A stretch of 64,000 nt of DNA from an uncultured virus (IMG/VR IMGVR_UViG_3300027278_000011) (Duplodnaviria > Heunggongvirae > Uroviricota > Caudoviricetes > Schitoviridae), in the IMG/VR virus record IMGVR_UViG_3300027278_000011; one strand, given 5' to 3'. Within the stretch, counting starts at the first letter, position 1; each line of letters begins with the position of its first letter. Below the pieces are notes generated by a model that was not told where the DNA came from, did not search any database, and saw nothing but the letters and a program-made list of their open reading frames with translations. This document shows, in pieces, positions 1-64,000 of the stretch. A program made the translations under genes and the position numbers.

Positions 1-44
1 GCGAGACAGCGTTTCAGCTTTGGTAGGGCAGCGCATAGCAACTC

Positions 45-341
45 CTAGAATGGAGAAGGCACTAGCTCCTCCATTGATGATATTGGATGGAAGTGAACGT
101 ACCGTTCTTTTTTGGTATATCCACATTTCTTACAGCCAGCACTTCCACCGAACTCGTACTGACATTCAATACAGTCCACGGTGTAAGTTTCTCTGACATA
201 AATGATGTTGTTGATGATCCGGTAAATCCTGCGATGATCCAGTCGATGACCAGCAAGGTTCTCGGCATAGGCGAAAGTGCTATCTACCAAGTAAGCCCGA
301 CCCTGTTTAGGATCGAACTCAGAGATCTGAACTTTCCCCAT
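45..341 (-). CDS. Hypothetical protein with CxxC..CxxC zinc-finger-like motif
   Basis: 98-aa ORF with CIEC...CKKC. GAGG upstream; overlaps the stop of the 319-843 gene; same strand as neighbours. Confidence 0.65.
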   Translation of the reverse strand: MGKVQISEFDPKQGRAYLVDSTFAYAENLAGHRLDHRRIYRIINNIIYVRETYTVDCIECQYEFGGSAGCKKCGYTKKERYVHFHPISSMEELVPSPF

Positions 342-843
342 GATTCACCTCCACAATGGGTTTGGTGTGGGTGCAGTGTTGGCACTTCCAATGCCGATGT
401 TTGTGATAACCGGCAAGCCGCATAGGCTTCATGTGGCAGCGTGGAGGCTCGATTACTTCCACTGGTTCCTCTTTCCAGGTGTTACGCAGGAAGGGGCCAG
501 AGACACGGGCTTCTTGCCAGGCCAAGCGTTGTTCTACGGTGGAATCTGGTTGAGGCAACCAGATCTCAAAAGAGCGGTCGATGATCTTCAAAACGGCGTT
601 CCACACCTTCTGATCATCTGGCTCACGGGACAACCGTTTCATATTGGGTTGGTGCTCAAGGCATACCTTGTCCACCAGACGACGTGCCAGCTTACGCAGT
701 GCGTCTGCACTGTCTTCAAAGCGGATAACTAGGGCGAAGCACAAGGCGATGTCACCGGGGTGCCAACTTCCGCCTGAGCGAGTGATGTAGCTGCGTTTCG
801 GTAGAGCTTTGGGGAGGGTCACGATGTTGGTGTGCTTCTTCAT
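319..843 (-). CDS. Hypothetical protein (174 aa) with C-terminal Cys/His cluster
   Basis: Start re-called at ATG 843 (MKKHTNIV) after AGGAAG. The track's extension to 1203 runs through the structured non-coding region and is probably not coding. Confidence 0.65.
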   Translation of the reverse strand: MKKHTNIVTLPKALPKRSYITRSGGSWHPGDIALCFALVIRFEDSADALRKLARRLVDKVCLEHQPNMKRLSREPDDQKVWNAVLKIIDRSFEIWLPQPDSTVEQRLAWQEARVSGPFLRNTWKEEPVEVIEPPRCHMKPMRLAGYHKHRHWKCQHCTHTKPIVEVNHGESSDL

Positions 844-867
844 CTCTAACTTCCTGATTACTAGAGA

Positions 868-1606
868 AAATCCCCCCTGCTGACTTTTCGCTTCCGAACC
901 ACAAGGGTATGAGAAACAGCAGGGGGGATTTGCGTGGTTGCAGGTAACTGCATTGGGGCGTGCTTTCCAGGGGAGGCTAATCCCGCCCGGAAGGGTGAAC
1001 CTGAAAAGCACACTCCAATGCAGTTGACGTTGGCGATTCGGGGGGACGCCAACTGCACTGGGACACAGAACTGTCAGCTCTTGCCGTCCATAGACCGTCT
1101 GTACGGCGGAACCTATGCCCGTTTGTGACGGGGAGCTGATCTCATGTTTCAGCCTCTTGCATCGAGGAAATTTCTGGAGGACGCCTCCTTCATTCGTCCA
1201 CATTTTACCCGTGTACTAGCTCCGGAGCGGGTTAGAGGTACGTGACTTGGCAGCTACTTGGTGCGGGCCTGCCCGCTCGAATTTACCTTTCTGACTCAGT
1301 GCCCTGAGTCGATTTCACTGTTGCTCACCCAGAAACTTCCTCGATGCAATCTGCATCTGAGGTGACTCTGTATCGTCGTGCCCATTTTTGGCTTGTCAGG
1401 GAGACGAATCCCTGACCCTACTCACAGGCTACAGAGCCACCTCAGATGCAGTCTGATAGGGCGTAAATCCCATCAGATGATCTGGCCGGTTGCACTCTCT
1501 TTCCGGCGTCAGCGCTGGTACAGGGGTTGCCTGACTTTCCAACTGACTGCTTGACCTTACCGTGGCCTACCCGTGCCGTGTGTCAGACGGCAAGACGCAG
1601 GGACGA
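868..1606 (-). ncRNA. Candidate large structured non-coding RNA or array of stem-flanked RNA modules
   Basis: Inverted repeats 868-882/917-931 (15/15), 946-971/1000-1025 (23/26), 1157-1177/1329-1349 (20/21), 1351-1372/1430-1451 (21/22), plus many internal hairpins. Most mismatches are G-U on the minus strand. Confidence 0.6.
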
Positions 1607-1801
1607 TTACTCGTCGCTGGCTTCCCCGGCTTCCGCTTTCACAACGCGATTACGGACGGCCTGGAAACTTTCATCAACGGTGATCTCATCACCGTTGTTC
1701 AGCAGCACGGTGGTGCCGTTTTCTTCGGCTAGGTAGGCCGAAATGTCGGAGGCACGGATGTCGATGTTCTTGCCTTTCACTTTACAACGAATGATGCTCA
1801 T
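1607..1801 (-). CDS. Small beta-rich hypothetical protein (64 aa)
   Basis: ATG after AAGGAAAAACCA; FlbD/LytTR-like beta pattern (GTTVLLNNGDEITVDES). Confidence 0.7.
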   Translation of the reverse strand: MSIIRCKVKGKNIDIRASDISAYLAEENGTTVLLNNGDEITVDESFQAVRNRVVKAEAGEASDE

Positions 1802-1852
1802 TGGTTTTTCCTTGTAGTGGGAAACAACGGGTTATTCACCCCAAGCAACGAA

Positions 1853-2437
1853 TTACAGTGGCTCAGCACCACCATGACCATTGGGGCAAGTGACCCCGCC
1901 CGGAGAATCAAACTGGGCCAGGTTGCACACAGAGCAATAGGTTCCAGTAGCCTGCAAAGCAGCCACAGGTTCATCCCGTTGGTTCTGGTACTTGCCCTCG
2001 TATTGAGCGTACTCAGCGTTTTGATGGAACAACACTTGAGCAATGCCCGAACCGGCTTTGATGTGAAGCACATCATTGCCGTGGTAAACGAGTTCCAGAG
2101 TCAGAAAGCCATTCCAGCCGGGTTCGATGACTGTGTTGAACACGGACAGCCCTTTACGTGCCCAGGTGGACTTATCATGGACAATGCCAGTCATGTTCCG
2201 AGGCATTTTGAACTCTTCAATGGCAGAGGCCAAAGTGAAACGTCCTTCCTGACATTTGCCATCCACCATCACTTGAGGCCCAAGTGATCCTTTGATGAAG
2301 AAGGAGACATCCTGCTTGATGCGGATGTCATACCCGGCTTCACCCAGGCCGTAGCTGGTGCCTTCTGCATTTTCCTTACATGGCACCATATCCACGATAG
2401 GTTGCGTCATTAGCAGCTTGATACCGTTAATAATCAT
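1853..2437 (-). CDS. dcd: dCTP deaminase/dUTPase-family protein with C-terminal zinc ribbon
   Basis: Motifs AGYDIRI, DKSTWARKG, VIEPGWNGFLTLEL, GIAQVLF, YEGKYQNQ. N4 gp26-like position. Confidence 0.9.
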   Translation of the reverse strand: MIINGIKLLMTQPIVDMVPCKENAEGTSYGLGEAGYDIRIKQDVSFFIKGSLGPQVMVDGKCQEGRFTLASAIEEFKMPRNMTGIVHDKSTWARKGLSVFNTVIEPGWNGFLTLELVYHGNDVLHIKAGSGIAQVLFHQNAEYAQYEGKYQNQRDEPVAALQATGTYCSVCNLAQFDSPGGVTCPNGHGGAEPL

Positions 2438-2438
2438 G

Positions 2439-3605
2439 TCAGCTCCTGATGTGAATGAGTTTGCCGAAAGGCACTGTCTTACCGGAAGCGTTTACTGCCA
2501 CCCAGATGACTGGAATGTGATGATCCAGCGGTTTCATGGCTGGGCAATCCAGGTCAGAGAAGATGACTGCTGCAGTTGGACGATGCTGCTCAATGTGCTC
2601 ACGCACAGGAACCAATGAAGTGCCGCCACGACCTACAACGACGATCTTCTCAAAACGATCGTCTTCCTCAAAGACATATTGGGCCGTGATTCGGGTGTCG
2701 AAGAGTACCAGAGTCAGCTTCAACGGGTTGAACTTCTCCTTGATGTACTTCACTTCAGAGTTGAAACGAAGCACGTCTTGGTCGCTGATCGACCCCGACA
2801 CGTCCAGGTAATAGGCCAGATGTTCTAGTTTCCCTTCGTCCTTGATCATGGACGGCAGGTACAGATCATCATGCAGATGGCGTCTGTTGGGACGTGCCCA
2901 ACTGAAATCCTCATCACAGAGTTCCGTGAAGAACTCTTGCAGATGCTGCTCCCACGGCACAATTGGTGTCAGGAACTTGTCGATGATCTGTTCCAGTTCA
3001 CCGGGGATAGAGCCAGCAGCACCGGCCAATTTGGCTTGCTGCATGGCCTTCACCACGTTGTTGATGCAGCCGTGTACGGCATCTGCTGGAGCAGCCACCA
3101 TGTCACCCTGACCAGAATCTCCGCTACCACTACCACCCCAGCTACCACCACCAGAGGGCGGTTGCTGGTTGTTGGACATGAGCAGATCGTAAATATCCTC
3201 CTCAGTGAGGCGACCGTTGGCATCCACAGACTGATCTTTCCAGCACCATTCGACCTGATCGAAGGAGTAGCCCTCTTTTTCGAGGTCATTGTTGATGCGG
3301 ATGTCACAGGCGTAGTTCCAGATCTCTATGTCACGAGTGCCACGACGAAGATCATGTAATTTGCCAGGGTGCCAGAGTTCGTGAACCAGAACGGTTTCAC
3401 GAGTCTTTCGCGGCAGTGACAGGAACCAGTGGGGATTCCACCAGAGGTGAACACCATCCGTCTGGGCTGTCTCAATGGTTTCATCCCAGATGAACTCCAG
3501 AGAGCACATCAGGGAACCAAGGAAAGCGGCATTGGACTTCAGGAAGACCGTTGATTTGGTGATGTCCAGTTCCCGTTGAAGTACCGCTTGATCAAGCTCG
3601 GACAT
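2439..3605 (-). CDS. Metallopeptidase plus VWA domain protein (N4 gp25-like)
   Basis: HELWH zinc motif, WNYACD, VWA MIDAS DVSGS, GRGGT; adjacent to a MoxR-like ATPase. Confidence 0.88.
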   Translation of the reverse strand: MSELDQAVLQRELDITKSTVFLKSNAAFLGSLMCSLEFIWDETIETAQTDGVHLWWNPHWFLSLPRKTRETVLVHELWHPGKLHDLRRGTRDIEIWNYACDIRINNDLEKEGYSFDQVEWCWKDQSVDANGRLTEEDIYDLLMSNNQQPPSGGGSWGGSGSGDSGQGDMVAAPADAVHGCINNVVKAMQQAKLAGAAGSIPGELEQIIDKFLTPIVPWEQHLQEFFTELCDEDFSWARPNRRHLHDDLYLPSMIKDEGKLEHLAYYLDVSGSISDQDVLRFNSEVKYIKEKFNPLKLTLVLFDTRITAQYVFEEDDRFEKIVVVGRGGTSLVPVREHIEQHRPTAAVIFSDLDCPAMKPLDHHIPVIWVAVNASGKTVPFGKLIHIRS

Positions 3606-3621
3606 TGGTATTCTCCTTGGT

Positions 3622-4656
3622 TCACATGCTCAGGTACTTGGTCAGTTCCGACATTGCCTTGGCAAAGGCCGGGTGCTTACGCAGCTCAGCATTCCGTACC
3701 ATCGTGGAACGGAAGAACAGAATGCGGAAGTCCAAGGGAAAGCGATTGGCGTAAGTGGCGAAGTTGCCGAAAGTTTTTTCGGACACCTTCTCCATCATGG
3801 AGGAGATGACTGCCCAACGAGTGGCATTGTCGTGGGGCAAGAAGACATTTTCCGGATCACGAAGAATGTCTTCTACTTTCACCATAGTGCTGAATACTTT
3901 GTTGAATTGGATCAACTCAACTGCCACGCCGGATGTGATCGTGCCAGCATAAAGTGCTGCCTTGTCATCAGGCATACTTTTGCCCTTCACCAGTTTGTTC
4001 ATGAACTCCCAGGTGCGGGGGCAGCAGAACGTCTTTTCATTGTGGTCTGGCTTGAAGTCCATCAGTTTGGACGGGTACTGCGACAGGAATGCAATGATGC
4101 GCTTGTCGTAGTTTTGCTTCAGGGCCACGTCCATCAGCCACTCATCGAAGTCCAGTTCCAGTTCCAGATGCACCATACGGCTCTGCAGTGCGGTGCTGAT
4201 TGGGTTGACGATGGCACGGTCAGTGGCCAAGTTGCCTGCAGCAACGATTGCCACGTTGGAGTTCAGCTTCTTCTGACCGGTCATGCGGTCGAGAATCAGC
4301 TTGTAGGCAGGTGCCTGAATCGACTTCGGTGCCGAATTGAACTCATCGAGGAACAGCATCCACCCATCTTTGCCATCCGGCAGCGGTGTGTAATCCAGTG
4401 GGAACAGCTCAGCGAACGGTGCAAAGGTTGCCTCACCGTGTTCGTTGAAGCGTGGCAGGCCGGTCATGTCTTCCGGGGTAGACGTGGACAGGCGATGGTC
4501 AATCATCTTGAGATTGAACTCGGCAGCAACACTGTGGGTGATGGCAGATTTGCCCATACCAGGGGAGCTGGTGACATACGGCACCAAGCCAGCTTCGATG
4601 ACATCAATCATCAGCTCACGCAGTTTGCGTGGCTTACAGCGGTACAAGTTGGTCAT
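3622..4656 (-). CDS. MoxR-like AAA+ ATPase (N4 gp24-like)
   Basis: Walker A SSPGMGKS, Walker B LFLDEFN, AAGN, ALQSR, CPRTW. Start re-called at ATG 4656. Confidence 0.9.
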   Translation of the reverse strand: MTNLYRCKPRKLRELMIDVIEAGLVPYVTSSPGMGKSAITHSVAAEFNLKMIDHRLSTSTPEDMTGLPRFNEHGEATFAPFAELFPLDYTPLPDGKDGWMLFLDEFNSAPKSIQAPAYKLILDRMTGQKKLNSNVAIVAAGNLATDRAIVNPISTALQSRMVHLELELDFDEWLMDVALKQNYDKRIIAFLSQYPSKLMDFKPDHNEKTFCCPRTWEFMNKLVKGKSMPDDKAALYAGTITSGVAVELIQFNKVFSTMVKVEDILRDPENVFLPHDNATRWAVISSMMEKVSEKTFGNFATYANRFPLDFRILFFRSTMVRNAELRKHPAFAKAMSELTKYLSM

Positions 4657-4723
4657 GTTGATTCCTTGGAATAAAAGCACCACCTGAAGCTATGTCCTGG
4701 CGATGCGAGGTTGCTTTCACCAC

Positions 4724-4757
4724 AAAAAGATAACCCTCCATTCGGAGGGTTATTTTA
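4724..4757 (-). terminator. Rho-independent terminator, possibly bidirectional
   Basis: ATAACCCTCC-ATTC-GGAGGGTTAT stem (4730-4753) with T/A tracts on both sides. Confidence 0.8.
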
Positions 4758-5360
4758 TTAGAGTTTACTTTGCTTCAACTCAGCTATCAGATCTCTGTAG
4801 ATCTGTACTTGTTTCCTCTTACTGAGGGTTCTCCATTTGGAGAATCGTTTGGTGACATATCTGTCAGAGTGACGTACACGTACACCAAACTCGACTTCAT
4901 CACCGGCGTAGAACGAGCAATAGACTGGTCGATAGATGTAATCATCTGGTTGATCATCCATCCATTTGATCCAGTTGGAGTTGAACTCCACCTGTTCGTC
5001 ATCCCAACGCCACTCAGGGTGCTGTTCTGTGGTCTTACGGCACAGCACGTTCAGGCCGACGTTACTCCACCAGCACTGCTCGCCCGTGCTAGCAGACTGC
5101 AGTAGGTACTCATCACACGACCAACCTTTCTGGCGACGTTTCTCAACGTACCAGGACAGACGCCATTCACTCATGGGGGCCGAGGTGAGCAGCACCAAAT
5201 CCCCTTCTTTTGGTTCGGTCGGGGCAAAGCCTATCAGGCCACCATAGGTGCGTGGGTACTCTTGATCTACCGATTCGACACTGCACTTGGCCATACCAAA
5301 CTGCAGGAGATAGTCGAGCATGCGGGCGTAGGACTTGGCGAAGCTCACGACTTCCGACAT
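4758..5360 (-). CDS. Hypothetical protein (200 aa, Trp-rich)
   Basis: ORF overlapping the upstream stop with GGAGG-like SD; followed by a terminator. Confidence 0.75.
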   Translation of the reverse strand: MSEVVSFAKSYARMLDYLLQFGMAKCSVESVDQEYPRTYGGLIGFAPTEPKEGDLVLLTSAPMSEWRLSWYVEKRRQKGWSCDEYLLQSASTGEQCWWSNVGLNVLCRKTTEQHPEWRWDDEQVEFNSNWIKWMDDQPDDYIYRPVYCSFYAGDEVEFGVRVRHSDRYVTKRFSKWRTLSKRKQVQIYRDLIAELKQSKL

Positions 5361-5785
5361 TTGGCAGCCTCCTCAACATCCATGATCCACTCACCGATCC
5401 AGAATTGCTCGTGGATCTCTGTCTCATTCATGGTGAAATGTCTTCCCATGTCGCTCATCACTTCGTAGAGCGGGGTCTTGTGTTCCAGGGCTTCACCCAC
5501 ACGAATGATGAAGGCATTACCTGTACGACGACCATCACGGGTGCAGAGCTGAGCACCGACAACAAGGGAGTAGTCCCAGTTACGGGCAATGGCCCAGTCA
5601 GGCAACGGGCCGAAGGATTGTTCAAACTCAGCCAGGGCAAGCTGAGCATCCACGTACTCTTTGGTGGGACTGTCCATCACACCACCAGTGTCTTCACAAA
5701 GACTCAAGTAGCCCTTACAGATGTTATGCAGGGCCAGATACAGCTTCAGGTCGATGTTCTGGAAGTCGAACTTTTGCTCAGACAT
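5345..5785 (-). CDS. Hypothetical protein (146 aa)
   Basis: Start re-called at MSEQKFD after AAGGAGCAGAG; contains LCTRDGRRTGNA segment. Confidence 0.7.
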   Translation of the reverse strand: MSEQKFDFQNIDLKLYLALHNICKGYLSLCEDTGGVMDSPTKEYVDAQLALAEFEQSFGPLPDWAIARNWDYSLVVGAQLCTRDGRRTGNAFIIRVGEALEHKTPLYEVMSDMGRHFTMNETEIHEQFWIGEWIMDVEEAAKCRKS

Positions 5786-5972
5786 CACTCTGCTCCTTGT
5801 ATTTGTCAGGCGTACATTTGACGCAAGTTGCACCGTGCATCGGGCCACCCATAGAACGCACGTACACCCCGCATTTGATGCAGGAGATGATGGCAGCAGT
5901 GGCGATCATTCCCGGCTTTATCGGGTAAATGGGTTCGCCTTCTTTGGTGTAACCCAGAATCTCACGATTCAT
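5778..5972 (-). CDS. Small zinc-ribbon protein (64 aa)
   Basis: CIKC...CVKC; ATGA overlap with the upstream gene. Confidence 0.7.
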   Translation of the reverse strand: MNREILGYTKEGEPIYPIKPGMIATAAIISCIKCGVYVRSMGGPMHGATCVKCTPDKYKEQSDV

Positions 5973-6205
5973 GTGTTCTCCTTGGCTGCATCACGAGCTT
6001 GGTGTGCAGTCCACCAGTAGTCGAGATCTGGGTTTGCTGCCAAGAACATGGCACGGGTTTCCTCAATCATATGAGAGAGGGTCCAGCACAACAGCTCAGC
6101 TACTGGACTGTTGTGGGTGAACTCCTTGGCAAGCTCGCCACGGGCTTCAGAACGGATGACAGCAGGAGAGCTGTCACGAGGATCATAACAAGGCATATCA
6201 CTCAA
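5969..6205 (-). CDS. Hypothetical protein (about 75-78 aa)
   Basis: MPCYDPR...LLC...WWTAHQARD pattern typical of small phage proteins; start may be ATG 6198. Confidence 0.7.
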   Translation of the reverse strand: MSDMPCYDPRDSSPAVIRSEARGELAKEFTHNSPVAELLCWTLSHMIEETRAMFLAANPDLDYWWTAHQARDAAKENT

Positions 6206-6277
6206 CCTTTACATAGGGGAATGGATTCGGATACAGCTCTTCAGACGTGTACGTCTTGCTCAGCAGAGTCTTCACGG

Positions 6278-6652
6278 TTACTCCTTGGCTCGCTGTGCTC
6301 GCCGTCGCTGATTGGTGATATGGCTGACCATCTCCAGGTGCAGGGGGTTGCAACACAAGCGGTTGTTGCACTTGTGGTCGATCTGCTTCTTACCGGGGAT
6401 GTAGCCGTAGTAGTGGGTGTAGACGACCAGATGCACAGCTACGGTCTGGCTGTTGAGAGACATGCGGCCATAGCCACCACCCTTGCCAGTACCGGAATCC
6501 GGCCCAGTCCAGATGTGGCAGGGACTTGGCTTATTGTCCAGAACGAAGCCAAGATCGGAGACCTCGACTCGTTCATAGATGCGCAGCATGATTTCCCGTC
6601 GTCTGGAGGCCAGCTCACCTAGATCCAGATCGAGAGGCTCATGGCTACTCAC
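6278..6652 (-). CDS. HNH endonuclease
   Basis: CHIWTG, GYG, VHLVVY, IDHKCNNRLCCNPLHLE..NQ. N4 gp22-like. Confidence 0.88.
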   Translation of the reverse strand: MSSHEPLDLDLGELASRRREIMLRIYERVEVSDLGFVLDNKPSPCHIWTGPDSGTGKGGGYGRMSLNSQTVAVHLVVYTHYYGYIPGKKQIDHKCNNRLCCNPLHLEMVSHITNQRRRAQRAKE

Positions 6653-7491
6653 TTCACCGCCATGAAATGTTGGTGGATGGCTGAATTGAGCAGGCGAATG
6701 CCAATGTTCATCTCTTCAGACTGAGCACGCAGAATGCGAGTAATGCCTTCCACGTCTTTGTTGACTGGACGCTTGTTGAACAACTTGCGATAGCTGGTGA
6801 ACAGCTTGATCTTGGGAATACAGCTTTTCAGTTCTTCCAGGCTCACTTCCTGGGTGCTGTACACCAAGGGTACTCGCCCAACAAACTCGGTACGCAAGCC
6901 AGCGTCTTTGAGCTGTTGCATCGTCTCGATCTTCTGGTTGGAGTAGGCACCGGCGAAGATGAACAGACTGTTTTCTACTACCACTGGCTCGTACTTGCCA
7001 TAGTCGGTAAAGACACTGGTGTACTTGCTTTCGAGGCTGGTGAGAAATTCATCCTGCACTGCAGATCGGAAGCTCTCAGTGGTCTCGCCGTTACGCTGGA
7101 ACAGCTTGTCGAACTCATCCACGAAGATCACGTTCGGTTCGTTCCAGTGCTCACGCAGCTTACGCAGGGCTTTGGACAGCGAGTTACCGGACAAACCCTC
7201 AGTGGTCAGGCCAGCAGCGTTGACTTCGATCATGGGGATCTTGTGCTCATCGCAGACCATTTTGAGCAGGAAGCTCTTACCCGAGCCGGAAGGCCCGGTC
7301 AGATGGCTGTGAGGGCGAATATCGGCTTCGCTGTCCTTGAACACACCGAGGATGTGGCTCAATTGACCGAAGATCTTCTCTTGAGACGGGAAGATGATAC
7401 GGCCAGTGTCAGTGATGCGAAGGTGCGCTTCTTGGTTCTTGGTTGGAGCTATGTTGCCAGTACGACCGAACAGTTGCTTCTCGCCTTTCAT
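6649..7491 (-). CDS. ClpX/HslU-like AAA+ ATPase without partner peptidase
   Basis: Walker A GPSGSGKS, LTTEGLSG pore-loop region, Walker B IFVDEFDK, VQDEFL, LFIFAGAY, EFVGRVP. Confidence 0.8.
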   Translation of the reverse strand: MKGEKQLFGRTGNIAPTKNQEAHLRITDTGRIIFPSQEKIFGQLSHILGVFKDSEADIRPHSHLTGPSGSGKSFLLKMVCDEHKIPMIEVNAAGLTTEGLSGNSLSKALRKLREHWNEPNVIFVDEFDKLFQRNGETTESFRSAVQDEFLTSLESKYTSVFTDYGKYEPVVVENSLFIFAGAYSNQKIETMQQLKDAGLRTEFVGRVPLVYSTQEVSLEELKSCIPKIKLFTSYRKLFNKRPVNKDVEGITRILRAQSEEMNIGIRLLNSAIHQHFMAVK

Positions 7492-7510
7492 GCGATAACT
7501 CCTTGATTTG

Positions 7511-7540
7511 AAAAAAGAAAGCCCGTCACATGGACGGGCT
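7511..7540 (-). terminator. Rho-independent terminator
   Basis: AGCCCGTC-ACATG-GACGGGCT stem followed on the minus strand by TTCTTTTTT. Confidence 0.85.
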
Positions 7541-7569
7541 AAAAGGTTGCTTTACCCAAGGAAGAGATA

Positions 7570-8046
7570 TTAGGCAGTGACAGTCACCACACAGGTGTCA
7601 GTCCAGCTACCGTCCTTGGCAGTAGCAGTGATGGTGGCAGTGCCTTCAGCCACAGCAGTGACCAGGCCAGAAGCCGATACAGTAGCGACATCTTCATCGC
7701 TGGTGCTGTAGGTCACTTCACGCAGGCTTGCGTTGGTCGGGGCATAAGCCACAGTCAGTTGCTGGGTGGCAGCCACAGCAATGCTAGAAGTGGCAGGGGT
7801 GACGCTGATGTCAGTCAGGGAGATCTTGGTGATCTTGACTGCCTGCATGTTCTCTTGGCCAACCTTGTACAGAGCATCACGGACGTGATGCCACAGGACA
7901 TGGTTGCCACTCCATTCCAGAACATCGTCCGGATCGGGATGATCCACATCACCCAGATCAGTGAAACCGCTGCCAGGGGCATCGCCGGGCATTTGCAGTT
8001 TCACTTCCTTGGTGGTGGCGTTGTATGCGATCTGCGTGGTGCTCAT
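7570..8046 (-). CDS. Ig-like (Big_2) capsid decoration protein (N4 gp17-like)
   Basis: C-terminal Big_2 signature VTYSTSDEDVATVSASGLVTAVAEGTATITAT; directly downstream of RNAP2, as in N4. Confidence 0.8.
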   Translation of the reverse strand: MSTTQIAYNATTKEVKLQMPGDAPGSGFTDLGDVDHPDPDDVLEWSGNHVLWHHVRDALYKVGQENMQAVKITKISLTDISVTPATSSIAVAATQQLTVAYAPTNASLREVTYSTSDEDVATVSASGLVTAVAEGTATITATAKDGSWTDTCVVTVTA

Positions 8047-8058
8047 GTGTGCATCCTC

Positions 8059-8094
8059 AAAAAATAAATGGGGCCACTCTTCGGAGTGGCCCCA
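8059..8094 (-). terminator. Rho-independent terminator after RNAP2
   Basis: 11-bp stem TGGGGCCACTC-TTCG-GAGTGGCCCCA with U-tract on the minus strand. Confidence 0.85.
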
Positions 8095-8100
8095 ATGATA

Positions 8101-9303
8101 TTACGACAGCGCGTAATCAGTGTTCAGAATGTCAAGATGTAGCTTGGGATCAAGTTTGCCGAGGGAAACTCGACGCTGCAGGATCTGGGACACGATAAAG
8201 CTCAGCAAGTTGCTGCGTGCAATCTCAAAGAGCTGACGGTTGTACTGCATGCGCAGGTCGTTGCCGTAATTCGGCAAGCAGCGGAAACAGTCATGTACCG
8301 TCAGTACCTTGAATGGCTTGGCAGGCAAGCTGTCCAGCAGTTCGATCACTGGTTCCCTCTGTACCAGATGAGCAGTGCCGTAGTGCAGATGGTCGAGGAT
8401 ACGGGCAGACAGGTAGCCCGATTCTTCGTAGTGGTTCCACAGGATCTTCACCAACTTCGTATCCTCGGTTTCAGTGAGGAACTCAGGGTTCACGTCCGTC
8501 TTCAGTGCATCTCGCACAAGCTCAATTTGCACAGGGTTGTAGTCACAACGACGCACGATCTCCCGTACTACCATCCCATCTACAGAGTGGATGCTGTTGG
8601 CACCCAGACTGCGGCCCTTTTCCATTGGTGCATTGACCTTGGTGAAGACCTCGAAAGGCTCATCAAGGAAATGCACTGTGTTGGACACCTGATTGATCAC
8701 CGGAACATGCACATGGAAGTTATCCGGCAACACCCAGTCATGGGACAGGGCATTGGGGTTCCACATGGTCAGGAAGGCTTGGTTCAGCTCCCATGCTGCA
8801 GGGGCTAGCTTCTCCATTGTGTCGAAGAAGATCCCCAAGAGGCGGCCAGTACCGAATACCCGTTTAGGTACAGCTTCGGAGCCGTACAGTGAAGTCATCA
8901 CTGCATCCTTGGCCATGTCACGGGAGATCTTGGCACTGTCACCTGTGATGTCCAGCATGTAGTCATAGATGTTGGTGTAGGCATCCTCTCGTTGGCCTGT
9001 GCTCACTACGTTGCACAGTTGAGCAGCTTGGCGGTCGCCAGTCAGGCAGGCCAGTAGCTGCAAACCACTGGAGGTGGCGTCCAGGGAGATGGGGTAGCCA
9101 GTAGCCTTTTGCTGCTGGGCATCTTTCCATGCCAGCACCCCTGCATAAAACAGGGCAGGCTCCTTGGCAGTTTTGACCAGGGAATCCAGCTTCCCTTGGT
9201 TCTCCTCAAACCAGTTGAGGCGATATTCCCATGTCTTTTTGTCCAGACCGTAGTTGGAAGCGATGTCGATTTGGAGGTATTGCTTGCCAGTGAACTTCTG
9301 CAT
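8101..9303 (-). CDS. Phage RNA polymerase II subunit 2 (N4 gp16-like)
   Basis: T7-like motif A ISLDATSSGLQ, motif B SRDMAKDAVMTSLYGS, ANSIHSVDG, motif C LTVHDCF. Confidence 0.95.
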   Translation of the reverse strand: MQKFTGKQYLQIDIASNYGLDKKTWEYRLNWFEENQGKLDSLVKTAKEPALFYAGVLAWKDAQQQKATGYPISLDATSSGLQLLACLTGDRQAAQLCNVVSTGQREDAYTNIYDYMLDITGDSAKISRDMAKDAVMTSLYGSEAVPKRVFGTGRLLGIFFDTMEKLAPAAWELNQAFLTMWNPNALSHDWVLPDNFHVHVPVINQVSNTVHFLDEPFEVFTKVNAPMEKGRSLGANSIHSVDGMVVREIVRRCDYNPVQIELVRDALKTDVNPEFLTETEDTKLVKILWNHYEESGYLSARILDHLHYGTAHLVQREPVIELLDSLPAKPFKVLTVHDCFRCLPNYGNDLRMQYNRQLFEIARSNLLSFIVSQILQRRVSLGKLDPKLHLDILNTDYALS

Positions 9304-9347
9304 TACGTGCTCCTTAGAAGTTATGTCTAATTAGGTGAGGGTAAAAC

Positions 9348-9560
9348 TCAGTGATGCGTAGCAACAACAGGACAATCAGCAAGACTTTCCTTGATGTGCT
9401 GCAGTTGATTGATGATGAAGTCGATACTCTGTTCATTCACAGAGCCGACAGTGATGTAGTTGGTGGTTTGCCCAGCTTCATTCACTACGAGAATGTCCAG
9501 ATCCCCATGAAGGGAGAGACCGAGGCTGACACGTTCAATTGATGTTTTCTGCTCAGACAT
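9348..9560 (-). CDS. Hypothetical protein (70 aa)
   Basis: ATG at 9560 overlapping the upstream TGA (TGATG); GAGGAAGAG SD. Confidence 0.65.
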   Translation of the reverse strand: MSEQKTSIERVSLGLSLHGDLDILVVNEAGQTTNYITVGSVNEQSIDFIINQLQHIKESLADCPVVATHH

Positions 9561-9685
9561 CACTCTTCCTCATCATCCATGTTGCGACCGGCTACCCAAC
9601 CACATATAGGACAGCTATCACCGCCGCTGCATCCAAGATAAGCGCCGCAAGTTGTGTTTTGGCAATACAAGAATCGTCCACTCAT
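9560..9685 (-). CDS. 41-aa zinc-ribbon mini-protein (absent from ORF track)
   Basis: Translated by hand: MSGRFLYCQNTTCGAYLGCSGGDSCPICGWVAGRNMDDEEE. ATGA overlap with RNAP1 stop; GAGGAGG SD. Confidence 0.65.
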   Translation of the reverse strand: MSGRFLYCQNTTCGAYLGCSGGDSCPICGWVAGRNMDDEEE

Positions 9686-10500
9686 ACGACCTCCTCTGCG
9701 TCGGCAAAATGCACGACTGCTTTGTTCCAGGGAGCACCCTGGTAGTTGATGTGATAGCCCTGACAGTAGGTACGGCCACGTTTGTCGTACTTGTGGGTCA
9801 GGTGGAAATGCTCGCCTTCCTGCTGGATCAGCTTGATCACGTCGCGTGAGGTGCGGTCGTATTTCTCGAAAGCACGTTTGCGCTTCTCGAAATCTTCCCG
9901 AGTCTCATCGTCCTTGGCCTTGTCCAAGTTGCGCCATTGGTTTTTCACCAGGGTCACAACATCTTGGTTGATGGTCAGCTTCAGTCGGTTCATGCGATTG
10001 ATGTGATCAAGACACACATCATCCTCGTGATGATTCTTCTTGAGGATGATTGAACCACTGCTGGTGTAGTAACCGGTGTCTCGGTTGGTCTTTACCAAGG
10101 CGGGCAATGTGACCATTGGCAGAGGAAACTGGAAGCGATCCAGCTCTTCCTGCACGTCAGCACTGATGGTGAACTTAACTACGAAGACCTTGAGGGTTGG
10201 AGACCAGTCCACAAGATCTGCCTCAGCACAACTATGGATCATGTCCGTAGTCTTCTGTGGATCATCAAAGTGTCTGTCCAGAATGCCTGCCAGGATTGGC
10301 AGAGTGCAGCGTTTGTGCAGAGCCATTTGCACCAGCAAGTCCATACCGAAGCCAATCGGGATGTCCTTGTCTTGCATGTACTCACAGAAGTCGAAGTGCT
10401 CACAGTTGAGGAACTCGGCTTTGATGCGAGGGATCAGTTGGTTCTTGTTGTACAACTTCTCCAGCTCACGTTGGTGAGCAATCAGTTTGGTATCGGCCAT
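9682..10500 (-). CDS. Phage RNA polymerase II subunit 1 (N4 gp15-like)
   Basis: FPLPMV, C-terminal HKYDKRGRTYCQGYHINYQG (DxRGR motif); 272 aa. Confidence 0.93.
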   Translation of the reverse strand: MADTKLIAHQRELEKLYNKNQLIPRIKAEFLNCEHFDFCEYMQDKDIPIGFGMDLLVQMALHKRCTLPILAGILDRHFDDPQKTTDMIHSCAEADLVDWSPTLKVFVVKFTISADVQEELDRFQFPLPMVTLPALVKTNRDTGYYTSSGSIILKKNHHEDDVCLDHINRMNRLKLTINQDVVTLVKNQWRNLDKAKDDETREDFEKRKRAFEKYDRTSRDVIKLIQQEGEHFHLTHKYDKRGRTYCQGYHINYQGAPWNKAVVHFADAEEVV

Positions 10501-10509
10501 GTGAGTTCC

Positions 10510-10713
10510 TTAAACAGGTGTGTTGGCCAAAAGCATGAGACAAATGCCTGCTACTACAAGCAGCAGAGTCTCGGTGTTTTTGGTTTTACGCTTAATGATC
10601 TGAGCCTGATGCTCGCAGATCACTCTGGGTTGTTTGGCGTGGAGGTGGAACAGTCGAGCAGTTACAGCAAGGAAGATGGTGAGAAAGATCAGAGTGATGA
10701 TTGCGATGTCCAT
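10510..10713 (-). CDS. Small membrane protein (two TM segments)
   Basis: Hydrophobic N- and C-terminal stretches; 67 aa. Confidence 0.65.
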   Translation of the reverse strand: MDIAIITLIFLTIFLAVTARLFHLHAKQPRVICEHQAQIIKRKTKNTETLLLVVAGICLMLLANTPV

Positions 10714-11097
10714 TTAGAAGGTTCCCCAATAGTTGTGAGCGTCGCCCAAGTACGGACGCCAAAGTTCATCGAAATAGCAATTGCTGGGAGCATTGACGAA
10801 CAGCTTCGCCATGTCTGCATGCTTCAGACCTGCCAGGCCACAGCCAATGCAGGTGACTTGGAATTTCATTTTCTTGTGTCCACGGGCATAGGCCAGAAAG
10901 CCAGTCACGTAGTCATTGATGCGATCCATTGGCATGGGGCCAACATCAATGTCTTTCGTGGGGATGGCCCAGCTATCGCCGTAATGGCCATAGCCTTTAC
11001 CGTAACGGGCACCTCTCTTTTCGTATGCGAACTTGGCAGCACCGGCACCATGAATGCCAGCTTCATTGCTACCGAAGACGAAGACCATCTTCTGCAT
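10714..11097 (-). CDS. Macrodomain-like protein (N4 gp14-like)
   Basis: FVFGSNEAGIHGAGAA, WAIPTKD and TCIGCGLAG resemble macrodomain loops 1 and 2. Confidence 0.7.
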   Translation of the reverse strand: MQKMVFVFGSNEAGIHGAGAAKFAYEKRGARYGKGYGHYGDSWAIPTKDIDVGPMPMDRINDYVTGFLAYARGHKKMKFQVTCIGCGLAGLKHADMAKLFVNAPSNCYFDELWRPYLGDAHNYWGTF

Positions 11098-11362
11098 GTT
11101 TGTTCTCCAGTAAGTTCACAACTGCTGACACTGTGTCGAGCAGGTGCTTGTGATAAATCAGGGTTGGTGGCACACACTCAGAACTGAGTCTGACTATGCG
11201 ATGACCTCTCCTATGTAGGTAACGCACCAAACAAACGTGATCACCTCCCACCCAGTCTTTCAACATGGGCGAGGTATGGGTGATCACACCGTTGAGCGTG
11301 TACCAGTGAGAGGCACGAGGATTTGTTCGATCCTCCGTCCATTTGACTTGAAAGTGGGCCAT
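11069..11362 (-). CDS. Hypothetical protein (97 aa)
   Basis: ATG 8 nt after the upstream stop; co-oriented with neighbours. Confidence 0.5.
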   Translation of the reverse strand: MAHFQVKWTEDRTNPRASHWYTLNGVITHTSPMLKDWVGGDHVCLVRYLHRRGHRIVRLSSECVPPTLIYHKHLLDTVSAVVNLLENKHAEDGLRLR

Positions 11363-11369
11363 TGCTACA

Positions 11370-11579
11370 TCACTCGTCGTAGTACGAATTGATGAGATTG
11401 ATCATTCGACATTTCCATACAAAGGAGTTGTCGAAGAGCATTTCTATCAATTCACATGTCTCGTTGAAGTAGTTCGGACACAGATACATCCGTTTGGCGA
11501 TCATGCGGTTGAATAACAGCACGAAAAAGATGAACAACCAACGGCAGATAAGGCGCTCAAGGCGCTTTGCCCGGCTCAT
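11370..11579 (-). CDS. Hypothetical protein with one TM-like segment (69 aa)
   Basis: ATGA overlap with the HTH gene; LICRWLFIFFVLLF. Confidence 0.6.
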   Translation of the reverse strand: MSRAKRLERLICRWLFIFFVLLFNRMIAKRMYLCPNYFNETCELIEMLFDNSFVWKCRMINLINSYYDE

Positions 11580-11875
11580 TTCTTCACCAGTGACAGTTGG
11601 TAGCCGCACGCATTGAGCACAGCATTGAGCTTGCTCAAGTGAGGTGTGTAAGTTTGACCTTCAATCCACCGTTTAATGGTGGCTTTGGTGATGGTGTCAC
11701 CACCGACACGCTCAGTGCGTTCGATGATGTAGTCGTAGCCGCTAGCTTTGATCTCTTTGTTGATGATCTCGCAGGCAGCACGCACCAGTCCCTTTACACT
11801 GGAAGCGGTGACATTCTGTTTGGGGCCAGTTACACGCATTGCACTTTGAATCAGTTGCTCGGTACGGTTGGTCAT
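11576..11875 (-). CDS. XRE-like helix-turn-helix protein (99 aa)
   Basis: ITKATIKRWIEGQTYTPHLSKLNAVLNACG; start re-called after AAGGAG. Confidence 0.7.
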   Translation of the reverse strand: MTNRTEQLIQSAMRVTGPKQNVTASSVKGLVRAACEIINKEIKASGYDYIIERTERVGGDTITKATIKRWIEGQTYTPHLSKLNAVLNACGYQLSLVKK

Positions 11876-11956
11876 TACTTTGCTCCTTGGTTCTGAACAC
11901 GGTGTATCCACCGTAGTTATCAAGAATCCGCATCAGGGATATTCCTACACACGAGA

Positions 11957-11980
11957 GGTTTGCCTCCCCCGGAGGCAAAC
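11957..11980 (-). terminator. Perfect 10-bp hairpin after the SLOG gene (terminator or processing site)
   Basis: GGTTTGCCTC-CCCG-GAGGCAAACC; weak U-tract. Confidence 0.5.
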
Positions 11981-11984
11981 CGAT

Positions 11985-12500
11985 TCAGGTCTTGTTTTCG
12001 ACAAACTCGCACAGACGGTGCTGATCAACCGTCAGTGCAATGTCGAAAATTGGGATTTTCAGGTACTCAGCGATACGCAGAGCCTGACCAGTACCACCGC
12101 TACGCTTACCGTTGGGTGTCCAGCACACGACCATATCCACCGGAGTGTTCAGGTCGAGACCAGCAATCTGGAACACATTGCGCATGTGTAGCAGCTTTGC
12201 AGCACTGGAACAGGCATCCCAGTTAGGGTGAAATTGCTTGGCAATGTTCATGGCTTCAGGTGAGTAACCCACCACGAAGCGTTCATCGTTGCCGGGAGCA
12301 CCGTTGAAGCCTTCCCATGGAATGAAGTTGGTGGCTGTGCCTTTACCTTCCATGGCACCGAAGAAGAATGCTTGATCAGCACCAGCGGCATAGCCACTAC
12401 GTAGATGCCATTGAGCTGCCAACTCTCGGCCAATGGTTTTCATTTGTTGCAGTGCAGTAGTTGGTGTCTTACGACTACCGATACCGGCATAGGTGAACAT
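11985..12500 (-). CDS. SLOG/DprA-like Rossmann-fold protein
   Basis: YAGIGSRKTP, LRSGYAAGADQAF, HMRNVFQI, VVCWT, SGGTGQALRIA..IPIF. Confidence 0.85.
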   Translation of the reverse strand: MFTYAGIGSRKTPTTALQQMKTIGRELAAQWHLRSGYAAGADQAFFFGAMEGKGTATNFIPWEGFNGAPGNDERFVVGYSPEAMNIAKQFHPNWDACSSAAKLLHMRNVFQIAGLDLNTPVDMVVCWTPNGKRSGGTGQALRIAEYLKIPIFDIALTVDQHRLCEFVENKT

Positions 12501-12509
12501 GGTGTCTCC

Positions 12510-13064
12510 TTACGACAGCCACTCATTGATGATGGTGGACAGTGCGTGTGCTTGGTTAATGGGACTGGAGGCAAAGCAATCAGACAGAACATTGTTCTTC
12601 TCCGCTGCCAGCTCCATGAGTTCAAGAATCAGATGGCTATTGTGGATTGCCCACATGCGCCAGAGGTTCAGGTACATCTGCCACAAGTGGTCAGCCGGAT
12701 ACTCAAACAGAGGCGGTTTGCCTTTGCCGAGTTTCCAGTTGGTGCCACCGATGTCGTAGCCTTTGATGTCGCACTGATACCACTGCTCGATACTACGTCC
12801 ATCGGGCAACATGGCATTCAGGGCACTGAATCGTGCATCACCTTTGGTACTGCACTCATAGCCGTTCTTGCGTTGCCACGAGAACAAGCGTTTGGGGTGT
12901 GTCCCACAATATATCTCTACGATGTGAGATCCGTCCCTGACTTCCACTTCTGTGACAAGGGTGCATCCGTTACCTTCTGGTGGCTGGAATACAGCCACAT
13001 CGAAGTGAGCACGACCTTGAGAGATATTGCTGTTTATGAGTTTGGCCAGTTCAGTGAGTTTCAT
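12510..13064 (-). CDS. NADAR-like protein (tentative)
   Basis: STKGDARFSAL, SIEQWYQ..K resembling NADAR S/TxEHxYQAxK, WKLGKG. Confidence 0.5.
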   Translation of the reverse strand: MKLTELAKLINSNISQGRAHFDVAVFQPPEGNGCTLVTEVEVRDGSHIVEIYCGTHPKRLFSWQRKNGYECSTKGDARFSALNAMLPDGRSIEQWYQCDIKGYDIGGTNWKLGKGKPPLFEYPADHLWQMYLNLWRMWAIHNSHLILELMELAAEKNNVLSDCFASSPINQAHALSTIINEWLS

Positions 13065-13303
13065 CAGAAGTCACCTTCTTTAGTCGCAGTTTCGGCATCA
13101 ATGATTAACATCCCATTGGGTAGCAATTCAGCCTGAACGTAGACTTTCAATGCTGTACCAAACAGATCATCCATCTCCAGTTCAGTCATGAGCTGTTCAG
13201 CAAAGATTTGGCGATCTGCGCTGTAGATCAGCACAGGTGGATTAGCTACAGAGCTGGTGATTGGACGTTGGATCTTTACGATCCCTTCCCATTGGCAGGT
13301 CAT
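13064..13303 (-). CDS. Hypothetical protein (79 aa)
   Basis: Start re-called at MTCQWEGIVKIQRP (ATGA overlap). Confidence 0.65.
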   Translation of the reverse strand: MTCQWEGIVKIQRPITSSVANPPVLIYSADRQIFAEQLMTELEMDDLFGTALKVYVQAELLPNGMLIIDAETATKEGDF

Positions 13304-13473
13304 GCAGTCATCCCCAGTTTGTTCATGAGAGCACGTCGTTTCTTGTCGGCACGCATGTATCGACGATGAAAGGCGATTGCTGCTTTGCGGTTGTCTTCTA
13401 CGAATGCTTGGCAGAAACAGCGAAACAGCAGACGGCAATACCAGTCCATGTACTTCAAATGCAATTTGGTCAT
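13300..13473 (-). CDS. Basic hypothetical protein (57 aa)
   Basis: ATGA overlaps on both sides. Confidence 0.6.
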   Translation of the reverse strand: MTKLHLKYMDWYCRLLFRCFCQAFVEDNRKAAIAFHRRYMRADKKRRALMNKLGMTA

Positions 13474-13673
13474 TTTGGATTGCTCCATGCGAAGGCAATC
13501 AGTTCAGTGGTATGAATCCCCCATTCACTACTACCGTTGGTGTAATTGAAGTGGATGATGATGTACCCATCATTGGTGGGTTCAACAGCCGTTGCCACAC
13601 AGTCTGGTGTTGTGCTGTTGGCATTCAAGAATGCAGTTGCGAGTTCAAGCACTTCATCTGATTCAATAGGCAT
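13470..13673 (-). CDS. Hypothetical protein (67 aa)
   Basis: ATG after GAGGAAG. Confidence 0.65.
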   Translation of the reverse strand: MPIESDEVLELATAFLNANSTTPDCVATAVEPTNDGYIIIHFNYTNGSSEWGIHTTELIAFAWSNPK

Positions 13674-13741
13674 CTGAGCTTCCTCTAATAAATCTCTAAG
13701 TGTTTAGGTGGATTTAGTCTTTTGGGACTTAAAAGTTGAAC

Positions 13742-14056
13742 TTAGGTTTTAGAAAGTTCAACTTTGATCTGGTCTATCAACCAATCGACCAGTTCCCAAC
13801 GAAGGGCACAGTACGGATCAGTTTTGTCCCACAGATTTCGGTATTCGAAGAACGCTTCATCCGCTTCCAGATCTGTATGCGGAATTGGGTAGTGAAGTTT
13901 GCCGCTGAAGTGAGGCCAGCTTTTCCAGAAATGGCGCAGCAAGTTGGTGTTGATTGTCCCTTGACAAATGCCTAGGTCTGGATCACTTGGGCCATTGGTT
14001 TGGAGTTCTTTGAGATCCGCCAATAGTTTCTTCAGGTGTACGTCGTACAGTTCCAT
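13742..14056 (-). CDS. Hypothetical early protein (104 aa)
   Basis: Start re-called at MELYDV after AGGAG; GIC..WPHFSG..YPIP..LWD...Y...RWEL. Confidence 0.7.
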   Translation of the reverse strand: MELYDVHLKKLLADLKELQTNGPSDPDLGICQGTINTNLLRHFWKSWPHFSGKLHYPIPHTDLEADEAFFEYRNLWDKTDPYCALRWELVDWLIDQIKVELSKT

Positions 14057-14085
14057 GCCTATCTCCTGTGATCTATCCGATGCAA

Positions 14086-14112
14086 AGCCGAAGGCTCCCC
14101 CGAAGGGGAGCC
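14086..14112 (-). terminator. UUCG-loop hairpin/terminator after gp2
   Basis: Minus strand GGCTCCCC-TTCG-GGGGAGCC followed by TTCGGCTTT. Confidence 0.65.
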
Positions 14113-14123
14113 GAGGCTGGTGC

Positions 14124-14531
14124 TTAGCCGAAGCTGAGGGCTGCGACGAACGGGTTGTTCCCGGCAGCGATGGGTGCTGCTTCCTCGTTGACACGACGGA
14201 TTTGTAGGGCGAGACCGGAATCACCGAGGCCGATGATTTTCTCTTCGCCCGGTTGGAGCTTGGCTGCTACGGCCATGAACTGGTCGTGCAGATTGTTGCG
14301 TGCTGCTTGGAATGCAGCGAACTCGGCGTTGCGCGAGTTGGTAGCCAGAGGCTCCATGGTGTCCAGAGGGATACCCGTAGGCAGGCTGACGAAGCGTTGT
14401 TCTTCGCCTGCTTCTGTTTTCACGGTAACGGGATAACCGATGTTGAGCCAGAACTGTGCTTTCGGACGGTCGTCCTTGGCAGCAGTGGCTTTGGACTGGG
14501 AACCGAAGGTGTGTTCGAAGTTGAGGGACAT
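14124..14531 (-). CDS. ssDNA-binding RNAP II cofactor (N4 gp2/Drc-like)
   Basis: KAQFWLNIGY..FVSLPTGIPLD..ARNNL..LQPGEEKI..LQIRRV; directly downstream of a hairpin promoter. Confidence 0.85.
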   Translation of the reverse strand: MSLNFEHTFGSQSKATAAKDDRPKAQFWLNIGYPVTVKTEAGEEQRFVSLPTGIPLDTMEPLATNSRNAEFAAFQAARNNLHDQFMAVAAKLQPGEEKIIGLGDSGLALQIRRVNEEAAPIAAGNNPFVAALSFG

Positions 14532-14565
14532 GATGTTGACTCCAGAGTTGAATGGGCGGAATTGC

Positions 14566-14584
14566 CCAATAGGGGCGAAGCCCC
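14566..14584 (-). promoter_or_regulatory. N4-type vRNAP hairpin promoter (template is the + strand)
   Basis: CC-AATA-GGGGC-GAA-GCCCC has the N4 promoter geometry (CC, 4 nt, 5-bp stem, GNA loop). Predicted +1 near 14567, 36 nt before the gp2 ATG. Confidence 0.85.
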
Positions 14585-14606
14585 CTGTGAGATGAGGTAA
14601 CTGACG

Positions 14607-14786
14607 TTACCCCATATGTTTAAGTAGGCGAGCGATATTGGTGTTGCGTTTGGCAGGGGCCGAATATTTGTCGATGTAGCCCAAGGTGAGTACGAACTCT
14701 TGCTGGGACTGGTGACATTGTTCAGCGATGCCTCGGATACCGATGTTGAAGAGAAGTTGGAATACGAACTGATATACGAGGTGCAT
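14607..14786 (-). CDS. 59-aa early protein (absent from ORF track)
   Basis: Translated by hand: MHLVYQFVFQLLFNIGIRGIAEQCHQ...LKHMG; GGAG SD. Confidence 0.6.
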   Translation of the reverse strand: MHLVYQFVFQLLFNIGIRGIAEQCHQSQQEFVLTLGYIDKYSAPAKRNTNIARLLKHMG

Positions 14787-14801
14787 GGTTTGACTCCATG
14801 G

Positions 14802-14827
14802 ACACTAAGGGCCGAAGCCCCTAGTGT
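14802..14827 (-). terminator. C(UUCG)G hairpin after gp1
   Basis: Minus strand ACACTAGGGGC-TTCG-GCCCTTAGTGT; no strong U-tract. Confidence 0.55.
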
Positions 14828-14838
14828 TTAGTTGAGGG

Positions 14839-15165
14839 TTAGCTGGGTTGAGAAGGACGGAGGAGTTTAGAGTAGGTGTCGTAGGCTTCTTGGTAAGCCT
14901 TAGCGTGTTCCTGACTCTGGTTGATGTACTTCTGTACACGGAGAGTGGACTCAGTACGTTCTTGCGATTTCTCGCGGATGAGGGACTCGATGAAGTCCTC
15001 GTTGTCTACAGCGATACGTGCCTTCTGGTGAGAGGCAGCGTTGTCGATATAGGCATTGAGCATGCCGATGCCAGAGCTGACAGCATCCAGTGTGGAGGTG
15101 ACAGTGTTAGCAGTGGTGTTCACGGTGCTCAGGATGGAGCCGAGGGTGAGACGTGCAGTGGACAT
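14839..15165 (-). CDS. First early protein (N4 gp1-like, 108 aa)
   Basis: Start re-called at MSTARLTLG after AGGAG; first gene after the outermost hairpin promoter. Confidence 0.7.
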   Translation of the reverse strand: MSTARLTLGSILSTVNTTANTVTSTLDAVSSGIGMLNAYIDNAASHQKARIAVDNEDFIESLIREKSQERTESTLRVQKYINQSQEHAKAYQEAYDTYSKLLRPSQPS

Positions 15166-15340
15166 GGTGTAACTCCTAGGTAATTGAGGGAACAGAGGCC
15201 GTATGAATAGGCAACACTTATCTTCGGGGATGATCCCACGACGCATCATGTATTTCTGGTAGCGATAGCCGAACTACGACTAGCCAGTCCTACAAGGGTG
15301 TAATCAGGCACCAACTGGGGTAGTACACGCGTACACATAC

Positions 15341-15359
15341 CCAGTAGTGGCGAAGCCAC
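15341..15359 (-). promoter_or_regulatory. N4-type vRNAP hairpin promoter (outermost early promoter)
   Basis: CC-AGTA-GTGGC-GAA-GCCAC; predicted +1 near 15342. Confidence 0.85.
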
Positions 15360-15523
15360 GAGCTAAGAGTGGGGTGGTAGTGTGTGATAGGTGTGAATGT
15401 ACCGGGGGGGTACTTGGTCTCTGGGTGTGACCAGGGTGTGAGAAGTGCCACGGAACCTAACTATCAATTCCGTCCTAATGCAAAAATTTGCAGCACCTTT
15501 TTATATATAAAGTTAGTTCTAAT

Positions 15524-15775
15524 TTAGAAGAGAAGCGGCTTGGTAGCTATGACCTCTCTCCCAAAGAGGCAGTCACTCTGCGGCATGTAATCTGGGGTGT
15601 AGATGAGGATCTCTGGCATGCAGCCATACATGTAAGCCAGCCCCTGACAGTAGTCATGTTCCTCTTGGTTCTGAACCACAAGAACCTTGGGTGCTTTACC
15701 TGCTGTGAATGCGTAGCTATCTACAGCATCAAGCCAACCACAATCACTGATGAAGATGAAAAAATTCTCAACCAT
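15524..15775 (-). CDS. Hypothetical protein (83 aa) near the genome terminus
   Basis: ORF of plausible composition but weak SD. Confidence 0.45.
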   Translation of the reverse strand: MVENFFIFISDCGWLDAVDSYAFTAGKAPKVLVVQNQEEHDYCQGLAYMYGCMPEILIYTPDYMPQSDCLFGREVIATKPLLF

Positions 15776-15812
15776 TGTGCTGACTCGTTAGAGATAAGTT
15801 GAAGGAATAGGT

Positions 15813-15853
15813 AAAAAAGAAGGGATCGACTGGGGTAGGTGCTCGATCCCTTC
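15813..15853 (-). terminator. Rho-independent terminator
   Basis: 12-bp stem AGAAGGGATCGA/TCGATCCCTTCT with poly-U on the minus strand. Confidence 0.7.
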
Positions 15854-16112
15854 TACGTTTTGTTCAAGCAGACTGTCTCTGCTATCACCTCTGACCGAAC
15901 TGGTGTAGTGCCAGAAGGAGTCTTGGCCCGGTGACTGCGGTGGTTATATTCCCACTCCCGCTAGGGTTGCAATGGCTTATACCAAGCACGTCCTAAGACG
16001 TATCCTGACAATAACCCATTCCACAAATTCTGGGTAGATCTTATTTCCTTTTGTTCTGGTGCCTGTCACCAGACAATAGGAGTGGCCCTCCTTTTCCTTT
16101 AAGGATTAAGAG

Positions 16113-16141
16113 TTGAGAGCCTTCTATAAACAGACTAAAGT
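16113..16141 (+). promoter_or_regulatory. Sigma70-type promoter heading the + strand operon
   Basis: TTGAGA (16113-16118), 17 nt, TAAAGT (16136-16141); 34 nt before ATG 16175. Confidence 0.6.
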
Positions 16142-16174
16142 GTATCTGCCAATTCGGCAACACCCAAGGAAAAA

Positions 16175-16939
16175 ATGATGAGCGAAATTACCGAGGACTT
16201 CCTGATTGCTACCGCTGTGGCCCCGCGAGTGACCAAGGTGATGGTGGACGCCAATCTGAAGAACGTCGAGTACATCTATCACGGTCTGCTGACTCTCTGC
16301 GTGATCACCCTGCAGAACGGGTTCACTGTGACGGGTGAAAGCGCGTGTGCCAGTCCAGAGAACTACCGCAAGGAAACGGGAGAAAAGATCTCCATGGAAA
16401 ATGCCTACGACAAGATCTGGGCACTCATGGGTTACGAGCTGAAGAACAAGCTGGCCATGATCGAAGCCGCAGGTTCTCCGACTGGTGCCATCCTGAATCA
16501 AGGTGCCGAAGTACGGACTGCCCTTGGGCAGAAGGTGGTGCATTTCATTCCGATGACCCGACTGGAATACAACGTGTTGCGTGGCTGGCAACTGCCTGCC
16601 GATGAGAACGGCGATGATGAAGGCTTCCTGGTTCAATACGCCGATGGCGGTGCTTCGAACATGCACGGCTTCAACGGCTACGTCAGTTGGTCTCCCAAGG
16701 CTGTCTTCGAGAAAAGCTACTCCACGGTGGCCGAGGTCAAGGCAACCACTCATGTGGAACGCATGCAGCGCGAGCTGGCTGACCTGCAGATCAAGACCAC
16801 CAAACTGACTGCTTTCTGTGGGGGCGAGGTCTTCCTCACCTTGGCTCCAGAAGATCAACAGGACATGCACAACCAGTTGGCTGCCATGTCCTTGTACAGT
16901 GACACCCTTGAACGTCGCCTGAATCGAGCGATGCAGTAA
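16175..16939 (+). CDS. Three-domain fusion: N4 Gp49/Sf6 gp66-family (Acb4-like) domain, SWSPK domain and crAss001_48-like helical hairpin
   Basis: APRVT..LTLCVITLQNGFTVTGESACASPENY..G..IWALMGY; EGFLVQYADG..YVSWSPKAVFEKSY; ERMQRELADL..KL..F..Q..AM..Y...L..RL. Confidence 0.7.
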   Translation: MMSEITEDFLIATAVAPRVTKVMVDANLKNVEYIYHGLLTLCVITLQNGFTVTGESACASPENYRKETGEKISMENAYDKIWALMGYELKNKLAMIEAAGSPTGAILNQGAEVRTALGQKVVHFIPMTRLEYNVLRGWQLPADENGDDEGFLVQYADGGASNMHGFNGYVSWSPKAVFEKSYSTVAEVKATTHVERMQRELADLQIKTTKLTAFCGGEVFLTLAPEDQQDMHNQLAAMSLYSDTLERRLNRAMQ

Positions 16940-16993
16940 TAAAGGAAAGCAGGGGGAGCCATCTCCCCCTCAACATAAATTAGAGGAAACGCC

Positions 16994-17665
16994 ATGATCA
17001 GTACGCAAGAGTTGGCAGCAGCAATGCCCCCTGCCTTGAAGTCCCAAGCCACCGACTCACTGGCCAACATGCTGAACAACATTGCCAGTGATCCGCTCGT
17101 GGCCGAAACCATGCGGGAGAACTTCATCACCTACTCGCACGTTCTCAAGGACGGCAAGTACAAGATGGATAGTTACCTGAACGCCATCAAGTACGTCAGC
17201 TTCAAGATGATGAACCTGTCCAACGCCGAGGCGTATGAGAAGACGTTTCCTCAACGTATGGCTGCGCTCATAGCAGCAGGAACCAGCAAGAAGGACATCT
17301 CTTCCTATGTGGCCATGTACCACAAAGGTAAGTTGGTGCAGGCGATCCTTGAGCAATCCTTGGTGCCCGTGTGGCTCTTGAACCAAGAAACGTATCAACG
17401 GGCCATCAACGTCCAGGCTGATCTGATGATGAACGCCCAGAGTGAGATGGTGCGGACGACTGCAGCCAACTCCATCCTGACTCATCTGGCGAAACCGAAA
17501 GAGGTTGTAGCCAAGATCTCCCTGGATACCAATGAAAGCAGCGGCATGAATGAACTGCGTGAAGCCATGACCAAGCTGGCACAGCAGCAGCAAGACCTGA
17601 TTCGCAACGGTGTATCTCCTAAAGAGATTGCCGGTCAGCGCATCATTGAAGGTGAGAAGGTATGA
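16994..17665 (+). CDS. terS: Putative terminase small subunit (N4 gp69-like)
   Basis: Helical 223-aa protein with ATGA overlap onto terL; conserved N4 position. Confidence 0.65.
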   Translation: MISTQELAAAMPPALKSQATDSLANMLNNIASDPLVAETMRENFITYSHVLKDGKYKMDSYLNAIKYVSFKMMNLSNAEAYEKTFPQRMAALIAAGTSKKDISSYVAMYHKGKLVQAILEQSLVPVWLLNQETYQRAINVQADLMMNAQSEMVRTTAANSILTHLAKPKEVVAKISLDTNESSGMNELREAMTKLAQQQQDLIRNGVSPKEIAGQRIIEGEKV

Positions 17666-19254
17666 CTGCACTGATCAAACAACGATTGGATGACTGGCTG
17701 AACCAAGTCAGTTACGAAGAACTCAACTCCATACACTACATGCCGTCAGTGTTCGCCCTGACGTTCATGAACTTCATCAAGCTAGCCAACGGTGCTCAAG
17801 GTGAGAGTCACAAGACTCCACCTGTTCATCTGAAGATGCTTGATAAGCTGGCCTCACCCAATAAGTACATCGCTAATCTATGCTTTCGTGGTGCAGCAAA
17901 GACATCTCTATTCATGGAGTATCTTGTGTTGTTCGTGGCGATGTATGGTTATCTCCCTGGTCTAGGTAAGTTGGAGGGGATGATCTACGTGTCTGATTCG
18001 ATGGACAACGGTGTGAAGTCGGCACGTAAGAACATCGAGTTCCGCTACAACAACAGCGAGTTTCTGCAGCAGTGGATTCCGGATGCCACCTTCACTGACA
18101 ACTACATGGAGTTCACCAATGCAGAAGGGCATCGTCTAGGTGTAAAGATGTTTGGTGCCAAGACAGGTCTGCGGGGTACGAAGATCTTCGGTAAGCGTCC
18201 GGTGCTGTGCATTCTCGATGACCTCGTGTCTGACGATGATGCCAAGTCGAAAGCTGCCATGCTGGCGATCAAGGACACCGTATATAAAGGTGTGAACCAC
18301 GCTCTCGATCCGACCCGTCGTAAGGTCGTGTTCAACGGCACACCCTTCAACACCGATGACATCCTGATCGAAGCAGTGGAGTCGGGTGCCTGGGATGTGA
18401 ACGTCTGGCCGGTGTGTGAGAAGTTCCCCTGCTCTCGTGAAGAGTTCCGTGGTGCTTGGGAAGATCGCTTCAGCTTCGACTACATTCAAGAGCAGTACGA
18501 CATGGCTCTGGCCACAGGCAAGCTGTCTGCTTTCTACCAGGAACTGATGCTGCGCATTACCTCTGAAGAAGAGCGGTTGGTGCAGGATGACGAGATCGGC
18601 TGGTACTCCCGAAGCCAACTGCTGCAAAACAAATCGTCCTTCAACTTCTACACCACCACTGACTTCGCCACCTCGGCTAAGCAAACAGCGGATGACAGCG
18701 TAATCTCCCATTGGGCATACAACGCCAACGGCGATTGGTTCTGGGTGGATGGCAACTGTGAAAAACAAACGATGGATAAGACCATCGACCAGTTGTTTGA
18801 CGGGGTGAGCAACTACAAGCCTCAGCAAGTAGGCATTGAGATCACTGGCCAACAAGGTGCATTCATCACTTGGCTCCAGCAAGAGATGATGACTCGCAAC
18901 ATCTGGTTCAACTTCGCATCGTCAGAAAAGAGTGGAGCACCAGGTATTCGACCCACCGCTGACAAGCTGACACGATTCAACATGGTTGTTCCTTGGTTCA
19001 AGGCACGGAAGATTTACTTCCCGCTGGAGATGAAAAACAGCATCATTGTCGGGAAGTTCTTGGAGCAGATCCGCCTCACCACCAAAAGTGGGATCAAGGG
19101 TAAGGATGACTGCTTGGATACGATCTCCCAGTTGGCCTACCTCAAACCGTGGAAGCCATCCGAGTCAGCTCCGGTGACTGCGCACGAAGTAGAGATCTGG
19201 GAAGAAGAAACCGGACAGGGTGACGAATCAGCTCTGTCTTCCTACATCGTGTGA
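17662..19254 (+). CDS. terL: Terminase large subunit
   Basis: CFRGAAKT Walker A, LRG, CILDDL Walker B, NGTP, nuclease TTDFATS, GKDDCLD. Confidence 0.95.
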   Translation: MTALIKQRLDDWLNQVSYEELNSIHYMPSVFALTFMNFIKLANGAQGESHKTPPVHLKMLDKLASPNKYIANLCFRGAAKTSLFMEYLVLFVAMYGYLPGLGKLEGMIYVSDSMDNGVKSARKNIEFRYNNSEFLQQWIPDATFTDNYMEFTNAEGHRLGVKMFGAKTGLRGTKIFGKRPVLCILDDLVSDDDAKSKAAMLAIKDTVYKGVNHALDPTRRKVVFNGTPFNTDDILIEAVESGAWDVNVWPVCEKFPCSREEFRGAWEDRFSFDYIQEQYDMALATGKLSAFYQELMLRITSEEERLVQDDEIGWYSRSQLLQNKSSFNFYTTTDFATSAKQTADDSVISHWAYNANGDWFWVDGNCEKQTMDKTIDQLFDGVSNYKPQQVGIEITGQQGAFITWLQQEMMTRNIWFNFASSEKSGAPGIRPTADKLTRFNMVVPWFKARKIYFPLEMKNSIIVGKFLEQIRLTTKSGIKGKDDCLDTISQLAYLKPWKPSESAPVTAHEVEIWEEETGQGDESALSSYIV

Positions 19255-19260
19255 GGCGAT

Positions 19261-19962
19261 ATGAATATCGAAGATCTGTTCCGCAACCTGTCGTATGGGG
19301 AACTGTCGAACTTGGCCCTGTCGGGTGAAGGCTCGGGCACTATTATTGAAAGTGCTCGCCCCAAGATCGTCATGTATGCAAACGACGCACTGACTCGACT
19401 GCACACTCGGTTCCCCCTGCGAACAAAGGATGTTCTGTTGGAGATGTATGCACACATCACCAACTATCATTTGCTGCCACGCTTTGCCCGCAGTACCAGT
19501 CCCCAGGTAGAGAAGTATCCGTATATTCTGGATCTGCCACTTGAACCATTCGTTGATGAAGTGATTCAGGTCGAGAGTGTCTTCGACACCTATGGTTGCA
19601 CCGTTCCCCTGAATGACGAAGGCAACTGCCTTTCTGTGTTCACCCCACAGGCTAAGGTTTTACAAGTTCCACATCCGATTGCTGGTGCTGCACTCAACGT
19701 GGTGTACCGAACTAAGCACGACAACCTGGATCATGAGAAACTTGAGCAACCCATCTTCCTACCAGAAACACTGCACAGTGCGTTCACTGCTTACATCGCC
19801 TACAAAATGTACAGCCACATGAACACTGTCGAAGCCACGAACAAGGCTCAAGAGCATCTGGCTTTCTACGAAAGTGTCTGCAACGAAGTAACTGAACACG
19901 ATGCCGTCAACGTCAGCATCTCCACAACCAACCAACGCTTTGAAGAACGAGGATGGATCTAA
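19261..19962 (+). CDS. Head-tail adaptor (N4 gp67-like)
   Basis: LSYGELSN, ANDALTRLHTRF, AYIAYK, C-terminal RFEERGWI; follows terL. Confidence 0.75.
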   Translation: MNIEDLFRNLSYGELSNLALSGEGSGTIIESARPKIVMYANDALTRLHTRFPLRTKDVLLEMYAHITNYHLLPRFARSTSPQVEKYPYILDLPLEPFVDEVIQVESVFDTYGCTVPLNDEGNCLSVFTPQAKVLQVPHPIAGAALNVVYRTKHDNLDHEKLEQPIFLPETLHSAFTAYIAYKMYSHMNTVEATNKAQEHLAFYESVCNEVTEHDAVNVSISTTNQRFEERGWI

Positions 19963-20384
19963 TGCAACGAGCAACCGCAAGTCCCTATGGTGGTAGTGCG
20001 CAGATGGTGGATAAGATGATCGGCAACGCTTACGACACTGTGAAGTTGGTGGCAGATAACCTTCAGTTGTTGGAGTATCTGGTCAACAACATGGAAGCCT
20101 TGGTCAAAATCGCCAATGACCTGAGCACGACCAGTATCGTGCTGGGTATTGCAGGCAACCCCGGCGAAACCACTCAATTGGCTTTGCCTGCAGGTGTTGA
20201 CCAAGACTCGGTGACAGCTATGGCTGTACTGCTGGATGACGGTAACGGTGGTCTCTACGGCTTTGAGAGCAACCACTTCACCTTCTATATGCTCAACGGT
20301 TCCCTGCGTTTGACGATGAACCCAGTGGCTCCTCAATCGTTGGCTGGTGCTTCGGTGCGTTGGTCGATCTCTCATAAGGTGTAA
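19953..20384 (+). CDS. Tail appendage attachment protein (resembles N4 gp66 N-terminus)
   Basis: VDKMIGNAYDTVKLVADNL segment; position after the adaptor. Confidence 0.55.
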   Translation: MDLMQRATASPYGGSAQMVDKMIGNAYDTVKLVADNLQLLEYLVNNMEALVKIANDLSTTSIVLGIAGNPGETTQLALPAGVDQDSVTAMAVLLDDGNGGLYGFESNHFTFYMLNGSLRLTMNPVAPQSLAGASVRWSISHKV

Positions 20385-20387
20385 GCC

Positions 20388-21035
20388 ATGAGTAAAACGT
20401 ACATTTCTCTGACTGACTTCGCTAAGGGTAACCCCTTGGTGAACCATTCCAGTCGAGAGATCCCGCTATGGCAAAAAGGAAAGCCTCCTTACGGATTGAC
20501 CATACCCAAGGAGCAGCTCTTCTTCGGGGGTATGGTTCTCGGACTGATTAAGACCAACAACCTGGAGCTGACCAACACTGGCATCAAGCCGTTACAGATC
20601 AACAACATCACCTTGAATGGTGTTGGCTATGCGCTTCCTGAAGAACTGCCAGCGATCATTTACCCCGGCAAAAGTGTGATTCTGCCTGTAAGTTTTCAGC
20701 CTACGAGCTATGGCTTGCTGGCTGCCATCTTGAAAGTGGACGCTGGAATTGGGGGAACCTACCAATTCCGTCTACTGGGTCAAGGTGTATGGGATCACGT
20801 TGGTGCTGTGACAGACATGCTGAACAATCTGTGGGGTTTCCTGCAGCGTTCCGTGCAGCCCGCCATTGTGGACTCTGGCCCTTCACTGAGCTTGTCCAAT
20901 ACTTCGGTGGACTTTACTGAAGTCAATGTAGATAGTTCCTCCAGCATCTTCACTTACACAATAACGAACGCCGGTAATCAGCCGCTGATCATCGACGACA
21001 TTTCAATCTCCGGGGACTTTGAGATCGTACCATGA
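20388..21035 (+). CDS. Tail protein with ASH/choice-of-anchor-D-like Ig domains
   Basis: LTNTGIKPLQINNI..VSFQPT..LLGQG; ITNAGNQPLIIDDISISGDF. Confidence 0.7.
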   Translation: MSKTYISLTDFAKGNPLVNHSSREIPLWQKGKPPYGLTIPKEQLFFGGMVLGLIKTNNLELTNTGIKPLQINNITLNGVGYALPEELPAIIYPGKSVILPVSFQPTSYGLLAAILKVDAGIGGTYQFRLLGQGVWDHVGAVTDMLNNLWGFLQRSVQPAIVDSGPSLSLSNTSVDFTEVNVDSSSSIFTYTITNAGNQPLIIDDISISGDFEIVP

Positions 21036-24000
21036 GTATTACTATTCCTCCGTTTGGTTCTCATGTGATCAAGCTGCGGTTCAAACCGACAGCCGAAGGT
21101 GTTCGTCAAGGAAACCTGACCTTCACCTCCAACACACCCAACAGTCCCCATACTATTTCACTGACCGGTATTGGTAAGTCCACTTCTGGTGGTGGTGGTA
21201 CTGATCCAGAACCTGTCGGCAATATCACCTATCTTTCTGCTGATGGTGGGAAGCTACGCGATGGGAAAGGTACTGGTGAGATCGTTCAACTGAAGTCGAT
21301 CAACTGGTACGGTTTTGAACAGATCGGTGTACCTACCGGTGCCTGGACACGTCCTTTCCGTACCAAAGTGGTAGGTGGCACCCTTCGTGAAGGGATGCTG
21401 GATGAAATCAAACGTCTGGGGTTCAACTCCATTCGTTTGCTCTTTTCCCAAGACTGTACCTGGCCCGGTTACAAACCAGAAACTCGTAACGGTTACTGGA
21501 ACACCACCTATATCAATCCCCAGTTGAATGGGGAACTGCTGACGAGTCCCACTCAAGAGAACCCGCAAGCAGTCAAATCCACTGTTGAAATCATCGACCA
21601 GTTCGTAGCTTGGTGTGAGGAGCTGGAACTTCGCATTGTCTTCGACATGCACACCCTGGCTCCGGATGACAGCAATGTCCTGGCAACCAATGGCAAGTGG
21701 TACACCACTGCTCATCCTGATGATGCTGGTGCAACTGCTGGTGCCAAGCGGGAACCACGTAGCGAAGCTCAAGCTATTGCTGCCCATGTGTTCCTGGCCA
21801 ACCGCTACAAGAATCGCCCCATCGTCTGCGGCTTCGACATCATCAACGAACCTCACAACTGCACCTGGGATCGTGATCCCTTGACTGGTGTGGTGGGCTT
21901 CTATGAGCGTTGCGGCAAAGCAATCCATGCTGTAAACCCGGATGTTCTGGTCATTTGCGAAGGTGTCACTGGTAACATCGACCACACTCCGGTTGGTCAC
22001 GAAGGTGATGTGGAATCCACCACAGGTCTGTACCAATGGAGTACCTGGTGGTCAGGTAAGCTGGATGATGCCCGGACTACTCGTGTGACCCTGAACGTGG
22101 CCAATAAGGTCATGTACTCGCCGCATGAATACGGTGCCTACCTGCAGGGTGTAACTCTGCAACCTTGGTTCGATCCTGAAGGTAAAGTGGGCAGCAACTA
22201 CGCTGGTGATCCTTTCCCGCAGAACCTGCCGGAAGTCTGGCGTCGTCAGTGGGGCTTCCTTGCTGAAGAAAACATTGCGCCCCTCTGGATCGGTGAATTT
22301 GGTTCGTACCTTCGCATTGGTGGTGATCCGATCACTGGGCAGGGTGCAGATTACGATGCCAACCACTTGGCCAAAGATGAAGACTGGCTGACGTACTTGG
22401 CTGATTACTGCGATACCCACAACATCAGCTTTGCCTACTGGGCTTACCCTCCAGGTGGCGATCCAGATGGTTTGGTTGGCCAAGCTCCTGCCGGTACTTG
22501 GGGTGCAGCTCAGGACTTCAAAGTTACCTACTTGGCTCCGTTCATCACGCCAGTGTCTGTAGCAGATCTGTCCGCCTACCCAACAACTGCAGCGTTTGGT
22601 GAGCGGGAGATCAATGACGTATACACCCTGACTGTGGAACTGCGTAACAGCACTGCAGGTGGCATTCAGATCAATGCCTCCAGTGATAGCGCGGTCTTCG
22701 CTGTGACTCCGGACATTGCAACTGTCCCTGCAGGTGGTGTGCTAAATCTCACTGTCACTTACGACGTGGGTGCTGAGTTTGGTGTTACCCATTCAGGCAA
22801 CATCACTGTTACTTATGGTGTCGGTGGTTCGATCACTATTCCGGTAACAGGCAGTGCGGTCGAAGAACCAACTGAGCCAGAAGTTACCCCAATTCACATT
22901 GATCTTCCGTCCAATGCCTGGGGTATCACTGCTGTGGGTGACTCCCTGACAGAAGGGGGTGAATACTTCCACAACGGTTGGCTGGCCAAGGCGTGCTTCT
23001 ACAGTAACCAGTATCTGCGTGATCGTGGCAATGTCGCTGTGTCTGGCTCGCAGGTTGAGCACGCCCGTGATACCCAGTTGCCAATGATTCTGGCGATGAA
23101 TCCTCCACCCAAGATGTGCGTTGTGGCTACAGGCACCAACTCCATCTACACCGGTGTCGCTGGTGTAGAAGTGGTCAAGGAGATCTGTCAGACCCTCATT
23201 GCCAACTCGATCTACCCTGTGTTGTGGACTCTACCTCCACGTAATGACCAGTCGAGCATGGATGGCAACTACAACCTGTGGAACGACGCCATCAAGGCGT
23301 ACCACCTGGAAACTGGCATTCCTCTGCTGGATGGCTTCGAAGCTCTGCGTATCCCTGGTTCGATGCGTGCTCGTCCGGAGTATATGAACCCGGATGGTCT
23401 GCACTTCAGCAACCTGGGTTACACCGCACTGGGTCAATACGCCATTGATAGTGGTGCGTTTACTGCTGCCCCAACAGACGGCAAGATCGCCCTGGCCACT
23501 ACAGCAGGTGGCGACAACCTTGTACCGAACCCGCTGTTCACTGGCGGTTCCAACGGTGTTTCGACCAACCTCACGCTGGCTTCTGGGTTCATTGGCCAAC
23601 AACTGTCTGCTGAAGCTGGTAACTGGCAGCGGATCATTCGTCCTGCCGGTCTGACTGGTGACGAGACCGTTGTGAGCATGATCGACATGTTCGTCATCCC
23701 AACCGGTGTACCGATCTCGTTGGCCTGTAAAGTTCGCTGGGATACTGGTGGACTGAAGGGTGGCACGAACATGGAAGATGCTGCTTGGCAGCTCGGCATG
23801 CAGATGATGTTTACAGATGCGACATGGGGTAGTTTCCCTGGTGCCTTGCAAGTAGTTGTCGGCCCTCAAGGTGACAGCGAAGAAGAAGGTACAATGTTCA
23901 TGCACGTAACTCCCCCGACTGGAGCAAACCGACTGATTGTTCAGTTGATGTCTCTGTCGGATGATGTGCTGGCACACACTGCGGACATTTCGTTTGATGT

Positions 24001-24142
24001 CTCTCAGCTCACAGTGATTGAAGGCAACTTTGCATTCAACAGCACTGATCCGAGTCCGAATCCAACCGAAAATGCAAACGCTCTACGGGATTCCAACAAC
24101 GATGCACTGTTGGACACCAACTCCTCTGAACTTGAGAGCTGA
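21032..24142 (+). CDS. Tail-associated GH5 endoglucanase with Ig domains and SGNH esterase
   Basis: GH5: INWYGFE, FNSIRL, FDMH, DIINEPH (acid/base), YSPHEY, LWIGEFG (nucleophile). SGNH: GDSLT, AVSG, GTNS, DGLH. Confidence 0.9.
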   Translation: MSITIPPFGSHVIKLRFKPTAEGVRQGNLTFTSNTPNSPHTISLTGIGKSTSGGGGTDPEPVGNITYLSADGGKLRDGKGTGEIVQLKSINWYGFEQIGVPTGAWTRPFRTKVVGGTLREGMLDEIKRLGFNSIRLLFSQDCTWPGYKPETRNGYWNTTYINPQLNGELLTSPTQENPQAVKSTVEIIDQFVAWCEELELRIVFDMHTLAPDDSNVLATNGKWYTTAHPDDAGATAGAKREPRSEAQAIAAHVFLANRYKNRPIVCGFDIINEPHNCTWDRDPLTGVVGFYERCGKAIHAVNPDVLVICEGVTGNIDHTPVGHEGDVESTTGLYQWSTWWSGKLDDARTTRVTLNVANKVMYSPHEYGAYLQGVTLQPWFDPEGKVGSNYAGDPFPQNLPEVWRRQWGFLAEENIAPLWIGEFGSYLRIGGDPITGQGADYDANHLAKDEDWLTYLADYCDTHNISFAYWAYPPGGDPDGLVGQAPAGTWGAAQDFKVTYLAPFITPVSVADLSAYPTTAAFGEREINDVYTLTVELRNSTAGGIQINASSDSAVFAVTPDIATVPAGGVLNLTVTYDVGAEFGVTHSGNITVTYGVGGSITIPVTGSAVEEPTEPEVTPIHIDLPSNAWGITAVGDSLTEGGEYFHNGWLAKACFYSNQYLRDRGNVAVSGSQVEHARDTQLPMILAMNPPPKMCVVATGTNSIYTGVAGVEVVKEICQTLIANSIYPVLWTLPPRNDQSSMDGNYNLWNDAIKAYHLETGIPLLDGFEALRIPGSMRARPEYMNPDGLHFSNLGYTALGQYAIDSGAFTAAPTDGKIALATTAGGDNLVPNPLFTGGSNGVSTNLTLASGFIGQQLSAEAGNWQRIIRPAGLTGDETVVSMIDMFVIPTGVPISLACKVRWDTGGLKGGTNMEDAAWQLGMQMMFTDATWGSFPGALQVVVGPQGDSEEEGTMFMHVTPPTGANRLIVQLMSLSDDVLAHTADISFDVSQLTVIEGNFAFNSTDPSPNPTENANALRDSNNDALLDTNSSELES

Positions 24143-24144
24143 TC

Positions 24145-25521
24145 ATGCCAAAACTCAATACCTACACACTCAATACCGCAGTGAACGCTGCTTTCCAGAT
24201 GCTGGGGATCATCCCCGGCGCTGGCAGCACTTTCCAGACTGTGCGTGTCTCCCCGGCTGCACTGATCGCATTCATCCAAGAGCACTCCGCTGCTGTGGAT
24301 GGTCGTGAAGTGGAAATGCAGAAGTCTGCATCCCACGTCCAATGGCGCTATGTTGGGGATGCAACCTGGATTGACTTGATCCCGCTTGCTGACATCACTG
24401 GCCCGTCCGGTGCAAATGGTGCTGACGGTGATGAAGTGGAGATGCGTACCAACTCCACCCATGTGCAGTGGAAACTGCTGTCTGCATCTGTCTGGAACAA
24501 CCTGATTCCTCTGGTGGATTTGAAAGGCGAAGCAGGCACTGGCCTCACCAACCGTGGCGTCTGGGCTGCAGGCACCTTCAACCCTGGCGATTACGTGTTC
24601 GCCACTGGTTCCATTGGTTCCGGTAACGCTATGTGGGTTCTCTCTGACAGTGCCCCGTATGCTTCCAGCGTGCAGCCGAAAGATGATGCAACCCACTGGA
24701 TTGAGCAGGCAGCTCCTGCTGGCCCTGCCGGTGATGATGGTCTTTCGGTTGAGCTGCAGAAATCGGCCACCCACATTCAGTGGCGTCAAACAGGTGGTAC
24801 TTGGGCTAACCTGGTTCCCTTGGCTGATCTCGTGGGTGCTTCGGGTAGTGTAGGTGCCAACGGCAAGACTGTGCTGACCACTTCGGGTGCCCCGTCTGCT
24901 GGCACTGGCACTGATGGTGACTTCGCCTACGACCCAACCGCCATGATCATGTATGGCCCGAAGGCTGCTGGTGCTTGGCCTGCAGGTGTAATCCTGAAAG
25001 GTTCTGCCGGTACGGCAGGTGCAGCCGGTGCAAAGTGGTACACCGGCACTGACGTTCCTGCTGCTGGAACCGGTGTGGATGGTGACTTCTATCTGCGATC
25101 CAACGGTGACTATTACGGCCCGAAAGCATCTGGTGCTTGGGGTGCAGTAGTGGCCAGCCTCAAGGGTGCAACTGGTTCGGGTGGTGGTGGAGGTGGTGGC
25201 GTAATCAGTGGTGTCTACACAATTGCCAACAACGCTATCAAAGAGTTCAGCATCACACCCGGTATTGGTGGCATGTTCGCTGTGTACCACGAAGCCTTGG
25301 GTGCCACACCGTCTTCCATCTTCATGTTTGAAGCTGGCGCAGCTCCCCGATTGTTTGCTGTTGTTCAGGGAAGTGTTGCTGGTAACGTGGGTGCTCTCAC
25401 TGGTACTACTGGGGTAGACGGCGACGTCACTGCAGGTGTTGCCAACGGCAAACTTTATGTTGAGAACCGGATTGGTTGGTCGATCAACGTCAAAGTTTTC
25501 GCCTCCGTACCTGAAGTCTAA
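24145..25521 (+). CDS. Fibre protein with collagen-like linkers and internal repeats
   Basis: Three GxxVE(M/L)xxxxxH(V/I)QW..W.NL(I/V)PL.D repeats and two GTGxDGDF..YGPKAxGAW repeats; GXY triplets. Confidence 0.8.
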   Translation: MPKLNTYTLNTAVNAAFQMLGIIPGAGSTFQTVRVSPAALIAFIQEHSAAVDGREVEMQKSASHVQWRYVGDATWIDLIPLADITGPSGANGADGDEVEMRTNSTHVQWKLLSASVWNNLIPLVDLKGEAGTGLTNRGVWAAGTFNPGDYVFATGSIGSGNAMWVLSDSAPYASSVQPKDDATHWIEQAAPAGPAGDDGLSVELQKSATHIQWRQTGGTWANLVPLADLVGASGSVGANGKTVLTTSGAPSAGTGTDGDFAYDPTAMIMYGPKAAGAWPAGVILKGSAGTAGAAGAKWYTGTDVPAAGTGVDGDFYLRSNGDYYGPKASGAWGAVVASLKGATGSGGGGGGGVISGVYTIANNAIKEFSITPGIGGMFAVYHEALGATPSSIFMFEAGAAPRLFAVVQGSVAGNVGALTGTTGVDGDVTAGVANGKLYVENRIGWSINVKVFASVPEV

Positions 25522-25533
25522 TAAGGAAACATC

Positions 25534-28500
25534 ATGGCCGTATTACCTCCTCTGATTACAGAAGAAGGCTTGGTACTGAACAACATGATGCCCGACCAGG
25601 GTGCTCTGGGGGGTTATACCCCCCTGGGCACTGCTTCGTCTGAAGGCATCTCTTTGATGATTCGGGGGATTGCCCGTGCAGCCCTGGTCACAGGCAACGA
25701 AGACATGAAGGAGTTTGCGAACTTCCTCTTCGATGCAGCCTGCACCCACTTCTTCGGATCTCGTCCAAGCGCAGAAGCAGAGAACGACAATCTGTGGCAC
25801 CACTCGTGGATTTGTAATGGTGGTGCCGCATTCAATGTCCGTGGCCCACTACAAGGTAATGGCGACTTAGCCTTGAGTGGCTATGTCTACGGGCGCGATA
25901 CGGAAGCATCCGTCGTGTTTACCAATGGTATTGGTCAACTCACACCGCCTCCGGACATCGTGTACCAAGTCGTCAGTGAAAACGCTGCTTTCGTTTGGCA
26001 GAACGTCTTCTCTGATTTGACCAGTGGCCAGGCTTACGAAGTAGATTTCTACATCGACAAGGCAGGCAATAAGGTATTCGGTACGCAGAAAGGTGGATCG
26101 TTTGGTCAACCTATTGTTCCTGCGGGTCAACACACGGATGGACAGCCAGGGCGCATTGTCCTGAAAGATCCTATCAACACAGTTTGTGGTGTGAACTACT
26201 GCGTCACAGTGCCTGACGTGAAAGTGCCCTATGGCGCGCTCTACGAAGCATGGCCAATGTGGCGACAGTTGGCAAACAACGAAGTCTCCACAGCAGGAGA
26301 CGCTATTCATTGGTTCCTTGACGCTTTCCACGCAGCAAAGCTGATGGAACCTGGAAATCCTGAATGGGGCTATGCCTACGACCGAATGATGGAAGTTTGG
26401 GAGATGACTTGTGACCAAGCATCGAACAACACCAAAATCTTTCAGTCTGGAGCCAATGGCCCGTACAACAATTTCCCGTTGACCTACGCATACGCTTACG
26501 GTCGGGAAAACATTGACCTACCAGATACAAACTGGAATGCCACTCCACCGACAACTCGTTTCAATGTGGAACGGGCAGTGGATGGATATGTCACTTTCAC
26601 CATGCAGAATGAAACTGCAGAAGTAGGTTCTGGTGAGCCTATTCGCTATGGTGTGGCATTTGAAAACAGTCCCTTATACATCGACTTCACAGGCAACTCT
26701 TCGTTCTCCGTGGATATGCGTTCCAGCATTCAGCAGACTGTTTCCATGACCATTCGTACAGAAGTAGGTGATGAATACGAGTCGGCTATTCTGATCGGCC
26801 CAACCAGTGCTGTTCAAAACATCGGCCTGGGTCAATTTTTCCGTTTCCAACAGGAAGCTGGTGACTCCGAAGGTGTTAAGTCGGGCGACTGGGTAGATGG
26901 TGGTGGTGGTGAACTACCGGAGTATCCGGCTGTTCCCTTCCCTGGCCGTCGAGTTGCTCTCATTGGTGACTCGATCACCAATTACAACACTGCCTATGTT
27001 GCACCTAAGAATGGCATGTACGAGAACTGGGGTACTGGCATTTGTGGGTACTACACCCATGCTGACCATATTCTCGATGGTCGCCTGGCATTGGAACCGG
27101 GGATTACTACCGATGTTCAAGGTCAAAAGCACGGACTGAACTTTGCCATTGCTGGCACACAAGTTCGCAACTGGTGGAAAGAGCTGGATGATCCGTTGAA
27201 TAACGGTACGTTCTGGCAAGGCCCAATGTATGCAGCTCTGGCAAACATCAATCGCTTTGACGTTGTGGTAATGCTGGGTGGCACCAACGATCTAGCGTCC
27301 AATCGTCCGGCTGCTGAAGTTCTGCAGAACATCAAGATTGCTGCAACTGACATGGCCAAGAATGGCAAATGGGTTTTCCTTCTGACCATTCCTCCGCGCA
27401 GTCGAGACCACTTCGCAGGGTACTCTTTGGCTGAGATGGACGTTATTCGCCAACGCTTGATCGAGGTGAATGACGGTCTTCGTGCATGGGTAGGATCTGG
27501 TGTCTACGCCAACATCTGGTTGGTTGATGTCTACGACGATCTGCTTGGCCCCAATGGTATTGATCCATTTGGTACGGCATCTAATGACACAGATCCTCTC
27601 GGACACTTCACCCTGGGCAACTACCACCCGAATTACGGTGAGTTGGTGGCAATGCACGATGGTCTGCACCCTGGCCCGGCTGGTGCATACGTCATGGGTA
27701 AGAAACTGGCCCAAGTGATGATTGCTGCTGGAGTTCCTGCTCGCCCAGGGCGTACCCAGTTGGGTTCTCTTACCCTTGGTTCCAATTTGCTCGGCAACCC
27801 GTCTATGGCAGTTGGTTCCTACAAAGCAACAGCGACTACCCCGGTATCCTACAACCTGAGCACTATTGGTTGGGCCACTGGTCTGGGTGCTGCCATTGTT
27901 GCCGGTAATGGCAACCATGCAGGCTACCCCTATGGTTCTTTACCTGACTGCTGGAATTTCTGGAAGGCCACGAACCAGGAAGGTCAAGTTATGGGCATCG
28001 GCACAGGTGGCAACTACTCCAACTTCAACGAGTACACTTGGAGTGATCTCGTAGGACAATTCCCGAACCTTCTGGAATACATGGGTGATGCTACTTTTGC
28101 TCCAGGTGCGATCACGGTATCTGTTGTATCGGACGAAGGTACGCCAGCTATTAAGCTGGACTTCAACCTTCCGGCAACAGGTAACAAGAACGAGTCCTTC
28201 TGTCTGTCTGCTGATATTCCACGAGATCAACATGGCCCGTGGGATAACTGGGGTTGGAACTCCCCAGATAACGGACAACCAAGAACCAATAGCATGTACA
28301 ACGCAGGGGATCGTTTGCTTCCTGAAGCAGACGTGAAGCTCGTTAATCTCAATGGTTCGTTGGTCTGCTGCATGTTGAACCTGTCCCACTATGCCAACGT
28401 CCCACAAGTGTCTTACGGCTCTATTCGTCAAACTATAGCGAACCACTCCTTCTTCTGGCCGCCATCGGACTTTGACTTGATTCGTCTTCCTACCGAGAAT

Positions 28501-28680
28501 CGCACCATGCACTTACGTGCTCCGGCTATTCAAATCCCCGCTTACCAATCGGGGGAAACTATTCGGTATGCACAGCTTCGTTTGCAGGTCTCGTTTGACT
28601 GCTCGGAACGTGGTGTCACTGGTTCGCTGATTTTCAAGAACCCCAGTGTTCGGAAAGTCACGGCAGGTGCTCCGATGTAA
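25534..28680 (+). CDS. Tail protein with N-terminal GH8-like motifs and SGNH esterase
   Basis: TASSEGISLM and STAGDAIHW resemble GH8 TxSEGQ and SAxDGDxW. SGNH: GDSIT, NFAIAG, GGTND, DGLHP. Confidence 0.7.
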   Translation: MAVLPPLITEEGLVLNNMMPDQGALGGYTPLGTASSEGISLMIRGIARAALVTGNEDMKEFANFLFDAACTHFFGSRPSAEAENDNLWHHSWICNGGAAFNVRGPLQGNGDLALSGYVYGRDTEASVVFTNGIGQLTPPPDIVYQVVSENAAFVWQNVFSDLTSGQAYEVDFYIDKAGNKVFGTQKGGSFGQPIVPAGQHTDGQPGRIVLKDPINTVCGVNYCVTVPDVKVPYGALYEAWPMWRQLANNEVSTAGDAIHWFLDAFHAAKLMEPGNPEWGYAYDRMMEVWEMTCDQASNNTKIFQSGANGPYNNFPLTYAYAYGRENIDLPDTNWNATPPTTRFNVERAVDGYVTFTMQNETAEVGSGEPIRYGVAFENSPLYIDFTGNSSFSVDMRSSIQQTVSMTIRTEVGDEYESAILIGPTSAVQNIGLGQFFRFQQEAGDSEGVKSGDWVDGGGGELPEYPAVPFPGRRVALIGDSITNYNTAYVAPKNGMYENWGTGICGYYTHADHILDGRLALEPGITTDVQGQKHGLNFAIAGTQVRNWWKELDDPLNNGTFWQGPMYAALANINRFDVVVMLGGTNDLASNRPAAEVLQNIKIAATDMAKNGKWVFLLTIPPRSRDHFAGYSLAEMDVIRQRLIEVNDGLRAWVGSGVYANIWLVDVYDDLLGPNGIDPFGTASNDTDPLGHFTLGNYHPNYGELVAMHDGLHPGPAGAYVMGKKLAQVMIAAGVPARPGRTQLGSLTLGSNLLGNPSMAVGSYKATATTPVSYNLSTIGWATGLGAAIVAGNGNHAGYPYGSLPDCWNFWKATNQEGQVMGIGTGGNYSNFNEYTWSDLVGQFPNLLEYMGDATFAPGAITVSVVSDEGTPAIKLDFNLPATGNKNESFCLSADIPRDQHGPWDNWGWNSPDNGQPRTNSMYNAGDRLLPEADVKLVNLNGSLVCCMLNLSHYANVPQVSYGSIRQTIANHSFFWPPSDFDLIRLPTENRTMHLRAPAIQIPAYQSGETIRYAQLRLQVSFDCSERGVTGSLIFKNPSVRKVTAGAPM

Positions 28681-28687
28681 GGCAACC

Positions 28688-28715
28688 AAGGGGGAGGAAA
28701 CTCCCCCTTCATTTA
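28688..28715 (+). terminator. Hairpin, possible weak terminator
   Basis: AAGGGGGAG-GAAA-CTCCCCCTT followed by CATTT. Confidence 0.6.
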
Positions 28716-28731
28716 CGAACAAGGAACTCTC

Positions 28732-30165
28732 ATGGCGAACTACAACGTCTGGTTGCCTGGTAACACATTCTTCAATTTCAACGATGGTGCCACTACCTCC
28801 CTGAGCTACAAGCCCACCAGTAATGGTGGTCAGTTGCTCTGTCAGACGTTCACCATTCCTAACGCTGACTCTGGTTTTGGTATCACCTACGACCAGATCA
28901 GCCCACCGTTTAACATGACAAAACCGCCCAAACTCATGTATTCCAGCACTGCTGACATGATCTTGGTGTTGAAGGATTCTGATGGTTGGCTATGGGCTGC
29001 ACTGTGCCCACAGCAAGCAACTGTCAAGGAGCGTGGTTGGGCATGGAATCAGTTTGCTTTACATAGCTTTCAGGACAACATTGGAGACACACCGTCTGCT
29101 CCTGCTTCTGGGCCGATTCAAGCATTCCAGCTTGGTGGTGCTGAAGGTGTTCATGGTGAGAATAATGACAGTCCCCAGTCCATTAGCATTGCTTACCTTT
29201 CTGGTCGTACTCCGGCTAATGCTACTCCCGGCTCCCTGCGTACTGTAATTCTGACCAATCGCAATGCTGGGGCACATACCTGGAAAGTGGGCGATGTCAG
29301 TGTCACCAACGGCACACGTAAAGAAGTGAAGTACATCGGTGCTTTGCCTTTCGGACTCCAGATGAACGGCCCACGCAACCGGCTCTCCGTACTCCCGTAT
29401 CGTGGGCCAATCGTTGCTGGTTACCAGTCTGGCACTCCTTGGGTCGCTACTGAAAATGCTGCAATGCTTGATGGCATGCTGGATTTCATGCTGGAAGCAC
29501 AAGAGCAATTCCGCTTTCGTAGCCCAGATCAAGTGTTTGGCCCGTGGATGCACATCTACCTGCAGGCACTGTGGGATTGTGAGCAGAATGGTGAAATCGA
29601 CACCTGGGTATGGGATGGCCCAGATGGCAACCCAGCATGGGACGGTTGGCAATATCGTGCGTTCGATTCGATGGGACGTACTTGGTATGACGCTGTGCAA
29701 AGTGAGGCAGATATTCCAGCGACTACCTTGGAAAAACTGCAGACTACCTGCACTCGTTTTGCCGATTGGCTCTACAACTGGCTACGAACCAATCTGACTG
29801 CAATGGGTGTACCCAACGATTGGCGGCCTGCTGGGTGGACTCAAGGCAACCCATTTCCACCGAATAGCTACCTTGATCCCAAGTACACGGCACCGTCTGC
29901 ACATGACATTGCCCTTGCACTGAAGGGTGCAGTTTTCTGTGCTATCGCAGGTTACGATTTGGTCAAGGCGAGATACATCATCCATCGCCTGATTGTGTCC
30001 TTGGTTCCTCTACAAGTACCTTCCAATGGTGATGACATGCGCGGAGCGTTTACGCAGAACCCCGATGGGTTTGAGGTTTACGGCTTTGAACAGGGTGAAG
30101 TCTTGGAGGCTTTGGCTCTGTGTCTGCAGCACAAGGAATTGATCGCCACGGCCACCGGTGAGTAA
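28732..30165 (+). CDS. Tail/depolymerase-associated protein (carbohydrate-binding-like N-terminus, Trp-rich helical C-terminus)
   Basis: 477 aa; GYQSGTPW, WVWDGPDGNPAWDGWQYRAF, YGFEQGE; lies within the tail module. Confidence 0.6.
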   Translation: MANYNVWLPGNTFFNFNDGATTSLSYKPTSNGGQLLCQTFTIPNADSGFGITYDQISPPFNMTKPPKLMYSSTADMILVLKDSDGWLWAALCPQQATVKERGWAWNQFALHSFQDNIGDTPSAPASGPIQAFQLGGAEGVHGENNDSPQSISIAYLSGRTPANATPGSLRTVILTNRNAGAHTWKVGDVSVTNGTRKEVKYIGALPFGLQMNGPRNRLSVLPYRGPIVAGYQSGTPWVATENAAMLDGMLDFMLEAQEQFRFRSPDQVFGPWMHIYLQALWDCEQNGEIDTWVWDGPDGNPAWDGWQYRAFDSMGRTWYDAVQSEADIPATTLEKLQTTCTRFADWLYNWLRTNLTAMGVPNDWRPAGWTQGNPFPPNSYLDPKYTAPSAHDIALALKGAVFCAIAGYDLVKARYIIHRLIVSLVPLQVPSNGDDMRGAFTQNPDGFEVYGFEQGEVLEALALCLQHKELIATATGE

Positions 30166-30236
30166 TTGCAAATAGGCAGCATGCGGGAGAGTTAGGTAAT
30201 ATCTCCCGCAGTCTACCCACCATTAGGAATCACACG

Positions 30237-30566
30237 ATGGGAACCGAATCCCCAGAAGTTCAGATGGCTCGCTTGGAAGAACGACTGAAAGTCATTCTTG
30301 CTCGCTTGGACGAAGCCAGAAGTGATCAGCAAGCTCAACAACATCAGATGGGGCTGATCACACAGACCCTTCAAGGTATGTCTAATCGAGTGGAGAATGT
30401 GGAATCTTCCCTCGCCACTGCCAAGCCAACTATCGAAGAGTTCATCACTATCAAGCACCGTGTTGTAGGTGCTGGGATAATGGGTAAATGGGTATGGGCG
30501 ATAGCAGGTGGTCTGTTAGGTATGTTGTTCTCGGCGCGTGTTCAAATCATGGAACTTCTCAAATGA
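30237..30566 (+). CDS. Lysis-cassette membrane protein (coiled coil plus C-terminal TM; N4 gp63-like)
   Basis: MARLEERL coiled coil; KWVWAIAGGLLGMLFS TM. Confidence 0.65.
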   Translation: MGTESPEVQMARLEERLKVILARLDEARSDQQAQQHQMGLITQTLQGMSNRVENVESSLATAKPTIEEFITIKHRVVGAGIMGKWVWAIAGGLLGMLFSARVQIMELLK

Positions 30567-30805
30567 GGGGCATTGTGCTGATACCCAACTGGAAGCGTGC
30601 ATGGAAATTCGCTTCGATTCAAATCAGCTCCCTTGGCGTCTTGATCATGGGACTTCTTGAGCTGGTAAACCAGGCGTGGATTAGCTTGCCACCATCTGTT
30701 GTATCCCAGATCCCTCACACTCAAACGATTGCTCTGGCTTTATTCGGGCTAGGTATCGTTGGAAGACTCTTTAAATTAAAGGACAAGGATGATGACGCAG
30801 AGTAA
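30563..30805 (+). CDS. Holin (two TM segments)
   Basis: Start re-called at ATG 30563; LIPNWKRAWKFASIQ; two hydrophobic helices; charged C-terminus. Confidence 0.75.
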   Translation: MRGIVLIPNWKRAWKFASIQISSLGVLIMGLLELVNQAWISLPPSVVSQIPHTQTIALALFGLGIVGRLFKLKDKDDDAE

Positions 30806-31397
30806 GTGGAAACGTAACTCTGGGTTGGCAGCAGCGGTACTTTCGATAGTGTCCGCTGTCTTTGTCATGGAAGGTGGCTATGTCAACGATCCCGGCGACC
30901 CTGGGGGTGAAACCAACCACGGCATCACTGTGGCAGTGGCCCGTGATCATGGCTACACCGGTGCCATGAAGGAACTGACTCAAGAGCAAGCCTCTGAGAT
31001 ATACATCACTTCCTACGTTGAGAAACCCAACTATGTGGAAATCGTCAGTCTCTCTCCTGCTGTTGGACAAAAGCTGGTTGATGCAGGAGTCAATGCTGGC
31101 ACCACTCGTTCTTCTCGTTGGTTCCAAACTGCACTCAATTCTTTGAGTCGTGGAGAGGTGGACTACCCAAATGTGACTGTTGATGGTCGTATCGGAACTG
31201 GTACGATTACCTCCTATAAAGGTCTACAGAACAAACGTGGACGTGTGAAAGCCTGTGAGCTGGTTATCAAGCTGATGGATGCACAACAAGCCACCCACTA
31301 CATGAGCCTGCCGCATTTGAGCATGTACACCCCAGGGTGGGTGGATCACCGTATTGGTAATGTTCCTTTGTCCAAGTGCAAGGAAGAAATCAAGTGA
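30789..31397 (+). CDS. GH108 endolysin with N-terminal SAR-like anchor
   Basis: EGGYVNDPGDPGGETNHGIT, DAGVNAG, VDGRIG, GWVDHRIG; N-terminal LAAAVLSIVSAVFVM. Confidence 0.92.
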   Translation: MMTQSKWKRNSGLAAAVLSIVSAVFVMEGGYVNDPGDPGGETNHGITVAVARDHGYTGAMKELTQEQASEIYITSYVEKPNYVEIVSLSPAVGQKLVDAGVNAGTTRSSRWFQTALNSLSRGEVDYPNVTVDGRIGTGTITSYKGLQNKRGRVKACELVIKLMDAQQATHYMSLPHLSMYTPGWVDHRIGNVPLSKCKEEIK

Positions 31398-31921
31398 ACG
31401 CCAAACTGATCGCTGGAATTGTTGTAGCCGCTCTTGCGGCTTTCAGCGTTTACAGCATCTTCAATGTAGGGGTAGCAATCGGTTCTGCCAGGGTTCAGGC
31501 CAGTTGGAATGCTCAAAAAGAAGCAGATCAACAGCGCGTTGATGCCTTGAAAGAAGAGATCAAACAGCAAGAAGCTATTCACCAAACCGATACCACAAGG
31601 ATTTCAGATGAACTCGCAGAGGTTAAGCAGAAATACACTGAAGATCTGGCTGATCTGCGTTCTGAGTATGAGCAGCGGTTGCGCAGCAGTGGCAATCGAG
31701 CCAACCACTACCAACGTCAAGCCAGAGGTTCTGCCGTTGAGCGCGACAACCTTGCAAGCCATGCAGCCCGACTCGACCAAGCTCTTGAAGAAGGCAGACA
31801 CTTGGTACGAGAACTCGGGGAAACTATTAGACTCCGTGACCAGCAACTGATTTCCTTGGGTCAGCAAATCATGGCTGACCGTAACCTTTTTGATGGTGAG
31901 ACCAAACATGGAACAAAATGA
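31394..31921 (+). CDS. Rz: i-spanin
   Basis: GTG start overlapping the endolysin stop; N-terminal TM then coiled coil. Confidence 0.85.
31608..31850 (+). CDS. Rz1: o-spanin lipoprotein nested in Rz
   Basis: +1 frame inside Rz; signal peptide [14 protein letters not shown] with lipobox; Pro/Thr-rich mature part. Confidence 0.8.
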   Translation: MNSQRLSRNTLKIWLICVLSMSSGCAAVAIEPTTTNVKPEVLPLSATTLQAMQPDSTKLLKKADTWYENSGKLLDSVTSN

Positions 31922-34115
31922 GAACATGCTAGTTCCCGGTGTGGAGAAGCTCACCGACTGGGAAAAAGAACCTGATGTTCGTGATCTTAAACAAGATCTG
32001 GAGAATGCCCGTCCAGCTCATCAAGCTCGGATGTCCGACATTCAGCGTTGGGGTGATCTCATGGCCGTTCGTGGTTCGGCCAAACCCAAGCAGGTCAAAG
32101 GTCGTTCCAGTGTTCAGCCCAAGTTGATCCGTCGTCAGGCTGAGTGGCGATACTCGGCTTTGACTGAGCCATTTCTCGGCTCCAACAAGCTGTTCAAGGT
32201 TGATCCTGTCACGTTTGAAGATGCCGAAGCAGCCCGACAGAACTCTCTGGTTCTGAACTGGCAATTCCGCACCAAACTGAATCGCGTCAATTTCGTGGAC
32301 AACTTTGTTCGTGCCACAGTTGATGAAGGTACTTCCATTACTCGTGTGGGTTGGAAACGCCATACCGTTATGGTTGATCAGGAAGTTCCTGTTTACGACT
32401 TCTTCCCTCTGCAAACAGATGAACAACTCGCCGCACTCCAGACTGCTTTGGATCAACAAGCAGCAGATCCTCGTGGTTACGATGAAGACGTGCCGGATGA
32501 AATCAAAGCTGCTGTTGATCTGTATGCCGAGAGTGGTCAAGCCACCTATGCAGTCCAGTCTGGTGTGTCAGTTGTTAAGGTCGAAAAAGTCCTTGTAAAC
32601 CAACCAGTTGTGGATCTTCTCGATCCTCAAAACGTGATCATTGATCCATCCTGTAATGGTGATTTGGACAAGGCACTCTTCGTCATCGTTTCTTTCGAGA
32701 CCAATAAAGCCGACCTCCTGAAAGAACCGGAACGCTACAAGAACCTGGATGCTGTGAACTGGGAAGGCAACATGCCGATGACCCAGCCTGATCACAACAC
32801 CAGTACCCCGGACAGTTACCAGACCAACGACCCTCTGCGTAAGAAGGTTGTTGCCTATGAGTATTGGGGTTTCCGTGATATTCGTGGTACAGGTGAGCTG
32901 CTGCCAATTGTTGCCACCTGGATCGGTGACATCTGCATTCGCATGGAGGAAAACCCCTTCCCTGATGGCAAGCTGCCCTTCGTAGTTGTTCCGTACCTGC
33001 CGGTGAAACGTAACCTGTACGGTGAGCCTGACGCTGAACTGTTGGAAGACAACCAGAAGATCCTGGGTGCCGTAACTCGGGGAATGATCGACCTCTTGGG
33101 TCGTTCGGCAAATGGTCAGCAAGGCATGGCCAAAGGCATGCTTGATCCACTGAATCGTCGCCGGTACGACAACGGGCAAGACTACGAGTTCAACCCCAGC
33201 ATGAGTCCTTCTGCTGGTGTCATCGAACACAAGTTCCCTGACATTCCACAGTCTGCCTTGCTGATGTTGAATCTGCAGAACCAGGACGCCGAATCACTCA
33301 CCGGTGTAAAGAGCTTCGCCGGTGGTATGAGTGGTGAAGCCTACGGTGACGTGGCTGCAGGTATCCGTGGTGTATTGGATGCTGCATCCAAGCGTGAGAT
33401 GGCGATCCTGCGTCGTCTGGCGAAGGGCATGACTGAGATCGGCAACAAGATCATTGCGATGAACGCAGTGTTCCTGTCCGAAAAAGAAGTGATCCGTGTC
33501 ACCAACAAAGAGTTCATCACCGTTAAACGTGAAGACCTCATCGGCAACTTCGACTTGGAAACCGACATCTCCACGGCTGAAGTAGACAACGCCAAGGCAC
33601 AAGATCTTGCGTTTATGCTGCAGACCCTTGGCCCGAACTCTGACCCAAGCATCGTCATGCTCATTCTGTCGGAAATTGCCGACCTCAAACGTATGCCGGA
33701 ATTGGCCAACAAACTTCGCAACTGGCGTCCGCAACCATCCCCAGAGCAGCAAGAGTTGCAGCGTCTGGAGATCGAGAAAGCGCGTAAAGAAGTGGAGAAG
33801 CTGCAATCTGAGATTACTCTCAACAATGCAAAAGCTCAGGAAGCTATGGCCAATAAAGACCAGAAGAATCTGGACTACGTTGAACAAGAGACTGGCACTA
33901 AGCATGCCCGTGACATGGAGAAGCAGCGTGGCCAGGCTCAAGGTAACCAAGCATTGGAAGTGACCAAGGCGTTGACCAAATCATTGAAAGACGGTGAACA
34001 GCGACCTAACCTTGAGGCAGCTATTGGCTTCAACCAACTTAGTGATAGACTTGCGGACGCAGGCACACTTCAAACAAACTTTGCACAACCTGCACCGATA
34101 CCAACTCCAGCATAA
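31908..34115 (+). CDS. Portal protein (N4 gp59-like)
   Basis: [48 protein letters not shown]. Confidence 0.93.
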
Positions 34116-34127
34116 GGACTAATCAGC

Positions 34128-34463
34128 ATGTCTGAAGTCACACTTCTCGAAAAACAACTGGCTGACACCAAAACCCTGGTCGATCGTCGTACCATCGCTC
34201 AACGTCTGGCAGCCAATGCGGATTTCCGAAAGCTCATTCTGGAAGAGTTCTGTGTGAACGAGTGCGCTCGTTATGCTCAGGCATCTGCTGATCCAGCGCT
34301 CAATCAAAATGAACGTGCGGACGCCCTGGCTATTGCTCAAGCAGCCGGTCACCTCCGTCGCTTCCTGTCGGTTGTGGTGCAGATGGGCAACTCCGCTGAG
34401 AACACCATTTCGGACATCGAAGCAGCTTTGGAAGAAGCTCGTGCTGAAGAGGATGCTCAGTAA
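34128..34463 (+). CDS. Conserved helical protein (N4 gp58-like)
   Basis: RLAANADFRKLILEEF; position between portal and gp57. Confidence 0.7.
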   Translation: MSEVTLLEKQLADTKTLVDRRTIAQRLAANADFRKLILEEFCVNECARYAQASADPALNQNERADALAIAQAAGHLRRFLSVVVQMGNSAENTISDIEAALEEARAEEDAQ

Positions 34464-35626
34464 TGGGTGCCGAAAATAAAGACGCCGACATGCTTGGCAT
34501 GTCGGATGAGGACTTTCTGAACCTGTCCGGCCCACCTGAAACTGAGCCTGTTGGTTCCACCGAAGGTTCCCAGCCGGAAGCTGTGCAGGAAGAGGAGCAA
34601 GAGCAGCAGCAAGAACCTGCTGGCACTGATGCTGCTCAAGAAGAGCAGTCTCAGGAAAGTGAAGAGGAAGAGCAGGAAGAGGAGCTGGACGGTAAAGTGG
34701 AAGCTGAGAAAGACTCGGCTCCTGCTGCCAAAGATCCGGCAAAGGACAAGCCTACTGAACCTGCTGCGGACAAGGACAAACCTGCAGTTGTGGAAACTGA
34801 CTATAAGTCGTTCCATGATCAAGTAATGGCACCATTCAAAGCTAATGGTAAAACCATTCAACTGAAGTCGCCTGACGAGGCGATTGGTCTGATGCAGATG
34901 GGTGCCAACTACACCCGTCGTATGCAAGAAATTGCGCCACACCGTAAGGTGTTGCTCATGTTGGAAAACAACGGGCTACTTGACGAAGGCAAACTTTCTT
35001 ATCTGATCGACTTGGATAAAAAGAATCCTGATGCTATTAAGAAGCTCGTAAAAGATGCTGGTCTCGATCCAATGGACATCGACACCAGCGAAGAATCAGC
35101 TTACCGCGTAGGCAATCATCGGGTAAGTGATGAAGAGGCTGCATTCCGTGGTGTACTGGACGAGCTGTCCAACACCGATAACGGTAAGCAAACCCTCCAA
35201 GTCATCAACTCGTCCTGGGATCAAGCCAGCAAAGAGCTACTTTGGAAAAATCCGGGCGTGATGAATCTCATCAATCAGCAACGGGAACTCGGTATTTACG
35301 ACCGTATCCTGACTGAAGTTGAGCGTCGTAAGGCACTGGGTCAAGTTCCAATCAATCAACCGTTGCTTCAGATCTACCAACAAGTAGGTCAGGAGATGGT
35401 GGCAGGTAATGCGTTTGCTGATATTGTTCAGCCCGCACAACAATCACGGGAAAGTGTTGCTCCGGTAGCATCCCGAGTTGTTCCACCAAAACCTGTCGTT
35501 AAGAACGGTGATAAAGCTACTGCTGCTGCTCCCAGTAAAGCAGCCGCAAAACCTGCGAAGGTTCTCGTCAATCCTCTGAGTATGAGTGACGACGACTTTC
35601 TCAAACAATTCCAAGGCCGCCTCTGA
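34463..35626 (+). CDS. Scaffold-like protein (N4 gp57-like)
   Basis: Acidic N-terminus, PFKANGK, LMQMGANYT; MSDEDF/MSDDDF at both ends; precedes the major capsid gene. Confidence 0.75.
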   Translation: MGAENKDADMLGMSDEDFLNLSGPPETEPVGSTEGSQPEAVQEEEQEQQQEPAGTDAAQEEQSQESEEEEQEEELDGKVEAEKDSAPAAKDPAKDKPTEPAADKDKPAVVETDYKSFHDQVMAPFKANGKTIQLKSPDEAIGLMQMGANYTRRMQEIAPHRKVLLMLENNGLLDEGKLSYLIDLDKKNPDAIKKLVKDAGLDPMDIDTSEESAYRVGNHRVSDEEAAFRGVLDELSNTDNGKQTLQVINSSWDQASKELLWKNPGVMNLINQQRELGIYDRILTEVERRKALGQVPINQPLLQIYQQVGQEMVAGNAFADIVQPAQQSRESVAPVASRVVPPKPVVKNGDKATAAAPSKAAAKPAKVLVNPLSMSDDDFLKQFQGRL

Positions 35627-35637
35627 GGTAAGACCAC

Positions 35638-36840
35638 ATGCTGAACTACAACGCCCCCATCGACGGGCAAAAGTCGTCCATTGACGGTGCTGGTTCCGAC
35701 CAGATGAGCACCTTCTTCTGGCTGAAAAAAGCGATCATCGAGTCGCGTAAAGAGCAGTATTTCATGCCGCTCGCCAGCGTCACCAACATGCCGAAGAACT
35801 ACGGTAAGACCATCAAGGTCTTCGAGTACGTTCCGCTGCTGGACGACCGCAACATCAACGACCAAGGCATCGACGCCAACGGTGCAACCATCGTCAATGG
35901 CAACCTCTACGGTTCGTCCAAAGACATCGGTAACATCACCGCCAAACTGCCGGTGCTGACCGAGAACGGTGGTCGTGTGAACCGTGTTGGCTTCACCCGT
36001 CTGCAGCGTGAAGGGTCGATCCATAAGTTCGGCTTCTTCACCGAGTTCACCCAAGAGTCGATGGACTTCGATTCGGACGATGGCCTGAAAGATCATCTGT
36101 CCCGTGAGCTGATGAACGGTGCGGTTCAACTGACCGAAGCTGTTCTCCAGAAAGACCTGCTGGCTGCTGCTGGTACTGTGCTGTTCGCCGGTGCTGCTGT
36201 TGCTGATGGCGAGATCACCGGTGAAGGTGCCACCCCGTCCATTGTCAGCTACCGCAACCTGATGCGTCTGGATCAGATCCTGACCGACAACCGCACCCCG
36301 ACTCAGACCCGTGTGATCACCGGCTCTCGCCTGATCGACACCAAGGTCATCGGTGCTACCCGTGTCATGTACGTGGGTTCGGAACTGGTTCCGCTGCTGA
36401 AAGGCATGAAAGACCTGTTCGAGAACAAGGCTTTCATCGAAATCCAGCACTACGCCGATGGTGGCAACCTGCTGAACGGTGAAGTTGGTTCCATCGACAA
36501 GTTCCGTATCATCCAGGTTCCGGAAATGCTGCACTGGGCTGGTGTAGGTGCTGCTGTTGGCACCAACCCTGGCTACCGCAGCTCCACTGTCGGTGGCACC
36601 GAGAAGTACGACGTGTTCCCGATGCTGGTTATCGGTGACGACTCCTTCACCACTATCGGTTTCCAAACCGATGGCAAGTCGGTGAAGTTCTCGGTGATGA
36701 CCAAGATGCCGGGCCGCGAAACTGCTGACCGTAACGATCCGTTCGGTGAAACTGGTTTCAGCTCGATCAAGTGGTACTACGGTATCCTGATCAAGCGTCC
36801 GGAGCGTATCGCTCTGGTGAAAACTGTCGCCCCGATCTAA
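35638..36840 (+). CDS. Major capsid protein (N4 gp56-like)
   Basis: [45 protein letters not shown]; strong codon bias. Confidence 0.95.
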
Positions 36841-36906
36841 GCGGACTACCTGGGGGGAAGCTAGTCTTCCCCCTTGGTTCTAATTTCCAGTAATAGGAAA
36901 CATGCC

Positions 36907-37566
36907 ATGAGCACCGAAGACCTGAACCAAGAACAAAGTAATGACCTGCAGATGCCAACTGAAATGGATCTGCTGAAACAGCGTGCCACGCTGATGGGCA
37001 TTGCCTTCTCCAACAACATCGGTGAAGAAACCCTGCGTCAGCGTATTGCTGACAAACAAGCTGAGCTGGATGCTGCTGCATCTGGTGAACAGAACAACCA
37101 GGAAGAAGAGGAAGAGCAGCCGGGGCAGAAAGAAGTGAACGCCCTGGAATCTGCTACCGCTTCTACCCAAGAAGCCACCAATGAACGTCCGCTGACTCTG
37201 CGTGAGAAAATCCGCCTTGAGCAACTGCGTCTGGTGCGTGTTCGCATCACCTGTCTCGATCCGAAGAAAAAGGATCTGCCCGGTGAAATTCTGACTGTTG
37301 CCAACGAGTATCTGGGCACTGTCCGTAAGTTCATCCCTTTCGGTGAAGTCACCGATGACGGCTACCACATCCCGTACTGCCTGTACAAAATGCTGGATGC
37401 CCGGAAGTTCCTGAACATTCGTACCTTCAAGGATCGCCGTACCGGCACTGTGCGAGTGGAGAGTGGCTACGTCAAAGAGTTCGCTCTGGAAATTCTCGAT
37501 CCCCTCACTCCCGCTGAACTGGCCAAGTTGGCCAATGCCCAAAAAGCTGCTGGCAGTGTCGAGTAA
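36907..37566 (+). CDS. Structural/assembly protein (N4 gp55-like)
   Basis: LKQRATLMGI, LVRVRITCLDPKKKDLPGEI..N, LDPLT..EL. Confidence 0.75.
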   Translation: MSTEDLNQEQSNDLQMPTEMDLLKQRATLMGIAFSNNIGEETLRQRIADKQAELDAAASGEQNNQEEEEEQPGQKEVNALESATASTQEATNERPLTLREKIRLEQLRLVRVRITCLDPKKKDLPGEILTVANEYLGTVRKFIPFGEVTDDGYHIPYCLYKMLDARKFLNIRTFKDRRTGTVRVESGYVKEFALEILDPLTPAELAKLANAQKAAGSVE

Positions 37567-37587
37567 TCCTCACCTGTAGTAGTGTAA

Positions 37588-37621
37588 AGCGGCCCGTTAT
37601 AATGACGGGCCGTTTCATTTT
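37588..37621 (+). terminator. Rho-independent terminator
   Basis: GGCCCGTT-ATAAT-GACGGGCC followed by GTTTCATTTT. Confidence 0.7.
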
Positions 37622-37638
37622 ACCAAGAGGAAAAGCAG

Positions 37639-38496
37639 ATGAGCTGTGGTGTAGAACTAGAAGCAAACAAACTCATCCAAGATCTCACTGCTAATGACGA
37701 TTTTTCGATCCCAGAGATTGACCTATCTGGGTCTCAGTATCAGTTTCCATTTGGATCTGACAGTGCCCTGTACAAGCCTGTTGCCCCAATCACTCTGGCA
37801 CAACTGACCGAACGTAAGGTTGGGGGCAATGGTGCCTTCGATGCCCTGATGGAAGGCATGGGTGCCCACCTAAAGGCCGAGTACGAGAAGGGCCGTATCA
37901 CCGGTGCAGAGTACACTAAGGCATACATCGCTCTCACTGAAGGTGCGATGAGCAATGCTGTCTCCTTTCTGATCAACCGTGATCAAGCCTTCTGGCAAGC
38001 ACAGAACGCACAGGTACAAGCTATTACTGCCTTGGTTCAGCTTGAGACTGCCAAAGTGCAATTGGCCGCTGTACAGTTGGAAGCCATGAACCAACGAGCG
38101 AATTACGCACTGACCAAGATTCGTCTGGCCGGTGAATCCGTGGCGTACTGCACCGCACAGTTCAACCTGAACGACATGCTGCCTGCACAGCTTCTGTTGA
38201 ATGAAGTGCAGCGCAAGATGGTGTCCGAACAGATGGAAGCTCAACGTGCTCAGACCATGAACACTCGTACTGACGGTACGCAGATTGTTGGTGTGTTGGG
38301 CAAACAGAAAGATCTGTACAGTCAGCAGATCACCAGCTACATGCGTGATTCGGAGAACAAGGCAGCACGTCTGTTCACCGATGCTTGGATCACCATGAAG
38401 ACGATTGATGAAGGTTTGACCCCACCGACTAACTTCCAGAATGCCAGCGTTGATCAAGTGCTGGGCACTGTGAAGTCCAACAACAATCTGGGTTGA
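37639..38496 (+). CDS. Virion structural protein (N4 gp54-like)
   Basis: GAFDALM..HLKAEYEKGRITGAEY; GVLGKQKDLYSQQI..Y.RD. Confidence 0.8.
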   Translation: MSCGVELEANKLIQDLTANDDFSIPEIDLSGSQYQFPFGSDSALYKPVAPITLAQLTERKVGGNGAFDALMEGMGAHLKAEYEKGRITGAEYTKAYIALTEGAMSNAVSFLINRDQAFWQAQNAQVQAITALVQLETAKVQLAAVQLEAMNQRANYALTKIRLAGESVAYCTAQFNLNDMLPAQLLLNEVQRKMVSEQMEAQRAQTMNTRTDGTQIVGVLGKQKDLYSQQITSYMRDSENKAARLFTDAWITMKTIDEGLTPPTNFQNASVDQVLGTVKSNNNLG

Positions 38497-38500
38497 TCTT

Positions 38501-41206
38501 ATGGGCTGGTTTAGCGGCAAAAAGAAAATCTACGTGTCCTCCTCCACCTACAACTTGGCGGGGGACATCAAGGATCGTATTCGCTATTTACCTACGATCA
38601 TTGCGGGACATGTGATCACTGGCTCCAAAAACACAATGACGCAATCCATTGTGGGTAGCTTGCTGAACGGCCCGGCCATTCGTCTTCGGGCGTTTGGCCG
38701 CTGGGCGCGTTACAGCGGGTATAACAATGCTGTTGGTTGGACTCCAGGGAAAATCCGTACTGTGGTTGAACTGGATGAGGGGGTGATCATCCCTGAACTA
38801 CCAGCCCCACCTGGGTCTACCGTATCCATTCAGTCTGCTGAGGTGGACATCTGTGAATACGAATACTGGGTTGACCAGTACATCTCAGAGAACATGCCTG
38901 CTCGATTGGCTGAGGATTACGAATATGATTTCGATGAAGATCTGAATATCATCGCTGTCTACTTCCCCAATGGAGATACCTTCACTTTTTCCCCAGCAAA
39001 CTTTGACATTTATGGTGACTACCTTTACGTGCTGTACAACTACAGCTATCAGGATGTACCTGGTGTTTTAATCCCTGGGCCAAACATCACAGTACCAAAT
39101 GCTGCTGCATTCCCCTCTACTACAGGGTGGACATTTGCGGGCAGTACGTCAGTGAACGAAAGTGTCACGTTGGTAGAAACAACCACCGTAGATGTGACCT
39201 ACTCGGACAGCACACCTTCTGAACATTCTGTGTCCAACACAAATAGTCCGAGCAATTACATTCGCTACGACGAGGAGTGGGGTAAAGTTGAGTTCTCGGG
39301 GCAAGATCCTGCACAAGATCGTCTGACCCAAAATCGTCAGGAAATGCACACTGTCCGAACCAAGAAGATTGTCACCACCACAGCAAGTGACACTGTGGTC
39401 ACTGACATGGGAGGAGGTGTCACTAAAACCACCGTGACTACAGTAGAAAGTCAGGCATTAGAAGATGCCTTTTTCTATCATGTGGACACTGCGGTTGACA
39501 CCCTAAAAGGGTGGTCTGACCCCAAAGTATTCATTTATCAACTTGGTTCCGGTAATGCACAACTGGATACCCAGTTCGGTGTGGCATCCGAAATGTCAGG
39601 CAGTTTTTTACCGTTTATTCCTGTGCGCAGAAAGGAACGAACACTTTCACCAACGTACAAGCCTGAGTTGTTTGATTGGGCAAAGAAGGCCATGAAAAAG
39701 GCCACTAAGTCCAAGCTCACTGACATCATCAAAGAGCTGCACAAGAGTAACGATGTGGGTGACATTGACTATGCCTACGTCATGTTTGGGGTTGCCCTGA
39801 ATACCCCAGACGAAGGTGCTCGTGAATACCTGTTTCGGTTCTTCGAATACCTTTACGAAGCAGCTCACACTGGCATGAGCGAAGCTAGCTACAACGCATG
39901 GAAAGCTGCATGGCATGTGGCAGATCAGTCCAAACTTGATTGGCTCACATGGAAAGAGGCCCAGTCAAATCCGGCTGATCCTCTGTATGGCACCCCAGAT
40001 CCTCAATTCATGCGGTATCCGCCTTTACCTGGTACAACAATCAGCCTGCGTTCCGATTCCCTGAACTTCAATATCGCTATCAGTTTCAGCAGCATCTCTG
40101 AATTTAGTGGGGTTGGGCGAGGTAAGGTTGGTGCTCGCCCTGGTGACTGCTGGATAGTTGCTGGTGCTGATTATGTATTTGAGTACACCTACAACGGTTC
40201 TATGTCAGGACTGTTAGCGCATATTGCCTACACTGATCCACATGGGAAAGTGTCGGTTTATCGACAAGAAACAGAAGACACCTATGTTGGTTTTACTATT
40301 AACAACCTGAAACACCGCAACACGATATACAAAGGCAAAGGTGTTTCCATCGGTTCCAAGAAAGCCTTGGATGACTCCGAAGAATCTGGCTTCGTCATTC
40401 CGTTGCATGAAGATATTTTCAAAAGAATGTCTCTGGTTAATGCAACACAATCATCGTTTGGTAACTCGTATCTGCTGATCAACTGCTACGAAGTAGTGAA
40501 GCAAAAGTGGTATCAGACCGGCGCATTCAAGATTGTGCTGATCATCATTGTGATCATCATCAGTGTCTTCACCTATGGTGCGGGGGCTGGTGCTGGTGCT
40601 GGTGCTGGTTTACTTGGTACTGCTGCATCCGTTGGTGCTGCTCTCGGTTTTGCCGGCACAATGGCCATTGTGGTGGGCACCATTGCAAATGCCCTGGCTG
40701 CAATGATGTTGAGTAAACTGATCATGGTTGCATCGACTGCGATTTTCGGTGAGAAAGTCGGCCTAATCATCGGCACCATTGCTTCCATTATTGCTTTGAA
40801 CGTCGGCACAAGCATGGCCAACGGTGGCTCTATGGCTACTGGCTTTAGTAACATGACCCGTGCAGACAACCTGATAAAGTTGTCGATGGCTGCCGGAGAT
40901 GCTTACACCAAGTACATGCAGATGTCTGCTGCTGGTGTGAATCAAGAAACACAGACTCTTGCTGCGGAGTATGAGAAACGCTCTGATGAAGTCATGGAGA
41001 TGTGGGAAAAGACCTTCGGTTTCGGTGACATCAATATTGATCCACTGAACCTGACCAGCGTTTTCCGTGATCCCGTCTATGTCCCTGAAGCTCCAGATGG
41101 TTTCCTGTCACGTACCCTCATGACAGGCAACGACATCGCTGATCTCAGCTTGGACATGCTCACCAATTTCGCAGACACTACTCTGCAAACGAATCTCCCA
41201 ATTTGA
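38501..41206 (+). CDS. Virion/tail protein (N4 gp53-like) with hydrophobic C-terminal region
   Basis: MGWFSGKKKIYVSSSTYNLAG; YEVVKQKWYQTG then long hydrophobic, Gly-rich segment; FLSRTLMTG. Confidence 0.8.
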   Translation: MGWFSGKKKIYVSSSTYNLAGDIKDRIRYLPTIIAGHVITGSKNTMTQSIVGSLLNGPAIRLRAFGRWARYSGYNNAVGWTPGKIRTVVELDEGVIIPELPAPPGSTVSIQSAEVDICEYEYWVDQYISENMPARLAEDYEYDFDEDLNIIAVYFPNGDTFTFSPANFDIYGDYLYVLYNYSYQDVPGVLIPGPNITVPNAAAFPSTTGWTFAGSTSVNESVTLVETTTVDVTYSDSTPSEHSVSNTNSPSNYIRYDEEWGKVEFSGQDPAQDRLTQNRQEMHTVRTKKIVTTTASDTVVTDMGGGVTKTTVTTVESQALEDAFFYHVDTAVDTLKGWSDPKVFIYQLGSGNAQLDTQFGVASEMSGSFLPFIPVRRKERTLSPTYKPELFDWAKKAMKKATKSKLTDIIKELHKSNDVGDIDYAYVMFGVALNTPDEGAREYLFRFFEYLYEAAHTGMSEASYNAWKAAWHVADQSKLDWLTWKEAQSNPADPLYGTPDPQFMRYPPLPGTTISLRSDSLNFNIAISFSSISEFSGVGRGKVGARPGDCWIVAGADYVFEYTYNGSMSGLLAHIAYTDPHGKVSVYRQETEDTYVGFTINNLKHRNTIYKGKGVSIGSKKALDDSEESGFVIPLHEDIFKRMSLVNATQSSFGNSYLLINCYEVVKQKWYQTGAFKIVLIIIVIIISVFTYGAGAGAGAGAGLLGTAASVGAALGFAGTMAIVVGTIANALAAMMLSKLIMVASTAIFGEKVGLIIGTIASIIALNVGTSMANGGSMATGFSNMTRADNLIKLSMAAGDAYTKYMQMSAAGVNQETQTLAAEYEKRSDEVMEMWEKTFGFGDINIDPLNLTSVFRDPVYVPEAPDGFLSRTLMTGNDIADLSLDMLTNFADTTLQTNLPI

Positions 41207-41216
41207 TGGAGGGGAT

Positions 41217-41675
41217 ATGCAACCGACAAACGAATCTCTCTGGAGCCAACTGAGCGGACTTTTTGGTCTCAACAGTGGTGGTGCCCAGTCTTATCCAGCC
41301 GGTGATACCACTGCTGGTATGACCTATGGCACTGGTGGTGCCAATGGTGCCATGACTCAAGGTCAACTGGCCGACATGCTGAAAGGTCTGCAGGGTAACG
41401 GTGCAGGTACTGGGCTGGGCTTCAACATTGGCACTGGCCAGTTGGCTTTGGGTGGTCTGTCCTCTCTAGCCAATCTGTGGGGTGCCAATAAGCAAATGAA
41501 GTTGGCTGAAGATCAGTTCGATTTCACCAAGAAGATTGCCACCACCAACCTGAACAATCAGGTCAAGTCGTACAACACCGCGCTAGATGATCGCATTCGC
41601 TCCCGTGCTGCGATGGAAGGTTCCAGTTCTGCAGAGGCAGAGGCGTACCTAAACAAGAACCGACTGAGCGCATAA
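41217..41675 (+). CDS. Small ejection protein (N4 gp52-like)
   Basis: Gly-rich, Cys-free; NLNNQVKSYNTALDDRIRSR. Confidence 0.8.
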   Translation: MQPTNESLWSQLSGLFGLNSGGAQSYPAGDTTAGMTYGTGGANGAMTQGQLADMLKGLQGNGAGTGLGFNIGTGQLALGGLSSLANLWGANKQMKLAEDQFDFTKKIATTNLNNQVKSYNTALDDRIRSRAAMEGSSSAEAEAYLNKNRLSA

Positions 41676-41684
41676 GAGGTTTCA

Positions 41685-43640
41685 ATGGCCACTCTCACTT
41701 GGCGTAATGTCGATAACCCGAACTTCACTGGTGCGATGGCCGGGTATCGTTCGTCTGCTGAAATGTTGAACAACGCCTTCGATAACCTGCGTCAAGGCTT
41801 GGGTGATTTCCAAGCTCAACGCACTGCCGATGCTGACTCGCAAGTGCTGGCGAACTCGCTGCAGTTTTCCGATCCGGCTGCTTACCAGGAAGCTCTGAAG
41901 TCTGGTGCCATTCTTGGTGGCATCGACCCTACTCGTGTCTCCAGCCAGACCATGGGAGCACTCGCCTCCCGTGCCGGTACGCTGATCAACAACAGCGCAA
42001 ACGAGTACGACCTTAATCGAGCCAAGGAAACCAATGCAGCCATGGATGCTGCTCGTCCTGCTCTGGTAGCAATAGCTGAAGCCAATGCTTCTGGCGACCC
42101 TGCCAAGATTGCTGCTGCTCAACAGCAGTATGGGCCTCAACTAGCAAACCTACCTGCTGCCGACATCCTGAAGACCTACCTCACTGGACAGTCTCTGGAA
42201 TCTGGTAGTCTGCGTAATGACGCTACTCGCTTCACCAACGACACCACTGTGCGTAACGATGAGGACACTCAAGCAGCTACTGCTCTGGTGAACCAGATTC
42301 GTGAAAACAACATCACTGTGGACGGTGCTCGTCAGGAACTGCTAGCTGCTGACCTTTCTGCTGGTGCTCGTAGCAAGGCAACTGAGCTGCTGGGTGGCAT
42401 GTTCCCCGGTATGTTCGGCCCCATTGGTTCCACTCCTGGTGCTGCTCCTGGTGGTAGTAGTGGTGGTTCTGCTGCCTATGACACTGTGGTGGGCAATGGT
42501 CAGTTTGGTTCCCCGAGCCAACCACTGAGCAGCATGAGCATCGGCCAAGCTATTGAGTTTGGTCAGAATGTTCTGATCCCCGGCACCCGTGGTAATCGCC
42601 AGCTTGGTCTACCCGCAGACAAGGGCAGCAGTGCTATGGGTGCTTTCCAGATCACCCAAGAGACACTTCAGGATTACGCACCGAAGGCACTGGGGTCTGA
42701 CTGGCAAAAGCAACCCATGTCGGCAGCAAACCAGGACAAAATCGCTGAAGCCATCTTCAACGACCGGAAGCAGGGCAATCTGGCAGACACTTGGGTGTCC
42801 CTGCCTGACAAGACTCCCGGTGCCTATGCAGGCAAGTCCTGGGAAGAAATGCGTCAAGTCATTGCCCGTGGTGAAGTGGGTATGGAACTTCCGGGCATTG
42901 ATGACTTGTTGGCTGCATCTGCAAATGAAGTTGCTGCTGCACAGGGCCAACTCGGTTCCCGAGTCATGTCCAACAACGCTGCAGATGGTGCTGCTCAGGA
43001 TCTGGTAAATAACTTTGGCAGTAATGCCACTGTGGGTTCTGTCACTGATCAGCTTGTGAAGGGTGACTTTGCTGGGGCCGATGCGAACAAGGTTCGTAAC
43101 CAGATTCGCAGCATCATGCAGATGTCCGCTTCTAAGGAGTACGGTGGCACTGGTTCTCCCAGCATCAACGCTGCTCAGGCTGGTGCGATTCTTCAACGCA
43201 GTATTGCTACGTCCGATCCACTTGCTGCTGACGGCAACACCGGGTTTACCTCTTCTTGGTTTGCTGATGAGGTGGGTGTCAGTGACGATGATGTGGCTGC
43301 TGCTGTACGCAACTTTAACTCCGGTGGCAGTCTCGATGCTGCTCTGGAAAATCAGCAAGTAGCTCAAGTCAGTCAGATGCTGACCCAAGCGCAACAAGCC
43401 AGCCAGGGTGCGATGAATGACTTGGTGCAAGCTGCTCGACGTGCCCAGTCCCAACCGGGTGCCCGAGATGAGCTGCCTCAGTTCATCCAGCGTGTGCAGC
43501 AATCCAATCAACGTGTGCAGCGACTGCTGGACAGGCAACGTAGCAGTTCGCAATTTCAAGCAAACCGGGCTGCACCTCCAAATCAGATTCTTCCCACAGA
43601 GGAAGAACTCCAGGCTTTTCAGACTTGGGGACGCTACTAA
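41685..43640 (+). CDS. Ejection protein (N4 gp51-like) with lambda-lysozyme-like domain
   Basis: MATLTWRNV; YDTVVG, SSAMGAFQIT, NQDKIA, WVSLP; Cys-free. Confidence 0.8.
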   Translation: MATLTWRNVDNPNFTGAMAGYRSSAEMLNNAFDNLRQGLGDFQAQRTADADSQVLANSLQFSDPAAYQEALKSGAILGGIDPTRVSSQTMGALASRAGTLINNSANEYDLNRAKETNAAMDAARPALVAIAEANASGDPAKIAAAQQQYGPQLANLPAADILKTYLTGQSLESGSLRNDATRFTNDTTVRNDEDTQAATALVNQIRENNITVDGARQELLAADLSAGARSKATELLGGMFPGMFGPIGSTPGAAPGGSSGGSAAYDTVVGNGQFGSPSQPLSSMSIGQAIEFGQNVLIPGTRGNRQLGLPADKGSSAMGAFQITQETLQDYAPKALGSDWQKQPMSAANQDKIAEAIFNDRKQGNLADTWVSLPDKTPGAYAGKSWEEMRQVIARGEVGMELPGIDDLLAASANEVAAAQGQLGSRVMSNNAADGAAQDLVNNFGSNATVGSVTDQLVKGDFAGADANKVRNQIRSIMQMSASKEYGGTGSPSINAAQAGAILQRSIATSDPLAADGNTGFTSSWFADEVGVSDDDVAAAVRNFNSGGSLDAALENQQVAQVSQMLTQAQQASQGAMNDLVQAARRAQSQPGARDELPQFIQRVQQSNQRVQRLLDRQRSSSQFQANRAAPPNQILPTEEELQAFQTWGRY

Positions 43641-43667
43641 CTAAAACAATTTCGGTGCAGTAACTTT

Positions 43668-43690
43668 GCCCTACTTCGGTAGGGCTTTTT
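43668..43690 (+). terminator. Rho-independent terminator
   Basis: GCCCTAC-TTCG-GTAGGGC-TTTTT. Confidence 0.85.
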
Positions 43691-43755
43691 ATTTCCGGTA
43701 GAGTACAATTCAGGTAGAGTCGCACCTCAAACATACATTGCAATAGGGCATCTTC

Positions 43756-46700
43756 ATGGCCGATCTGAACGACCTCCTCTCGCAAGCTGCCGGTACTCCT
43801 TCCACACAGCCGTCCATGTCTCTTCTTGATGAGAAAAAGGCTGCTGTATCTATGGCTGCTGACGAGAAGAAGGCCAGCATGGGTGGTACTGGTTTGTCTG
43901 ACTACGACATGGCAACTGGCCGTATGTACGGTCGTGTTCCTCAGAATGTGTCTGATGTTGAACGGGATCTGATGACGATGGATGCGTCGAACCTGTACGG
44001 CAAGTACGGCTCCGCAGCATCCGAACTTCTGGCTCAACGCAATGCGGCCAATCGTCAAGTGACCCAAGATGCCACCAGCGATTGGAATGGCACTCTCAGT
44101 CAGGTCGGTACTGACGTAAACGATCTGGTGTCTGGCTATGGTCTAGCTCTTGGTAGTCTGGCTGCTCTAGGTGTCGGTCTAGTCAATGATGATGCTGGTA
44201 CAGCTATGGCCTCTGGCTTGGCTGACGCTAGTAAGTGGGCCAACAGTCTGCAATCTGATGAGCGTCAGGGTCGCCGTAATGTGGCTGAATCACTGAACCG
44301 TTTGGACGCCCGAGACATCCAAGCTCAGATGGAGAAGGATGTTGAAACTGACGGTGAGCTGATGGCCAGTCTGAAAGCCATTGGTCGTCAGGCGTACTCC
44401 GCTGTTTCCAATGCCACTGAAGACGACACCAACCTGATTGGCGGATCTATTCAGGCACTTGGTTCCTTATTGGCTGCTGGCCCTGTGACTAAGGGTTTGA
44501 AGGCTGTTGGTGGTTTGGCTGTGGCCAACAACACTGGTCGGGCCACTGTTTTGGCTGCTGAGATGGGCAACCCTGCAGCTCGTGCTGCTGTGACTATGGC
44601 AGAAAATGCTCCCGTTCTGACTGCTATTGGCGGTCTGGAAGCGGGGGGTGCGTATCAGCAAATCACCTCTGATGTGATGGGCCGTGATTTCGATACCCTC
44701 TATGCAGAGTCTCCACAGTTCCGTGAACTGGTAGACGGTGGCATGGAGCCTGCTGATGCACAGATTCAAGTAGCTTCTGATGCAGGCAAGATGGCTGCTG
44801 CTATCACTGCACCCATCGCTGCTGCTACTGGCACTCTAGTCAGGGGTTTTGAGGCCAATCCTCTGGCCCGTACCAATGCCAGTCAGATGCTGTCGAACCT
44901 GTTCAGAGAGCCAGTAGAAGAAGCGATCCAGGGTGGTACTTCTCAACTGGCTCAGAACTATTCCGAAAGCAAGACTGCCAACGAGAATCAAGAACTGGTT
45001 GAGAACGTCGGTCGTCAGATCGGTGAAGGTGCCCTGTACTCCGTTGGTTCCACGGCTGTTACCCAGATCCCCAACGCCGCTGCTCAGGTTGCTTCTACTG
45101 CCAGCAAGACAGCTATGGGTGCTCTGCGTGCCAATGCAGAATCCCGCAACAAGGCAAATGAGGCTACTTCGCCGGTATCGGATGAAACTGTGGCTGCTGC
45201 TGTGGTAGAAGCTACCGCCAATGCTGCTCAGGATGAGCAAGCCATGCACCAAGCAGTTGCCTCTATGGAAGGCACTGATGAGCAGAAGGATCGTGCCAGC
45301 ACCTACGTCAATACGGTGATGGATTCGATTAAATTCAACGAAGATGACCTGCTTGCTATCAGCCCAAGTGCCCAGATTCGTAGTGCCCTGGTTGGCTCTA
45401 AAAACCGTCTGGAAGCAGTACAACGTCTGACTGACATGGTGGCTTCGACTGAGCCAGCTAGCCCTGAGCACCTGCGTGCTGGCTTCGCACTCTACGAGAT
45501 GCTTGGCCCATTGCAGAATGCTCTGGAATCCAACTCTGAACAGGCTGATGCTGTTCTGCCGGATTCTCCGGTAGGTAAAGTTTTGGCTGGCTACGAAGCC
45601 GTATTGACTGGCATTCAGAACAGCCCGAAAGTGCTTCAAGCTCTGCAGCAAATGCAGGCTGCAGTTGAACGTCGTGCTGCTCAGCCTACTGCTGAGATCA
45701 CTGATGCCACCATCGAAACCACTGTCGGTCAGCAGGCAGCTCAGGACACTATCGACATCGCTCAAGTGGCCCCAGACAAAGCCAGCTTACGTGCTACTGA
45801 ACAGGTTCTGTTCCAGGTGAGCCAAGGCAAGCTGCAGGTCACTCCTCAGCAGAAAGCTGCCTTGGATAGCACTGTTGCACTACTTCGTGCTGCTCAAGCT
45901 GCAGATGCGGAAGCAGCTCAGCTTGGCCTTTCTGACAAGACCAGCAAGGTCACTCGCAACATTCAGAGCGAAGACAGTGAAAAAGGGGAATCTGCGTTGC
46001 AGCACTCCCAAGGCATCATGTCGGCATGGAAGGCGGGCAACTTTGACCTCGCACGAGATCGTCTCGTCCATTTGGGCGAGTTGGTTCAACACATGAAGAA
46101 CAAGGTCTCGGCCCTGAACACACATGTGCTGGCCGGAAACTCGAATGCAAGCGGACTCCAGTATCAGGCGCTTACTTCCGACCGGAAGTGGGTGCCCTCT
46201 AACCTGAAAATGTTCGTCAACTTTGGTAGCAAGAAATCTATTCAGCAGGCCCAGCAAATTGGTTCTGATGCGACGTTCCTTGCCAATGTTTTCAATGGCT
46301 TGACTACCGCTTTTCCCAATCTTGGTGTTCCGCATGTTGATGTCACTCCGCTGGATTCTTCACTCAACGCTTCGGCTGATGAAATCCTATCGGCTTACAA
46401 AGCCAGCCGGGCGAAAGCCCCTACAGTGGATGCTACCACTACTGTGCCTGTCGAAACCTCAACTCAGACCGGATATGAATCCTTGTCTGATGAGGAGCTT
46501 AATGCACAACTGAACAATGCGTTTGATGCAGTTCGTGCTGATCCTCGTGATCGTCAAACTCGTACCATCTTCGATGCCCTGGATGAGGAAATGACTCGTC
46601 GTGAGGACATTGCTGCGGCTCAGAACCAACTGGAAGAGGAGGAGGGGCGAGTTCTGCTAGAAGCTCAGCAGGCTGCTAAACCAGCTCCTGCCCCAGTAAC

Positions 46701-49700
46701 TGAGGAATCTTCGTCGGTTACGCCTTCTGACACTTCTGTGACCACCTTGTTCGGTGAGACTGGTTCCGAAATTGATGGTGGCACTCTGCAAGATTTGGCC
46801 GCCCTATCGGAAGATGAGTACATCTCTAAGGTAAACCCTTCTGGTAAGCGCCTCGATTCTGCGTTTGAACTGGGTAACGGCCTGCAGAGTACCTATGCCG
46901 AAGAAGGTATCCCTATCCCTACTGATGCTGAAAAGATTGCTAGCAAGGATGGGGTTGATTACTTGTATGACAAAAATGGTTCGTTTATCGCCGTCAAAGA
47001 CGGAAAGGCCATTGGGTTCTACGGCATTCAATTTGGTGAAGTCATGGCTACCGTTCTCCCTGGTTACCGCAAGCAGGGGATCGCCAATGAGTTGGCCATG
47101 CACTTTTTCCGTAAATTCCCAATGGCTACCGCTGACGGCATGACCGTTGGTGGTGAGGCAACTCGTCGTAAAGTGTTTCGTGCCCTATCAGCCGAAGTCG
47201 CCAACTTCGTTGAGCAGGCTGCTAGTGTCAGCGAGTTGGGTGCGCGTGAACGTCTACTCGAAGGACAGAAGTTGCTGGATTCTCTTACAGAGGACTTGGA
47301 TGACGCTGGCGAGGCTGCTGTCGAAAACCTCTACTCGGATATGTTCAACGAGAACAATATCCGTGAAGCCTTCGCTCCTGTGCGTGCGCGTATTACTCGA
47401 CTGGCTTCCTCTGAGTTCGTGCAACGAATGGACGCCAAGATCAACGAGCTGGCTACCGATCAGGATCTGGCTTCTGAAGAAGCAGTGAGTATCCTGAAGT
47501 GGTTGGAAGGTTTGGCGGACAAGCAGGACGAATTGCAGTCCGATCTGTTTTTGGATGCTTTGTCAGGTGAGGATGCCGTAAAAGCAGTACCGACCACTAC
47601 CTCTTCTGGTAGTGGTATAGCTACGCTGTATCCAGACCTCTTCGGTGAAGACAACAACTTCATCAAGTCTTTCTCCCTACCAGAAGAGCAACTCACTCGT
47701 ACCATTGGTTCGGAAAACCCACTGTCCTTCATCATGGCTGGTCTGAAGAACAGTCTGACTCTGACTGATCTGATGGGCCGTGCCCCGAAGAAAGACTTCA
47801 ACAAGGACGTGGCTGCCGCATATCAAAACTACTTGGCTATGGGTGCCCAGATCCAAGAGAAGCTGAACGAAAATCTCCAGCAGTTCTTGGATGATCAGTA
47901 TTCCAGCAGGGTGGCTCCAACTCGTCGTGAGCTGATTCTGGGCAACCTGCCATTTGAGACCTCGACAGGCACCAAGTTGACTGGCGAGGATCTTGCTCGC
48001 CTGTCTGCTGGTAAGACCCTGAATATCACTGAAGTGAACGGGGATACCCTGACCTACAACGATGAGTTGGCACAGACCGCCATCCTTGCTGGTCTTCAGT
48101 GGTTGTTGACTGCTGACCAACGTGTAACTCAGTACGATGACACTGACATTGCTTCCATGACTGGCCTTGATGTTGAGGCCGTTACTGAACGCCTGATTAC
48201 CGATCTCAGTCGTGGTCTTGGTATGGCTGAAGCCAAACGTGCTTTGGCATCTAAGATCTCGCAATACTGGGGTCTGAAAGCCAAGAGCACTGGCCGTAAG
48301 GGCTACACCGAAGGTGTCCCTGAAGCCATGGCTGCGGAGATCCTGCGTGTGATGTTGGATAACGGTGTGATCCAACGAGAAGAAGTGACGATCACTGAAG
48401 CAGACGGCCTACCGCAATTGGACAGTGGTAAGCCCAATGTGAAGACCTTTGTGCGTCTGGTGCCCCCGGCACTGGAGAAGCCTTCCGCTACCTCCCTTGG
48501 TTCGCCTCTGCTGACCTACCCAACTGCCATTGAAGATGCAGTGATGGTGACGCCTGTTGAGCGTACTTATGTGGGTGACGGTGAGCTGCCTGAAGTGGCT
48601 ACCAAGCAATTGCGCAACCCGGACGTAGACAACACTGCACAGCAGAAGCAAGTCATAGAGAACGAGCAGAAGACTCCGTACTACGTGAACTCCCGCATGG
48701 TGAGCCTCTTCGCAGCACTGGGCCGGGACAACATCATTGCTCTCTTTGGTTCGCCTGAGAATGGCCGTGTGTTTAACACGAATCATGCCAAGTCTGTTGA
48801 AGGGCTGAATCGTGGGATCATTGCTGGCTTCGATCAACTGATGGGCACTGTGACTGAAGCTCAGGGTGTTGCTCGTGTGGCCGGGCAATCTGTGGAACAA
48901 GTGCCTATTCACTACGCATTCAACATGACTCGCGTGGCCCGTGCTCAGATGTTGGGTCGGTATAACCCACAGTCCAACAAGTTGGTGCGTGAAGCCATTC
49001 TGCCTACTCGTGCCACTCTGAACATGAACACTCGTCAGGGCTACAATAACCTTATGCTGGGTGTTGCTCAGGCACTTGGCATCTCGGTTCACAAGATGCA
49101 CCACAAGGATGCCATTGCTAAGGCTGAAGCCATGGTCTCTGGCACTGGTGCTTTGGCTGAAGTGCGTACCCTGCTGGGTGACTTCCTTACTGCGTACAGT
49201 GTTCCGACTGATGCCAACATTTCTGACATTCCGGCCTCTCCTGATCTGACTGCCAAGATCCAAGCTGCATTCGCCAAAGCAAAAGAACCTGTTTCTCCTG
49301 TGGCTCTACATGCCCTGATGGAACTGGCATGGCTGGACAAGCAGGATGCCCGTGGCCGTGCCCAGTTCCAAACTTCTATGTATCTGGAAGCGGATGGGAT
49401 CACCAACGGCCCAATCAATGCCATGGTGCTCTTGGCTCAAGGCGCATTCACATCTGATTGGGTACGTAACGTGGCCCGTGGTGGTCTGTTCTTTGGTCGT
49501 GGCCAGATGACCTCCAACGAGCAGTACGCTGACTTTGACAAGAATGACCTGTACCAGACTTCCACTGACAAGCTGAAAGAGCTGATGGCTGATCTACGGG
49601 GTGAGCTGGCAGGCAATCCTATAGGTGAAGAGCAGATGAATAACCTGCTGTCCCTGATGGATATCTTCATCCCTGATCTGGAATACCAAGGTGGTGTCCT

Positions 49701-52700
49701 AACCCTGAAGCGTGGCATTGCCAAGAACCCACTCACCATCACCATCTACGGCTCTGGTGAAGCCGGTATCGCCAACAAACTGGTCAGCATCCTGACTGAT
49801 GCCATCTACGAACGCATGAGTCTGCTGGCTGAAGCCCGTGCAGTGAACCCACAAGCTACCGTGGCTGATGCCATGTTCGATGGCGATGTGATTGCTGCTC
49901 AAGTGTTTGGCACTAGCTTGTCGAAATTGATTACGAACAGGGCAGTTAGAACCAAGAAGGAAGGCTTGATCTTTGAGAGAAATGTCTCTTCTCGTGGTAA
50001 CGCTCAGGTAGATGCAGAGAACTTCACTTTCAATCGTATTGAGCTTGAAAACCTACGCTCCAACATGCGTCACCTGATGGTCGTTCCTATGCGGCAAGCC
50101 ATTGATTCGACCGTGGACGAAAGCACCATGTCGTCTGCCACCTTGATCCGTCAGGCTACTCAGGTGCAGTCGATCATTCTGGAAAGCGTCTTCAAGCAAG
50201 AAGTACAGAAGGTGACTGATCGTCTGGCTCAGTCTGATAAGTGGCGGAGTCAGGATTTCCTGTCTCAGTCTGAGCTGAACCGCATCAAGAAGAACATGGC
50301 TCACCTGTCGCCGTTCATCAAAACGCCGACTCAGACTTTCTACATTGCTGGTTCACAAGCTGTTGATCTGGATGGTCTGCGGTATGGGGAAGCTCTGAAC
50401 GGCACTCTTGAAACTCCAGCTGCTGTAAATGGCCCGGTCAATTCTGGTGTGGCAGGCATCCCGTTCTTGGTCATTGGTTCCGGGGATGCACAGATGATGC
50501 AGAACATCTCTGTTGATCCGAATTCACCTACTGGCACTCTCAAGATCTTCGATGGTATGAACATGCCGTTGGATCAGATCGAAAATGGCTCTGCGGTGGC
50601 CAATAAAGCAGTATGGGATAGCTGGATGGGCAATCCCCTCAAAGCCGTACACACCAGCTACAGTGCCTTCCTCAAGGATGCCCCTTTGGGCAACTACGAT
50701 GAGGCCACTCGTGCTGCATTGACCCGTGCTCTGATGCCACCTCAGATGTGGAAGCAGAAGGTGTCTGACGCTGCTCTACAAGAAGCCATGGAGAATGTAC
50801 TAACCAATCTGAACAATGCTCAGATATCGGTTGAAGCACGTCACCGTGCCATGGCTCGGGTGCAGGTGTCGGTTGACCAGATGGCTGCTGGTGCTACTCC
50901 GCACTTCCGTGAAGGTAATGAGGCGGATGCAATCCCTGCCGGGTACAACGAGGAGCAAGTCACCACTCACCTGAACCTGTTGTACGCAGAGGAATTGGCC
51001 AAGCTACGTGCTGAGCCTGTGGCAACTGATCGACTGACCAAGGAGATTATCGACCTTGGCACCAAGCATGAATCTGGTGTCTACGAGTTCAACTCCACCG
51101 ACATCCGTAATATCTCCAAGCAGTTCAAGCTGCCCGAAGGACAAGACGGTGTGCTGCGTGATGTCGTGTCTTCCTTGGCTGCCAAGGGTTACACAATGGT
51201 GGTCGGCCCAGCTGCTAACATTCGCAAGTACATCAAGGACACTGGTTCGGTTGGTACTGGTGATCGTCAGGTCGATGGTGAGATCAAGGGCTTCACCAAC
51301 ATCGGTGAGAAGAAGATCTACTCCCTGAACCCGTCCACTGAAACGATGGTTCACGAGCTGGTGCATGCTGCCACCTTCGAAACCATTCTGGCTTTCTTCA
51401 ACGGTGACGCTCTACATCCTGCGACCAAAGCTGCAGTGAAACGCATTGGGGTGCTGATGGATCAGTTCCTGAATATGGAGGGTGAGCTGGTGCAGCCGAA
51501 TGCTGCTCTGCAACAGGCGTACAACGACGCTGTTGCTGCAATCAAGAGTTGGCAAAACGACCGTGGCCTACCTACTGCTGAGCGAAATGCCGGTGCTCTC
51601 AACGAGTTCATGGCCTGGAACTTGTCCAATCAGGAACTGATTCGCTTGGGTCAACGTACCCAGGCCAGCAAACTGGCCCGCATTGTCCACTCTGTACTGA
51701 AAGCGGTGCGCTCCCTGTTCTGGGGTAAGCATCGTGTGCCCACCCCGGCCAAGGACATGTTCACCAATCTGCGTTTCAACTCCGCGATCATCATGCGGAG
51801 CAACCCGACTACTGCCCAACGGTTCGTGTCCGGTGTGACCTTCCAGAACAGCCAGTACGGCAACAATGACCGTCTGAGCGAGATCAACAAAGCGTTCAAC
51901 ACCAGTGTTGCACGCTATCTCGGCACCACTGTTCAGCAAGGTGAAGTGGCACCATCCGATGCCGTGGACACTGGCATCCTGAACTCGCTGCGTGTGGCCG
52001 ATTCGTTCCAAGCCAATGGGTTCGTGATGACTCAACAGGAGGCCACCACCTTCAAGAGCATCGTGGCTGCCCTGTCCACTGAAGCCGCACTGGATAGCAA
52101 TGCACTCACCTTGGCTCAGAAGCTGTATGCCCATGTGACCAAGCAGCTCAAGGTTGAGCATTTCATGCAGGATGCAGAAAGCACCAACCCGGCTGATCGT
52201 TACTACGCACAGCGCAAATTTGACAGCATCATGGGCACCAATCTGGTGGAGGCAGACCTGAAAGGCCGCTCCACTCTGATGCCTGCTTTCTTGGCTCTGG
52301 CCACTGTTAATGATGAGTTCCGGGCTGTGCTGGCTGAGATGGACATGCCTGCTTCCCTGAAGATGGAAGAGCGTTCTGTGGATGCTGCACTGACCAACAC
52401 TGGTCGTCGCATGATGGACTCTCTGGGCAACCGCATGGCTGGTGTCACCAGTGCCAGCAAGAATGTGCAGCAAGCCATTGATGCCTTGCAGAACCACATC
52501 GCAGATCAAGTCCAGAATCGTGAGATGTTCATCGACCAACTGGCCAGCAAAGCTGGACGTGGTGTTGATCGGGCGAACGAAATCATCGTGGAGAAGGCCA
52601 GCCGTTTGGCTGAAGTCGTGGGTGCCAAAGGTGATGCACTGAACCAAGATGGCCGCAACCTTGTGACCCGCTCGATTGGTGCCAGTGCTCAAGCTCTTAG

Positions 52701-55197
52701 CATCCTGACTTCCAATGAGCGTGCTGAGTTCGCAGCTCAGGGTGTGACTGAGGCCATGAACCAAGTGAACGGATTTGCTCCTATCCGAGCACTGTTGAAT
52801 GACTTTGTTGGTCGTACTATGTCGAATGCCGGAGTCTATGACCTGATCAAAGGTGTTCGGTCGATGGTGCAACAAGCTCGTCAGCAGTTCCGTGAAGATC
52901 TGCCGCAGACCATTGCAAGTAAGTTCAGCCGAGAGCTGACCAAACAAGAATGGGCCAGCCTGTTCCGTGGTATCGGAAAGACTGACCTGGCTTCTCTGCG
53001 TAGTCACTTCAATAATGCGGACATCCGCAGCATGTTGTCTGATGCTTCTAACCTGCAGAACCGTGTGTCTACCCTGGAGACCTACATTCAGAATGTAGAT
53101 CCAACACACTTTGCTCTGTATCAGGAGAAGATGGCGCAACTTGCCACCTACATGAATACTGGTGTCCCCGGTCGTAACCTGCTGCGTAATGCTGAAGCTA
53201 TTGCTCGTTTGCTCAATGAGAACACTCAAGACAACTTCTTCACCAAAGATGCAGACTTCGTTGCTGCTGTAGACCAACTCGTTACCATGTATGCACTGCA
53301 AGACTTGTCTCAAGCAGACAAAGATGTGCTTGTGGCGATGGTTCGTAGTGAAGCAACTGGCCTGGACTTCGCTGTTGACTACCTCGTGGGGCAACGTAAA
53401 GAAGAACAGAGCAAGATGTCTCCTGCTGCTGCACTGAACCACTACAAAGGACACATTCCGCAGGAGAACGCTCCTGGCGTCAGCATGATGATTGGTGGCC
53501 CGCGTAACCACGCTAAGCTGCTGAGCAAAAGCTACGTCCGTGTTGGAAACTACAAGGGTGGTACTGCCGAGCGTCTGCGTAATAAGGATCTGGGCTACTA
53601 CTTTGCTCCGGTGGCTGCTCGTGCTGCTTTTGAGCAAGGCATCATGCAGAACGTCCGTCAGTCGGTGTCCGGTGTAGACGCCAACACTGGCTATTCCCTG
53701 GTTCCTACCGCTGGCCGTGTGACCGAACCAACCAAGGTTCGTATCCTGGCCCGTTCCATGAAGACTGACCGCACTCAGGCTGAAGCCCTGCTGCCAGTGT
53801 TTGATATGAACGGCAATGTGATTGCTGTAGAGCGTTCTCTTGATCCGGTGGTCATGGAACGTGTTGCCGGTGAACAGCATCTAGCCAATGCCATCGGTGT
53901 GTGGCGTGGCCGTCAGCACGAAGAAGCAACTGCTGGTGAGTACAACCGTACTTTGGTGGATCGTTTGAAAGAGGTGTTCGATGCTGACATGGCCAAGTCC
54001 CGTTCCAACAGCAGCCAGTACATTGATCTCTTTGGTTCCATCGAAGATCCAGTGATTGCTGATGCTGTGAGCCTCATGTCTCCGGAAACTCGTGCCTACG
54101 TGCAGGAGGTATTTGGCCCAGAGTTCATGGTTCGTAAGGATATGTTGCTGGATGTAATGGGTGAGCGTCAGGCTACTGTGGGTGATGCCTGGACTGGCAA
54201 TACTCGCTGGTCTGAAACAACTCAAGCCACTGTGCGTGAACTGGCCCAGTCGTTATTTGGCAACAAGGCATACCAATACTTTGTCAACAGCGAACGTGCT
54301 GTGCAGGGTCTGGTAAGTGACATGCGTACTCTGATCGTGATCAAGTCGGTGGTGGTTCCCATGACTAACCTGATGTCGAACATGTACCAGCTTGCTAGCC
54401 GTGGCGTTCCGCTGAAGAACATCGTGCGTGGGATGCCCCGTAAGGTGGCTGAAGTGGACAGCTACGTCAGCAGCCGTCGTCGTCAGATCCAAGTGGAGGC
54501 AGAACTGCGGGCTGCTGTGGGCAACGTGGTTGCTGAGCGTCGTCTGAATGCTGAATGGCAGTCGATCCAAGATGGCCACAAGCGTCTGAGCATCTGGCCG
54601 TTGATACAGGCGGGTGAGTTCTCCAGCATCTCGGATGCTCAGGTATCCCGTGAGGATCTGGAACTGACCAAGGGCCGTCTGGCTGAGTACATCGAAGGTG
54701 CGGTCAGCAAGCTGCCTGCTCCGATTGCCACCCTGGGTCGCTATGGTCTGATCACCAAGGACACTGCACTGTTCAAAGGGCTGCAGAAGTCGGTGGAGTA
54801 CGGTGACTTCCTGGCCAAAGCAATCCTGTTCGATGATCTGACCAAGCGTAAGCAGATGAGCAAGAAGGAAGCACTGGGGCGCATCACTGAGGAGTTCGTG
54901 AACTACGACCGCCTCTCTGGACGCTTCCGGGCCACTCTGGAGAATCTTGGTCTTCTCTGGTTCTACAACTTCAAGTTGCGGATCACCAAGGTTGCCCTGA
55001 GTACCATCCGGAACAATCCGTTGCATGCTCTGTTGGCTACTGCTGCACCGGCCCCAGAACTCTTCGGTTCGGTGGGTCTGCCGACGCAGGACAACATCTT
55101 CGCCAAACTGGCCGATGGCAGTCTGGACTTCTCAATGGGGCCGGGCCAGGGCATGAATGCTCCGGGTCTGAACCCTTGGATGAATCTGGTGCAGTAA
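43756..55197 (+). CDS. Virion-encapsidated RNA polymerase (N4 gp50-like, 3813 aa)
   Basis: NMTRVARAQM, motif A LEADGITNG, motif B KRGIAKNPLTITIYG, motif C KIFDG. No Cys seen. Contains HELVH and a GNAT-like insert. Confidence 0.97.
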   Translation: MADLNDLLSQAAGTPSTQPSMSLLDEKKAAVSMAADEKKASMGGTGLSDYDMATGRMYGRVPQNVSDVERDLMTMDASNLYGKYGSAASELLAQRNAANRQVTQDATSDWNGTLSQVGTDVNDLVSGYGLALGSLAALGVGLVNDDAGTAMASGLADASKWANSLQSDERQGRRNVAESLNRLDARDIQAQMEKDVETDGELMASLKAIGRQAYSAVSNATEDDTNLIGGSIQALGSLLAAGPVTKGLKAVGGLAVANNTGRATVLAAEMGNPAARAAVTMAENAPVLTAIGGLEAGGAYQQITSDVMGRDFDTLYAESPQFRELVDGGMEPADAQIQVASDAGKMAAAITAPIAAATGTLVRGFEANPLARTNASQMLSNLFREPVEEAIQGGTSQLAQNYSESKTANENQELVENVGRQIGEGALYSVGSTAVTQIPNAAAQVASTASKTAMGALRANAESRNKANEATSPVSDETVAAAVVEATANAAQDEQAMHQAVASMEGTDEQKDRASTYVNTVMDSIKFNEDDLLAISPSAQIRSALVGSKNRLEAVQRLTDMVASTEPASPEHLRAGFALYEMLGPLQNALESNSEQADAVLPDSPVGKVLAGYEAVLTGIQNSPKVLQALQQMQAAVERRAAQPTAEITDATIETTVGQQAAQDTIDIAQVAPDKASLRATEQVLFQVSQGKLQVTPQQKAALDSTVALLRAAQAADAEAAQLGLSDKTSKVTRNIQSEDSEKGESALQHSQGIMSAWKAGNFDLARDRLVHLGELVQHMKNKVSALNTHVLAGNSNASGLQYQALTSDRKWVPSNLKMFVNFGSKKSIQQAQQIGSDATFLANVFNGLTTAFPNLGVPHVDVTPLDSSLNASADEILSAYKASRAKAPTVDATTTVPVETSTQTGYESLSDEELNAQLNNAFDAVRADPRDRQTRTIFDALDEEMTRREDIAAAQNQLEEEEGRVLLEAQQAAKPAPAPVTEESSSVTPSDTSVTTLFGETGSEIDGGTLQDLAALSEDEYISKVNPSGKRLDSAFELGNGLQSTYAEEGIPIPTDAEKIASKDGVDYLYDKNGSFIAVKDGKAIGFYGIQFGEVMATVLPGYRKQGIANELAMHFFRKFPMATADGMTVGGEATRRKVFRALSAEVANFVEQAASVSELGARERLLEGQKLLDSLTEDLDDAGEAAVENLYSDMFNENNIREAFAPVRARITRLASSEFVQRMDAKINELATDQDLASEEAVSILKWLEGLADKQDELQSDLFLDALSGEDAVKAVPTTTSSGSGIATLYPDLFGEDNNFIKSFSLPEEQLTRTIGSENPLSFIMAGLKNSLTLTDLMGRAPKKDFNKDVAAAYQNYLAMGAQIQEKLNENLQQFLDDQYSSRVAPTRRELILGNLPFETSTGTKLTGEDLARLSAGKTLNITEVNGDTLTYNDELAQTAILAGLQWLLTADQRVTQYDDTDIASMTGLDVEAVTERLITDLSRGLGMAEAKRALASKISQYWGLKAKSTGRKGYTEGVPEAMAAEILRVMLDNGVIQREEVTITEADGLPQLDSGKPNVKTFVRLVPPALEKPSATSLGSPLLTYPTAIEDAVMVTPVERTYVGDGELPEVATKQLRNPDVDNTAQQKQVIENEQKTPYYVNSRMVSLFAALGRDNIIALFGSPENGRVFNTNHAKSVEGLNRGIIAGFDQLMGTVTEAQGVARVAGQSVEQVPIHYAFNMTRVARAQMLGRYNPQSNKLVREAILPTRATLNMNTRQGYNNLMLGVAQALGISVHKMHHKDAIAKAEAMVSGTGALAEVRTLLGDFLTAYSVPTDANISDIPASPDLTAKIQAAFAKAKEPVSPVALHALMELAWLDKQDARGRAQFQTSMYLEADGITNGPINAMVLLAQGAFTSDWVRNVARGGLFFGRGQMTSNEQYADFDKNDLYQTSTDKLKELMADLRGELAGNPIGEEQMNNLLSLMDIFIPDLEYQGGVLTLKRGIAKNPLTITIYGSGEAGIANKLVSILTDAIYERMSLLAEARAVNPQATVADAMFDGDVIAAQVFGTSLSKLITNRAVRTKKEGLIFERNVSSRGNAQVDAENFTFNRIELENLRSNMRHLMVVPMRQAIDSTVDESTMSSATLIRQATQVQSIILESVFKQEVQKVTDRLAQSDKWRSQDFLSQSELNRIKKNMAHLSPFIKTPTQTFYIAGSQAVDLDGLRYGEALNGTLETPAAVNGPVNSGVAGIPFLVIGSGDAQMMQNISVDPNSPTGTLKIFDGMNMPLDQIENGSAVANKAVWDSWMGNPLKAVHTSYSAFLKDAPLGNYDEATRAALTRALMPPQMWKQKVSDAALQEAMENVLTNLNNAQISVEARHRAMARVQVSVDQMAAGATPHFREGNEADAIPAGYNEEQVTTHLNLLYAEELAKLRAEPVATDRLTKEIIDLGTKHESGVYEFNSTDIRNISKQFKLPEGQDGVLRDVVSSLAAKGYTMVVGPAANIRKYIKDTGSVGTGDRQVDGEIKGFTNIGEKKIYSLNPSTETMVHELVHAATFETILAFFNGDALHPATKAAVKRIGVLMDQFLNMEGELVQPNAALQQAYNDAVAAIKSWQNDRGLPTAERNAGALNEFMAWNLSNQELIRLGQRTQASKLARIVHSVLKAVRSLFWGKHRVPTPAKDMFTNLRFNSAIIMRSNPTTAQRFVSGVTFQNSQYGNNDRLSEINKAFNTSVARYLGTTVQQGEVAPSDAVDTGILNSLRVADSFQANGFVMTQQEATTFKSIVAALSTEAALDSNALTLAQKLYAHVTKQLKVEHFMQDAESTNPADRYYAQRKFDSIMGTNLVEADLKGRSTLMPAFLALATVNDEFRAVLAEMDMPASLKMEERSVDAALTNTGRRMMDSLGNRMAGVTSASKNVQQAIDALQNHIADQVQNREMFIDQLASKAGRGVDRANEIIVEKASRLAEVVGAKGDALNQDGRNLVTRSIGASAQALSILTSNERAEFAAQGVTEAMNQVNGFAPIRALLNDFVGRTMSNAGVYDLIKGVRSMVQQARQQFREDLPQTIASKFSRELTKQEWASLFRGIGKTDLASLRSHFNNADIRSMLSDASNLQNRVSTLETYIQNVDPTHFALYQEKMAQLATYMNTGVPGRNLLRNAEAIARLLNENTQDNFFTKDADFVAAVDQLVTMYALQDLSQADKDVLVAMVRSEATGLDFAVDYLVGQRKEEQSKMSPAAALNHYKGHIPQENAPGVSMMIGGPRNHAKLLSKSYVRVGNYKGGTAERLRNKDLGYYFAPVAARAAFEQGIMQNVRQSVSGVDANTGYSLVPTAGRVTEPTKVRILARSMKTDRTQAEALLPVFDMNGNVIAVERSLDPVVMERVAGEQHLANAIGVWRGRQHEEATAGEYNRTLVDRLKEVFDADMAKSRSNSSQYIDLFGSIEDPVIADAVSLMSPETRAYVQEVFGPEFMVRKDMLLDVMGERQATVGDAWTGNTRWSETTQATVRELAQSLFGNKAYQYFVNSERAVQGLVSDMRTLIVIKSVVVPMTNLMSNMYQLASRGVPLKNIVRGMPRKVAEVDSYVSSRRRQIQVEAELRAAVGNVVAERRLNAEWQSIQDGHKRLSIWPLIQAGEFSSISDAQVSREDLELTKGRLAEYIEGAVSKLPAPIATLGRYGLITKDTALFKGLQKSVEYGDFLAKAILFDDLTKRKQMSKKEALGRITEEFVNYDRLSGRFRATLENLGLLWFYNFKLRITKVALSTIRNNPLHALLATAAPAPELFGSVGLPTQDNIFAKLADGSLDFSMGPGQGMNAPGLNPWMNLVQ

Positions 55198-55202
55198 GTA
55201 CG

Positions 55203-55229
55203 AAAAGCCCCCAATCAAGGGGGCTTTTT
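55203..55229. terminator. Bidirectional terminator between convergent transcription units
   Basis: AAAAGCCCCC-AATCAA-GGGGGCTTTT. Confidence 0.85.
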
Positions 55230-55391
55230 GTCGTCATCGTCGGGGAAATCAACATCTCGGTACACCCAGATGATGAACCCCAACACCAGGACTACTGCTA
55301 TCGCTGGTGCTGCTGAGATGATGGCCGAGGCAACTGCCCCGACCAGCACTACAACAAGGAACCCTCGTAGCAGGATTCCTTGCAGCGACAT
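55215..55391 (-). CDS. 58-aa two-TM membrane protein (absent from ORF track)
   Basis: Translated by hand: MSLQGILLRGFLVVVLVGAVASAIISAAPAIAVVLVLGFIIWVYRDVDFPDDDDKKPP. TGATG overlap. Confidence 0.65.
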   Translation of the reverse strand: MSLQGILLRGFLVVVLVGAVASAIISAAPAIAVVLVLGFIIWVYRDVDFPDDDDKKPP

Positions 55392-55819
55392 CAGTTCTGA
55401 GGCTTGCTGAGGCCCGAGAACAGGGACTTACGAGGGGCTTTTTCGGTAGTAGCTGCGCTTTCAGCTTCGTCCTGAATAGGTTCCTGCCCTTCAGCTTCGC
55501 TGCCCTGTTCTCCTACCTGCTCGGCATCGTCAGCTTCCGCTTCGGCTACCGATTCAGCAACAGGCTCAGGCTCGGCTTTTGCCGAGGTGGCAGTAGTTTT
55601 CACCGATTCCGGTTTAGCCGCGATTTCACCAGAGGTACGGCTACCGCGAGTAGCTTTCGGCTTTTGCGGAACGATGTCGATGATGGCAGTGGTGCCTTCT
55701 TCGCCACGGGTGGCCTTGAGCTGGATCTCGATCTCCATGCCATCCTTCACCGACATGATGTCGTTGATGTAGTTCTTCAGAGCCTGTTCGATCTCAGACT
55801 GGATCAGGGTGATTTGCAT
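55391..55819 (-). CDS. Conserved protein with acidic tail (N4 gp47-like)
   Basis: MQITLIQSEIEQALKNYI..ATRG; C-terminal RKSLF. Confidence 0.7.
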   Translation of the reverse strand: MQITLIQSEIEQALKNYINDIMSVKDGMEIEIQLKATRGEEGTTAIIDIVPQKPKATRGSRTSGEIAAKPESVKTTATSAKAEPEPVAESVAEAEADDAEQVGEQGSEAEGQEPIQDEAESAATTEKAPRKSLFSGLSKPQN

Positions 55820-55828
55820 TGCATTTCC

Positions 55829-56401
55829 TCAGCGCAGAATGCGCAGTAAATTCTGAAATATGGGGGTGGACACCCCCGCATGTATTGCTGCTAGGGCATC
55901 GGCAACGTGTTCTGCTTCGTTCATCAGGTCTCCCTTTTTGAACTTGGCACCATTCTTGGCATGGCGAGGCCATTCGACTGTGGGGTAGAACTCAACCCCG
56001 GCGTCGATCATCTGTTGTTTGGTGGCGTTCTTGTTGCCTGTGAACGCCAGCTTCACTTCAGTTGCTGTGACCTCGATGATCTGGATACCCTCGGCACGAA
56101 GCGTACCGAGGATGCCACAGACCACACCATAGGCTTTCATGCCACTGGCATTTTGGGAGCCAACTGGAACTTCTACGAAGATGGCTTTGCAGCGACGACC
56201 AACTTCAAGTGCCTTTCTGGCCAGCTCCTCGCAACGGCGGAGATCATCCGAGTTGGTTCGCACTTGTTTGTGCTTGCCTTTGTCGGTGGAGACAACCTCC
56301 AGCCGTACACCGTTGAGATACCCCGTCTCCAGGTCTAATTGACCTTCAGCAATCCCCCAGTTGGTAAGGCTGGGGTCGAAGCCTGCGACGGGGATCAGCA
56401 T
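55829..56401 (-). CDS. RuvC-like Holliday junction resolvase
   Basis: GFDPSLTNWG, FVEVP, VKLAFTG..ATKQQM, EHVADALA. Confidence 0.88.
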   Translation of the reverse strand: MLIPVAGFDPSLTNWGIAEGQLDLETGYLNGVRLEVVSTDKGKHKQVRTNSDDLRRCEELARKALEVGRRCKAIFVEVPVGSQNASGMKAYGVVCGILGTLRAEGIQIIEVTATEVKLAFTGNKNATKQQMIDAGVEFYPTVEWPRHAKNGAKFKKGDLMNEAEHVADALAAIHAGVSTPIFQNLLRILR

Positions 56402-56406
56402 GGCTT

Positions 56407-57159
56407 TTACTTACCGAACAGCGACTTGCGTGGAGCACTGCCGGCTGCCGGTGCAGCAGCAGAAGTGCCAGCAGATTTCGGAGCACCAGCAGTACCGGCT
56501 TGACCGTCCTTGATAGTACGCTTATCGCGGATGTTGCCCTTGTTGCGTTCCAGCCAGGAGTCCCAGAACTTGGCCGATTCGGCACCTTCACGGGCTTCAA
56601 CCACGGTCATGCGGGTTTCGGTGTGGAAGACCTTATCGGTGGCGTTCAGCTCACGAGTTTCGGCAGTCGGCACGTATTCTTCACCGACTTTCTCGCTCTT
56701 GTTCTCCAGCACCTTGGCAATGCCGAGGCTGACTTCCAGACCCAACGCTTCGACCAGCATCGGAACGGCCTTGGGCAGTTCTTTCTTGGCCTCGCTGTCG
56801 TACAGCTTGATGGTCTTTTCTTCGGTTTCTTGCTCGGCCAGGGGTTTGCCGGTAGTGACGAGGCAGAGGTCGTCTACCAGGGTGAAGCCCGGCAGCGGAA
56901 CCTTCTTGGTCTTGTCGTCTTTGTTGAGGAAGAAGTTCTCGCCCTTCTTGTTGGTGATCCAGAAGGTCTCACGGTATTCGCTACCGTCAGCCAGCGAGAG
57001 GATCAGGGACACCGATTGAGCACCGCCAGGCGATTTACCGGCGTACAGGGCTTTGATCTTGCCGGTGTAAATGTCGGTTTCTTTCGGCTGGTAGCCACCA
57101 CCGAGACGATCCTGGGTTTGTTCCAGACCGTCGGATTTCAGATTGCCAAACAGGCTCAT
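56407..57159 (-). CDS. Single-stranded DNA-binding protein/late activator (N4 gp45-like)
   Basis: DRLGG, YRETFWITN..GEN, LPGF, C-terminal RKSLFGK; N4 synteny. Confidence 0.85.
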   Translation of the reverse strand: MSLFGNLKSDGLEQTQDRLGGGYQPKETDIYTGKIKALYAGKSPGGAQSVSLILSLADGSEYRETFWITNKKGENFFLNKDDKTKKVPLPGFTLVDDLCLVTTGKPLAEQETEEKTIKLYDSEAKKELPKAVPMLVEALGLEVSLGIAKVLENKSEKVGEEYVPTAETRELNATDKVFHTETRMTVVEAREGAESAKFWDSWLERNKGNIRDKRTIKDGQAGTAGAPKSAGTSAAAPAAGSAPRKSLFGK

Positions 57160-57203
57160 GTGCTTCTCTCTTTTACTGAGGATGGAGGGGAGAAAACAGC
57201 TAC

Positions 57204-57974
57204 TTAGTAGCTGCCATAGAACTCGGTGAGGTGATCCAGCAGAACCTGGACATCGTTGTCGATGTAGGTCTCAGCTTTCTCAAACATTCCCATCGGGGAA
57301 CGGATACGTTCACCAGTCGTACCTTTGGTGATGCGGGTCTGGAAGACGTGCTTGTAGCCAAGCTCACGCTCTTCTTCCGTGATAACCAGCATCTTGCTGC
57401 CGTACTTCTCCAATTCCTTGACAGGAATCTTCTTAGCCGCGACAACAGTGGTGAAGTAGGCTTCTACCCCTTGGTTCTTCAGGGCACCCTTGATAGGCAC
57501 AGCCGTCTTCATTTCCTGGTTCTTCTCGTCAAGCTCATCCTTGACGTGAGCGATGATGATCACAGGTTTGCCGAAAGCGGCCACCTTCTGCTGCATCACC
57601 GTCTTGAAGAACTGCTGATACGCAGACCAGCCAGCCATTGTGTTGGCTGAACCAATGACGTACAGACTTTCGAACATGTCCATCAGGAAGGTCATCGAGT
57701 CGATGATGATGCCATCAACTTGATCCTTGTTTGCGATGCACTCGTCCATGAAGGCGATTACATCCATAGGATCAGTGATGTTGATCCGATTGAACTTGTT
57801 CTTGAACGGTAGTCGCTTACCAGATTCAGTGTTGAGATAAACCCAACGCTCCTGATTGCGGATATTCCGCAGACTTGCCGACTTACCCTGAGTGGAGTAG
57901 CCCACAATCAGCACAAGCTGATCGAGACTACCCTCCAACTGGGATGGCGATTCTTGCTCTTCGGTTTCGCTCAT
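57204..57974 (-). CDS. AAA_24/Sak4-like ATPase (N4 gp44-like)
   Basis: GYSTQGKS, YLNTESGK, IIIDSMT, IIAH, RSPMGMF. Confidence 0.85.
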   Translation of the reverse strand: MSETEEQESPSQLEGSLDQLVLIVGYSTQGKSASLRNIRNQERWVYLNTESGKRLPFKNKFNRINITDPMDVIAFMDECIANKDQVDGIIIDSMTFLMDMFESLYVIGSANTMAGWSAYQQFFKTVMQQKVAAFGKPVIIIAHVKDELDEKNQEMKTAVPIKGALKNQGVEAYFTTVVAAKKIPVKELEKYGSKMLVITEEERELGYKHVFQTRITKGTTGERIRSPMGMFEKAETYIDNDVQVLLDHLTEFYGSY

Positions 57975-58034
57975 GGTTCCTCCAAGGGAAGTGAAATTAC
58001 CCCCGAACCCAGAAAAGTGTTCAGGGGCAATTGG

Positions 58035-60182
58035 TTATGCACGGGAGTAGCGTTTGGAGACTGTCACCAAGATGGTGTTGTCGATCTCCTCTTCATCCAG
58101 AGGCGTGTTCAGCTTCTGATTGAAGGCATGCACCTGTTTACCAACGGACATGAGATCCATGCCGCTATCCACCAGGGCCAGTGCGTACTTGATCATCTGG
58201 TTGTTACGGTTGCCAGAAGCAATGCGTTGAGCGAACCAGCGTTCCAGATTGTCCAGCGATTCCACGGCTTGAAAGCCCTGCTTGAACTGCTCGTTCTTGC
58301 TGGTCTTCGGGATAAAGCCCAACACGTCCAGCAACTCACCTTCCATGTTGTAGTGGCATGCACCGTTAAAGCATTCCCACTTCTTGGCTCGCTGATTGGC
58401 AGACTCATCCGTTTTGAACGGAAGCCATGCCATCACCATGTTCATGAACTCCTTGTACTCACCGGAATCCAATTCCAGGTAGTAGTTCATGGGGATGACC
58501 AGACGGAAACGGTTCTCTTCATCAGAGTGACGTTTCGTCGTGTACGTCATGAACTTGTATTCCTTCATGAGTTCATGGACGGTATTCAGAGCAATGCCCC
58601 CGTCAACGTCAATGACGATCATGTTGAAGCCGACGAACACATTTTCTTCTGCACGGTGCCCACCTTTGAAGTGGTGGTTGGCCCAGTGCATACCGTCGGT
58701 TTGAGTCAGCACATGGAGTTGGTCAAACGGCACCTTCTCACACATGTAGTTGTAGGCCCAGTGGTCGCTGTAGCTGATGACCATCTCGTCCAGATTGGTT
58801 TCCTTGAGGGTTTCACCCTTGAAGAACTCAATACCGTCAGTGAAGGTCTTCTTGATGATGATGTGCTTTTTGTAGCCCCAGGCGGTGGCCAGGGTCATCA
58901 ACTCATTACGTGCTGCGTTGCCCGACTTGTAGAACGGTAGGGCTTCCAGCAGATCAGCATGGGTCACTTCGGTGCCCACATCAGCGATGTACTTGGCCAG
59001 TTTCACATAGGTCTTTTCCCGGTTCAGGATCGACTGGAAAGCTGCACCAGACTCTTCCACCAGCAAGATGGCTTGTTTGAGGTGATCCATCTCCACTTCG
59101 ATGCTTTCATCCACGAAGGCAAAGGCACCAGCCAGTTTGAGCGCACGGAAGTAGCGGTGGCTGATTTCAGCCTTGCGGATCTCCTCGTGATCTGCCATTT
59201 GGTCGGCAGCTTTTTCGCACTCGATCTTGTAGGTCAACAGAGCGATGCCAACGTCATCCTCTACCTGCATCCGCCAGCCGTACATGCTGGCATCGGCCAG
59301 ACGGTGGAACTTGGTGGCCCATTTGTCGATCACAGCACTGTTGGAAGGCTGCGTCAGATTGGCGTAAATCTCCTCCGGTGTCTTGGTGTTGTGGGCCTTA
59401 CGACTGTGCTGGCCGATACCGAACAGGCAACGACGAGCGTAGCCAGTGTCCAGCATGTCGTAGAACTGGTCTTCAGTCTGGCCACCGTCCAGCAGCTTGC
59501 TCGGAGTACCGAACAGCAGCATGTTGGTGGGCGTCTTTCCGTCCAGCTCTTCACCACGGGTGTTCTCAGCAGTGTTTTTGGTGAGCTTCTGCTTCACCAA
59601 ACCCTGGTCGTACAGCTCAAGGAACAGAGTCAACACGTCAGCCGAACCCATCAGGTTGCTGCCGATTTCGTCAATCTGCAGGTTGATGGCACCACAGTTG
59701 CCCATCATGAGCTTGTGGCGAAGCTGTTTGACTGCAGGCGGGGTGCCTGAGTCGAAGGTGAATGGAATTGCACCAGCACGTTTGAACTCGCCTTCGGCTT
59801 TCTCAAACTCTTCTTGCTGGTCAGTGCCATTGCGAGCAGCACGCTCATTGGCGATTTCCCACAGATGCTTTTCAGCAATGATGGGGAAGGTGTCTTCCAT
59901 GAAGCGCTTTTTGAAGCCCTTCAGGAACTCAGTTTCCACGATGTTGACTGAGTGACCTTTGCCGAAGCCAGAGGTGGCCAGAGCAAGTGCGTAGATGTTG
60001 ACCGGAATTTCGCCCCGGTCTTTGGTGACGATGGTGGCACGCATGGAGCTAGCCATTTTGGCCAAAAAGTAGGCCATTTCCACCCGGAAGAATCCACGGT
60101 CGGTGTTCTGCGTTTTATTGCAGAGCACTTCCACAATTTCCTCGATGGCCGGGTGATGCGAAATCCCAGTCAAGTCGATCAT
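58035..60182 (-). CDS. DNA primase (N4 gp43-like)
   Basis: SGFGKG, IDEIG, VIDVDGG, YTTKRH, RFRLVIP, GNRNNQM. Confidence 0.88.
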   Translation of the reverse strand: MIDLTGISHHPAIEEIVEVLCNKTQNTDRGFFRVEMAYFLAKMASSMRATIVTKDRGEIPVNIYALALATSGFGKGHSVNIVETEFLKGFKKRFMEDTFPIIAEKHLWEIANERAARNGTDQQEEFEKAEGEFKRAGAIPFTFDSGTPPAVKQLRHKLMMGNCGAINLQIDEIGSNLMGSADVLTLFLELYDQGLVKQKLTKNTAENTRGEELDGKTPTNMLLFGTPSKLLDGGQTEDQFYDMLDTGYARRCLFGIGQHSRKAHNTKTPEEIYANLTQPSNSAVIDKWATKFHRLADASMYGWRMQVEDDVGIALLTYKIECEKAADQMADHEEIRKAEISHRYFRALKLAGAFAFVDESIEVEMDHLKQAILLVEESGAAFQSILNREKTYVKLAKYIADVGTEVTHADLLEALPFYKSGNAARNELMTLATAWGYKKHIIIKKTFTDGIEFFKGETLKETNLDEMVISYSDHWAYNYMCEKVPFDQLHVLTQTDGMHWANHHFKGGHRAEENVFVGFNMIVIDVDGGIALNTVHELMKEYKFMTYTTKRHSDEENRFRLVIPMNYYLELDSGEYKEFMNMVMAWLPFKTDESANQRAKKWECFNGACHYNMEGELLDVLGFIPKTSKNEQFKQGFQAVESLDNLERWFAQRIASGNRNNQMIKYALALVDSGMDLMSVGKQVHAFNQKLNTPLDEEEIDNTILVTVSKRYSRA

Positions 60183-61159
60183 TTCTGGTACTTGTCCTTT
60201 TGTGAGCAGATGGAGAAAGCGTCACAGTAGTCGCAACGCTTTGGTTCCCCCGGTATGGTGAGAATCACGCCTTTGTTGCCCTTCTCGGCTTTGAAGGCAT
60301 TCGCTTCAAGCAAAGAATCAAAGTTCTTCGTGGAGCGACCGGAGGTCTTTGCAGGGTCTGCGTAATACTTGAACTTAGGATCGGACATCCACAGTTCTTC
60401 GTCGGTGCAGTTCGGAATGTCCCGTTCCGGGGCATCCCAATACTTCATCACCAACTGCAGTTTCCATTCCACCCAACGCTGAATTTCAGCTTCAGAAAGC
60501 AGCACAATGTCTTTCGACTCGACACGTTTCTGCGGGTAGTTCGGGTTTTGCCTGGCTTGTGCCTTCTGCCAATCAGTGAAGATGTAGTTGATGCGAATGA
60601 AGTCTTCGGTGATCTTGTCCGGATTCAACCAGCGGTACAGGGAACCCTGTTGCTGGTGTTCTTCATCACGCCCACCGTAAACCCAGGTGTAGGCCGAAGT
60701 GGATTTGTTGTCGTGAACAATGCCCTCGGCAACCATGTCGAACTTGCCACCGACCGTCCAGGTCTTGCCATTGACCACTACGGCCTTCTTGGCTCGCTGT
60801 TCCAGATAGATTGGGATGGCGTTCGGGGTGCTGGCTAGCTCTTCCGGGGTTGGGTTGATGAGCACACGCTCGATCACTTTTTCCGGATAGCCCAGCAAGG
60901 CTAGACTGCGTTTGTAGCCTTTGACCCAGGACTTCTCGATGGAGTCGTGCAGGGAATGTCCCAAGGCACGAGCAATGAAGTCGGAAACGTCAGTTTCCAC
61001 CAGCTCACGAGGAATACGTCGTGGCAGGATGATGTGCCGCAAGGGCTTCATCAAAGTCGTGACCGAGATGTAATTCGGCTCGTTCACGTAGTCATACTCG
61101 TCATGCACCAGCCATACAGCAAGTGACAACGAGATGTTGAAGTTGTTGGTGATTTTCAT
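60179..61159 (-). CDS. PD-(D/E)XK/Cas4-like exonuclease (N4 gp42-like)
   Basis: LEQR, GKFD...DNKSTS, Q...Y, C-terminal RCDYCDAFSIC. Start re-called at MKITNN. Confidence 0.82.
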   Translation of the reverse strand: MKITNNFNISLSLAVWLVHDEYDYVNEPNYISVTTLMKPLRHIILPRRIPRELVETDVSDFIARALGHSLHDSIEKSWVKGYKRSLALLGYPEKVIERVLINPTPEELASTPNAIPIYLEQRAKKAVVVNGKTWTVGGKFDMVAEGIVHDNKSTSAYTWVYGGRDEEHQQQGSLYRWLNPDKITEDFIRINYIFTDWQKAQARQNPNYPQKRVESKDIVLLSEAEIQRWVEWKLQLVMKYWDAPERDIPNCTDEELWMSDPKFKYYADPAKTSGRSTKNFDSLLEANAFKAEKGNKGVILTIPGEPKRCDYCDAFSICSQKDKYQK

Positions 61160-61218
61160 GGCGTCTCCAGATGTACGAAAATAGGGCAACCCAGAAAAGG
61201 GCTGCCCTGTTCTTACGC

Positions 61219-61506
61219 CTATGGTTTGGGTAGCTCTCGGGTGTATTTCGCAAGATCACGTTTGGCGTAATGCACACGCTTTTCAGCGTCGTACTTGGCC
61301 TTGTGATCTGGCTTGCCATTGCCCAAACGGGCAGCAGCAGTACGCCAAATGGCCTTGAACTCACAGAACTCGTTTGGAGTAAGCTGCAGCGCCTCAGCGA
61401 TGTCCTCACACTCTGCCTGGTAAGGCGGCTGTTCGGCACGCTGGGGATGCTTCACATCCACGAGGTAGTAGTTGGTCAGCCCACCGGTGAGCTTACCTTC
61501 AGCCAT
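61219..61506 (-). CDS. DUF3310-like protein
   Basis: GGLTNYY..ECEDIAEAL..FKAIWR..YDAEKRVHYA. Confidence 0.65.
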   Translation of the reverse strand: MAEGKLTGGLTNYYLVDVKHPQRAEQPPYQAECEDIAEALQLTPNEFCEFKAIWRTAAARLGNGKPDHKAKYDAEKRVHYAKRDLAKYTRELPKP

Positions 61507-61810
61507 TGCTGGCTTCCTTGGTTACGCCAGGGCCGTAGAACTCTTCCTGGGTCATTTCGCCCAGATAGGAGAGGCTGTTGAACACCACATCGAGAACGAT
61601 CACCTCGACACCTTCCATGCGTTGATGCAGTTGCATCTGCAGATTCTGTTGGGTCATGCCCAGATGGGCAGCGGTGATGTTTTTCTCATCGGTGGGTAGC
61701 ACAGTGTTCAGGGTGAGGGTGTTGATTTGGTCTTGCAGCTCACCATCCACTTTGGTCTGGAAGACCAGCAGAGCACAAGCGAGGTGGTAATGGCGTTTCT
61801 GAGTATTCAT
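61499..61810 (-). CDS. Hypothetical protein (103 aa)
   Basis: Start re-called at MNTQKRHY; SYLGEMTQEEF. Confidence 0.7.
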   Translation of the reverse strand: MNTQKRHYHLACALLVFQTKVDGELQDQINTLTLNTVLPTDEKNITAAHLGMTQQNLQMQLHQRMEGVEVIVLDVVFNSLSYLGEMTQEEFYGPGVTKEASNG

Positions 61811-61835
61811 CGGTGCATTCTCGTGTGTTGTGGGG

Positions 61836-61868
61836 AAAAAGAAGGCGATCACTCAAGGAGGATCGCCC
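61836..61868 (-). terminator. Rho-independent terminator
   Basis: GGCGATC...GATCGCC stem followed by TTCTTTTT on the minus strand. Confidence 0.65.
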
Positions 61869-61888
61869 CATGAAAAAGCTGATATTGC

Positions 61889-62224
61889 TCAGCGTGTTAC
61901 GGTGTCGATGACCTCTACCTGTTCAGGGATGGTGAAGTAGGTCTCACCATCAGCTTTCTCGATTTTGACATCGAACTCCAGCAGGCCAAGTGGCCAATGC
62001 GAAGTATCTTTGATATAGACAGCGAGGGTACGGAATTTACCTTCGTCTTCTTCGGTGTCCTGCCAGACCACATCGAGTTCATCGACGTAACCAGAAGGCA
62101 GGCTGTTGCCTGTTTTCCGAATCTCTGCCTTTAGAAATGTGTCAACGAACTCACCATCCTCCACCGATTCCGGCAGGGACAGTGTTTGTGTAAAAGGGTT
62201 TCCTCGACGAATTTGCGTGGTCAC
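61889..62224 (-). CDS. BppU-like beta-sandwich protein (111 aa)
   Basis: GTG start after GGAGG; IRRGNPF..W.LG.LEFDVKI..VEVIDTVT. Confidence 0.6.
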   Translation of the reverse strand: MTTQIRRGNPFTQTLSLPESVEDGEFVDTFLKAEIRKTGNSLPSGYVDELDVVWQDTEEDEGKFRTLAVYIKDTSHWPLGLLEFDVKIEKADGETYFTIPEQVEVIDTVTR

Positions 62225-62225
62225 T

Positions 62226-64000
62226 CTAGCCTCCGGTGAGGGATTTGATGTGGGAGTCAATTATCTCGCAGATTTCTTGCTCGGTGCTTCCGTTGGGTAA
62301 CACCATTTCCTTGCTCCAGTCCGGATAGAAGATCGAAAGGTCTCCCCCCAGTTTCACTTGATCATGCTGAATGTCAGGGTGATCCTGCCATTGAACAGCC
62401 TTCACCAGATGCTCGTTGGTATATAGCACAGCAGAAATGCTGTCCCGAATCAACATATATTGAGCGTCGTGAATGTGGGCACAAGGCCGTATATCCAAGC
62501 GAAAATCACTATCTCGTACCTTGCCCATGAACTCGACACTAGCCCTAGTGTTTAGGAGGCACCAACTCTGCCCCAAGGCATTGCCTGCCGTTCGTCCCTC
62601 AGCTTCCGCTTCGTAGGGTGTCCGGCTGGTTCCTCGGATAACTTGGTGCAGTAAGGGTGTTCTGACACGTAACCCGAAAGCTACTGTGACGTACCCATCC
62701 TTACTTGCTTGGTCGAGCTTGTCCTGCACCCATTGGATCGAGACTGCGTAGAGTTCCTGGTACTTCTTCTCTACAGACTTGGCCTTCGTTTCCGAAAAGC
62801 CACAGTTGACCATCAAGGTTTTGTAGGTGCCCTGGTAGGTCAAAGCGAAGGTGGGTGCCTTGGAGTCCTGACGGAAATCCTTGTAGGCGATCTCGATGGA
62901 GTTGATGGACTCCACGGAGTCACCATTGATGTCTGGCATGTCCTCCCCGAAGTAAGCGTATGCCCGAAGGCAATGGCCATCGTAGCCATCGGTGTACACC
63001 TTCAGCTTGTTGGGATCTTTGGTGGTTAAAGCGGAGATGCGGTCTTCCAGTGAAGCGAAATCGAGTCCAGCGAAGATCCAGCCAGGGGGTGCCTGGAAAC
63101 AGGATTTGACGAGAGATCCAAGACTGAGCTTGCCCTTCTTCATGAACTTCTTGAGCAGTGGGAACAGCTCCAGAAGAGCTTCGCTCACCTTCATGGTGAC
63201 GTTCGCAGGCAGGTTCTGCAGGTTCGGTGAATTGCTGCTCAGGCGTCCGGAGACTGTGCCACCCAGTACGGAGTTTCCGAACAGGTAGTGCCAGCCATCT
63301 GGGCCAGGGCAGGCATTCTTGAATGCAGGGATGAACGATCCAAGGATCTTATCCACTGCAGCGAAGTCAGCCAGGGCAGACAACAATTCCAGAATGTCTG
63401 GGTTCTTTGTGTGGTGCTGTAGTTTCTCGATGGTGTCACCATCACACGATGGCTGCTTGGTGTCAGTTAGAGCAAGTACAGGAAGGTTGAGTTGCGTGTA
63501 TAGGAGGTGTTGCAGTTGCGGATTGCTGCGTGGGTTGAACTTGATCTTGGCCGGAACCTCGGCAATCGTGATTCTCTTATTCTTCCACTCTGCGTGCTTC
63601 TTCTCGATGTACATCTCTTTCAAGGTGTACTGGAACTGTTGCACACATTGCGTGCTTTCCATTCGATGAACTGCATCGTCGTATACGCCCTTGAGGGCTT
63701 CTTCGACTTTCAACACAGTTGGCATGTGGATTGGTAGACCAGTTAGCTGCATCTGCACAATGTCCAGCGTGGCTGGCTTGAACAGAGTTTCGTAAATCTC
63801 CAACTGAGAATCAGCAACCATCTGCGGATAACGCTTTCCATGCGTGAACCAAGTGGAAAGACTGTCCACTAGGTTGTATTCCAGCAGTTGAGGCAGGGGA
63901 ATACGGCGAATGTCCTTGATGTCTTCGTCATCTTGGGCATAGTTGCCAGCAAACTCTTGAGCTTGATCTTTCAGACTCAGTTTGTTTCCTGCACAACTGT
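62226..64000 (-). CDS. Family A DNA polymerase (5' end beyond the window)
   Basis: Frame stays open to the edge (LLEYNLVD, Exo III). TVSGRLSS, motif A GLDFASLE, motif B RQDSKAPTFALTY, motif C HIHDAQY. Confidence 0.95.
   Translation of the reverse strand, partial: SCAGNKLSLKDQAQEFAGNYAQDDEDIKDIRRIPLPQLLEYNLVDSLSTWFTHGKRYPQMVADSQLEIYETLFKPATLDIVQMQLTGLPIHMPTVLKVEEALKGVYDDAVHRMESTQCVQQFQYTLKEMYIEKKHAEWKNKRITIAEVPAKIKFNPRSNPQLQHLLYTQLNLPVLALTDTKQPSCDGDTIEKLQHHTKNPDILELLSALADFAAVDKILGSFIPAFKNACPGPDGWHYLFGNSVLGGTVSGRLSSNSPNLQNLPANVTMKVSEALLELFPLLKKFMKKGKLSLGSLVKSCFQAPPGWIFAGLDFASLEDRISALTTKDPNKLKVYTDGYDGHCLRAYAYFGEDMPDINGDSVESINSIEIAYKDFRQDSKAPTFALTYQGTYKTLMVNCGFSETKAKSVEKKYQELYAVSIQWVQDKLDQASKDGYVTVAFGLRVRTPLLHQVIRGTSRTPYEAEAEGRTAGNALGQSWCLLNTRASVEFMGKVRDSDFRLDIRPCAHIHDAQYMLIRDSISAVLYTNEHLVKAVQWQDHPDIQHDQVKLGGDLSIFYPDWSKEMVLPNGSTEQEICEIIDSHIKSLTGG

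What the first reader, a model, noticed from the sequence alone, without database searches (positions are those of the whole stretch)
868..1606. About 740 nt of densely folded non-coding sequence: candidate large phage ncRNA or RNA-module array
Seen: between two co-oriented genes lie four long helices, 868-882/917-931 (15 bp perfect), 946-971/1000-1025 (26 bp), 1157-1177/1329-1349 (21 bp) and 1351-1372/1430-1451 (22 bp). Shorter stems include TCAGCTC/GAGCTGA (1074-1139), TCTGAT/ATCAGA (1452-1477), GCCGG/CCGGC and TGCCGT/ACGGCA. The long helices close multibranch interiors such as GACTCAG/CTGAGTC, GCGGG/CCCGC and GTCAGGGA/TCCCTGAC. The helices at 1157-1349, 1351-1451 and 1452-1477 abut with 1- and 0-nt spacers, as in coaxially stacked RNA. 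Counting the alternative helix in the next finding, 6 of 7 mismatches are G-U wobbles on the minus (transcribed) strand, which favours selection on RNA over DNA cruciforms. I do not recognise it as tRNA, tmRNA, RNase P or an intron. Inference: either one large structured ncRNA or a polycistron of small RNAs excised from RNase III-type stems, possibly decoys for RNA-dependent defences (type III TA, retron, DRT or CRISPR).
Basis: partly seen in the sequence, partly recalled or inferred. Interest (0 to 1): 0.85.

Follow-up and report, generated by a model that had tools for sequence, protein, structure and literature searches.

The report
Phage folded-RNA cluster with dimer-forming module
The 760-base gap between two genes of this N4-like phage is a string of separately folded RNA modules; one belongs to an uncatalogued RNA family that other phages carry at the head of their tRNA gene arrays and that looks built to pair with a second copy of itself.

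Summary
The four long inverted repeats are at the stated coordinates. Three of them are the three longest in the 64-kb window. The interval folds far better than shuffles on both strands (z -7.5 and -9.4). Six of 7 mismatches are G-U on the minus strand.

The interval is not one large RNA. Module B (1157-1349, minus strand) belongs to a family of about 160 nt plus a long closing stem. I found 30 copies, 26 distinct, in Schitoviridae, Ackermannviridae and uncultured phages. In the family alignment 95.8% of cells are paired and 38 of 45 pairs show double changes. A covarying pseudoknot is present.

Sixteen of 26 members lie upstream of co-oriented tRNA genes, 11 of them 16-17 nt from the first tRNA. 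One hairpin loop carries a self-complementary word in 26 of 26 copies, switching CCGG/CUAG/GCGC/CAUG. That predicts a kissing-loop homodimer.

Close wastewater relatives lack exactly 1155-1349. There is no Rfam match and no paper was found. Modules A, C and D have no homologues. Function is unknown, and transcription and RNase III cutting are inferred. The defence-decoy idea has no support.

The parts
844..1606 (-). Whole untranslated interval between the 64-aa gene (1607-1801) and the 174-aa gene (319-843); a string of hairpin-closed modules
   Evidence: ORF list and PHROG hits of the flanks; fold z -7.5; start of the 174-aa protein at 843 supported by homologues aligning from residue 1-2
1157..1349 (-). 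Module B: member of the conserved phage RNA family (closing stem P1 1157-1177/1329-1349; core 1169-1337)
   Evidence: Covariance model R1 scores 176.9 bits; family covariation; exactly this block (1155-1349) is absent in wastewater relatives
1208..1231 (-). P8 hairpin of module B; its loop holds the 8-nt self-complementary word CUCCGGAG (plus-strand 1220-1227), the predicted kissing-loop dimerisation site
   Evidence: Self-complementary word in the P8 loop of 26 of 26 family members, 18 of 18 distinct loops, against 7.1 expected from shuffles
1179..1199 (-). P9 hairpin of module B (1195-1199/1179-1183); loop bases 1184-1187 pair with 1235-1238 to form pseudoknot P7
   Evidence: P7 paired in 26 of 26 sequences with AU/UA/CG at its third pair; all 5 P9 pairs show double changes
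1235..1238 (-). 5' strand of pseudoknot P7, inside the near-invariant word ACGUACCNCUAA
1351..1451 (-). Module A: 22-bp closing stem beginning CUGCAU, 57-nt interior with hairpin GUCAGGGA/UCCCUGAC
   Evidence: no homologue found by blastn in held loci; 2.8-4.2% divergence in wastewater contigs against 5.4-9.8% in the flanking genes
1452..1477 (-). Small hairpin flush (0 nt) against module A
1074..1139 (-). Three-way module closed by the 7-bp stem UCAGCUC/GAGCUGA
946..1025 (-). Module C: 26-bp closing stem beginning CUGCAU, 28-nt apical part; alternative helix 1015-1030/1046-1061
   Evidence: 0-0.9% divergence in wastewater contigs
868..931 (-). Module D: perfect 15-bp stem with a 34-nt loop, followed by a U-rich run and the ribosome-binding site of the 174-aa gene; terminator-like or processing hairpin
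   Evidence: not called by the terminator scan, whose loop limit is 3-8 nt

Best explanation
The interval is an untranslated stretch of a minus-strand transcript that carries a row of independently folding RNA modules. Each is closed by a long stem of 15-26 bp, and they are packed flush like genes in a tRNA array. One of them, module B, is a real RNA gene of an uncatalogued family. It has a long closing stem (P1, about 17-30 bp), a 5' three-way junction (P2-P6) and a 3' pseudoknot (P7/P9 with an inserted hairpin, P8). In other phages this RNA sits at the head of, or inside, a tRNA gene array on the tRNA strand. I infer that the modules are released from the precursor by a double-strand-specific nuclease (RNase III) cutting the closing stems. 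Where a tRNA follows, RNase P cutting at the tRNA 5' end would trim the 3' side, because that end lies 0-1 nt from the base of P1. I further infer that the released B RNA pairs with a second copy through the self-complementary P8 loop, giving a symmetric homodimer that acts in trans on something conserved across Proteobacteria. Shown here: the fold, the family, the strand, the tRNA linkage, the palindromic loop and the cassette-like presence or absence. Inferred: transcription in this phage, the nucleases, dimer formation and any target.
For: Family and fold: R1, built from 4 sequences, finds 30 matches (26 distinct) at 63-177 bits among the 40 sources given to it. On that alignment 95.8% of 1135 cells are standard pairs, against 67.0% in shuffles and 40-45% with partners slid. 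Thirty-eight of 45 pairs change on both sides. The covariation score is 0.733, against 0.06-0.11 slid and 0 of 500 shuffles as high. Strand: 70 G-U cells against 16 A-C cells on the modelled strand; every tRNA in member loci is co-oriented; 6 of 7 window mismatches are G-U on minus. Spread: 29 phage records in two families, none with an RNA feature annotated there ('none' under the match in 22, 'hypothetical protein' in 3, no annotation in 4). Metagenome, viral-contig and MAG copies were also found. tRNA link: 16 of 26 have same-strand tRNAs downstream, 11 at 16-17 nt, and 1 has a tRNA 5 nt upstream. Long P1: 7-21 further pairs beyond the 9 modelled, in 23 of 23 hits examined. Dimer signature: a self-complementary word in 26 of 26 P8 loops (18 of 18 distinct, 7.1 expected). 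It sits at loop positions 3-6 in 11 of 11 distinct 7-nt loops and switches between at least 8 different words. The same argument was used for the symmetric kissing loops of OLE and GOLLD (PMC12286853, passages read). Modularity: contigs of a DNA run (depth 65) and two RNA-library runs join 1154 to 1350, while a B-containing contig (1218-1413) is also present. The syntenic interval of the nearest relative (dCTP deaminase 76% aa) shares only B. Constraint: in those contigs 821-1154 differs by 0-0.9% and 1350-1585 by 2.8-4.2%, against 5.4-9.8% in the flanking genes. Precedent: N4-like phage LUZ7 has an intergenic hotspot of RNAs under 250 nt, one apparently processed (PMC9163698, passages read).
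Against: No read-level evidence shows that this interval is transcribed or where the RNAs end. The runs laid are contigs of libraries that may contain DNA, and flanking genes are covered at similar depth. Modules A, C and D have no homologue in anything searched, so their status as RNAs rests on stem quality, wobble bias and low divergence only. The plus strand folds slightly better than the minus strand. Ten of 26 family members, including this window, have no tRNA in the flank held. Long-stem clusters downstream of dCTP deaminase are not a general Schitoviridae trait: 4 of 63 loci downstream against 5 of 59 upstream by a strict count, and R1 finds no copy in 64 such loci. The alignment used for pair counts was fitted to the model, which favours it. 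The P8 loops are not independent samples, because the sequences are related.
Confidence: 0.6

Rival explanations
1. The modules are primarily mobile DNA cassettes: hairpin-ended, non-autonomous elements comparable to palindrome-associated elements or integron attC-type sites. They would insert and excise at the base of their stems, and the RNA fold would be secondary.
For: Exact loss of 1155-1349 in close relatives, with a 3-nt TCT repeat at both edges. All long closing stems in the Pseudomonas-type relatives begin (U)UGCAU and end AUGCA(A) while the inner stem varies. B is 76-77% identical between unrelated phage families. B takes a different position in the orthologous interval of L002.
Against: Covariation includes a pseudoknot and a 70:16 G-U to A-C bias on one strand, which DNA cruciforms do not produce. 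Unpaired core nucleotides are near-invariant. No transposase or integrase was seen among the neighbours scanned. Loss between short repeats at the base of a long palindrome is also what replication slippage gives (established knowledge, recalled). The two readings are not exclusive.
Confidence: 0.15
2. B and its neighbours are cis-acting leader elements of the transcript. They would stabilise it, block Rho or other termination across a long untranslated stretch, or sense a ligand, rather than act as free RNAs.
For: B is the first element of the tRNA operon in 11 of 26 members, and only 1 of 26 has a tRNA upstream. The window interval is 763 nt of untranslated RNA ahead of a gene. Highly conserved unpaired nucleotides suit a binding site.
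Against: The 3' arm of P1 abuts the first tRNA with no room for an expression platform or terminator. In L041 the element lies between tRNAs. The self-complementary P8 loop argues for an intermolecular contact. Carriers use different RNA polymerases: N4-like phages have their own enzymes and Ackermannviridae use the host's (established knowledge, recalled).
Confidence: 0.12
3. The whole 740 nt is one large ornate RNA of the GOLLD/ROOL kind.
For: Size, density of helices, abutting stems and low divergence of the whole interval. GOLLD and ROOL are phage RNAs often near tRNA islands (PMC12286853, passages read).
Against: There is no GOLLD, ROOL or other Rfam match. B stands alone elsewhere with its own closing stem. 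A natural B-less form exists. The nearest relative keeps only B. No long-range helix spanning modules is stable in the centroid fold.
Confidence: 0.06
4. The modules are decoys or sponges for RNA-dependent host defences or for tRNA-targeting nucleases.
For: There is circumstantial support only. B travels with phage tRNA arrays, which are thought to counter tRNA-cleaving defences (recalled). Some relatives' modules carry T-loop-like hairpins, UUCGAAU or UUCGACU.
Against: No similarity was found to any retron, ToxI-type, CRISPR or other RNA in Rfam. There are no tandem repeats. ARAGORN calls no tRNA-like gene. No defence or counter-defence protein was recognised next to it.
Confidence: 0.07

Closest known systems
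Phage T4 small stable RNAs, species 1 (rnaC, 139 nt) and species 2 (rnaD, 119 nt)
   Same: Small stable RNAs encoded inside a phage tRNA gene cluster, co-oriented and flush with a tRNA (T4 record annotation). No function is stated in that annotation; that the function is still unknown is recalled.
   Different: No sequence or structure likeness: R1 with filters off gives nothing above 9 bits in the T4 tRNA region. T4 rnaC ends in a canonical T-arm; B has none.
GOLLD and ROOL RNAs (large ornate phage RNAs)
   Same: Phage-encoded, often near tRNA islands, function unknown. They form homo-oligomers through kissing loops, supported by palindromic loop words that switch between palindromes (PMC12286853, passages read).
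   Different: B is about 160-220 nt, not about 580-800 or more. There is no Rfam match. Only one self-complementary loop is seen, which predicts a dimer rather than a cage.
LUZ7 intergenic small-RNA hotspot (orf69-orf70)
   Same: An N4-like Pseudomonas phage with a 400-nt intergenic region giving several RNAs under 250 nt, one apparently made by processing (PMC9163698, passages read). The region is also strongly structured (z -6.15).
   Different: It lies at another place in the genome, after the SSB and gp46-like genes. It is not homologous to B, and its stems are shorter, at 11-19 nt.
RNase III processing stems of rRNA precursors and phage T7 early mRNA
   Same: Long stems formed by sequences flanking a functional RNA, about two helical turns, sometimes with a small internal loop (recalled knowledge). 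B's P1 is about 17-30 bp in all 23 hits examined.
   Different: No cleavage has been shown here; this is a 'works like' inference only.
Kissing-loop dimerisation sites such as the retroviral DIS hairpin
   Same: A hairpin loop with a central self-complementary word that varies between strains while staying self-complementary (recalled).
   Different: The setting is different (a phage small RNA) and the loop is mostly 7 nt with a 4-nt core.

Membership tests
Any Rfam 15 family | cmscan match at or near the family's gathering score | tested here: not met
   The best match in 600-1900 is a microRNA model at 19.2 bits against a gathering score of 44, E 0.75. In five related loci only true tRNAs pass.
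tRNA / tmRNA | Cloverleaf or tRNA-like domain recognised by ARAGORN | tested here: not met
   0 genes in the 64-kb window and 0 in Zuri, Ebordelon, Arace01 and L002.
GOLLD / ROOL | Match to the Rfam models; size above 500 nt | tested here: not met
   No match at E up to 10. B is about 190 nt with its stem.
T4 rnaC / rnaD | Sequence and structure likeness to the T4 RNAs | tested here: not met
   R1 with filters off on T4 68000-76000: best 9.0 bits, and not at rnaC or rnaD.
Module-B RNA family (defined here) | Helices P1-P6, P8 and P9 in order, with the core word ACGUACCNCUAA | tested here: met
   Window 1168-1337 scores 176.9 bits over model positions 1-160. The window sequence was one of the four used to build the model, so this score is partly by construction.
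Module-B RNA family (defined here) | Pseudoknot P7 between the core word and the P9 loop | tested here: met
   CCUC (1235-1238) pairs with GAGG (1184-1187). It is paired in 26 of 26 members with three pair types at position 3.
Module-B RNA family (defined here) | Self-complementary word in the P8 loop | tested here: met
   The window has CUCCGGAG; 26 of 26 members have a word of 4 nt or more.
Module-B RNA family (defined here) | Co-oriented tRNA genes downstream | tested here: not met
   There is no tRNA in the window. 16 of 26 members have them, so this is frequent but not defining.
Type III toxin-antitoxin RNA / CRISPR array | Tandem direct repeats of a short unit | tested here: not met
   Only weak two-copy direct repeats of 12-31 nt in 600-1900.
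Retron or DRT non-coding RNA | Adjacent reverse transcriptase gene | tested here: not met
   The six neighbouring proteins match PHROGs for dCTP deaminase, ATPase, a gp25-like protein and unknowns. Pfam gives DUF7740 and weak hits only.
Intrinsic terminator (module D only) | GC-rich stem, short loop, U-run | tested here: inconclusive
   The stem and a U-rich tail are present, but the loop is 34 nt. The scan, which allows loops of 3-8 nt, does not call it.
RNase III substrate | Cleavage by RNase III in the stem | not testable with these tools
   Only stem length, 15-30 bp, is known.

The most novel reading that the evidence does not exclude
Module B is a small RNA-only machine. It would be a self-dimerising (possibly higher-order) phage RNA that rides in tRNA arrays as a discrete, horizontally exchanged cassette and acts on a conserved part of the host translation or RNA-processing apparatus. 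That would make it a compact relative in kind of the GOLLD/ROOL assemblies. Modules A, C and D would be further, lineage-specific cargo of the same hairpin-cassette system, marked by UGCAU...AUGCA ends.
Probability: 0.25. Interest if true: 0.88.

Novelty: new variant of a known kind. Interest (0 to 1): 0.72.

Why it matters
Structured RNAs of unknown function beside phage tRNA genes are a long-standing puzzle. T4 species 1 and 2 RNAs have been known for decades (recalled). GOLLD and ROOL were recently shown to form RNA-only assemblies (PMC12286853, passages read). The family found here is small enough for routine biochemistry. It has a well-determined fold with a pseudoknot. It carries a clear, testable signature of self-pairing. 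It also occurs in cultured phages of Klebsiella, Salmonella and E. coli from two unrelated families, and natural plus and minus variants exist. That makes the question of what these tRNA-array RNAs do directly approachable by deletion, trans-complementation, native gels and cryo-EM. It also shows that some annotated 'hypothetical proteins' in Ackermannviridae genomes overlie an RNA gene.

Tried and rejected
- **megablast of window 1-4000 against phages:** no match.
- **Window's own assembly:** not held. The nearest held record, G001, has no match to 600-1900.
- **The 174-aa protein as a synteny anchor:** it led to unrelated Pseudomonas phages without the interval.
- **The search for related loci with the gp25-like protein alone:** nothing found.
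- **R1 on other relatives:** filters off on Zuri, Ebordelon, Arace01, CL and Holyagarpour gave no copy of B. R1 also found none in 64 IMG/VR Schitoviridae loci or in LUZ7 1-50000.
- **Pattern false positives:** L029, L043 and L045 match the DNA pattern but not the model. So do L047, L050-L052, L057, L063 and L064.
- **Consensus fold of module A with the long-stem modules of Ebordelon, Zuri, CL and Arace01:** only the UGCAU/AUGCA base is shared; no common interior was found.
- **First loose count of long stems near dCTP deaminase:** it did not separate downstream from upstream. The strict count shows no enrichment, so I dropped the idea of a family-wide hotspot.
- **Exact 26-nt word of module C in viral contigs:** 0 matches.
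- **Read laying:** it used contigs only, so depth and gaps in cover say nothing about expression. The slightly higher depth of the 795-1095 contig in one RNA library is not evidence.
- **Motif TTGCATTGGAGG with 3 mismatches:** no commoner in the window than in shuffles, 71 against 72.
- **Pfam on the small flanking proteins:** below cut-off apart from DUF7740.
- **Literature:** five topic or sequence-word searches returned nothing on this RNA. One further search found the LUZ7 paper.
- **Earlier scan notes:** none hold a look-alike sequence.

Full report
**What is there**

The window is most of an N4-like (Schitoviridae) phage genome. It has a 3813-aa ORF of virion RNA polymerase size. A gp25-like protein is 60% identical to that of the Pseudomonas putida phages Zuri, Holyagarpour and Ebordelon.

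The finding lies on the transcribed (minus) strand between a 64-aa gene (1607-1801, phrog_7594) and a 174-aa gene (319-843, phrog_7614). Upstream of these lie dCTP deaminase, the gp25-like gene and an ATPase.

The four long inverted repeats are exactly as described. Three of them are the three longest in the whole 64 kb. The interval folds 7.5 (minus) and 9.4 (plus) standard deviations below dinucleotide shuffles. Six of the seven non-Watson-Crick positions are G-U on the minus strand and A-C on the plus strand. There is no tRNA and no Rfam family.

**Module B is a member of a conserved RNA family**

A blastn hit of 73 nt to Klebsiella phage KpCHEMY26 fell in unannotated DNA next to a tRNA array. 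That hit, together with the orthologous interval of an IMG/VR contig (L002), showed that 1157-1349 is conserved on its own.

I built a covariance model from four sequences (A5, R1). I then widened the set in two ways:
- blastn with the Klebsiella copy found 29 phage records.
- One degenerate pattern, scanned over viral contigs, genomes and metagenomes, gave 12, 6 and 19 loci respectively.

R1 confirms 30 copies, 26 of them distinct, at 63-177 bits. Ten pattern matches were rejected.

On the model-fitted alignment, 95.8% of 1135 cells form standard pairs. The figure is 67% in column shuffles and 40-45% when partners are slid. Thirty-eight of 45 pairs change on both sides. The covariation score is 0.733 against 0.06-0.11 slid.

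The fold has these elements:
- A closing stem, P1.
- P2 and P3 leading to a three-way junction, with hairpin P4 (GGCA loop) and P5/P6 (an internal loop reading AUUCRAG).
- The near-invariant word ACGUACCNCUAA, then hairpin P8 and hairpin P9.
- A pseudoknot, P7, in which four bases of the P9 loop pair with CCNC of the invariant word. P7 is paired in 26 of 26 sequences, with A-U, U-A or C-G at its third pair.

G-U cells outnumber A-C cells 70 to 16 on the modelled strand. All tRNA genes in member loci are on that strand. The functional form is therefore RNA of the minus strand of the window.

**Where the family lives**

Carriers fall into three groups:
- Schitoviridae of Klebsiella and Salmonella (Pylasvirus, Triduovirus, Ithacavirus).
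- Ackermannviridae of about 157 kb infecting Klebsiella and E. coli (Taipeivirus and Aglimvirinae).
- GC-rich uncultured phages, some binned with Burkholderia or Comamonas genomes.

No record annotates an RNA there, and three place 'hypothetical proteins' over it.

Sixteen of 26 distinct members have co-oriented tRNAs downstream in the flank I held. In 11 the first tRNA starts 16-17 nt after the modelled end. In one contig the element sits between tRNA-Pro (5 nt upstream) and tRNA-Gln.

Those 16-17 nt are the outer 3' arm of P1. P1 extends 7-21 pairs beyond the nine modelled, in all 23 hits examined. The base of a stem of about 17-30 bp therefore touches the tRNA 5' end.

Ten members, including the window and L002, have no tRNA nearby.

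**A signature of self-pairing**

The P8 loop holds a self-complementary word of 4-8 nt in all 26 sequences. That is 18 of 18 distinct loops, where composition-preserving shuffles give 7.1.

In all 11 distinct 7-nt loops the 4-nt core occupies positions 3-6. The word changes between CCGG, CUAG, GCGC, CAUG, ACGU, GUAUAC, CUGGCCAG and UCGGCCGA; the window has CUCCGGAG.

Adjacent bases of one loop cannot pair with each other. Such switching between palindromes therefore indicates pairing between two molecules. This is the argument used for the symmetric kissing loops of OLE and GOLLD, which cryo-EM showed to be homo-oligomers (PMC12286853, passages read).

I therefore predict that B forms a symmetric homodimer. 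This was not tested.

**The interval is modular, not one RNA**

The nearest relative (L002; dCTP deaminase 76% aa, same gene order) also has about 835 nt of highly structured spacer (z -4.4) with several long stems. Only B is alike in sequence, and it takes a different position in the row.

Contigs from a wastewater DNA run (depth 65) and from two RNA-library runs join 1154 directly to 1350. They therefore lack exactly B with its closing stem, and a TCT triplet stands at both edges. A B-containing contig is also present at depth 6. Because the joined form stands in a DNA run, this is a DNA polymorphism and not splicing.

In the same contigs the non-coding parts differ from the window by 0-0.9% (821-1154) and 2.8-4.2% (1350-1585). 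The flanking genes differ by 5.4-9.8%. This points to constraint on the spacer or to recent exchange.

The other Pseudomonas N4-like phages I looked at were Zuri, Holyagarpour, Ebordelon, CL and Arace01. All carry one or two long-stem modules with interiors of 62-89 nt at the same place, some with T-loop-like hairpins. None has B.

Their stems, like those of A, B and C here, begin (U)UGCAU and end AUGCA(A).

This is not a general family trait. By a strict count, 4 of 63 IMG/VR Schitoviridae loci have such a stem within 1.5 kb downstream of dCTP deaminase, against 5 of 59 upstream.

**How it most likely works**

Shown here:
- The fold, the strand and the family.
- The frequent tRNA linkage.
- The palindromic loop.
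- Cassette-like presence or absence.

Inferred:
- The interval is transcribed with its neighbours.
- The long stems are cut by RNase III, and RNase P trims the junction where a tRNA follows.
- The released B RNA dimerises through P8.
- B acts in trans on something shared by Pseudomonas, Enterobacteria and Burkholderiales hosts. This is suggested because its unpaired core is nearly invariant across their phages.

A cis-acting leader role, a primarily DNA-level mobile cassette, a single giant RNA and a defence decoy are weighed in the rival explanations. None is excluded outright, and the cassette and RNA readings can both be true.

**Comparison with what is known**

The closest in setting are four groups:
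- T4 rnaC and rnaD, small stable RNAs in the T4 tRNA cluster. They are not homologous.
- GOLLD and ROOL. There is no Rfam match.
- The LUZ7 small-RNA hotspot, known from experiment. It is structured but unrelated.

Earlier notes of this scan report other uncatalogued RNAs in phage tRNA arrays. None shares sequence words with this family. I did not test their claims.

Six literature searches gave no description of this RNA. Subscription journals and supplements were not covered.

**Limits**

- Transcription, RNA ends, nuclease dependence, dimerisation and function are untested.
- Modules A, C and D stand on single-sequence evidence plus low divergence.
- The family census is limited to what blastn and one degenerate pattern could reach.

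Noticed in passing
L015:3106-3330 and L016:2877-3100: Directly after dCTP deaminase, Zuri and Ebordelon share an unannotated stretch whose differences fall mostly at every third base. It is rich in Cys codons and looks like a small unannotated gene.
   Followed up: no
L015:3590-3700: Zuri has a tRNA-like piece that ARAGORN does not call. It has a canonical T-arm (GUGGUUCGACUCCAC), and the flanking bases can form a 7-bp acceptor-like stem. L002:1690-1725 and Arace01 L017:3575-3600 have similar T-loop hairpins.
   Followed up: partly
window 41352-41456: A fourth long inverted repeat elsewhere in the window (22 bp, 1 mismatch, 61-nt loop). Its fold is not better than shuffles (z -1.5).
   Followed up: partly
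window 975-1000 (minus strand, apex of module C): The apical hairpin of module C has the loop UUCCGGGC, with the same CCGG core as many P8 loops of family B. It could in principle kiss B's P8 loop.
   Followed up: no
L001:4140-4165 (KpCHEMY26, upstream of the element): A 5-bp stem with a 3-nt loop followed by a T-run sits about 30 nt before the element, in the divergent promoter region. It could be a terminator or a hairpin-type promoter of the kind N4 virion RNA polymerase uses (the latter is recalled, not tested).
   Followed up: no
L021:2343-2458 and records PP738768, PP889490, PV891800: Ackermannviridae records annotate very small 'hypothetical proteins' (32-57 aa in Magnus) across the untranslated tRNA region. 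In three records they lie over the RNA element itself, so they are probably mis-calls.
   Followed up: no
L053:1754-1843, L060:846-933, L062:703-791: ARAGORN reports odd tRNAs in arrays downstream of the element: one with a 4-base anticodon (gtac), a tRNA-Tyr with anticodon ata and a tRNA-Ser with anticodon act.
   Followed up: no
L068:42644-43041 (LUZ7): The published small-RNA hotspot of LUZ7 is itself a row of stem-closed hairpins (stems of 11-19 nt, z -6.15).
   Followed up: partly
window 1-24: The metagenome contig locus L048 is identical to window 1-2449 except at four positions, all within 5-24. It is probably the same phage with a contig-end artefact.
   Followed up: no
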